A stretch of 64,000 bases of DNA. Origin: Blastocystis sp. Blastoise. Its lineage: Eukaryota > Protista > Bigyra: Opalinata. Positions 1 through 64,000 of the stretch are shown here, one piece after another. Position 1 is the stretch's first letter. Each line of letters opens with the position of its first letter. The notes beneath the pieces are model-generated. The model was given only the letters and a program-made list of their open reading frames with translations, was not told where the DNA came from and did no database searches. Both the position numbers and the translations under genes were made by a program. The stretch is from contig JBBPEB010000033.1 of the NCBI GenBank assembly GCA_039096225.1, positions 1,178,001 through 1,242,000 of the forward strand. The letters are read 5' to 3'.

Positions 1-1308
1 ATTCTTCAGGTTTCGTAATAGCGAATTGTTCTACTTTATCAAATTGATGTACTCTGAAAATACCCCAAGTATCTTTACCATGAGCACCAGCTTCTTTACG
101 GAAATTGGTAGAGAAACCAGTATATTTAAGAGGTAAATCTTTTTCATCTAACCATTCACCCATGTGATAACCACAAATAGGTTGTTCAGAAGTAGCAATT
201 AAATACTTTTCATCTCCATCTTCACCTTGAACATGATATAATTCTTCATCAAATTGAGCTAACTCGGCAACACCCGCCATAACATCTTTATTCATAAAAT
301 AAGGAGTTTGAAGAGTAGTATAACCTCTCTTAGCATTCCATTGAAGAGCATACATAATAATAGCTTGATTCAATAATACAGCATTACCCTTAAGGAAATA
401 AGCTCTATGACCAGCTACTTTATTACCTCTTTCAGGCTCGTAACCATCAATCATCCATAATAACTATATATAGGGGATTCATTTATATTTATTAGTATAA
501 AAATTATATATATGTTAATAAATAGTTGATGATAATAATGATAATAATAAAATATATAATAATAATAATAATAATAAAATATATAATGATAATAATAAAA
601 TATATAATAATAAGAATAATAATAATAATAATACTATATACTTCATGATGAGAGAACATCTTTCCATCAGTATTTACACGAGGTTCACCCCATTTCCAAG
701 CAACTACATTAAAAGCCTATTTAATAATAAGAATAAGAATATAATAAGAATATAATAAAATATATTATAATAAAATATATTATAATAAAATATATAATAA
801 ACATATAAATACTTCATCTTTATTAACGGGAACTGAAGGATCTAAAATGTTACCGATTTGATTTAAAGTAGAATCTCTTTTCTTTTGGACTTCAGCAGCT
901 TTCTTTTGATTCTCTTCAATCTTATTCGATAACTCTTTAACTTGAGCGGTTAATTCATCAGCATTCTTTCCTTCTTTTCTTCTCTTACCAATCTAAAGAA
1001 TAAAAGATAATGAACTCATTTAACCTAAAAAAATATATACTTCAGTAGAAAGTTTTCTCTTTTCAGCAAGCATATTATCACCATTCTTCATCAATACAAC
1101 TAATTCCTATATATATTAAATAAAAATTATAGAAACAAGAAAGAAAAAAGGGGAAAAAAATCATATATAGATAAACAATAAATACTTGATCTAAAGCAAT
1201 GGTATCATCAACAAGTTGAACATTAGCAAATCTCTTTCTTTGAGATTCTCTTACAAGTTCAGCATTACCACCTTTATAATCACGAAGAAGATTAATATCT
1301 ATCGGCAT
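1..1308 (-). CDS. SARS1: Seryl-tRNA synthetase, cytosolic type; multi-exon, 3' end runs off the window
   Basis: N-terminus MPIDINLLRDYKGGNAELVRESQRKRF. Later exons give IGNILDPSVPVNKDE, MIDGYEPERGNKVAGHRAYFLKG, TPYFMNKDVMAGVAELAQFDEELYHV, YLIATSEQPI and motif 2 FRKEAGAHGKDTWGIFRVHQFDKVEQF. Confidence 0.96.
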
Positions 1309-2086
1309 TCTACTCTACAAGTTGTTTTGCAACAACAAACAATAATTATAATTCTTTTTTAAATTAATTAAATATGTCAAAAAACAAATAATCATTCTTT
1401 AGCCATAACTGAATGAACCGTTTACTGATGAACCAATTATCAAATAGAATGAAAGAAAGAATTTTTTCGATCAATCTTCTTTCGCGGGGATTTCTATTTT
1501 TTCTCTTGAAATAGATAAATATCTGGAATTAAGAGACTATTTAATAAACACCATATTTATTTTGTGTGTCATTCACCTCCAATTCATTTGCTTATTTTAT
1601 TGTGACAAACTCTTGTTCATATACTTTTTTTTAAAGTCATTTTCATTTAGGTAGAGGCACCTATTTTTTAAAAAGAATCCATTTAGATGGCATTCCTATC
1701 ATTGTAGAAAGGATGAACTCCAGAATTTGTCGTTAATGATGATGAGTTCATTTCAGAAAAACAAACAATAATAATGGTGATAAGTGCTTTATATACTTTT
1801 AGAATTGTCGTAAAAGTATGGTGCCAACTGTTGTAAGTAGTTTTCTGAAACATTTAGGAGTAAATAAAATAAATTTAAAAAAAGTAATCATGATAAGAAA
1901 AAAAAATGCTCAAAAGTGATGTCCAGCTATTTGTAGGAGTATATATGTTATATATATAATTAATAGAAAATAAACTCATCAAGGATCCATCACACGTAAC
2001 CTTTTTTGTTTTCTATTTTTGTTTTCTATTAAAAAAGGATCCATAAATGAATAAATATTTTTATACTGGTAAATAAAGTATAATCT

Positions 2087-4411
2087 ATGTCTTCTGAAAG
2101 TGACTATTATAGTATATTACAGATTCCACACGATGCAACCGTTGAGGACATCAAAGTATATTTTATTTTTTTCTTCATGTTGTTATTCTATATGAAGAGG
2201 TCATATGTGAATCTAACAAGTAAGATTGATAAGAAAACAAATGATATAGAAATCCTCAATGAAGTATTTTTTTTAAATTTTATTTTATTCACTAGTATTT
2301 AGTATTATTCAATACAGGAGGCATATGAAGTATTAGTGGATCCTACGAAAAAGGTATTTTTTTTTCCAGTGAATTAGTAATTATTTCAGTTTTATAATGA
2401 TAAGCTTTGATATTTATTTATAAGATGTATTTTTTAGGAACAATATGATTTCTTTCTAAATAGTAACTCAACTCTTTCTGTGAATATGAGTTTTAACAAT
2501 AATTTATCATGGTTTAATATTTATTTGATGCTTATTCAACGTAGCGATAAAGAGCGAATTGCTACTTTTATACTGTTTTTTATATTACTTTGCTATCTCT
2601 GTTTAAATTATTGTATATATTTATATTGAATGTATATATATAAAAGTATATTTATTATTATATATATAAATAGTATTAATAATGCTGAGAATGGATTATG
2701 TTATACAAGTTGAATGGTGGATTATAGTATCTCCTATTTGGGCCACTTTTGTATATATAGAGTAGTTATTTTAATGTATAATAATAATAATTTTATTATA
2801 AATATTTTATATATATTAATTATTTTAATTTATAATAATATTTTTTATGATTAATATATATTATAAATATTTTATATATATTAGTTATTTAATTTATAAT
2901 AATAATTTTTATGATAAATATATATTATAAATATTATATATAGTTAATTATTTCTATTTATATGTAAAATATTTATCATATATATATGTTAAAAACATTA
3001 TATATATATATATTATGTATTGAGTATTTATAGATATTTCTTGTTATGATATTATTTTGCACTTCTTTAATATCATCAGACAATATGATCGAAGAAACAA
3101 ATCAGGCACATATGTATCGAATTTTGAAGATAATGTATAATAATACTATATATATATGTTATTGTTTTTATTAGTATATGAATATATCAATAGTATAACG
3201 AATTCATTCTATAGATATATGAATATCTTTGGCTTTTTAGTGATTATGCAATTCATACTTATTGTTATTCGACTAGATACTTATATTCACGGGGATTATC
3301 TATTTTTATTTTTTCCATCACATTTTTTATATCTATTCCTTGTTACAAAAACAATATTATTGTATATTATTCTATTCTTATTAGGTTATTATACTTAATG
3401 TTTTATATTTTTGTTGTTGCATATATATATCATTATTTTATTTTTATTATGTTTATTCTATATTATTGTTATATGTATATTATATACATCTTCATTCATA
3501 AAACTATCACTCTAGAATCTATTACTGTTATAAGCCTATGTATTCATTAACAAAAATCATTGATATTTCTCTGTTAGAGCTCTGTGTATTGCTCTTGGCA
3601 TTATTATACGATGGTTATTACCCTTATAAATATAATTATCTTCCACTTATTGCATTTCTATGCTATTTATTATGTAAACTTATTCGACAAGTATCAATTT
3701 TTATTTTTATTTTTATTATTATTATTAATATTATTATTATTAATATTATTATTATTATATATAGATTCACCAATTAATATCATTCAATAAAAAAAAGGCA
3801 AAGAATCCTTTACTTGTTCATGTATATATTTATAACTATAAATATTTAAATTAAGTTATTCTTCCATATCATGAATTTCTTCTATAGTTAGAAGATTTTA
3901 TTTATTCAGCAAAAGCTGTTATGACCATTTTTATTGATATTGGACTTGCGATAGCTTCTATCATCATTTGGCTAACTTCCACTTATTCTTTCTCTACTCG
4001 ATATACTTATTCCGTTATACCTATTATTATATCTGTATGTATAGAAATTTTTCATGATTATCATAATCTATCATTTATCTTTCATGATTATCATAGTCTA
4101 TCATTTATCTTTCATAATTATCATAGTCTATCATTTATCTTTCATGATTATCATAATCTATCATTTATCTTTCATTATCACCTTTATATACAACTGATCT
4201 ACTCTCTATATATTAATAATACACATTTATCTAGTCGTTAGCTATAATTATCACACTCATTTGTGCGTTGGTTTCTTCTAAACAGAAACATCAACAATTC
4301 ATCAACGACAGTCCATATCTAAGAGTATTTAATACGTATCACAATAATCACTCCTCAAAACACGAAAAAAATACAACAACTTCAATGCAATCTCCAACGA
4401 CAACAATATGA
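2087..4411 (+). CDS. J-like (DnaJ) domain fused to a multi-pass membrane region (TMEM185/Fragile-X-F-like); multi-exon
   Basis: Spliced N-terminus DYYSILQIPHDATVEDIK|RSYVNL...|YYSIQEAYEVLVDPTKK|EQYD has J-domain helices but no HPD. Hydrophobic segments follow (LRMDYVIQVEWWIIVSPIWATF, LIVIRLDTYIHGDYLFLFFP). Last exon ends MQSPTTTI-TGA at 4409-4411. Confidence 0.7.
4051..4180. repeat. 30-bp intronic minisatellite, about 4.3 copies (TTCATGATTATCATARTCTATCATTTATCT)
   Basis: Units start at 4051, 4081, 4111, 4141 and 4171 (partial), inside intron 4035-4233. It explains the repeated FHDYHNLSFI peptide in the ORF track. Confidence 0.92.
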
Positions 4412-5085
4412 TTAAAATCTCTTCTATTCCTAAAGTTCTGTATATAATCTCCATTCCTGAATTGTTTCTAATCTTCTTCAAAGATATTTTCTCTTTTTTT
4501 TTCTCCATTTCATGATTCCTCCTTTTCTTTTCTTTTCATTTCTGTGCATTAACGTTTTTATTCTTCTTTATCGCATTGAATTCCATCATTCAATTCGTAT
4601 TTGAAAAACAAAAAATGGACTTAAAAGAAAAAGATCTCAAAGAATAATTCATTGAATAAACCACAATAATTTCATTTATTTAATGAGAAATATGGAAATC
4701 AAATAAATCAGTAAAAAATGATCCTATTCACAAAAAAAAAACTCGTAAAACACAAGGAGAATGAATGATAGCAAAATAAATAAAAAAATCTTGGATTCCA
4801 TGACTCGTATCATTCTCATTCTTACCTTCATTTGTGAATTCTCCATGAATCCAAGATTATTGTCGCAATAGTCGCTATTGAGCAGGGGTCACCACGTAGT
4901 TACTCGTTAAGCGAAAGGACCAAAATTTTTGCGCTTAAATAACAAAGTTACTTTTTTATTACCGTGATTTTCATAGTTATTTTAAGTGATGAAAACACGG
5001 GAAAAACAAAAATATAAGGGAAAATGTTTTGCTAAACCAAAAAGAACATTCTATATTAGATAAACTTTTTTTATTGTTTAAATAC

Positions 5086-7820
5086 ATGGAACAGTACTTT
5101 AAAAAATTACAAGTATATTAATAGTAATATATATATATATATATAGATTGACAAGTCTACAACAGACGAAAAAAAAAAAGATGATGACATAATTACAGAA
5201 GAAACGAATAATAAACCAGATATTAATCCTAAATCCAAATATTATAGTGAAGTAAAAGAAGGAGTTAAAAGATATAATGCCAATCCAGTTGTTTATGGAT
5301 TTAAAAAATTAACAAAAAACTCCTATTTTTGTTTAATCTGTGAGTCTACTCTCACGTGTAAAGGTTATGAAGCCTCAAAACTCTTCACTCATTTCAAGAA
5401 TAAACATGGGTTAAGCAAATACACATATGATGACATTCAAGAACTCTTAAAAGATCATAATGAAAACACAGAATACTCAAATTCTCTCTTTAGCTTTTCA
5501 GATTTATCCAGTAAGCTTTCATATTTCATCGCCTACTCCATTTCAAAGAATGGATACAGCTACAGAACTGGAGAAAAATTAGTTAAACCTATTATTGAAG
5601 AATATGAAAGGTTAAAGAATGTCAAAGTCCTTTCTAATCTTCCGTTATCCTCAAGCAGTATCAAAAGAAAAAGTGATGAAATTGCTTTGACAATTCAACA
5701 AGAAGTAATAAATAGGATAAGACAATCAGGATCATTTTCTATTCAGCTTGACGAGTCAACTGACATAGAAATGAAATCCTATTTACTCGTTTATGCTAGA
5801 TACGAATATAATAAAAAGTTTACTGAATCATTTTTAAGTATTTTTCAGATTAGTTCCAAAACAGGTGATAATATATTTAACATGGTAGATAATTTCTTTA
5901 ATAATAATAACCTTCTGTGGAATAATTGCGTATCAGCTACTTTTGACGGTGCTTCGAATATGAATGGAGACAAAAACTCCTTCAAAACACGAGTACTAGA
6001 GAAGAATAAGAATTGTATGTTCATCCACTGTTTTCTTCATAGAGAAGAACTCTGTGTAAACTGTTTACCAAAATACTTCACTAATATATTCAAAAGTGCT
6101 GTTGAGATAATTTCATATATAAAGAAGTCTGCTGTTAGACAAGACGAATCCAATAATTACAATATTGATAATGAATATTCATTAACCTCTTCTATCTTCT
6201 CTCCTCAAGATAACATACCTGATTCCCCTAATAATATATCTTCTTTAGAGATAGAATATAATAAAGTAGTTGAATCCCTTTTAGATACATCTGATACAGA
6301 TAATAATATAGATAATAATATTCATGAAGTTTATAGTAATGATAAGAAGGAAGAAAAAAAGGAAAAAAATATTAGAAGTTATAAACTTCTCCTTTATTGC
6401 CCTACAAGATGGCTTTCATGCCATTCATCAATTAAAAGATTTAATTTACTTAGAAATGGAATAACACTAGTAATAAAAAAGGATAAAGAAAAGAAGGACT
6501 TATATAACACCATTATTGATACTAACTTCATAGCTTCAATGTTATACCTTGAGGATGTTACCAGTTTATTCTATGATTGTAATAAATCAATGCAAGGACA
6601 GCATAGATATATATTTGGGTTAATAGACATTATGAAGGATTTATTTATAAAATTATCGTTGAGATTAGAAAGACTAATAAATAATAACGATTATTCATCA
6701 TTTACGAAACTTAAGGATTATGTATCTACAACCAAGCTTGATATTAATTCAATCATATTTTATATCAAAAATCATCTAATAACTCTTCGACGTAATTTAC
6801 TGAATTATTTCCCAGAAATACTAAATTATATTGGTAGTGATGAATCGTATCTTCAAGACCTTAATGAATATTTAATAGACCAAGAAAATACACATAATAC
6901 ATCAAATATATCTCATGAAGTGAATAGTAATGTTAATAACAATACATCAGTAGTATCAAACCAATTTAATATTCTTGGATCATTACAAGGTTGCGTATCT
7001 CCAAATGGAGTTGTAAATGGCTTAATAACCTATGTTGACATAGTTACTCAGCAATTAATAGAAACTCAAGTAACGATTAGAATTGACTTTCCATATTTAG
7101 TATATGGATACACTTTAGGTAGTATTTCTGGTGTTCTTAATAATTTCCCTAATAGTAGTATTCAAGGACAATACAATGGAATCATTAGTAATATAAATAT
7201 AATTCAGGCTAATATCAATTGTATAATAACTCTTGGGGCAATCATTCCAAATGAAATAAGTAATAATACAAATCAAGGAGAAGTACAAAAGAATAAAAAG
7301 CAGAAGAAAACGAATAGTAACATAAAAAAACCAAAAAATACACCAACAACTAATCTTATTGATCATTCTTTATATTGGATTACTAATCCATTTTCAAAAG
7401 TAGCTGACGAAAATAAAATGGAGTTTCATGTTAAAGAAGAGTATTTCTGTTTACTTGCTGATAAAACATGTAGAGAAGAATTTAATAACGTACCAATAGA
7501 TGAGTTCTATATAAGCCATAAGAGTCGTTTTCCATTATTATATGATATAGCCAAGAAATGTTTTCTTCCCTTTGCAACTTCATATCTCTGTGAGAGCGGT
7601 TTCAGTCATCTCGTGTATATAAAAAACAAATACAGAAACACTATTAATCCAACAACCCAAATGACAATTGGATTAACTTCTGATATCATTGATTCTTCAT
7701 CACTTATAACTACTGTTTTAGAGCGTATGTATATTATAAGTATTATATTCATAATTCACATAATATAGAATCTATTCTTAATTATATATAGATAAATTAA
7801 AGAAAAAGAAACTCGATTGA
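5086..7820 (+). CDS. hAT transposase (BED finger, DDE core, C-terminal dimerisation domain), Buster/ZBED5-like; apparently intact
   Basis: ATG at 5086 (MEQYFKKLQ), intron 5113-5146, then an open frame continuous with ORF 5687-7768. Motifs: BED finger CLIC...HFKNKH, FSIQLDESTD, TFDGA, HCFLHREEL, PTRW, LPFATSYLCESGFS. A probable last intron 7725-7791 gives ...HKLKKKKLD-TGA at 7820. Confidence 0.93.
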
Positions 7821-8249
7821 TAACATCTAGCAACAAAATCACTAATCTAATCCAACTACTTAATTACTGTATTTATACTACAAAGTACATTGATTTCTTT
7901 TACTATTAATATTTATATATTTATATTGTTTTCATTATATTAACTATTTGTATTCCATAATGTTTTATTGTTACATTATAATTTGTATTGTTTTAATTAA
8001 CTCAAGAAGATATACTGTTATCTTTTAAATATAATTATAAATAGATGACATTGAATATTCCTTTATATATTTGATTATATCAATAGTATATAGTTTCTTA
8101 ATTAGAATCACTATTCCTTAATAATTTTTATCTATATTTCAATTATTTTTCTAATTATATTCTTTTTCAAGTACTATTATATTCAGATCAAACGAATAAC
8201 TGAGAAATATTATTACTTATATGAAAAATAAATATTATTTTAGAAGTAA

Positions 8250-11200
8250 TTATTTCATATATACTAATCTCTCTAGTATAATACTTTAAAACAATATCCA
8301 ATACTAATAAGAATCTTTATTCAATCAAAAGTATAATATACAACTATAAAGTATACTCTTCTTAAATCAAATAGTATATCTAATCAAGAAGATTAAATAT
8401 ATAAATAAATAGCAAAATATATTTTCAATCATAATGTATCAATAGAAAGAACCAAATAACTACTAAAATCATTTACCTGACTTATCAATCAAATATCACA
8501 AAGAGAGTGATAACAATTGGTTCCTAAAGAATATACTATTTTCCAAAACATATATATAAAGTGGAATCTTAAATCGTTTACACCAACAATTTTATATTTA
8601 TACATGAATTCAAAAGGAAAGAGCAAGATGTGTTATATCTATATTAAGTATCATATGAGGGATTATATATATCCGAAAGAGTATTAGAATATATGATATA
8701 ATAGAAAGTAATGTGGATTTTATATTATAATAGCATGAAATAAGTATTAGATTAAGATTCATGATATTATATAAAGGTTAGCATTTGAAAGATTATCAGA
8801 AGAAAAATTATTGGAAAGATTGACATAGACTTAATGAGAATATATTTATATATGTAGATCATAAAGAAGATAACTAAAAACTTGTAAATAAAATTTGAAG
8901 TTAAGAAGAAGGAAGAATGCATATATCAACTGAATTTATAATCGGCAGTGATAAATGAGTAGAAGAGACGATAATAATTATTTTTAGTATATTTTTAAAG
9001 ACAATAACATGAAGAGAGAACAATATTCGTATAAAAATATATATAAATCTATAAATAGAAATACAATAAATAAACCATAAGAAGTAATAAGAAGTTGATT
9101 TCTATATTATATCATCATGAGTAAAAGAACAAACGGAGTAAATTGTATATAATAGTTAGACATTGTATAAATAATATGAAGTAACGGCTGATAACGGAAA
9201 AAGCAGGTGTAAATATATATAAGCATATTAATTATGTACATATGCACTTAAGAAGATATAATATCTAAAGTAATAGAAATGAAAATAAATTTAGAAAATA
9301 AACAATTCGAGAACTACCTCAACCGTATTCAACAAAATAGAAGAAATACAAATAGTATTATAGTATTCATATCAGCATGAATGTAAGATGTATATAGATA
9401 ATAAGTTAAAGGGAGTTGAAATGGTTTAAAGTAAATAGAGATAGTATTTTATTAAATAACAGTACGAAAGAAATATGGAGACATAGATCCTATTATATAA
9501 TTATATCATTTTTGGAAAATGAGAGTAATTAGAAATGAGAAAGAATAGAAGGAATAGAAGGTGTAGATACTAGGCTTTTATAAAAAATTAAATAAGAAGA
9601 AGAGAATGTACACAATAATAATAAATAAGAGTAGCCATATAAATATGTTTAAGTAACAAAAAGAGCAAAACCTTAGAATGAAGAGAAATAATAAAAATAT
9701 CTTTTGTGGTATATAGATAATAGTAATACAACAATGAGAACAAATCCTAACTTTGATTACTAAAATCCATGATGAGTAGTGCCAAGAGAGAAATTGTTGG
9801 AAAGAAAAAGAAAGGAAACGAACGAGAAGAATTATAAAAAACGATAGTAAGAAATAGGACTAATAAAAATATTCAAACCCATATTATTTAGACAAGAAAT
9901 GGAAAATGCTTCTGAAATAATAACTGTGTAAATAGGAAATACAATAAACATGAGCATTAAAGAATATGAAGAGAGATAATGATGAAGCAGTATTAAAATG
10001 AATAAGTCTAATAATGAGCACACAATATACACAATAGAAGCACTAGAAATAAAAGAAAAGTGGATAAAGAAATAGAGATAATGAGGAAGTATAGGATTAA
10101 AAATAGGCACAAAAATAAGTAGACCATGGGATAATATATAGAACATGAGAAAACGAAGAAAACCATAAATGAAGGATATGAATATGTATATGAAGAGTAT
10201 ATTTGAATGAAATATGAAAATAAATTAATTGAGTATGTTTTCAATTATAGAAACAAATATAAAAATAAATCTGTTAGAATAATAAAACTAAGATATATAA
10301 TAATATATAATAGTGAGGAATTTGTAATTATTAAAGGAAAAGAAAATCGTCATTAAATCTCATAGTATGTTTAATAGAGAAATATGAAACGACCATTAGA
10401 ATAACATAAGAACATAAAGAATTCTATCATAGGAGAAAAAGGAATATCAACTAAGGATAATATAAAAGTAATATAAAAATAGCACATCTAGAAACTCTTT
10501 AATAAAGGGAAAAGAACATGCAGGTGAAGTATTACGAATGATCACATAATAATTGAAAAGCACCAGAAGAAATGAAGAGTCTAATAAATATAAAGATACC
10601 ATACGAAGAAGATAGGAAGAGACTGAAAAACCAGAAAACTAATACAATTAATGTAATGCTATAATACCTTAAAAGAACAAAAGATGAAATAAGATAAGGA
10701 AATAAGATAAGGTTTATAACTAAAAATTCAATATATAATAGTAGACTAACGATAACATGAAGAGAAGTTGAAGAATAATTAACCAAGATGAAAATATATA
10801 CAAAGAATAAAAAGAAATTCAAAAATTTTATACAGAAAACTACAACAAAGAAATATCATATAGATACTTTCCTGTATAATAGCATATTAAAGAATTACAC
10901 AATAAGATACTAAAACATTCAAAAACTTATAATAGTAAACTTGATAGAATAAGAGTACATGATAATATTGTAATATAGACAAAAGGATTTAAGGATGAAA
11001 AGAAATAAACATCAATTGTTACTAATCTGCTACTATCTTCAGTAGAAACTTATGTATGTTAGTAACCATAGTAAGTATTAATCGCAGAGATGAAGTGTTT
11101 AAGTATTTATTAAATACTAGAATAAGAATAAGAAAATTCATAATAAGTAAATCTATAAGAAAATGTCATCGTTATATATAAATACCATTATAATACAGTA

Positions 11201-11760
11201 TGAAAAAAGGAAGTATCAGAAAAATAAAAAACAAAAACAAAATAATTAGCACTTATAAAGTAGAACAAGCAATCAAAAGCACATTAGTCGAATAAAATCA
11301 AACATACAAACAACATAAATAAAGATCTCATTAATCGCAAAGTTACAAAAAGAAAAATGAGTATACTAATTCAAGAAGAGAAGTAAGGAAGTTTGGTGAG
11401 TAACCAAATCAGATGTAAATAATAAATGGAAGGCAACAAACTGTAAATATTCATAAAATTATACATTGCAAGTAATCATTCCAAGAATAAGTAACTGATA
11501 AGTATCCATCACGTAGCACATTGTAAGATATGTGTATTGAACACTGATCATAACGAGCAAGTACGTAACAAAGCAATCAACAAACAATGGGAAATCATCA
11601 TGTAGTAGATATTGACTAGTATTTAAGAGGAGTTCACAATGCAACAAAAACCAATATGAATCTTAATGATAAACCATTATTAGTTCAGAAAGCAGATAGA
11701 AAGCAAGTTTGAAAAAATATTATAGGCAATAATCTTATTCTGATTTGAATCTTTAACAAA
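8250..11760 (+). mobile_element. Possible heavily decayed non-LTR (LINE-like) retroelement nested in the hAT
   Basis: About 3.5 kb of purine-skewed, non-microsatellite sequence with no ORF. Remnants occur in LINE order: frameshifted RP(I)RIT..RILS near 10390-10430 (RT 'RPI' motif) and CKICVLNTDHNEQVRNK at 11522-11572 (degenerate CCHC knuckle). Boundaries are approximate. Confidence 0.3.
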
Positions 11761-12304
11761 AGAATGAAATTATCATTGAAATTTTTAAAGAATGACTGAA
11801 GTTTTAAAAATAATCAAATAGTCAGTCCTTTCCTGACTTTGGTGACACTTGCCACCAAATTTTGTGACACTTTTTCAGCCATGCTTAATTCTGCTGAATT
11901 TATCAAACACATAAGGAAGTTTTTTGTAACAAAATATGATACTCATGAGTTTTGTCATCAGACTGAATGAAAGGCTTTTCACCTTATTTGTATACATGGC
12001 CATAAATCATAATATTTTTGACAAAGTTAACCTAAATATAAAAAATGTCTTTATAAATGAGCAAATAAAGCTATCATTTATTTGATATAAGCCATCAAAC
12101 ATATTCAAACTAAACGAAGCAATGAAATAATTACTTTAAGCATTAATATACAAAAGACAGAAGAAAAGAAACTATTCAACTTTTTAATCACATTTAGGTA
12201 CTTCTTGATACCTATATTCAACCCAGTTTCATTTAATATGTATATATATATATGAAAGAATAATAAAATAACAATAAAAAATATATACATATATATATAT
12301 ATAT

Positions 12305-14919
<2,615 letters not shown>

Positions 14920-14923
14920 TATA

Positions 14924-15215
<292 letters not shown>

Positions 15216-15221
15216 ATATAC

Positions 15222-15916
15222 AATAAGTTGTGCCGTTTCATCATCTGGACTCTTCTTTAGTTTCTCCATAAATTCATATTCGGCCTTAATAGTCATGGTA
15301 TATGTACAATCATGGTCATCCGTTTTATATTGGAAATGATGATGTATGGGTCGAATGACGCTCTGTATGTCGATACGAAGAATGTTCGAAGAGAGTAACG
15401 TTTTGTGCTATAGAGAAATATAATTATATATGTATTAATATTATGTTTTTAATGATATATAGAGAGTAATAGAAAAAAACAAAAACAATAATAATACTAT
15501 TATTATTATATATATATACATAATTAGAGTCTTTACTCGCTAATCCAACTCTATCTAAGAATACTTGTAAAGTCTTTGTATATAGGGCGGGGATGAAGGG
15601 AGAGCGAGTAACGAAGTGGAACAACAGGAGAATCTGTAAAGGGGAGGAAAATTATATATATATATATATATAAAACTAAAAGAATAAGAGAGAATGACAT
15701 CATAATTCAAACTAATTTATATATATATATACCTTAAACAGTGTCTTCTACAAGATATAAAGAAGGATAAATAGAGGGATCATCGAAGAATGTTGTAAGA
15801 CAAAGAGAATGTCCCGCGGGGAATTAAGAGATAGGAAAGTAGTCATCACTATGGAGAGCAGTTCATTAAGGGATTCCGCGGGAAGAAGAAGGAGGGAAGA
15901 TGATGGAATATCTACA

Positions 15917-15962
<46 letters not shown>

Positions 15963-17763
15963 TAATATATATAGAGTAATAAATGTAGAATATGTATAGT
16001 AATAAATATAGTAATAATAGATAATATTATATATATATACTTGATATCTAAGGAATTCAGGACTATCATATAAATCATGTATATTATCTTTATTCAATTG
16101 TTCTTGTAATAGATATACATTCTTATATTTGGTTCCCGCGTCGATAGTTGCCGCCAAGGAAGTCACGAGAGGTTCATTGTTATTAATCATAATGAATGAG
16201 AAGAGAGAGAAAGAGGAAGTGAAGTATTGACGGATGTCCAGTGTAAGAAGGAGAAATGACTAGAAAAGAGGGGAATATATAGCTAGAATAAATATAGGAA
16301 TATATAGCTAGAATATATATAATAATAAGCATAATAATATGTGGAATAACAATAATAAGTAATTATAATAGAGTATAAAAAGAGAAAAATAAGAGAATGT
16401 CACAGTATGCGCCACATACGACGATCTACTTTGATATTTTGCTTTAGAATTCGAAGAACAGTTTTGTCAGATATAGGACGTGCTTTGAACGATAAATAAT
16501 TAATAATGGCACTATATATAAAAGTATATATAGGTATATATAGTGAGAAAAAATAGATATATATGGTTATATAAAATACTATACATATATATATATACTT
16601 CATAGTAGCTTCTCCATTGATTCTATCTACAAATAGATTACGACTATGAATATTCTCAACCCCACGGGAAATCATCAAATCAAAGGGTAATTGTAAATAC
16701 CTATATAGTTATATATATAGTTATATATATATTAGTTATATATATACAGATCAATAAGAGTAGGTATATATGTAGAATTGAGACCCAATCGGAGTAGAGA
16801 ATAAAGAGCAATACCATCACTCACCTATATATATAGTTATATATAGTTATAAATATAGTTATATATAGTTATATATAGTTATATACTATTCTTATAATAT
16901 CGTTAAAGAATTGAGTGTAATCTTTGTTATTCTTATACCTATAATATAATAGTATATAATAATAAATAATAATAAGATATAATAATATATAATAGTATAT
17001 AACATATAATATACTTATCAAGATTGTCTAGAAGAAGTCGGCCTTGACTTTCTTTGCTCATCAGATCCCCGCGGGGATCTGTGTATAATTGATGCATAGT
17101 ATCAATAAGTGTATAGATAGGGGGTAATTGTATATATGTATATAAAGACAGGGAAAAGAAGCATATAAGTCTTCAGATAGAGTCCTAATATATATATATT
17201 GATAAATAGATTAAAAAAGAATATATATATATATATATATACCATCTGACTTTAGATTGTTCAATTAAACTTAATATCATGTCCATTGTTAGTATCTGAT
17301 TATATATATAAGAATTCGTCTTTATTCCATTTTGATATAGTTTATTTAATGTATTTTTAGTTACATAAGAACTACATATATATATATATTATGTATATCG
17401 GACATATTCTGTAGAGTTGATTGAGCATATATATTGTTGAAAAGTGGCTTAATATTGATGAATTGAATCAAAGCAAGACTTCCCGCCAATTTCACAGTCA
17501 ATAAACCAGTATTTCTATATACATATATATATATATATAGATCATATATAATAAGAAGATTAGCAGAAAATACACAGAATATATATTATTCATGTATTAT
17601 ATATACTATTATATATACTTATATATACTATTATATACATATATATTGTCCATAGATAGCTACTGTTTTATACTCATTTAGAGGGATACGAGGTAATAAA
17701 TAAGAAAAAAAAATTAGATACATGACCATATTCCCGTGAATACATAACAATTAATAAATCAGC

Positions 17764-17805
<42 letters not shown>

Positions 17806-17978
17806 TTGATATACAATTAATAGTATAGGAATTATAACGTGCTTTAATGTTCTTTGAGGGATGGAGGAGTGCGTCAGTGAGGGACTTATAAGAAGTAACT
17901 ATAAGAATGTATATATATATAATGATGATTATGAAGATATATATATACAGGTAGATCTTTCAATAGGTTGAAGACGAC
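15222..17978 (-). pseudogene. Captured multi-exon fragment of an unidentified, probably alpha-helical host gene ('gene X')
   Basis: About 13 GT-AG-bounded exons, e.g. YLQLPFDLMISRGVENIHSRNLFVDRINGE, SFLLLTLDIRQYF...EFLRYQ, YVDIPSSSLLLLPAESLNELL...YIL*KTLFK, HKTLLSSNILRIDIQSVIRP...ETAQLI. In-frame TAG stops near 15750 and 17660 and a frameshift near 17150. I see no UTP20 resemblance. Confidence 0.6.
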
Positions 17979-18041
17979 TATATATATATATATATTTATT
18001 ATTATTATTAATATTATTATTATATAAAATAATATATATAC

Positions 18042-18730
18042 ATCAAGTTGTTGGAAGCTCTTTAGAATACGAAGTGCATGGAGACGATGTGTATGTAAAG
18101 GGGAGGCGAGAAGTGGTGCGAGGGTAGGGATAAGGGCCTGAAGGCGAGAGGATGAAAGGTAAGGACTCTCAGAAGATAATGATGTATATATATATGCAAA
18201 AGTAGCTAAAATCATAGAATTATTTTAATTTATAGGAATCAATTCAGATAATATTGAAAATAATTATTCTTGTTGTTGTAAGGAATCCGTAATAGTATCT
18301 CTTTCAAAAATATTTATATATATATAATGAATAATTTTTGACCAATAAACTTCATTCTCCATATATAAACCTATATATATATATAATAATAAGTATATAT
18401 AATATAATAAATATAATAATAATATATATATACAATCTCGTTTATCATTTAATTGGCTTAATAATTGAATAGCTTCCTTATCTATTGTTCACTAATTGTT
18501 GATATATATATATATAAAATAATAAATGATAACAACTGGAAATAATTCTATAGTTGAACTATATATATATTATTTTCATAATCATAAATATCATAAATAC
18601 TATAATAAATATACTAATAAATATAATAATAAATATATACTCATCAATATTTTTATACATTAAAGGACCATAAAATAATTCTAAACATAGAAAGAATGCC
18701 ACACTTAATTAAAGTATTGACCTCGTATAT
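18042..18730 (-). pseudogene. UTP20: Captured UTP20 fragment A (upstream part), with nonsense mutations
   Basis: LIPTLAPLLASPLHTHRLHALRILKSFQQLD matches the UTP20 'NL...H.IRL.TLRIL..F' motif that normally lies about 30 aa before the start of fragment B. The same exon has two in-frame TAA stops (QQQE*LFS, PIN*NNS). Confidence 0.65.
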
Positions 18731-19280
18731 CTATATATATAATTTGTTATCAAAAATGAAATAATATTCCTTTTAAATATAAATAAGAAAATAACGATCA
18801 CTATAATAAACTAATATACAAATAAATCAATGAAATAATAATGATAAAAAGCAATTATAATATAATTAATATAAATACTAAATAAACCTTATAGATAACG
18901 CACAATAAATACTCTTGAAAAATACTGATCATCCTGCACTATAAAATAAAGATAAATCAAATAAATATTACAAATGAAGAAACGAATTATATACAAAAAA
19001 TATTTGTTGATCCATTTGAACCATCTGGAATGCTATAGATCCTGATTTCACAGTATAAAGAGTTGTTTAAAAGCTAAAAGCCTTGATACCTAAAGAAAGA
19101 AAGTAATTAAGTAAAGCAGATTATAAAAATTAAAATAAATACTCAAGGCGAATACTCTTGATAAACTAAGTTAATTAAATTAAACCAAAATAAATGATCG
19201 TATCAAGAGATAATCAAAATAAATATATAAAAGAACAAGTTTCATAAAAAGATGTTTTTCCAAGAAATAAAAATAAAAAT

Positions 19281-19354
19281 GCCTCTTGCGAGATTCGATC
19301 CAGCGACAATTACCATAATAGCTACAGCGCTGGTCAACTATACCAACCGATTTC
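19281..19354 (-). ncRNA. tRNA-derived Pol III-like unit 1 (degenerate pseudo-tRNA) inside the hAT
   Basis: Minus strand GAAATCGGTTGGTATAGTTGACCAGCGC...GCTGGATCGAATCTCGCAAGAGGC, 74 nt. It has an A-box-like TGGTATAGTTG, a B-box-like GGATCGAATC and a downstream TTTTT. The acceptor stem does not pair. Confidence 0.55.
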
Positions 19355-19645
19355 TCAATTTTATTTTTTCATGTGTTCTATATAATAAGTTTAAAATTAT
19401 TTGATATCTTCAAATATTATATTTATGCTCTTTTATTACATTTATAACATTCTAGAAATACTTAGAATTGTTTTTAAACAATAATTACTATTTTTTGAAA
19501 AAAAAGTTTGTTGATATGTTGATTCTAAACTAAAAAGCAGATATCAATGATGTAAATAATGTTTACAGATAATAAAAATGAAACAAAGTTGATTTTAAAT
19601 AAAATCATTGTAAATAGCAGTCAAAAGAAAAAGTTTAAAAAAATA

Positions 19646-19718
19646 GTTCCTCGTAAGATTCGATCCGTCCACTATGTAAAAATTTTATACGCACTGACCA
19701 TTTGACCAAACAACTCCC
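19646..19718 (-). ncRNA. tRNA-derived Pol III-like unit 2 (degenerate pseudo-tRNA), paralogue of unit 1
   Basis: Minus strand GGGAGTTGTTTGGTCAAATGGTCAGTGCG...GACGGATCGAATCTTACGAGGAAC, 73 nt. It has an A box TGGTCAAATGG, a B box GGATCGAATC and a downstream oligo-T run. The upstream TTATTATAT...ATGAAAAA is shared with unit 1. Confidence 0.55.
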
Positions 19719-21446
19719 TTATAATATTTTTCATCAAGTCATATAATAATTGCAAAGCTAGTGACTACTAACCGTTTTTTTATTTTTTTATTTTTAAACA
19801 TAAAAACAATATATTTTATAATATAAATATTATAAATGTGTTGTGTGACTTATTCTACATATAAAATACATTTTAAAACCATTTTATAAGGCTATTAAAA
19901 ATCATTTTGTTGGACGTATTGTTTTTTCAAATCCAGCTTTTGTTCATTGTATTGTTTTTTGTTTGATTTTTGAAAAATAATATTTTAATATGCTTTTCGT
20001 TTATTTAATTTTTATTACTTGTCAGGATGTATCTGTACAGTCCCTACAAGACTACTTCATGATATTTTATAAAAATAAAAACTTTTTAATTACATTATTA
20101 TTTTTTATAATATTTTTTAGTATTTATTGACATTATTTTTCATTATAAACATAAATAAAAGTCTTTAAAATAATATACAAAAGAATATCTTAAGCAATTG
20201 ACTTTTGTCACAAAATAATTTTTATTTGTCACCCAAATTAACACAAATAGTCAAATATAGGAATCATACTTGTTGTTATTTGATGACTTATGAACTTTTA
20301 AGTCATGTATCTGTCACAACATGTGTCACAAAAATCTTCTTAGATGACTTATTTCAAAACATTTATACATTATATATCAAAATAATATGTTTTAAGTTAA
20401 AAACTGTCATGTCATAGTATAATAGTCAATGAATGAATTACTTTTTTATGTCACCCGGTCTTTTTTTCATGAAAAGTGTGTAAATTAATGCGTCTTGATG
20501 AGCTGAGTTTGAAAATTTTTTGACCACTAATAATCAGTATTTAGCCAATTTAAAAGAATTCAAAGTTTTGTAAAAATTTGAAGCATGTATTGCTATTATG
20601 ATTCTACTACTACTATATTATTAAGATCTACACATAATCACGCTTTTTTCCTAATTGTTAAATACTTAAAGACAATCAATCATTATAACTACATGATTAA
20701 CATTCTAAAAATGCTAAAAAATTCAATTTGCTCTCTAATTATAATATGTGTAAGGTTATTATTTATTCAACAACAAATCAAATTACATCAACAAACACAA
20801 ACCTCGTGTAAAATGTCAAAAACATCATTATTGAGCTTATCTCGATCCTCTAAAAATTATTAAACGTTTTATTCTATGTAGATTTATAAAAATTAAAAGA
20901 AAAATGAAATAAAAGATTTAAGCGCAAAAACAACATCGAAAAGCGCACTTTGCGCTTAAAGCGCAGTTTTGGCACACCCTGCTATTGAGCAAAAACATCG
21001 CTTTTTAGTAAGAATGAACAACCAATAGAATGACAAATAAAAATATAAAAATTAGTGAAAAAGACGCGTCAATGAAAACAGATTTCGGCCAGTCTCCGAT
21101 ATTACTCGCTATTCTCGAATTTATAAAAAAGTTAAAATCTCAATCAAAACCATGGTTTCTTAAAACTTGGTTTCTTATTGGTTCTCTCGTTAGGCTTGGG
21201 CATAAGACATTCTGTGTCATAATATGTCCATAATAAACCAATAAATATCTTTCATGATATATATACAATTTCCTTGATCGAATAACAAATACTTGAACAT
21301 TTGTCAGTCTTTTCATGGACACCATTTTCAGCCTTTCAATAATTCTCTGCTGACGCTTTAGCATTTCATAGTATTTTTGAGATTATTCTTTTTATTAGAT
21401 TTATTTTTGTTTTTCGTATGATATTTTCCTGTTTTTCATCATAGCT

Positions 21447-22090
21447 ATGCCCAGAGATTCTTCACTCCTTTCTCCTTTGAATTCTAGAAGCTATATCTGC
21501 CCTAACTGTAAAAGAAACATCATTCCACCTCTAGATACTGCCGACTTCACTTGCATTTGTGGAGAAGTAAGTTTCTTTTTCTTATAATAACAGTTCCTTT
21601 TGAAATATTTTTGGTTTTTTACTAACTTATTCCATATATAGGTCTTAGCATTTGTCCAACCAACAGGATATGACGCTTATCAAACACAATATTATATGGA
21701 ACCTATGTACTATCCTCAATATCCAGAATATCAAACAGCTCCTACTTATTCTTGCCCTCCTCCGATTGAAAAGAGACCTCCTATGGAACCTTCAAGATAT
21801 TATTCGCCACGCAACGTTAATTATCCAAATTCTTATATCCCAGAATATTATGAACCTCCTTATTACTATGAAGAACCAAGCTATTATCCACCAACTTATA
21901 ACGAAAAGTATATATACCTATTTATATCATAGAATAATATATTTATTCTTTCCAATATTCATAAATTCACTATGGTCTATTTTAATGTACGTCAATCGTT
22001 ACCTTATTTAATGTTATATATAGTTCTCCTGTTTATCCTACGATGGCTGTGAATCAACCTCAATATTATCCTTCTAATTATCCATATTAA
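21447..22090 (+). CDS. Small protein with an N-terminal Cys Zn-ribbon (LSD1-like spacing) and a Pro/Tyr-rich tail; 3 exons
   Basis: MPRDSSLLSPLNSRSYICPNCKRNIIPPLDTADFTCICGE|VLAFVQPTGYDAYQTQYYMEPMYYPQYPEY...|SPVYPTMAVNQPQYYPSNYPY-TAA; GT-AG introns join in frame. Confidence 0.7.
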
Positions 22091-23932
22091 TTTTTGTCTC
22101 ATTGTGTTTACTTCTTTTTTCTCATTTTTATTTCTTATTTTGTCCACACATTCATATGAATACATATAATACTTGCTATTATCATTTGTTTTGGTGTCTT
22201 TCTCTTCTTTGTATTTATATATCTTTGTTATTTTTTTATACAAATCTTTTATTTTTTTTTATCTTAGATGTTCTCTCTTGTAAACTATTTATCCTTCAAA
22301 AGGATTCATTTTTATTTTTATAAATACACTCGTTTCATTATTATTTTTTGTTGTTCTTATTGTTCTTGTAGTCAATGTTTATTTTATTCTTGTTGGTCGC
22401 ACGTATTGACTCTCCCTTTATTTTTTTTTTGCTTGTTTTGTTATCATTTAGTTTTATCATCATTCTTTTATTATAAATCATTCTCTATAAATGCAATTAT
22501 TTTTGTAAACGTTCAAAATGCAATTGTAAGAAAATATTTGTTTGTTAATCTCTATAAATGTTTCCTCAAATATTTTTTATCAATACACAGTAAATACTAT
22601 TTAAGGAAAGAATTGTATATTGTTAAATAACAAAAACACAAGAAAAACACTTTTTCAAATCTTTGTTTTGATATAATTGTAATTAATAAACCATTCTCTA
22701 TCCTATCTATCCTATTTGGATTCACAGAAATCTTAGAGACTAACCTAGTCACGAATTCAAACATATTCTAAAAGTGAATTATAATAGTTTCTACTCCATA
22801 GAAATCTTATCATAATGTATATAAATTATCAAATTATTAATATTCAAAATTGAATATAAAACAGTTAAAAGAAAAGGAAACAAATCACCAAACAAAAAGA
22901 AACCAGAAACCAACAACCGTTCATGTCTCCTCTAAGATTTTATTCAGATCTTTAAATAATCTAAAAAGATGACGCATCCTTAGTCATTAACGAAATCAAA
23001 AACAGTCAATTCACAAAGATCTTCCTCATTACTTGTTGTTGCTATTGGTTTTATACTGTAGAAAATTCGTTGCTTGAAATATAATGTATATAAACGTATT
23101 GTTGATTGATTAAAAGTTCTTCTGAAATCTCTTTTGATATTGAACACTTATTTCATATGAAAAGTTTAATGACAAAGAGAGTATCATAATCATCATTCTG
23201 AATATACAAATGAACGCAGAAATTATCATACTGAACTGCTTATAGTTACAAAGGTTTTTTCATACCAATATAAGAACATTAAATAATTGAAGTTTCAATA
23301 ATTTCTGTACTGAAACCATATATTGCATCTTTTTATGCATGAAGATTTATAGTATTGCGTCTAAAATATAATAAATAGATCCGATGAAGGAATAACTAAT
23401 TTTTAACAAATTATTGTGAAATTGTTTTTTTTCACTGTTTTCATTTTTATTTTGCATCATTATTATTTAGAGTCGTGTCTACACTATATCCTCATTCTAA
23501 TTAAGTATTCCAGAACCTATAATTTCAACAAGATTCTTGTTGATTAGTATTTGATTCTCTTGTATTAATAATTTATACAGTTCATTGATTTATATATTTT
23601 ATCAGAGACCTTTATAGACAAATAATAATAAATAAAGTCTTCAGAATGGGAAATGAGTACTCTCATCAATAAGAATATGCCGTTCATTGAATTGAAACTG
23701 ATTCATCAGTTGTTCGTATAAATTATAAACTATGATTTATAAAAATAGTATAACTTATTAATAAATATAATAATCTACAGATCCAATTTATTAATTCATA
23801 TTATATAGAAGTGTTCTACACATTAATTGATCGTTCTTCTTCATAAAATTAATTGAAACAAAACTTAAGAATAAAAAGAAAACGGAAGTCAATGAAAAGA
23901 ACTGATTTTTTGCTTTAGTTTGTTTTTCAGTC

Positions 23933-24939
23933 ATGGAACCAGTTGGTTATCAGAGAAAGTTCAATTGGTCAATCTTTAAATCTTCTATGGGTGAAGGGGA
24001 TCGATTATTTCATAGACCATCTATATTGCAAACGGTTATGTTAGCTGCTTTTCTGGCTCTCTTATTGCTTTACAATATAAATATGCCAAACTACAATTCA
24101 GATACGGCGTTTTATGGTGCATTGTCAGTTCAGAATGGGATTCATTTTATTCTCGACACAGCCTCATCATCACTCAGATCAGATAAAATAAAAACATCGC
24201 TCTCTAGAGACATCGACATTACTCTTGCAACACATTCCACGTATTTTTATTCTTTTATTCCCTTTTTATTACATTTCCTATAGAATTGATCAGCTTTTAT
24301 ATTTACATTATGTTGAAGAAAGATGGCCAGGGTATACTAATTCTATTTTTATGAATATTATTCATAACATTCTAATTGTTTTTTCTAATTATAAACATTT
24401 TTAGAAAAATCAATATTGCCATCTGTTCTAGCTTTAACGATTCAACTATTGCTGCCAATTCCTTATCCTTAACTCATTCCAATAGAATTCATATATCAAT
24501 GTATATAACAGAAGACCCAGATCGCTATCCAATCAATATTCTCCGAAATATCGCCATCCAATCAGTTCGAACCACGTATTTTCTTATGATTGATATCGAT
24601 GTCATACCTTCTGGTATATATAATTGTTTTTTTTCTTATTTAATATTTATTATTTTTATTTTTATTTCTTATTTATATAGTTTATTTGTTTTTGTTTAGA
24701 TATAAAATATATTACTTCTCTTTCTTATCTTTTCATATATATAGTTTGTTTTTTTTTTCTATATAATATGTATATATATATATAGTTTATCTATATGAGC
24801 ATTCATTATTGTATTTATCTTCAATCTCCTCTTTCTCCCATACATTCATGTATGTTATTCCCTACTTTGAAACACAAAATACCCTCCCCAACAAGTCTTG
24901 CGCGCAATCCACGGAACAATGCCAATTAGAGTATATATA

Positions 24940-24989
<50 letters not shown>

Positions 24990-25147
24990 TTATTATTATT
25001 ATTATATTTATTAATTTATTATTAACTTATTCTTATTATACGTATTAAACAGAAAACTAAAAGAGATTCCCGTGAATAAAAAACATTTAAAACGATGTTT
25101 AAAATCACAATTCTGTCTGGATCCCTTCCGTAAAGATTCAAAACATG

Positions 25148-25197
<50 letters not shown>

Positions 25198-25831
25198 AAT
25201 TCATATATATAGAGTTATATACCTGACGCATTCTTCTTAAAGAAATCTGAGGCTGTGTCAATAGGGAATACAATTCAATATTATCATGAACCGTATATAT
25301 ATATATATAGAATACAAAATGATTATATATTAATAATTATATATATAAAACTATGCAATAATAATATATATATATAGTTATTTTATTATTGAGAAATCCT
25401 CCTTTTTACCCATATATAACGAGGCTCTTAGTATATATGAAGGTGATCGATATGAATATATAATACATTTATATTGTAAGGGATATAAACCAGTTATACT
25501 AAATCAAGAGTTCCTTGTTCATCTATCCCATCCAATGTATATATATATATATATATATATAGAATCATTATTATTGATTGCTATCTCATATTCTATATCT
25601 TCTATATATTATTATTTATATTCCTATATATATATAATCAATATTATTGATGGCTATTTTAACTAATATCTCTTCTATATATATAGATCTATAATAAAAC
25701 GAAAGATCATACGAGATAGACTCTCTCTTATCCCTCCTTATTTATTCAGTATACTATCACACTATAAATTAGAAAACGATAATATTCAACATCCTTTATG
25801 TCAAGCTAATCTTACTCATTTTACTATATAA
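23933..25831 (+). CDS. GT49-family glycosyltransferase (LARGE C-terminal/B4GAT1-like), type II membrane protein; multi-exon
   Basis: N-terminal TM helix; ITLATHST..RWPG, YPINILRNIAIQSVRTTYFLMIDIDVIPS (DxD), HEPYFII, FLVHLSHP; stop at 25829-25831. Confidence 0.85.
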
Positions 25832-26129
25832 TTATATATACAATATTATATAAAGTATTCTATACAATACTATATATAGTATTTCATATTATTCTTAGTG
25901 TAATTCTATTCGTATTTATATTGTGCTATACTATATATATATATAATTATTATTTATTATTATTTGAACTAAAATATATGCTTGTTGAATTGTCATTCTG
26001 TTTTTTATTATATACTCATCGATATATTTATTTTTTAATATATTTCCTTTCTCTTCTTATTTTCATTTATTGTATCAATCTATTCATTCTTTCTTTTTAT
26101 TTCGTACCATTCTTTCACCATTTTTTTTC

Positions 26130-26161
<32 letters not shown>

Positions 26162-26542
26162 TACTTATTTCTTTTTAAATATTAAATTTATATTTTTATT
26201 ATTATTCACATTTTATTGATATCTCTTTATATTTATTATTTTCTATAATGTTTCGTTTTAACTATTTTATTTTTCATACTAAATGTTATCTATTTATATA
26301 TAGATAATAAAATATATATATATATGCAACAAATATTCATAATTAACATATAGTATAAAATATCATTAAGAATAAGCTATAAAGACATAATAATAAACAA
26401 CTAAACAATAAATAGTGAATGATTCATATAAATATATAGAAAGAGATAGATTATATATTCATAATAACAACAAAAAAATGATTCAAAACATTAAAAAAAA
26501 AAGAAACAATATAATAATGTATACATAATTTCTATATATTAT

Positions 26543-27399
26543 TTATTTGGAGATACATAATTTAAATTCTTGGATAATTCGTTTTAATCCAAAAATAAAA
26601 TTAGTATCTATTTTTGTTTTATCTAATTTACACGAATGACCAAAATCAATTACATGAATTGTAGGATAATATTTATGATTATCATCACTTGGAGAGCCTT
26701 CATATATTATCAATAAACTAGAACATATTAATCTATGTCCTCCAGGAATATAGAGAACTCGAAGAAGTTCTTCTAACTGAGAAACAATATCACATACAAC
26801 AGAATCGACATCTTCAGGTTGAACAGACTGTAAATAATTTATAAATCCTTGGTGAATCGTATCTAGAGTCAATGAGTAACTATATTTCTTATCATAAATC
26901 CGGTATTCTTTGATCTTCGAATCATAAATTCGCATTCCAGTAAAACGAAACCCTAATTGTTGTTGAATAGGATACTTAGATCTCTCCTTATCTATTTTAC
27001 TTTGTGGCGCATCATCATCCCATGTTTGAGCACCTACTTTAATATCTACAATACAAGGATGAACATATTGTTTCGTTAAATCATCTAAAATAATAAAATC
27101 TATATCTTGCTGTGCTTCTATAACTATGTTCTTGATACCATAATACTTTGGAATAAAGGGCTCTAAATTTGGATTTGTTTCATGTATATTTTCATAGAAT
27201 TCCTTTTCAATATTCCTATATTTATTATCAATTATAGATATAGATCAGATGTTATAATTAATAAACGTTACCCTCTTCCATTTGATTGAAATCCTTTGTA
27301 TATACAATTACCAGACTTTAAAAATCCTTCACCTGGCTTCTTGAAGGAATGCCCACCCACTTGATTTTCAAAACTAGAGTATTCTTCTGATTGATTCAT
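26543..27399 (-). CDS. Inositol polyphosphate kinase (IPK/IPMK family); one short intron
   Basis: QVGGH, FIPKYYG, PCIVDIKVG (PxxxDxKxG), GFRFTGMR, SSLLIIYE, IDFGH. Confidence 0.93.
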
Positions 27400-27993
27400 T
27401 ATTAATTAATATTCTATTTAAATGTAAAAAATCTCTTTAGGAAAATGTGTTCTTTTTTATAGCCAATCCTATTGTTTTCGAGCATCGAAAGAATCCCGTC
27501 TTCCAATCATATGATAGAATAAAGACAAACCTTTTCTCGTTTTTTATGGAATACTCTTTTAAAATGGACGTAATGATATTGAAATGTTTATAAACGAATG
27601 TTTTTATGAACTCCTCAAGCTTTATGTTCACATAGATATATATATATATACCCAAAAAGAGGATATCTCTTTTTTTATGCATTACTATTTTATAAGAACC
27701 CAACATAAATTTTATTTCATAATAAAAAGTATTATAGACTTACCAAGATATGAAATCAATGTATTCGAAAATACAATAAAAAATAATAATAGTAAAATAG
27801 TTCAGAAATATATATGTGTATGTATAAAAATTTATAATAAAAAAAATGCATTTATATAAAGAAAATAGTTGAATAGAGATATATACAAAAAAAAAAACAC
27901 TCTATTGAGTATAAATAAGAAAGCAAAAAAAAAATTTCTTTAAAAAGAAATGAATATAAATATATAGATATATATATATATAGATATATAGTA

Positions 27994-28470
27994 TTACATA
28001 TGATAATCATTAGGAACATCATAATTATAAGCTTCAAATTCTAAGTCACCCAATTGTTTACAAATATCATTCGGTACTAGCACTTGCTCTGCAGTATATA
28101 ATAACTTTTGTTCTGTTAATCGACTTTGCCATACTTCATTTCTATTGGTATGATTGGTGAATAACTATATATATATAATAGTATTATTATTTCTATTATT
28201 ATTATGTTTTTATTTGGAATAATAATGAGTATTAATAAGTAGACCAATATATATAAGAATATGATGATAATGATGATATATATATATATATACTTGATAG
28301 ATTTCATCAGAGGAATGATAAATAAGAAAGTCCTGTAATAGTGATAATATAGCAATACCCACTTTAAATAAATATTTAGTTCCTTCAAGAATCATATTAT
28401 CCCATATTCTCAATACAGTCTAGAAGAGAATCAGTATTAGTAAATATGTAAAATATATATAAGTAGAAGC

Positions 28471-28507
<37 letters not shown>

Positions 28508-29916
28508 GTATAAACATAATAAGTATAATAATAATATATATATACAGGAAGTGGGAATACCGATACAAAGGCGCGTTGAAGCCACCAGGGGAAGAAGAAG
28601 CCATACTCGATATTCAGCGACTGAAAGTGGCTGAAAACAACTGGTAAGCGAAGACTGACTAGTGACTTGAAACATGATGTGTATTGACTATATATATAAT
28701 AATAATAATAAATAGATGAACAATAAAATATAATAGATATTTATATCTATTATCAGTATACTATTGTTTAATAAACTTTATATATAAAATAACAATATAT
28801 ATATATCACAAAATATAATAATAATAATAAAACTAAAAAGCAAATAATAATAATAATAATAATAAATAAATAAATACATAAATAAATAAATAACAATAAT
28901 AATAAGACTACATACCATTGAAGATCATCTCGCTGTTGATTAAACGCCAAGAAATGATACTTGGTCATCATGTTTGAAAAGGCCACAAACAGTTGATATT
29001 CATCGTCAATAAGAATAGCTAACACTCCTCCTATATACGACATAGCCTGGTGATAACCTATATCACTTCGATAACAACTAAAAGCTTCTAGAACACGCTG
29101 TAATTTCTTATATAGATTACTGTTACAATGAAATAAATTATAACTTGCAAATGTACGAGGTAAATCTTTTTCTATAGATTGAATTATATTCTCCCCGTGG
29201 GAAATCATAGGTAATATACATTGAGTATTATGATTTCCCATATTTTTATTCGTATCAACTCCTTTTTTCATATCACTTAAATAATTAATATACATCGTAT
29301 ATAAAGATTTTGATATTCTTAATTCATTTCCTATTATATTTCTATAGAACATTCCTCTGTAGATTGTAGCTACACCCTGTTTTACAGCAGCAGAGATTTC
29401 CTTGGTTATTTGACCTTTACTCTCAAATAATGGATATATCTTCTCACTCCATAATTGCTCATTTCTTAATTCTCCACGTAAAACATCTTTTCGTGCAGCA
29501 GTACTTAAAAAATTCACTTCTAAATCACCGTTTGATCGCACTATATGAGTATCTTCAGAAGGAAAAGAAGTTAAATATAATGTATGACGGAATCCAGCAA
29601 TAACCTTGGTTATTTTAGGGTTTCGAGGAGCTAATAATTCAGGAAGATAAAAAATCGGTTTTGTATTGGTTGGCGTATTTAAACAACTGTTTTTATTGGC
29701 TCCCCAGCCAATGATCCCTCCTTTATTTGTTAACAGCAACACGTGACTCATCTTAGCATCAATATCGATGACGCGTTCTCCGTCTTGAAGGATATCTTTA
29801 AGGAATACCGAAGTAGGAGTAGTAGAAGATATAGGAGCTTCAGCTATATATAGATATCCACACTTTTATACAAATATAGAGGTATATATATAGTTAATGG
29901 ATAAATAGAATACACA

Positions 29917-29975
<59 letters not shown>

Positions 29976-30155
29976 ATTCTTATTGATAAATGGAGATTGT
30001 ATTCCGAGTTCACCCAATGAGGAGGTTCCCCAGGAGTATCTAAAGAGGGATTTGGAATAGTATTACAAAGATACATGCATAAATATAATTTTTTAAATAT
30101 ATATAGTATTTATTAATTGAATAATACATATATAGTGTTTATAAAGTATAATAAG

Positions 30156-30194
<39 letters not shown>

Positions 30195-30370
30195 CTCCTC
30201 TTTGAGTAAGAGCATAAACAGTAGTATATGCAGTACACACTTTAATAATACGATTCTCACTATCACGATTCTTATTCATACCCTCTATTCTCCGCGGGGA
30301 TGTAACATATTCTTCTGTTGTATATCCACCTTGATAGTTCTCCGTACGACCGGATATATATAATTCATTA

Positions 30371-30438
<68 letters not shown>

Positions 30439-30631
30439 AATAGAAGAGAAATCATATATATAAATCATATATATATAAAGAGAAATGATATATTTATATA
30501 CTAAAAGTAAGGAAAAGAGTGTTATTATATCCCAAAGACACTTTAAATATATTCTTATTAAAGCAAGTAAGCTATATAATAATATATATATATATAATAA
30601 TAATAATAAATATAATAATATTAATAATAAT

Positions 30632-30668
<37 letters not shown>

Positions 30669-31545
30669 AGTAGGTACAAGTATATTTTGAAGAGATCCAA
30701 TGCCCAACTGACCATCTTCGTTACATCCCCACATATATACATCATTCCCCGCGGTTATAGCACAACTATAGTTATAACCACAAGCTACTTCTACTATTGT
30801 TTCGTTTAATAAATCCCCCACAATATGAGGGATCTCCGTCGAAATAGTATTCCCAAGACCTAACTGACCCTGGTAATTCTCTCCCCACGAATATACTTCC
30901 CCGCCATCCGATAGCGCCAAAAAGTGACTTTGACCGGCTGCAATTGATATTATACGAGTATTCTATATATATATAAATATATATATACATATACATAAAC
31001 AATTTGATTATATGATTATATATATATAAATATGTATATACATATACATAAACAATTTGATTATATGATTATATATATATATATACATTAAGTGCTCTGT
31101 ATATAGAGAATTGTTGAATAAGAAGAGGAGGAGAAGCAGAAGTATGTGAATATGTATATACATCCCCAGAACGACTTAAGAAACTATATATATATAAGAG
31201 AATGTATATATATACTAATATAAATATCTTATATATATATTAATATAAATATCTTATATATATTAATATAAATAGCTTATATATATATATACAGAGTGGT
31301 TGTTTCACCGATAGCAGCATCGGTTATTGCATAAGGATATAACCACGGGAATTGAAACTCACTGTTCTATATATATATAATATAATTGATATTTATTATA
31401 TATAGTTATATATATATAATATTATAGAGTATATAGTATATATATATATATAATATTATAGAGTATATAGTATATATAGATATATATATATACTATTTTA
31501 GGAATACCTTCAAGGGGTTGAGATGTCCATAAATATATATTATTA

Positions 31546-31600
<55 letters not shown>

Positions 31601-32033
31601 TTTGTTCAACTTCTTCATCCTGTTTTTCTTCTATATATATATATATATATATAATATTATATATATATATATATACCTGAAGATTGTTTCGGTGTTTCTG
31701 TTGATTTTTCCACGTGCGTCTCAGCTGTATCATTTGATGACGAGGCCTTCTTCATCAGTGACGGAATCAAGTCCGTTGTGTTACGTTTTGCTTGTTGAAC
31801 AGCAAGATTCAGTTTGATTTTTAATTGGTCCTCATATTGTGCGATACACGTGACAATAGAAGAAGACGAAGTTTGATTGGATGGGAAATAACGACGAAAT
31901 AATAATGATAAACTAGTCTATAAATAATTATATATAATATATATTATATTTCTATGTTATATATATTATACTTGATAATATAACATCATTTGGTGATTTA
32001 GCATAAATACTTGAGTTAAGAAGTCTTCTTCTT

Positions 32034-32098
<65 letters not shown>

Positions 32099-32995
32099 AT
32101 TATCTTTACATAAGTTTAATAGCGTGTCATTTATGTTTTCTTTGAAGGAATCACATTGTGTGAATACGGAAGATAATATATTCTTCTCATCTTCTATATA
32201 TATAGATATATTATAAAGAATAAAAAATAAAAAAAGGATAAAAAAAAAAGAATAAAAATAATAAATAATAAAATAATAATAACCTACGAATATCGGTTGC
32301 ATTTGAATAGGGATATTCCGATAAAAATTGATGATAATTCTTTAATATCTCTGTAAAACCTATATATAATAATAGTATATAAGCAAATTCTTATACTTGA
32401 AATTTCATTTCGTTTTACAAATCTCTTCAAAACATCGCTATATAATAAATAAAAATAAAATTTACAAAATATTCTTATATTTACTTATTAAAGAAAGAGT
32501 CTAATAGTTCCTGCTTATATTTCTCAGTGAGACGAATTTGTTCTCGAATAAAATTGACCCATAATTTACGTTCATCTACCGATTTTACTTCAAATACTAA
32601 TGTCTATAAGCATGAATAATAATATATTGTATTGTTTCAAACCTAAATACATTATTATCTAAGACCAAACGAAACTGATTATCAGATTCTTGAATAACTA
32701 AAATTAGTTTAGAGTTTTATGATATTCTAACATACAGGAAATGAATAGTAACTGAATTTTCATTTCTGGTGCTTCAGAAGCGTGAAAAGAAGCCTCAGAA
32801 GTATAAAGAGAAATGTAGCTACTTCTATATAGGTTAATATTTTTTTATAATATATGATTCTTCAATAGAAATGATACGTCAAAACCATGTAACGATCTAA
32901 GGTTTCTTTCTCTTTTTTAAATTGGACATTTGAAGAGTCTAAATAAAAATAAATATTCAAGATAATGTGTCAAGAAACATACATGCTACTTCCAT
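27994..32995 (-). CDS. Multidomain trafficking regulator: N-terminal PH-like domain, linker, RCC1 repeats, Rab-GAP TBC domain; many exons
   Basis: PH-like RYMVLT|SSYISLY...LVFEVKSVDERKLWVNFIREQI. RCC1 repeats IAAGQSHFLALSDGGEVYSWGENYQGQLG and VACGYNYSCAITAGNDVYMWGCNEDGQLG. TBC motifs IEKDLPRTF, GYHQAMSY and RIWDNMILEGTKYLFKVG. Stop at 27994-27996. Confidence 0.82.
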
Positions 32996-33790
32996 TATTC
33001 TAACAACTTAATATAGAAGAAATACTCAAAAAAAAACAATTTATATGTTTTAGAAGTTGTTTCACAAAAAAGATAATCACGATTTTTATTATAAAAATGT
33101 CTATAAATTTAATTTAACCATGAAAATGATGCTATTCATTATATACTCACTTTTATGGAACATCAATGCATTTAATTAGTAGATACCTAGTAGTTTTTCT
33201 TTTAGGTTAGATCACAAACAGACTGTGATCTGTTTCCTCAAAGATTCTGATGAAGAATGAGACTGACGCTTGTCACGTTATTTGAGAGTTCAGAAAAAAT
33301 CATCTCTGTTATATTGGTGTGTATCTCGTTGAAACAACTAATTAACTTTCAATAATAACACTCTTAGAATTCATGTTAAAAGATATAAAAATATTCGTTA
33401 TTGTTTTCGTCTACTGTTCCATATGTATTACTTAAGTATGTGATGCATAGAATATTGATGGTTAAGCATCAATAAGCTGTCCATCCTATCCTAAAACAAA
33501 ACAATGTGATTATCTTTTATTATCTGACAAGATAACAAGTTTGAAATAATGTATGTAAGACTTTGGATCTATTTAGAATATAGTTGAATCTAATACTTTT
33601 CTGAAACATTTTCAGTTTATATATATATTTGATTGATTAAAAACAAAAATGAATTCGTTCTTTTCTGGATATGAAAATTATGAATAAACTGAACATACTC
33701 TTCATTTTTTTAAATAATATATAATATTTGTGTATGTTTATTTTTTTATAGTCGTGAGATTCATCATATTTTCTATATAGTAAACAAGTT

Positions 33791-34501
33791 ATGAGAGATA
33801 TTACCATCATCAACTACATCAATAATCCCAATACTGTCAACATTGGCAATTATGTTATGAGTTATAATGAAAGACCTTCTATGCAAATAGTGAATCAGTC
33901 AAATTTTTCAATGAATTCTTATTCTGACGATTGTATGTGTGATTCAGATAGCGAGGAATGTAAAGAAAAAGAAGAGACGCGTGAAGAAAGATTAGAAAGA
34001 CTAGAAGAAATGAGAAGAGAAGAGGAAACAGCAAAACGTCTTCCAGATCTGTCAAGTCAGCACAAGACTCCCTTGCCGATGTTTTCATTTAGTCCTTTAG
34101 TTCCAAAGAATTCAATGAATAATAATACTCTTGGTCCAGTTGAACAACAAAAATCTACTACAAATGAATCCATAAAACCTGATTTGAAACATCTTCAAAA
34201 ACAGGATATAAATGATAATTACAAGATCATCGATATAGGAGATAAGTATTTAATATATATAAAATTATGTGGTGTTCGTGAAGAAGACGTTGAGTGCCAA
34301 CTAGATGACAATCAGTTATCGATTTCGTATAAGCGATCCATACATTGTTTTTCTGATGAATTAATAAAGGAAAAGTTTATGGAGAATATTGGAGAAGAAA
34401 AACATACGTTATTACTCAAATTATCACATGTTCAAATTGGAAAAAATCCTCAATTCACATTAGAAAATGGAATGTGTTATATTATCTTGCCTAAAGTTTA
34501 A
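33791..34501 (+). CDS. Protein with a C-terminal alpha-crystallin/HSP20-like domain
   Basis: Single 236-aa ORF; C-terminus YKIIDIGDKYLIYIKLCGVREEDVECQLDDNQLSISYKR...FTLENGMCYIILPK. Confidence 0.75.
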   Translation: MRDITIINYINNPNTVNIGNYVMSYNERPSMQIVNQSNFSMNSYSDDCMCDSDSEECKEKEETREERLERLEEMRREEETAKRLPDLSSQHKTPLPMFSFSPLVPKNSMNNNTLGPVEQQKSTTNESIKPDLKHLQKQDINDNYKIIDIGDKYLIYIKLCGVREEDVECQLDDNQLSISYKRSIHCFSDELIKEKFMENIGEEKHTLLLKLSHVQIGKNPQFTLENGMCYIILPKV

Positions 34502-34744
34502 TTTTATTATTATATATACTGTTCATATGTTCATATTGTTAGATTCAAAAGAAAATTTTTTTGTTATCTATGTGTTTTTTTTAATGTCTGACATCTAATG
34601 CATCTTTTCCAAAGTATCTGCATATAAAAAAGAATTTATAAAAAATAAATGCAAAAGTAATTAATCACATAATTGAATATAAATTATAATAAGAATTTTT
34701 TTGTTTTTTTTAGAAAAAATATTTATATTATTTGTTATTTGAAA

Positions 34745-35197
34745 ATGGAAGATCTTGAAGAAGAGAATCCTATTGCTGGTTATCTTCTTTCTTTTAATGG
34801 TATATAGTGTCTTGAATCTATCCATAATTTGAGTAGATGTATTTCGTGTGTTGTATTGGGAGACAATATTACTATGTGTTGCTATCTTCTGCCTTGTAGG
34901 AATTATTATCACAATTATATCAAGAAATTGGAAGTTAATTTGGTTGCCATTCGCCTATTGTATATTTGGATTTTTGGCAACTTTTATTGATGCAGCTATC
35001 TTATGTATGTTTTAAATTATGTATGCATTAACTTTTAAACAATTATAGCTGCTACTTTGGCTGCATTATACATTTCAATTCCTTACTCGTTATCGAATCA
35101 ACTTGTATTTTCCTTGGCTATATGCCATGCAGTTATTTTATGCTATCTCCAATTAGGACGAGACAAACGGTTGTCGAAACATACTGCTGTTTTTTAA
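34745..35197 (+). CDS. Small membrane protein, TMEM170-like; 3 exons
   Basis: MEDLEEENPIAGYLLSFN|DVFRVLYWETILLCVAIFCLVGIIITIISRNWKLIWLPFAYCIFGFLATFIDAAIL|SATLAALYISIPYSLSNQLVFSLAICHAVILCYLQLGR...TAA. Not in the ORF track. Confidence 0.6.
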
Positions 35198-35382
35198 AAG
35201 ATTATCTTTAATTGGTTGTTTCATGTATAATATTATTTTATAGTTTATAGAAATAATGATTTGTTTTAGTACAGAGTGTCATTTCGTTTAATATATATAT
35301 TTATAAGAACACAAACAAAAAATGAAAAGAAATAATATTATAAAAAGCAAACTATATAAAAACGATAATAAAGACATATAAT

Positions 35383-35730
35383 TTAGATAGAACTCATTGT
35401 ATTATTTTCTGTTTTAATATTTAAAGTAAGATATCCTGCACCAGGAAGTATAAGAAAAGGTGAATAAGCATAATCATCAAGTGTATTAAGAGCTGTTACA
35501 CCTGTTAATACAAGAACAGGATCTATTTCTGCTAATACTCCCGCTAAAACATCTGTTTTCATATTATCTCCGATTATACAAGTTTCTTTTTCAGGAACGT
35601 CTAATATTTGTTGGGCATATCTATATTCATAGAATTATTAACAAATGTGTATATATAAGGGTTTTAAGAAGCATATATATATTAATGATATATTTAATAT
35701 ATATATATAGTAATAATAAAATGATATATG

Positions 35731-35802
<72 letters not shown>

Positions 35803-37179
35803 ATAATAAAATGATATATATATATATATATATAGATACTTCATCATCAGAGAAGATGGTTTACCGACATAAAAACCTTTTTTACCTGAAGCCATTTCAA
35901 TACAAGCATTAAATGCACCTATAGTATAGAATATAATAATGATATATATAATAAATATAATATATATAATGAATATAATAAAGAATATAATAAATATAAC
36001 AATGAATATAATAAATATAATAAATATAATAAAGAATAATAAATAATAATAATTGAATATAAATAATAATAATAATATTATATACCACATCCTGGTTTTA
36101 TTCCTCCATTAACAAGGCAATTTGCATCAGGATTTGTATATATCAATTTAGCGCCATTGGCAACAAGGCGGGAAGCATGGGTAATCTTAATAGATTATAA
36201 TGATAAGAATAAATATAAATATAAATATAATTTTAATAATTATAACAATAAAATAATAAACATAAATATAATTAATAATAAACAAATTGAACATTATAAA
36301 ACTAAATTATTATTTTATAATAAATAAAAATAGTGTAAAAATAAAATAACAAAAATAAAACTCTCTCTATATATATATATATATATACAGTATCAAAATT
36401 AATAGTTCTTCCTTCTCCTATTACTACATAATCTGGTTTAATTTCATCAATAATAAACCCCTTCTCATATAAAGCAATCTGTATACCTGGCTCACCTACA
36501 CAATATACCTTACCTCCTTTCTATATATATAGATTTATAGAAAATATATATAAATATTTAAAATAAAAAAATTAATATATAAATATTTAAAATAAAAAAT
36601 GATTATATATTTGATAAAAATTAAAAATGATTATCTATTTGCTAAAAATCAAGAACAATATATATAAAATTAAATATTAATAAATATAACAATATATACA
36701 CCATTAGTTTGATGATAAAGGAAACGAGCAGTTGCAATTGCACTTGTATAGAAATGTTCAATGCCAATCTAAATATTGTTCATAATCTTAAAAATAGTAA
36801 AATACATTTAATCCAAGTCGTTGTAATTTGGATTGAAGTTCTTTAGGAGTCGGAGCAGAATTATTTGTTAAAAACAAATACTTTTTGTTATTCTATTAAA
36901 AAAAAGCAAATAGAATGTTTATTTTAATTATATAAATAATTGTATTATATATACTGTTTCTAACCACTCAATAAATTCGGTTATATAAGGTAATAAAGTA
37001 TCGCCGTGATAAATGACACCATCCATATCAATAATAAATCCATTCTTTTGACGTATCGCATTGATTCTCTCTTCAAAATCAGGAATGATTATCTATATGA
37101 ATAAAAATAGAGAGTAGAGCAATTTTACTTTGATAGATTCAGCAACTTGTTCAAAATCTTTTCCACTAGGGGCTTCCAT
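35383..37179 (-). CDS. nagD: HAD-superfamily subfamily IIA hydrolase (NagD-like); multi-exon
   Basis: GFIIDMDGVIYHG, LFLTNNS, FYTSAIATA, PDYVVIGEG, LIYTNPD, YVGKPSSLMM, IIGDNMKTDVLAG. Confidence 0.9.
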
Positions 37180-37608
37180 AACAACTGATTAAACTGTTTT
37201 ACAATAAGAAATGACGAATAAAAATAATAATACTGTTATTTATTAAATAATAAATATACAAATAGGAAATGAAGATTTCTTCTGACATCTGTTTTATAAG
37301 CAAATGTATTGAAACTGTGAGACACAATTCGATCTTTGTATTGTAACTGAACAGTCAGTGGTGTTTTTATTTCTTTTCCTTATTCATTTATTATCTTTTA
37401 TTTAAATAATTAGTTCATCAACTTTATAAAATATAGGAATTGTAGATATGTAAATATATGTTCAATAAATCATTTATGAAAGAATCATTGGAATTTAATT
37501 AGAATGAAAAATAAACTACAAACAATGAAAATAATATATAAATAAAATATATAAAAAAACATTGTTTTATGGATAAATAATAAAAAAAGATAAAGTGAAT
37601 TATTTGGT

Positions 37609-38642
37609 TTAAATGGATTCAGCATCACTCCATTGATCACTCTTAAAGGGGCTATGATATCTATTCAACCATTTATCTTGATAAGGTCTATCATATTTCC
37701 ACATTAAACGAGCATGGTAAGGACCACGCTATATATATGTTATTATTATTTTGTTATATACATAATTATAAAGAAAAATAATAAAAGAATAATAAAATAA
37801 AATAATAATAAAATAATATTATAATAAATAATAAAATAATAATAATAAATAATAATATATACAGCTTTCATTTCAGTCACAACCGATCTTCTTAATACTT
37901 TATCCCCAAATACCTTATATACATAAGGAGAAGTAGGAGTAGGAGTCTCAATCTCATATTTATAAGCTATATACATAATATTATAATAATCATTTATATA
38001 TTCATGAGAAGCTTAAAAATAATAAATATTAAAAAAATAATAAAATAATAAAATAATAATATAATTAAAAAAAAAAAATAAAAAAATCATAAAAAACACA
38101 ACTTCTTCTATGCTTACCATATCTGTTACAGAAGGTGACAGCATTTTCAAGAGAAGTAAATTGAAGTTGATCGGCAGCATATATATCTCCAGAAGCATAA
38201 TTACCCATAATACTTTCAGTAAAAGAATTGGTATTATCCATTTCCCATTTAATATACCAAGGCTTAGAATGTCTTCCAGAAGGTTGTTGACTTTCATCAT
38301 ATTTATAAATGATAGCCTATAAAAAATAATCATAAAAATATAAAATTTGTGTAAATGTGTTTAATTAAATAAGAATAGAACAAAGAGAAATACCTTTCTA
38401 TTCTGATAAGAAGGATTGTAATTCTTTCCAGCTTGATAATCTACATAATCACGTCTCTTTTCAAAATCGAATTTGGAACATTCAGGATCCACAATATCAT
38501 TATGAGATTTAATAATAGGAGTATTATCTACATCTGGAGGTGGAGGTGGAGGAGGAGCCTTAGCACCTTTAGGAGCTTCAGCGAAAGATCTGAAGAATGT
38601 AGGTTTACAAACAGAAATAACTCTGAAAGAACGAGCTAACAT
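37609..38642 (-). CDS. NDUFS4: Mitochondrial complex I subunit NDUFS4 (18 kDa) with targeting peptide; 4 exons
   Basis: Presequence MLARSFRVISV. RK|AIIYKYDESQQPSGRHSKPWYIKWE...ESIMGNYASGDIYAADQLQFTSLENAVTFCNRY|AYKYEI fits the NDUFS4 core. Confidence 0.8.
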
Positions 38643-39400
38643 TTATTTCCCTTTATATCAACAAATAATAATACTCTATAAAAAAGTAGTGTTGTTTGCC
38701 GTCACTAGGCACAGTCGCGGTTATTTTGACAAAATGACGATAAACCATGTCTTCTCTTCTTTTTGTCTTTTTCTATTCTTTTCTTTGATTTTATTGGTAA
38801 TTATATGTGTCTTAGTAACACTATCTCTATTCTACTCAATAGAATAATTGATATCTTCTAATACTCCATATGATTGGCTTCCCTTTTAAAAAAGAGTAAA
38901 TAAAAAGTTACCTATTTCTTGTGGGGGTATTTACACATTTCACTAGGGAAAAAGGAAAATATTACGCATCTAGGGGGTAATTCCCTCTAAAAAACAATTT
39001 ATTTATTTTTATTAAAAAAAATATTTTTTTGTATCTCCTTTTACATGATTCGTTATTTATTCTTTATAGAATAACTAATCTTACCTTTTAGTTAATAAAA
39101 TCATATCATAAGATGGAAGATATATATAAATATGAGTATAAAGTCGATACAAAAGTCACGTTTTTAAAATTCATTGTTATTTATGATTTTAAATTAGTTT
39201 AGATATGCGAGAAATATAGGTAATAAGAATGAACAATACTAATCTGAAATGATAATGCTACTAATGTTACAAAATGACCCATAATAATGATTATAAACAA
39301 ATATGCCAGATTTTAACTGAAAAAGAAGAATATTTATAGGAACATCATAGAAGAGTAAAAGACAACCCTATCCTTCTAGTTATTTTTGTAGATATGTGGA

Positions 39401-39754
39401 TTATTCAAGTGGAACGACACACCAATCACGAATTTCATATTCTGTAACAAGACCATTCTGATAGTAAGGATCATTAGCAACGAATTCTTTGATTTCTTCA
39501 GGGCGCTTGCATTTGAACATAAAACAAGCACCATCAGGAGGATTTGCATAAGCACCAACTTGAAGACATTTTCCTTTAGCATGGTATTCTTTGGCATTAG
39601 CTAAGTGTCCAGGTCTGAAAGGACCTCTCTTCTCAAGAATACCAGGAACATATTTATAGAAAAGAAGATAATAGTGATCGGGAAGAGCAGTAGTTATGCT
39701 ACGTGCAAGAATAGGATTGGTTAGAGGATTGATAGAACGGACTAACTTATTCAT
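39401..39754 (-). CDS. YciI/YCII-related small protein with probable mitochondrial presequence
   Basis: LLFYKYVPGILEKRGPFRPGHL...GAYANPPDGACFMF...FVANDPYYQNGLVTEYEIRDW. Confidence 0.88.
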   Translation of the reverse strand: MNKLVRSINPLTNPILARSITTALPDHYYLLFYKYVPGILEKRGPFRPGHLANAKEYHAKGKCLQVGAYANPPDGACFMFKCKRPEEIKEFVANDPYYQNGLVTEYEIRDWCVVPLE

Positions 39755-40552
39755 TTGAAGACGGTTTCAAATAAAGAACGTAAATAAGAAAACTTTATAA
39801 ATAGAAAATGAAAAGAATGTTCATGTTGAAAAGGAGATCTTTTTCTCAAGTTGATCAATTGCTGAAACGCAAATACAATGGAAACATCTTTTTATAGAAA
39901 CACGGGGATATATATTTTTTATAGGGAAAATATTGTTTTTTTTTAGAATATGGAAAAGTTTCTCTGTAACTAAATCCTGAGACAATAATGATCCTTTCAG
40001 GAATCAAATGACTTTTTTTTCAATTTATGGATTTGTACTTTTTCTATATTATTATTGTATTTTATAGTTTGCATAAGGATAGAAAGACTTAATAATAAAT
40101 GAAAATAGGTCTAATTAATATAAAAAGAGTAAATGATTGTGATTGAAAAATTATTCTTTATGTTGTTGATAATTAGACACACTATTTTGAATAATGTATA
40201 ATATATATGCGAACTATGTGAAAGCCAGAGAATTGAGTGATGAATGGAAAACGAAATTGTTTTTCAAAGCAATACATATACGAATATAGATGACTACAAA
40301 ATAGAAAATCATGAAAAGGAATAAAGACTTATGTTGAAACAGAAAAGAATATGAATAGAAAAAGTGAAATGACAGTTTACATAGAAGATTGACAAGATAG
40401 AGTTACAAGAAAGATAAGTCAAATAGCGGAGAAGACCTCAATAATAATAAGATATATGCGAAATATACAGTTATACTAAACTTTATGAATTGATATATAT
40501 TTGAAAAAAAAAGGATACTATTCTATTGAAGAAAAATGTTTTTTTTTTGTTT

Positions 40553-41884
40553 TTATTTTTTCGAAGAAACAGAATAAATAAATCCATCATAAGCAGCGTA
40601 TACTGATTGATCCTGAAATCCTAACTAAAAAAAATAAATGATAATCATAATAAATATATTATATATATATATACTTTCGCTATATCTTCAATATCTCTCA
40701 TAAAATCATTTTTTTCATAAAAAGATTCACCTGAATATTTTGTTGAAAAATGAGTTAAAATTAATTCAGAAGCATTAATCTCTTTTGCAAATTCACCTGC
40801 CATAAATGCGGTTGAATGTTTATGATTAAAAGCTTCTGCTTCAATTTTCAGATATTTATAATCTATATAAATAGTATTTATAATAATAATAATTGTTGAT
40901 GATAATAATAATAATAATAATAATTGTTGATGATAATCATAATAATAATAATAATTGTTGATGATAATCATGATAATAATCATATATATATATATACTAT
41001 TTCGAATATCAAAGGAAGATTCTTCAAGAATAGAACCCATATCTTTCGGATCTATATTATAATTATAGTATACACAGAATAATAATAATATATATAAATA
41101 ATATATAAATAGAATAATATAATGATATGTATATGTATATATATATATATATATACTATAGTCATCATATAAATCATATAAAGTCGGACCTACAGTCGAT
41201 TCATGAACTATAACATCTGCATTTCTGGCAATAGACGCAATTGGCCTATATATTATAGCATAGTATATTATATTATAATTCTTATATTATTGTTATATAT
41301 TATGTTATATTAAATTAAATTAAATTAAATTATATTATTACTATATATTTTGTTATATTATATTATATCTAATAAATAAACATAATAATAATCATAATAA
41401 AAATAAACTTTATAAACATAATTATATATATATATATATATATACATAGGATTACAAGTATCTCCCAAAATGACTATTTTCCTTCCAGAGGTAGGGGGAG
41501 ATATATATTTAGGATCGGGATATACGACAACTTGACCATTAGGGAGATTCAAGGTCTCGCCTTGCTATATAGGGGAAACATAATATATATATATATATTG
41601 AGTGGAAAAAAATAACTACGATAATAATAATAATAAACATGATAATATAATATTTACTTTGTATCGTGTAATAAGATTAAAGCAATATTGTCTGATATCT
41701 CTCTTAGTATAATCCCCCGTATCTAAAAGATACTGTCCCATACGATCCATAACGTCTTTAAACGTATCCATATGAATATTCCCTATATGATATATATAAT
41801 ATATATATATATACCTGGTCTTTCAACTTCTTCAAATACATATCCAACAGTCATTCCTATGTATATAATAATAATAATAATAAT

Positions 41885-41919
<35 letters not shown>

Positions 41920-42977
41920 CCTCTGTGTTCAATTTCAGTTGCTTTTACATTGATAAACTGATTCTAAATAATATAATAAACAACATTATAATAATAAATA
42001 TAATAAATATAATAAATATGATGAACAATAATAATATATATTTACAGAAAGAACAGTATAGACTCCTTCTTGATTTGGATATATAGCTGTATAACTATAT
42101 AATAATTGCCATTCTTCTGGACATACAGGAGGTTCATCTATTTATATATAAATATCATCACATTCATAATATATATATAATAAACATAATAAACAATAAA
42201 TAAAACAATAAAAAAAAATAAATAAAAATAAAAAAAAATTAAATAATAAACAATAAATAATAAACATAATAAACAATAAATAATAAACATTATAAACAAT
42301 AAATAATAAACATTATAAACAATAAATAATAAACATAATAAACAATAAATAATAAACATTATAAACAATAAATAATAAACATAATAAACAATAAAAAATA
42401 CACATACAATTATCTACAACCATTTCATGGATATGAAGTTGACATAAGGGATGAGCTCCTCTAGATGTGAACATTTGTGTGACAAAATTATATAAGCCTT
42501 GAGGACCATATATATTTAATATAGGTTGGGGTCGCATGGATAGACTATCAAATCCTATAATAGAAAGCAAATAAAGAAGAATAACGATTGATAATAAAGA
42601 TATAACTTAATTCAAAACATACCAATAGAAGAAACAAGGTTTAATAGACCAGATACATGATCACCATGAAGATGAGTAATAAATATATCATTTATTTTGC
42701 CAATAGAGAATAACTTATAATTAGGAATAGCTTCTGGATATGATCTTGTGTAATACCAATTCACATTGAGAATATTTCGCTCAATACCTATACGAATATT
42801 ATTAATTTATTATACTAATTACCATCACCACAATCAATCAAGTAAACTTTTCCATCTCGCGTACGAAAACCAATCGAAGTTGCTAATCATATTACTTATA
42901 ATTACATGAAACTTACTATTTCTTGATATTGTAGGTCTCATAGCACCTGTACCAAAGAAATAAAGAGTTGCTGACAT
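40553..42977 (-). CDS. ELAC1: Ribonuclease Z, short form (ELAC1/tRNase ZS); multi-exon
   Basis: FFGTGAMRPTISRN, YLIDCGDG, IFITHLHGDHVSGL, IYGPQGL, KIVILGDT, ADVIVHEST, HKHSTAFMAG, LILTHFSTKY, AAYDGF. Confidence 0.9.
42248..42395. repeat. 23-bp intronic minisatellite (AAACAATAAATAATAAACATWAT), about 6 copies
   Basis: Tandem units inside an RNase Z intron; they produce the repeated YCLLCLLFIV peptides in the ORF track. Confidence 0.88.
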
Positions 42978-44473
42978 ACTCTGACACTTAACTCGTATTT
43001 AAAAAACGTAGAGTATTCAATAAAACAAAAATTAAAAATTGTGAACGAGAAAAACTAGGCAACTAGTTCTTTTATTGGATGTCTTCTTTCATTTGTGTCA
43101 GAAAAAAGTCCTTCTAACTGGCTTCTGAAGTGTATTCTATACATAATAATTGATAAAAGTTCTTTATGAATTAATAACTCACAAAAAGAGAACATGTAAA
43201 ATAGAATTGTGAGCATGATATTTTTGTTTTTTTATTAGTCAATAATAGTATTACTTTATATTGATAGGTATATAGTGTGGTTTTATATATCATATTAATA
43301 AGATACAAAAAATGTTCAAATAAAGTAAAAATCAGTGTATCTCTTTTGGTTTGTGTATTATGTGTTATTATGGTTATACCATATTACCTAGGTGATATAT
43401 GTGTTGATTAAATGATGTACACTATGGTTGTTCTACTGTATATATAGATAAATGAGGATCTTCAAGAGATTATTATGTTTTTTTCATTCATATCTCTTCT
43501 TCATATATAGAAAAAAATGCTATTAGATAATTAGAATATAATTAAACGAATAATAATTCTGATCATATATAGAAATGGAATAAAAGTGTAGTTTTTAAAA
43601 AAATGGACTGATTTATGAACTTTGCTATTTTGTTTTTGTTTTTTTAGAGTATCCTAACCGGATATATAAAGATAACAAACTAAAGGCACTATTCAAAATC
43701 TCAAAGGGTTTCTAACAAGAATGATAATGATCATTTTTTTACATATATATATATTAAAATATATATATATATTTTACTTTGCTAAACTATTCTTCATATA
43801 GAATCAATATAAAACATAAATCTTATATCAATGATTCTATGGTATTCATGTATATAATAAAAACATAGAATAAAGAAAAACGAATTAACAAAAAACTCTT
43901 TTTTTCATATAAAGTTAGCAATGGTTTGTCAGATTATAGGCATGAAAGCTAAGTATTTAAATGAGACAATAACTAAAACTACAACCCTTTTTTCATTAAT
44001 CAACAACTAATTTCTTTTTCTTCACTGATTTTTCTGGTCGAAACCTGATAATAAGGTTTTTATTGACTTTTTATATATCTGCTCATAATAATATGAATAA
44101 AGTATCGTGAATTTTACACTATTTTTATAAGTAAAGAGTATAGAATGTAATTAATAATAGTATTCTAAACGAAATGGATCAGAAATCACTATTGATTTCG
44201 CTACCATTCATTTTTGGAGCATCATCGTTTACATTCCATAGAATCACGGTTATTCACTGACACTCCTTGGAATAATAATTATTCTTACACTTTTTTATAT
44301 ATGTTTAAAGCTTTTTATTATTATTTTAAAAATGAAGAAGCAGATATTCAATTCAAAATAAAAATAAGTGACAAATGCAACAAACAAAATAAATAAAAGT
44401 AAAATGACAACTAATAAATTTTAAATAAAAAATATTTTAAATAGTAAAATAAAATTAATATTTATAATAGTTT

Positions 44474-44597
44474 TTAATCTTGATTTTTGGTATCAACAAC
44501 AGGATAATTCTCAACAGCATGTGCCCAAGTCTTCTTTTCAAGAACTAAATCATGAATTAAATTAGTAAGATCTTTAACAGGGACACGAACCTATAGA

Positions 44598-44667
<70 letters not shown>

Positions 44668-45625
44668 TATATATAATTATATAAATATACTTGTTGCATA
44701 GAGTCTCTTTCTCTTACAGTAACAGTATTATAAAGAGGAGAATCACTAGTAACAGTATCAAAATCAACAGTAACAGCGAAAGGAATACCAATTTCATCAG
44801 TACGAGCATATCTTCTACCAATAGAAGCAGAAGTAGTATCAATCTTAGTAGAGAATCCTAAATCCTTAATATCTCTGGAAATTGATTCAGCAATAGGTTG
44901 AAGAAGAGCAGAATTCGAAAGAGGGAAAATAGAACATTTTACAGGAGCAACCTAGATATATATATAATTATATTATTATTATAATAGATATAAATATATA
45001 AATACACAAGGTCTAAATTTCATAACATTTCTCTTTTCACTATCTATATATAATAATAATAATATAATAAATAATATATATATATATATACCTTCTCTAA
45101 TATAGAAACTATGTTCAAGAATAGCATATAAAAGACGACCAACACCAAAAGAGGGTTCTATAACGGAAGGAACAAATTTATCCTCATGGATCTTCTTAAT
45201 AGATTTCTTGAAAGTGACCATATCTTTAGTAAGGGTCTATATAATTATATTATTAATAGTATATTGTTATTTAATTTTTATCATAATAACTATAATAATA
45301 GATCAATAATAATATGTATTTTTTATTATATTCAATATTATAATAAATAAAAATAAGTATATATACATAAGTATTTCCATTGTCAAGAGGACCAACAGTA
45401 TAAGATTCATTATTTTCAAACGCATTCACTATCTTTTCAGTTAATTCTAAATCAGATTCACTAATATTCTTTATATATTCCTTTACTAGATTCTGTTCTT
45501 TCTTAAAGTTCATACCTAATACTTTATTATTAAAGTTAGGTACAAATACTTCAACAGAAATAGGAGTATCATATTTAACACTTGCAGATAAATCAACCTT
45601 AGTCACTCTACTATGATTCTATATA

Positions 45626-45656
<31 letters not shown>

Positions 45657-46368
45657 TATATATATATATATATACAGTAAGATCGAAGCAGGATCTATCA
45701 GCGATACCTACACATTCAGTCCAGCCGTAGGATAACTTGATTTCAGCATCCCAACAATCACTACTATAATGAGCCATCTCTATATATAATAATAATAATA
45801 TAAGTAACTATAATATATAATATAACTAACTATATATAATAATAATAATAATAACTATATATAATAATAATAATAACTAACTATAATATATAATAATATA
45901 ACTAATTATAATATATATACCAGTTTCAAGATGTTGTCTGAAACGAAGTCTGGTGTTATCAATACCAACAGTAGTTAAGAATTGATATACTCTTCCTAAG
46001 AAATAAGCTAAAGTCTCATTATTAATAGTACCAGCATTTACAGCTTCTTCTACTATATATATATTATTATTATTACTAATATAGGTCAATAATATCATAT
46101 ATATTAATTTATACTTAAACAAAAAAAAAACTACATATATTTATAATAATAATAATATATACAAGTAGGATTAATAATTTTTCCATCTCCTTTTTGATGT
46201 TCTCTAGGGAATAGAGGAACATGTAAATCTTTAAGATTTTTAAATTTAGGATGACTCTTATCTTTAGGATTACAGAAATGTTCTATTTCCGCCATAGGGA
46301 ATTCACGGACACGAAGTAAACCAGCACGAGGAGAAATCTCATTACGGAATCCAGTACCTACCTATAGA

Positions 46369-46467
<99 letters not shown>

Positions 46468-47665
46468 CTTGAGCAGCAGCGAAAGGGAATTTATGGTTAT
46501 TATAATCCAATAAACGTTTAAAGTTGACGAACATACCTTGAGCAGTTTCAGGACGAAGGAAACCCTATATAAACATATTTAATAAACATATTTAATAATA
46601 AACATAATAATAAACATAATAATAATAATAAATAATAAACATAATAATAACCGTATATACTTGATTATTTCCTTCAGGACCAATGTTAGTAGCGAACATA
46701 AGATTAAAAGGATAAGGTTTAGTAAGATCATTTCCAGTAATAGTAGCCTTAATATCATATTTAGCAAATAATTCTTCTAATTCTTCAGGAGAATAAGAAT
46801 CAGCTTGAATACTATAATATATATGTAGATATATAATAATAATAATAATAATATATTAAATGTAATAAATATAATAAATATCATAATACATACCGTATTC
46901 TATCTAATTCTTGTCTTTGTTCTTCAGTAAGAGTGATATCTTCTAAGAGTTCATCTATCTTAGCTTCTAATAACTTGTACACACATAGATTAAAGAAACA
47001 TATATATATATATAATAAAACAATAAAATAAAATAAAATAAATAAAATAGAATAAAATATAATCATAATAAGGATATATCAGCTCTGTAACAATCACCAG
47101 TTTTAACATCTTTAACCATTAAATCAGTAAATTTATCAACATGACCTGAAGTCTTAAGAACACAATAAGGAGTTAAGTTAGTACATTCAAGTTCAAGCAT
47201 TTCTTCTTCTAAAATGAAATGTCTCTTCCAGAGGTTAATGAAATTAGCCTTTAAAGCACAACCAGCAGGACCAAAATCATAAAGACCAGCAATACCTCCA
47301 TATATTTCAAAGGAAGGAACAACAAACATTCTACTAAGAGTAAGTTTATCAAAAGCAGCACGATCAAAAGTATCTTTCTCTTCATATTTCTTAACAGCTT
47401 CTTCTAATTCTTTCTTTAAATGTTGAAGAGTCTCAATAGCAGCAACAAGATCATTTTGTCCAGCATTATCTTTCTTAAGTTGTCTTACAACAGCTCCTTG
47501 TTGTACAACCTTAGCACGAAGAGCATCAACGTCTATAGTGGGTTCCATCTTCTTAGTTTTCTTACTGAATTGCCTTAAAGGAATAGTAGACTGTAAAGTA
47601 GTCTTATTTAAATTTAAAACAGTAAATGCGGTCTTTAAAAAACCTTTATTTATTAGTTTTTGCAT
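44474..47665 (-). CDS. GARS1: Glycyl-tRNA synthetase, eukaryotic type, with WHEP domain and N-terminal mitochondrial extension; multi-exon
   Basis: [17 protein letters not shown]; [81 protein letters not shown]; stop at 44474-44476. Confidence 0.97.
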
Positions 47666-48359
47666 TGAAAGAAAGAAAGAAAAAACAACTACAAAACAAA
47701 ATATCGAAAAACCATGATTCTCAACGCCATTTCTGCATGAAATTCATTATTTCTCGTGTTTCTCGGCTCATCCTTTTGAATGGTCACAAACTTGTTTTTT
47801 ATTCATTAATAAAATTCTTTTTATAGGGGAAACTCACCCTATTTTATTTTTGAAGAACAATGACACACTTCCTTATGAACAACGTTTTGAAGACAGTTTC
47901 TTCTTTTAATAATCTTCAATATGTTTTTATTCATTACTCTATTGGATGAATATTTATAATTACAATATAGATATGTGTTTCTTATTGAGAGTATCGGCCA
48001 ACATCACGAAGGTTATCGGCAACAATCAAGGGAATCAGCCATTGTATGAAAGAATTCTGCTTTTTTCATTTTATTGATCCAGAAATTTTATTTAGTGATT
48101 ATTCATAAATTTCTTCAGCATAGAAATATAAATAGAAACTTGATAATAAAAGTAAAATTAATAAATGAAAAATTGATGACCTATAAAATAATGTGGCCAA
48201 AAAACACCAAGTTCCACGATTCATTACGTTACTTTTCAGGCTTCAAAACAATGGTTTTCTTTGAATGATTTCCGTGAAAAAGTCAATGAAGAAAGACACT
48301 TTTTTTGTTTTTGCCTTTCATCTATTTCTTTATCGTTTTCATACATTTAGAGAATTATT

Positions 48360-49089
48360 ATGTCTACTATATTACAAGTAAAGAGAGTTCCTAATTCTGG
48401 TATATATAAATATGTATTTATATTATTCTTTGTATACATTAGTTTTCAAAAGTGCTACTGTAGATCAAGAAGGAAAGGAAGATGATCTTAATTATGATCT
48501 TGGAAATCTTGCTGCTTTCGATACACATGCATTAAATACAGAAGTATTTATTTTTACACACAATTTCTTCTTGAAACAGTTTTAATTTTATGAAATTCAT
48601 ATTTTTGTAAGTATAGGAATTGAAGAAGAATAAGGAAGAATATCTTCAAAGTGTTAGTAGAGATAATATTCAATTATTATTCAATAAATTATTCCAATTA
48701 CCTACTGAAGTCACTGAAGTTGGCCCAGTTGCTAATCTTCCTGAATGTACTTCTCAAATACCAAGAGAGAAACCTATTCCTGTTATTAAAGAAACCAAAT
48801 GGGATAAATTCGCTCGTGAAAAAGGTATTAAACAAAGAAAACATAATCGTATGGAATTCGATGAACAAACAAAAGAATGGAAACCTATTTGGGGTTATGG
48901 GGTATATATAGTGATTTATTATTATTTATTTATTTTATTTTTTATTTATTATTATTTTATTTTTATTTATTTATTTTATTTTATTTATTATTTATTTATT
49001 TTATAATATTTTTCATATATTTAAAATACATTAATGTTTAGAAAGCTAAAAAAGGAATGCAAGATGATAAATGGGTTTCAGAAGATTAA
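48360..49089 (+). CDS. RRS1: Ribosome biogenesis regulatory protein RRS1, short form; 4 exons
   Basis: DLGNLAAFD, SRDNIQLLFNKLFQLP, PREKPIP...TKWDKFAREKGI, WKPIWGY; stop at 49087-49089. Confidence 0.9.
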
Positions 49090-49427
49090 TAATAAGGTCA
49101 TTTTAAAAAGAATTTATTTTTGTTTCTCTTGTTTTATGTGTTTAGATATATGTATGTCATCAATTGGTTTGTTTCTATTATTGTAGAAATATTTATATAT
49201 TGATATTGATTTTATTTATAAAATAAACTAATAAGAGAATAAAATGGAAGTATTTATATTAAAGAGTATGAGAAGGAAATTGAATTGGATACAAAGAAAT
49301 TTTAATTTTCAACGAAAACGAAATATATATAAAAATAAATCATTTTAGAATAAATAAAAAACTAAAATGTTATAATGATATTATAATTAATATATATATA
49401 TATAGCTTAAAGAAATCATTTGAATCT

Positions 49428-53036
<3,609 letters not shown>

Positions 53037-53590
53037 TTTTTTCTGTATATATGTTAAAAAATGTATAAGAACAAGAATTAAAAAGTAAAAATAGCTCTAT
53101 AGTTAATTTAACATACATTTTTGAGCTGTGAAACAGAAACAGATTCCTGTATGAATTGTTTTTATAATCATTGTTATTGTTTTTCCTGAGAATGATTGGT
53201 TTTATGATTATCATGATTTATAACGGTTAAAAATGATAATTATTTTTGATTACATAAATTCTTTAAAATTTTTGAAAAAAATGTTTTGCCATCCAAAGAC
53301 AGAAAACGGACATCCAAGGAAATGTTTCTGTTCATGAAAAGATCCCCATAAATATCTGTATTTGTGGAGATTGCGAGACTTTCTGAATAGGGAGAAGTTT
53401 TTTAATTTTATTTGTAAAAGAAGATAGACGATGAGAAATAGAGCTATTTTAAATAACAAAAGAAATCGATCTTTAAGAATTATATTTTTATTATATTCAA
53501 CAAATTAATATTGTATACTTTATATATACTTCTTATAAAAAGCATAAATAGAAAGATAAAGAAGAGTGTGACAAGTGGATTAGATACAAA

Positions 53591-62838
<9,248 letters not shown>

Positions 62839-63703
62839 GTTTTAATTTATATAATAAATATTGAAAAGAAAAAAAAAATAAAATTTAATAATAAAGAAAA
62901 AACATTGATTATTGTATCATATTAAAATATATTAAATAGTTTTAAATAATAATAAATATTTTATTATTATTATTATTATATACATATTCTATATAAATAA
63001 GAATAAATATAGTTGTTAAAAGTTAATTTAAATAAAAAAGAAATTATTGTTTTATTATTTTTTTCTTAATATTATAAACAATATTAAAAAAAGAATTATT
63101 ATTTATTTATAAAAAAAGAGAAAAAAGAATTAAAAAGAAAAACAAATAAACAATTAAAATAATCATGGAAATAAAACAGATGACGATATCTATTGACGTT
63201 TCATTTCTCATTTCTTATTTGATACTTTTCTTCTTCTTCTTTTTGTTTTTGTTTTATAGATTAATAATATTTTATTTATAATAAATTAAAAATAATAATA
63301 AATTAAAAATACTAATAAATTAAATAATATAAAAAATAAAAGAATATACTTTCAATAAATAATCAATTACAAGAATAAAATACATTTAAATAGAATAATA
63401 GAATAATATAAGAATGATGACGAATATGGTTTCATAAATAAGAATGAGATAAAAAACACAAAAGACAAAAGACAAAAGAAAAATAAATTTCTAAAAATTT
63501 CTCGTTTATACGTTTCAAAAAGATCTTTTGAAATATGTAAAATTAGACGAGAAAAGAAGAGAATAACCAAAAAAGAAAGAGAAATGAAATCTTAATATAT
63601 ATATTATTTAAAAATAATAAAATAATGAATAGCTTGTTGATTTTAAGTTTATTAATATTTTTAATAAGAATAGGTATATATAATAAATGAATAAAATAAT
63701 AGA

Positions 63704-63916
63704 AATAGAGAGTCTTTCTTGTGAATCTCCTTATTTTGAGATAAATATTCGTAAAATATTTACGTATAAGTATCAAGAAGAATCGTTTGAGTTATATTTG
63801 GGTGATGAATCAACAGGTAAGTTGTTAGTGAAATGTCAAGGTGATATGAAAGGTGAAACTCAGTTATTTAGTATATGTGGTGAAGAAGGTGAATATACAA
63901 TAGTGATGCATGATTC
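63704..63916 (+). CDS. Exon of an unidentified gene that continues past the window end
   Basis: Open exon IESLSCESPYFEINIRKIFTYKYQEESFELYLGDESTGKLLVKCQGDMKGETQLFSICGEEGEYTIVMHDS followed by a GTATTT donor; start not resolved. Confidence 0.45.
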
Positions 63917-64000
63917 GTATTTATTATATTTTAATTTATTTTATTATGTTTATTATGTTTATTTATTTATTTTATTTTATTATGTTTATTTATTTATTTA

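Follow-up and report, generated by a model that had tools for sequence, protein, structure and literature searches.

Whether 16 kb of DNA lying between two hAT-like tips could have moved as one unit, transposase and host-gene pieces together, is the question raised by this locus of the tortoise-gut Blastocystis sp. Rus-B ("Blastoise"). The window, meaning the whole 64-kb stretch analysed, belongs to contig JBBPEB010000033.1 of assembly GCA_039096225.1, where locus L005 is 100% identical to it, and a sequence-only reading had taken part of it for a giant hAT transposon loaded with cargo. We conclude, with considerable confidence, that positions 4883-20981 are one copy of a young, autonomous hAT element of 16.1 kb (16,099 bp). 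About 13 kb of it is non-transposon DNA, made up of an intron-containing piece from within UTP20, a pair of tRNA-like relics and non-coding sequence (Table 1).

Table 1. Features of the hAT element and its flanks, in window positions.
Feature	Position	Strand	Remarks
Left target-site duplication copy, 8 bp, CTATTGAG	4875-4882		fits nTnnnnAn
Left terminal inverted repeat, CAGGGGTCACC	4883-4893	+	homology with 18/18 other copies begins here
Left subterminal motifs	4907-4940		one imperfect and one perfect TTGCGCTTAA/AAGCGC site; 15-bp match at 4926-4940
hAT transposase gene, 882 aa	5086-7820	+	exons 5086-5112, 5147-7738 and ~7791-7820; two short introns
Spacer, ~4.2 kb	7821-12026		purine-rich, non-coding
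Annotated gene A, 642 aa, UTP20_N	12027-14867	-	exons match UTP20 profile ~700-1270
Annotated gene B, 619 aa	14919-18224	-	no Pfam match; upper end probably near 18215
(TAT)n microsatellite	14924-15214		~95 units, inside cargo
tRNA-like relic 1	19271-19360	-	B-box-like GGATCGAATC, then T-run
tRNA-like relic 2	19631-19720	-	A-box-like and B-box-like motifs, T-run
Right subterminal cluster	20916-20964		four AAGCGC sites and 15-bp inverted match
Right terminal inverted repeat	20971-20981	-	minus strand reads CAGGGTGTGCC; element ends GGCACACCCTG at 20981
Right target-site duplication copy, 8 bp, CTATTGAG	20982-20989

Element ends and target-site duplication

The window copy is flanked on both sides by the identical octamer CTATTGAG, the perfect 8-bp duplication that characterizes hAT insertions. 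This octamer occurs five times in the 64-kb window, both strands counted, against about 2.4 expected, so a chance match at one pre-defined position has a probability of about 1e-5 to 1e-4. The tips read CAGGG and CCCTG, in keeping with the CAG/YARNG start of hAT elements, and the inverted repeats share five perfect terminal bases and 8 of 11 positions overall. Further in, the 15-mer TTTTTGCGCTTAAAT at 4926-4940 recurs as its reverse complement at 20916-20930, and five of the six AAGCGC sites of the window fall within 65 bp of either tip, with four at 20920-20964. Elsewhere, across about 300 kb from other Blastocystis loci, AAGCGC occurs almost nowhere except at the homologous left subterminal site; short subterminal repeats present at both ends and nearly absent elsewhere are typical of hAT elements, and these are candidate transposase-binding sites. 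The duplication, the tips, the 15-bp inverted match and the AAGCGC clusters had all been picked out from the letters, and each was found again at the same position. Neither the right tip nor the transposase was found when JGI metagenomes were scanned.

Since hATs usually measure 2.5-5 kb and the terminal inverted repeat is short, with its five perfect bases and 8/11 matches, the match at 20982 might be coincidental, the true element being a few kb long and ending just after the transposase, with host DNA making up the remainder. A nearer right inverted repeat with its own duplication had been named as the observation that would speak against the long element; we looked for one in the element interior and found none. 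The interior of the window copy lacks CCCTG, a second CTATTGAG and any AAGCGC cluster, and therefore holds no nearer right end, while the end at 20981 bears the family-specific 15-mer and four AAGCGC sites. Together with 15 copies at unrelated loci that are colinear for 12.9 kb beyond the left tip, this absence of internal ends refutes the short element, to which we give virtually no credence.

Copies in the genome

At least 19 copies (that of the window and 18 others) were found on 12 contigs, and all differ in left flank, flanking 8-mer and gene neighbourhood. The left flank of each of the 18 others is unrelated to that of the window, and 4883 is the exact base at which homology sets in. Of these 18, fifteen can be followed colinearly with the window from 4883 to ~17820 (12.9 kb), cargo included, at about 99.9% identity. 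Their alignment holds 17 substituted columns, with zero to seven pairwise substitutions (divergence at most 0.05%). These are the siblings with different flanking 8-mers and the same cargo whose existence the sequence-only reading had asked about. That reading had left open whether the DNA moved as one unit or grew in place after insertion. Fifteen copies at unrelated sites sharing at least 12.9 kb of transposase and cargo support the former and exclude the latter: the cargo moves together with the transposase rather than having accumulated at the site.

The 8-mers of the 18 left flanks carry T at position 2 in 13 cases (p = 0.002) and A at position 7 in 12 (p = 0.02), which fits the Ac-type target preference nTnnnnAn. 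The Buster consensus nnnTAnnn (PMC3517528) is not followed, TA being found at positions 4-5 in only 2 of the 18. Other mobile DNA has inserted into sister copies at 8138 and 9286, both within the 7821-12026 spacer, and the element reaches 22.6 kb where a Helitron is nested.

Copies so alike could also have been multiplied by segmental duplication, by recombination, or by the assembler itself, the assembly being a Flye --meta build of R9 nanopore reads with short-read polishing. In such an assembly, the polishing of a repeat may indeed have inflated part of the near-identity. However, all 19 copies break at one and the same base, the CAGGG tip, beside 19 different gene neighbourhoods, their flanking 8-mers match the hAT target pattern, the window copy sits in a perfect 8-bp duplication, and copies L001, L004 and L012 have private insertions or deletions. 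Against this evidence, we consider spread by anything other than transposition very improbable.

The right end and the right duplication were read in the window copy alone, the other copies being represented by their left side, short of the last 3.2 kb. It could thus be argued that the right portion is heterogeneous and that only the window copy is bounded at 20981, with other copies ending elsewhere. The window copy might, for instance, be a single composite that borrowed the right end of a separate small element, the neighbouring-insertion model of such composites being documented for Pack-TYPE elements (PMC8903248). We find this improbable, although less so than an artefact. The 99.9% identity up to ~17820 argues for one recent master with one structure, and the right subterminal 15-mer is the same as the left one. 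In addition, a paralogue adjacent to L004 keeps 14420-20206 as a single block, and the 18-20 kb region therefore belongs with the cargo.

Transposase gene

The transposase frame is open over 873 codons (5147-7768) and the annotated product has 882 amino acids encoded by three exons. Dimer_Tnp_hAT (PF05699) matches residues 789-846, marginally, at 22.0 bits against a gathering cut-off of 21.4 (E 1.4e-4). DUF4371 matches as well, and the precomputed domain matches are FAM200-ZBED5 RNase-like, DUF4371 and FAM200-GTF2IRD2-like. When the protein is aligned with three distant relatives (about 30% identity), D211, D276, H303-C304-x2-H307, W431 and a C-terminal CE..FS are conserved. The D, D, E, CxxH and RW motifs of an RNase-H-like DDE core with its inserted alpha-helical domain are invariant in this alignment. 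The open frame with all catalytic motifs that had been noticed at first reading thus stands. Of the BED finger mentioned alongside it, a CCHH zinc finger with BED-like spacing is there, but Pfam zf-BED does not match. A direct sequence search against solved structures gave no match; in a fold search with a low-confidence predicted model (mean pLDDT 47), the ten best PDB matches were all Hermes hAT transposase (E 1.6e-8 to 1.5e-5). The scarcity of long ORFs led us to consider a ciliate-type genetic code, which we rejected: the standard code yields the long transposase frame and the TGA-only ORFs are noise.

In ten copies the main exon is uninterrupted, with an identical reading frame and all catalytic residues. 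Nine of the 19 copies show 1-3-bp indels in an A-run of exon 2, two of them being annotated as split genes, and these indels may be real frameshifts. If so, the family could be a very young yet dead burst, whose transposase has ceased to be produced or to work and whose copies are fossils. The alignment also reveals two long low-complexity inserts in the transposase that its relatives lack, which would agree with such an end. We hold this to be unlikely, though it is the most serious of the alternatives, given the ten copies with intact frames, a divergence that leaves almost no time for decay, and the fact that A-run indels are typical of R9 nanopore errors. The recent spread to at least 19 near-identical copies suggests instead that the hAT family is probably still active today, judging by its youth alone.

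Cargo

We searched the models of genes A and B exon by exon. Minus-strand ORF pieces are colinear with the UTP20 profile at positions 602-661, 700-762, 841-1036 and 1045-1188, with a marginal piece at 1205-1266, so that the fragment spans positions ~600-1270 of ~2700. The only UTP20 match of gene B is the ORF piece 17889-18224 (profile positions 602-661); the remainder has low complexity and could be either a single long intron or filler. The matches are separate ORF pieces spread over 5.4 kb with non-coding DNA between them, which is not the organization of an intron-less retrocopy, and a representative search with the cargo protein gave a best match of 40% identity. The captured, intron-containing gene pieces suspected from the sequence are therefore an internal fragment of UTP20.

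The other two suggestions about the cargo fared less well. The probable LINE remnant is not borne out, as the 7821-12026 spacer has no long ORFs and its ORFs match neither reverse transcriptase nor any other Pfam family. Of the proposed Pol III units, two tRNA-like loci do exist, but as degenerate relics that ARAGORN at default settings and Rfam both fail to recover; relaxed ARAGORN settings call one of the two. Functional tRNA or other Pol III genes were ruled out by the negative ARAGORN and Rfam results at both thresholds.

A diverged, inverted paralogue lies in the left flank of copy L004, where it carries the equivalent of window 14420-20206. We considered it as the donor UTP20 locus; it has neither UTP20_N exons nor any hAT end.

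Proposed mechanism

The transposase would carry a CCHH zinc finger at its N-terminus and a hAT dimerisation region at its C-terminus, together with an RNase-H-like DDE core that is interrupted by an alpha-helical insertion domain. It may bind the AAGCGC/TTGCGCTTAA repeats inside both tips, one to two on the left and four on the right, excise the entire 16 kb and reinsert it into intergenic DNA at nTnnnnAn sites, which would be cut with an 8-bp stagger. Copies could multiply in two ways: by repair of the donor site on the sister-chromatid template, or by transposition of an already replicated copy to a site ahead of the fork. The ancestor of the family would have acquired its ~13 kb of non-transposon DNA once, and every sampled descendant would carry it passively. 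Capture most likely took place at the DNA level, by template switching in gap repair or by re-mobilised neighbouring insertions that lost their inner ends. No vestigial inner ends support the latter model: the interior has no CCCTG or AAGCGC cluster, and its sole CAGGG (17149) has no adjacent motif.

Comparison with known systems

Pseudocercospora fijiensis and related Dothideomycetes harbor complete hATs carrying histone H3, with a similar case in Pyrenophora tritici-repentis; these are oversized at 9.5-9.9 kb and reach tens or hundreds of copies (PMC6710886, PMC3538342). They are the closest precedent, since in both systems a complete hAT with inverted-repeat tips and 8-bp duplications captured housekeeping-gene sequence and was amplified, here as a unit, with at least 15 copies sharing transposase and cargo colinearly. 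The Blastocystis element differs in its host, a stramenopile gut protist, in its length (16.1 kb, or 22.6 kb with the nested Helitron) and in its cargo, a genomic, intron-containing internal piece of a very large gene, where the fungal cargo is an intron-less retrocopy of a small one. Unlike the fungal elements, its copies are almost identical and free of RIP mutation, and they show the nTnnnnAn bias where the former have no site bias. Gene-carrying DNA transposons had been described to us as known mainly from plants and a few fungi; an autonomous hAT with a captured housekeeping gene already exists in fungi (PMC6710886), and the novelty is therefore lower than implied.

Pack-TYPE elements, including the maize Pack-hAT, also place inverted-repeat tips and duplications around host gene fragments copied genome-wide, as is seen with the UTP20 fragment, and their capture route through re-mobilised neighbouring insertions could apply in Blastocystis. 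However, they are non-autonomous by definition (PMC8903248), whereas this element encodes its own apparently intact, open 882-aa transposase, so the name Pack-hAT first given to it is the wrong one. Nor were inner vestigial ends found in it.

With Hermes, Ac and Buster-type hATs (PDB 8EDG, 4D1Q, 2BW3; PMC10368747; PMC3517528) the element shares the 8-bp duplication, CAG-type tips, short subterminal repeats of which one end has more than the other, and a DDE transposase with the hAT C-terminal domain. It is three to five times longer than these and its transposase has the two low-complexity inserts. Its tip is similar to the CAGGGGT... of Mar, a Buster-family element, and the domain matches are Buster-like (FAM200/ZBED5/GTF2IRD2), yet the target pattern is of Ac type. 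In maize Ac/Ds macrotransposons, two distant hAT ends mobilise the intervening host DNA as one large unit; these consist of two complete elements with inner ends kept and are single events, in contrast to the one transposase gene, missing inner ends and multi-copy family of Blastocystis.

Significance

No eukaryote is more common in the human gut than Blastocystis, whose mobile DNA has to our knowledge never been dissected, and we know of no 16-kb cargo-carrying hAT described from it. The family adds a stramenopile to the plants and fungi in which DNA transposons capture genes, and provides an autonomous hAT able to move a payload of 16-22 kb. Its ends and transposase form a candidate natural vector for Blastocystis, for which we know of no genetic tools.

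A bolder reading, which we regard as improbable, is that the element is currently active and strain-specific and that its UTP20 fragment is not inert: about 19 transcribed copies of this internal part of UTP20, an essential gene of ribosome biogenesis, could feed regulation of the host gene by small RNAs or truncated proteins, or the fragment could be kept as a help to the element. Separately, such an element would give Blastocystis its first naturally active DNA transposon for use as a tool in transgenesis and insertional mutagenesis, one that tolerates at least 13 kb of cargo.

The genome paper for the strain gives a bulk figure only, 5.6-7.5% transposable elements (PMC10690189). With 19 copies of at least 16 kb, this hAT family makes up about 0.9% of the 33-Mb genome, and it inflates the gene count by about 40 spurious "UTP20_N" and "hypothetical" models.

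Structure and mobility of the element

The 16-kb element is an autonomous hAT transposon that carries a transduplicated host-gene fragment; what sets it apart is its size, the lineage of its host and its apparently recent activity. The central inference of the sequence-only reading is supported, while its list of cargo and its label have to be corrected. Every end feature reported for the window copy was recovered. The 8-mer CTATTGAG lies on both sides (4875-4882 and 20982-20989), the tips are CAGGGGTCACC on the left and, read on the opposite strand, CAGGGTGTGCC on the right, and the right end, ...GGCACACCCTG, is found about 16.1 kb from the left tip. The 15-mer TTTTTGCGCTTAAAT occurs 44-58 bp inward of the left tip and, inverted, 52-66 bp inward of the right tip. 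Of the six AAGCGC sites in the 64-kb window, five are no more than 65 bp from a tip, and the right end has four of these; across about 300 kb from the 18 other loci the motif is nearly confined to the homologous left subterminal site, which makes the right-end cluster a specific signature rather than an effect of base composition. Subterminal repeats are also more numerous at one end in Hermes (PMC10368747). With the right tip fixed beforehand by the motifs, the 8 bases beside it would match the left-flank 8-mer by chance with a probability of about 1e-5 to 1e-4. A nearer right end can be dismissed, because the interior of the element was searched and contains neither CCCTG, nor a cluster of AAGCGC sites, nor another CTATTGAG.

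The transposase frame of the window shows 100% identity to NCBI proteins of Blastocystis sp. Blastoise (GCA_039096225.1). Copies were gathered through the 90% protein cluster of the transposase, whose nine protein variants led to 18 further loci on 12 contigs; the locus of the window copy itself (L005, JBBPEB010000033.1:1173086-1195820) matches window 1-17820 at 100% identity, which places the window start at about 1,178,001 on that contig. In all 18 further loci homology to the window starts exactly at 4883, and upstream genes and flanking 8-mers differ among all loci. Fifteen are colinear with the window to about 17820, the limit of the DNA compared. Substitutions affect 17 columns over 12.9 kb, and any two of these copies differ by 0-7 of them; the remaining differences are indels in homopolymers and microsatellites. 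Because these loci, at unrelated sites, are colinear through the cargo, the cargo belongs to the mobile unit. Movement of the whole unit, as first proposed, is thus supported by near-identical copies as far as the comparison reaches, and the alternative that the element grew in place after insertion fails on the cargo common to the 15 loci. Judged from these alignments, the cargo was taken up before the burst of copies rather than accreted at the window site.

Among the 18 left-flank 8-mers, 13 have T at position 2 (p = 0.002) and 12 have A at position 7 (p = 0.02); this nTnnnnAn bias is the classical hAT pattern. On the left side, no insertion falls within the called host gene next to it, and many are no more than 350 bp away; the exception is locus L014, where one gene model fuses a host zf-MYND gene with the transposase N-terminus. 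The family has apparently been active recently.

Features of the window copy
Feature	Window coordinates	Strand	Details
Transposase gene	5086-7820		3 exons, 2 short introns, 882 aa; public annotation
A-run	5166-5180		exon 2 of transposase; 10-11 A
UTP20 positions 1205-1266	12782-13006	-	E 0.009, marginal
UTP20 positions 1045-1188	12958-13710	-	E 2e-11
UTP20 positions 841-1036	13665-14387	-	E 6e-36
UTP20 positions 700-762	14391-14918	-	E 2e-6
UTP20 positions 602-661	17889-18224	-	E 6e-7
tRNA-like relic 1	19271-19360	-	B-box-like GGATCGAATC, T-run
tRNA-like relic 2	19631-19720	-	B-box-like GGATCGAATC, T-run

Transposase and relationship to known hATs

On every character tested, the element agrees with hATs. 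Pfam matches of the transposase comprise the hAT dimerisation domain, barely over the cut-off, and DUF4371, and the precomputed domain matches are FAM200-ZBED5 RNase-like, DUF4371 and FAM200-GTF2IRD2-like. Only three relatives were found, at about 30% identity; alignment with them shows that the catalytic residues D211, D276 and the glutamate of the C-terminal CE..FS are conserved together with the HCxxH and RW motifs, and that two low-complexity inserts are private to the Blastocystis protein. The AlphaFold model, built on a shallow alignment, is poor (pLDDT 47), yet each of its top ten PDB matches is the Hermes hAT transposase. An N-terminal C-x2-C...H-x4-H finger has BED-like spacing and is not matched by Pfam zf-BED.

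Subfamily placement within hATs is mixed on these sequence characters: the domain matches and the CAGGGGT tip are Buster-like (cf. Mar, PMC3517528), whereas the target pattern resembles that of Ac rather than the Buster-type nnnTAnnn. The name 'Pack-hAT', given at first, does not apply, since Pack-TYPE elements are non-autonomous. The closest precedent is the complete 9.5-kb hAT of Pseudocercospora and relatives that took up histone H3; in that fungal element the cargo is a retrocopy and the copies are RIP-mutated (PMC6710886). Full-text literature searches found no description of hATs or gene-carrying transposons in Blastocystis.

The main transposase exon is identical and uninterrupted in ten copies. 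In the other nine (L001, L002 and L012-L018) an A-run near its start differs by 1-3 bp, and the annotated gene models work around the difference, giving products of 842-876 aa or, in two of the nine, split genes. The strain, Rus-B ('Blastoise'), comes from a Russian tortoise; its genome (33 contigs, 33.3 Mb, 23.1% G+C) is a Flye assembly of R9 Nanopore reads, with racon, Polypolish and POLCA used for polishing (PMC10690189). The A-run indels may be R9 homopolymer sequencing errors; alternatively, the run may be a slippage-prone on/off switch.

The cargo

Across the window, G+C is 18-29%, the standard code applies and introns are numerous. When a UTP20 profile built from 14 full-length proteins was searched against ORF pieces of the cargo, minus-strand pieces matched it in colinear order, and by this profile match the captured intron-containing gene pieces recognised earlier are identified as an intron-containing quarter from the interior of UTP20. 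The first ~600 and the last ~1400 residues are missing, so the cargo cannot encode a working UTP20. For most copies seen, the public annotation treats the fragment (e.g. window 12027-18224) as protein-coding, with either two gene models (611/642 aa and 619-625 aa) or one fused model of 1152-1183 aa, and 14919-17888, most of the second model in the window, is low-complexity without UTP20 similarity. This transposon fragment accounts for roughly 30-40 spurious models among the 8,547 Rus-B genes. Two long, perfect trinucleotide arrays also lie in the cargo, (TAT) with about 95 units at 14924-15214 and (TAA) with about 29 units at 14389-14474; they are sites of length variation among copies.

A probable LINE remnant had been listed in the cargo as well, and none was seen, as 7821-12026 has no notable ORF and no Pfam match. 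The supposed Pol III units come down to two degenerate tRNA-like relics with B-box-like motifs and T-runs, which neither ARAGORN (default settings) nor Rfam called as tRNAs.

Other parts of the element do not recur in the roughly 190 kb of flanking DNA sampled, save for a diverged paralogue in the left flank of locus L004. There, L004:1402-7992 is an inverted paralogue (70-90%) of window 14420-20206, 1.8 kb from the young hAT copy. It comprises the UTP20 fragment and adjoining DNA, is annotated as a 794-aa gene, and has neither a hAT end nor UTP20_N exons; its homology stops at the trinucleotide arrays. This paralogue could represent either an older relic or part of the donor locus.

Proposed transposition and capture

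With structure, family, target pattern and youth of the copies established, transposition can be outlined from Hermes and Ac: the transposase would bind the subterminal repeats, excise the element and, with an 8-bp stagger, integrate it elsewhere. Elements that move by cut-and-paste multiply when sister-chromatid repair restores the donor site, or when they jump out of replicated DNA into DNA still to be replicated. The introns in the cargo point to capture at the level of DNA, and the cargo common to all sampled copies to a single event. One possible route is re-mobilisation of neighbouring insertions, as modelled by Gisby and Catoni (PMC8903248), which surviving inner ends would favour; none is present in the element. 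Template switching during gap repair is another possible route.

Variant copies

Locus L001 lacks about 1.8 kb (window 13287-15079) and carries a private insertion of 4,127 bp (L001:13055-17181) at window-equivalent 8138, with 19% G+C, no ORF of at least 80 aa and no copy in the other loci. Loci L004 (14202-20689) and L012 (14201-20691) share a 6.49-kb insertion at window-equivalent 9286, which would bring a complete element to 22.6 kb. The insertion has canonical Helitron hallmarks: it begins with TC, its GC-rich hairpin (-19 kcal/mol, z = -5.3) is followed by 10 nt and a CTAG end, and it sits between host A and T. As its ORFs match no Rep/helicase and no other Pfam family, this Helitron-like element is probably non-autonomous. 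The hAT copy of L004 ends at window-equivalent 9417 and is followed directly by about 790 bp of (CCCTGG)n/(CCTGG)n (L004:20822-21610), a G+C-rich, satellite- or telomere-like array within a 23% G+C genome; the junction may be a healed break or a rearrangement.
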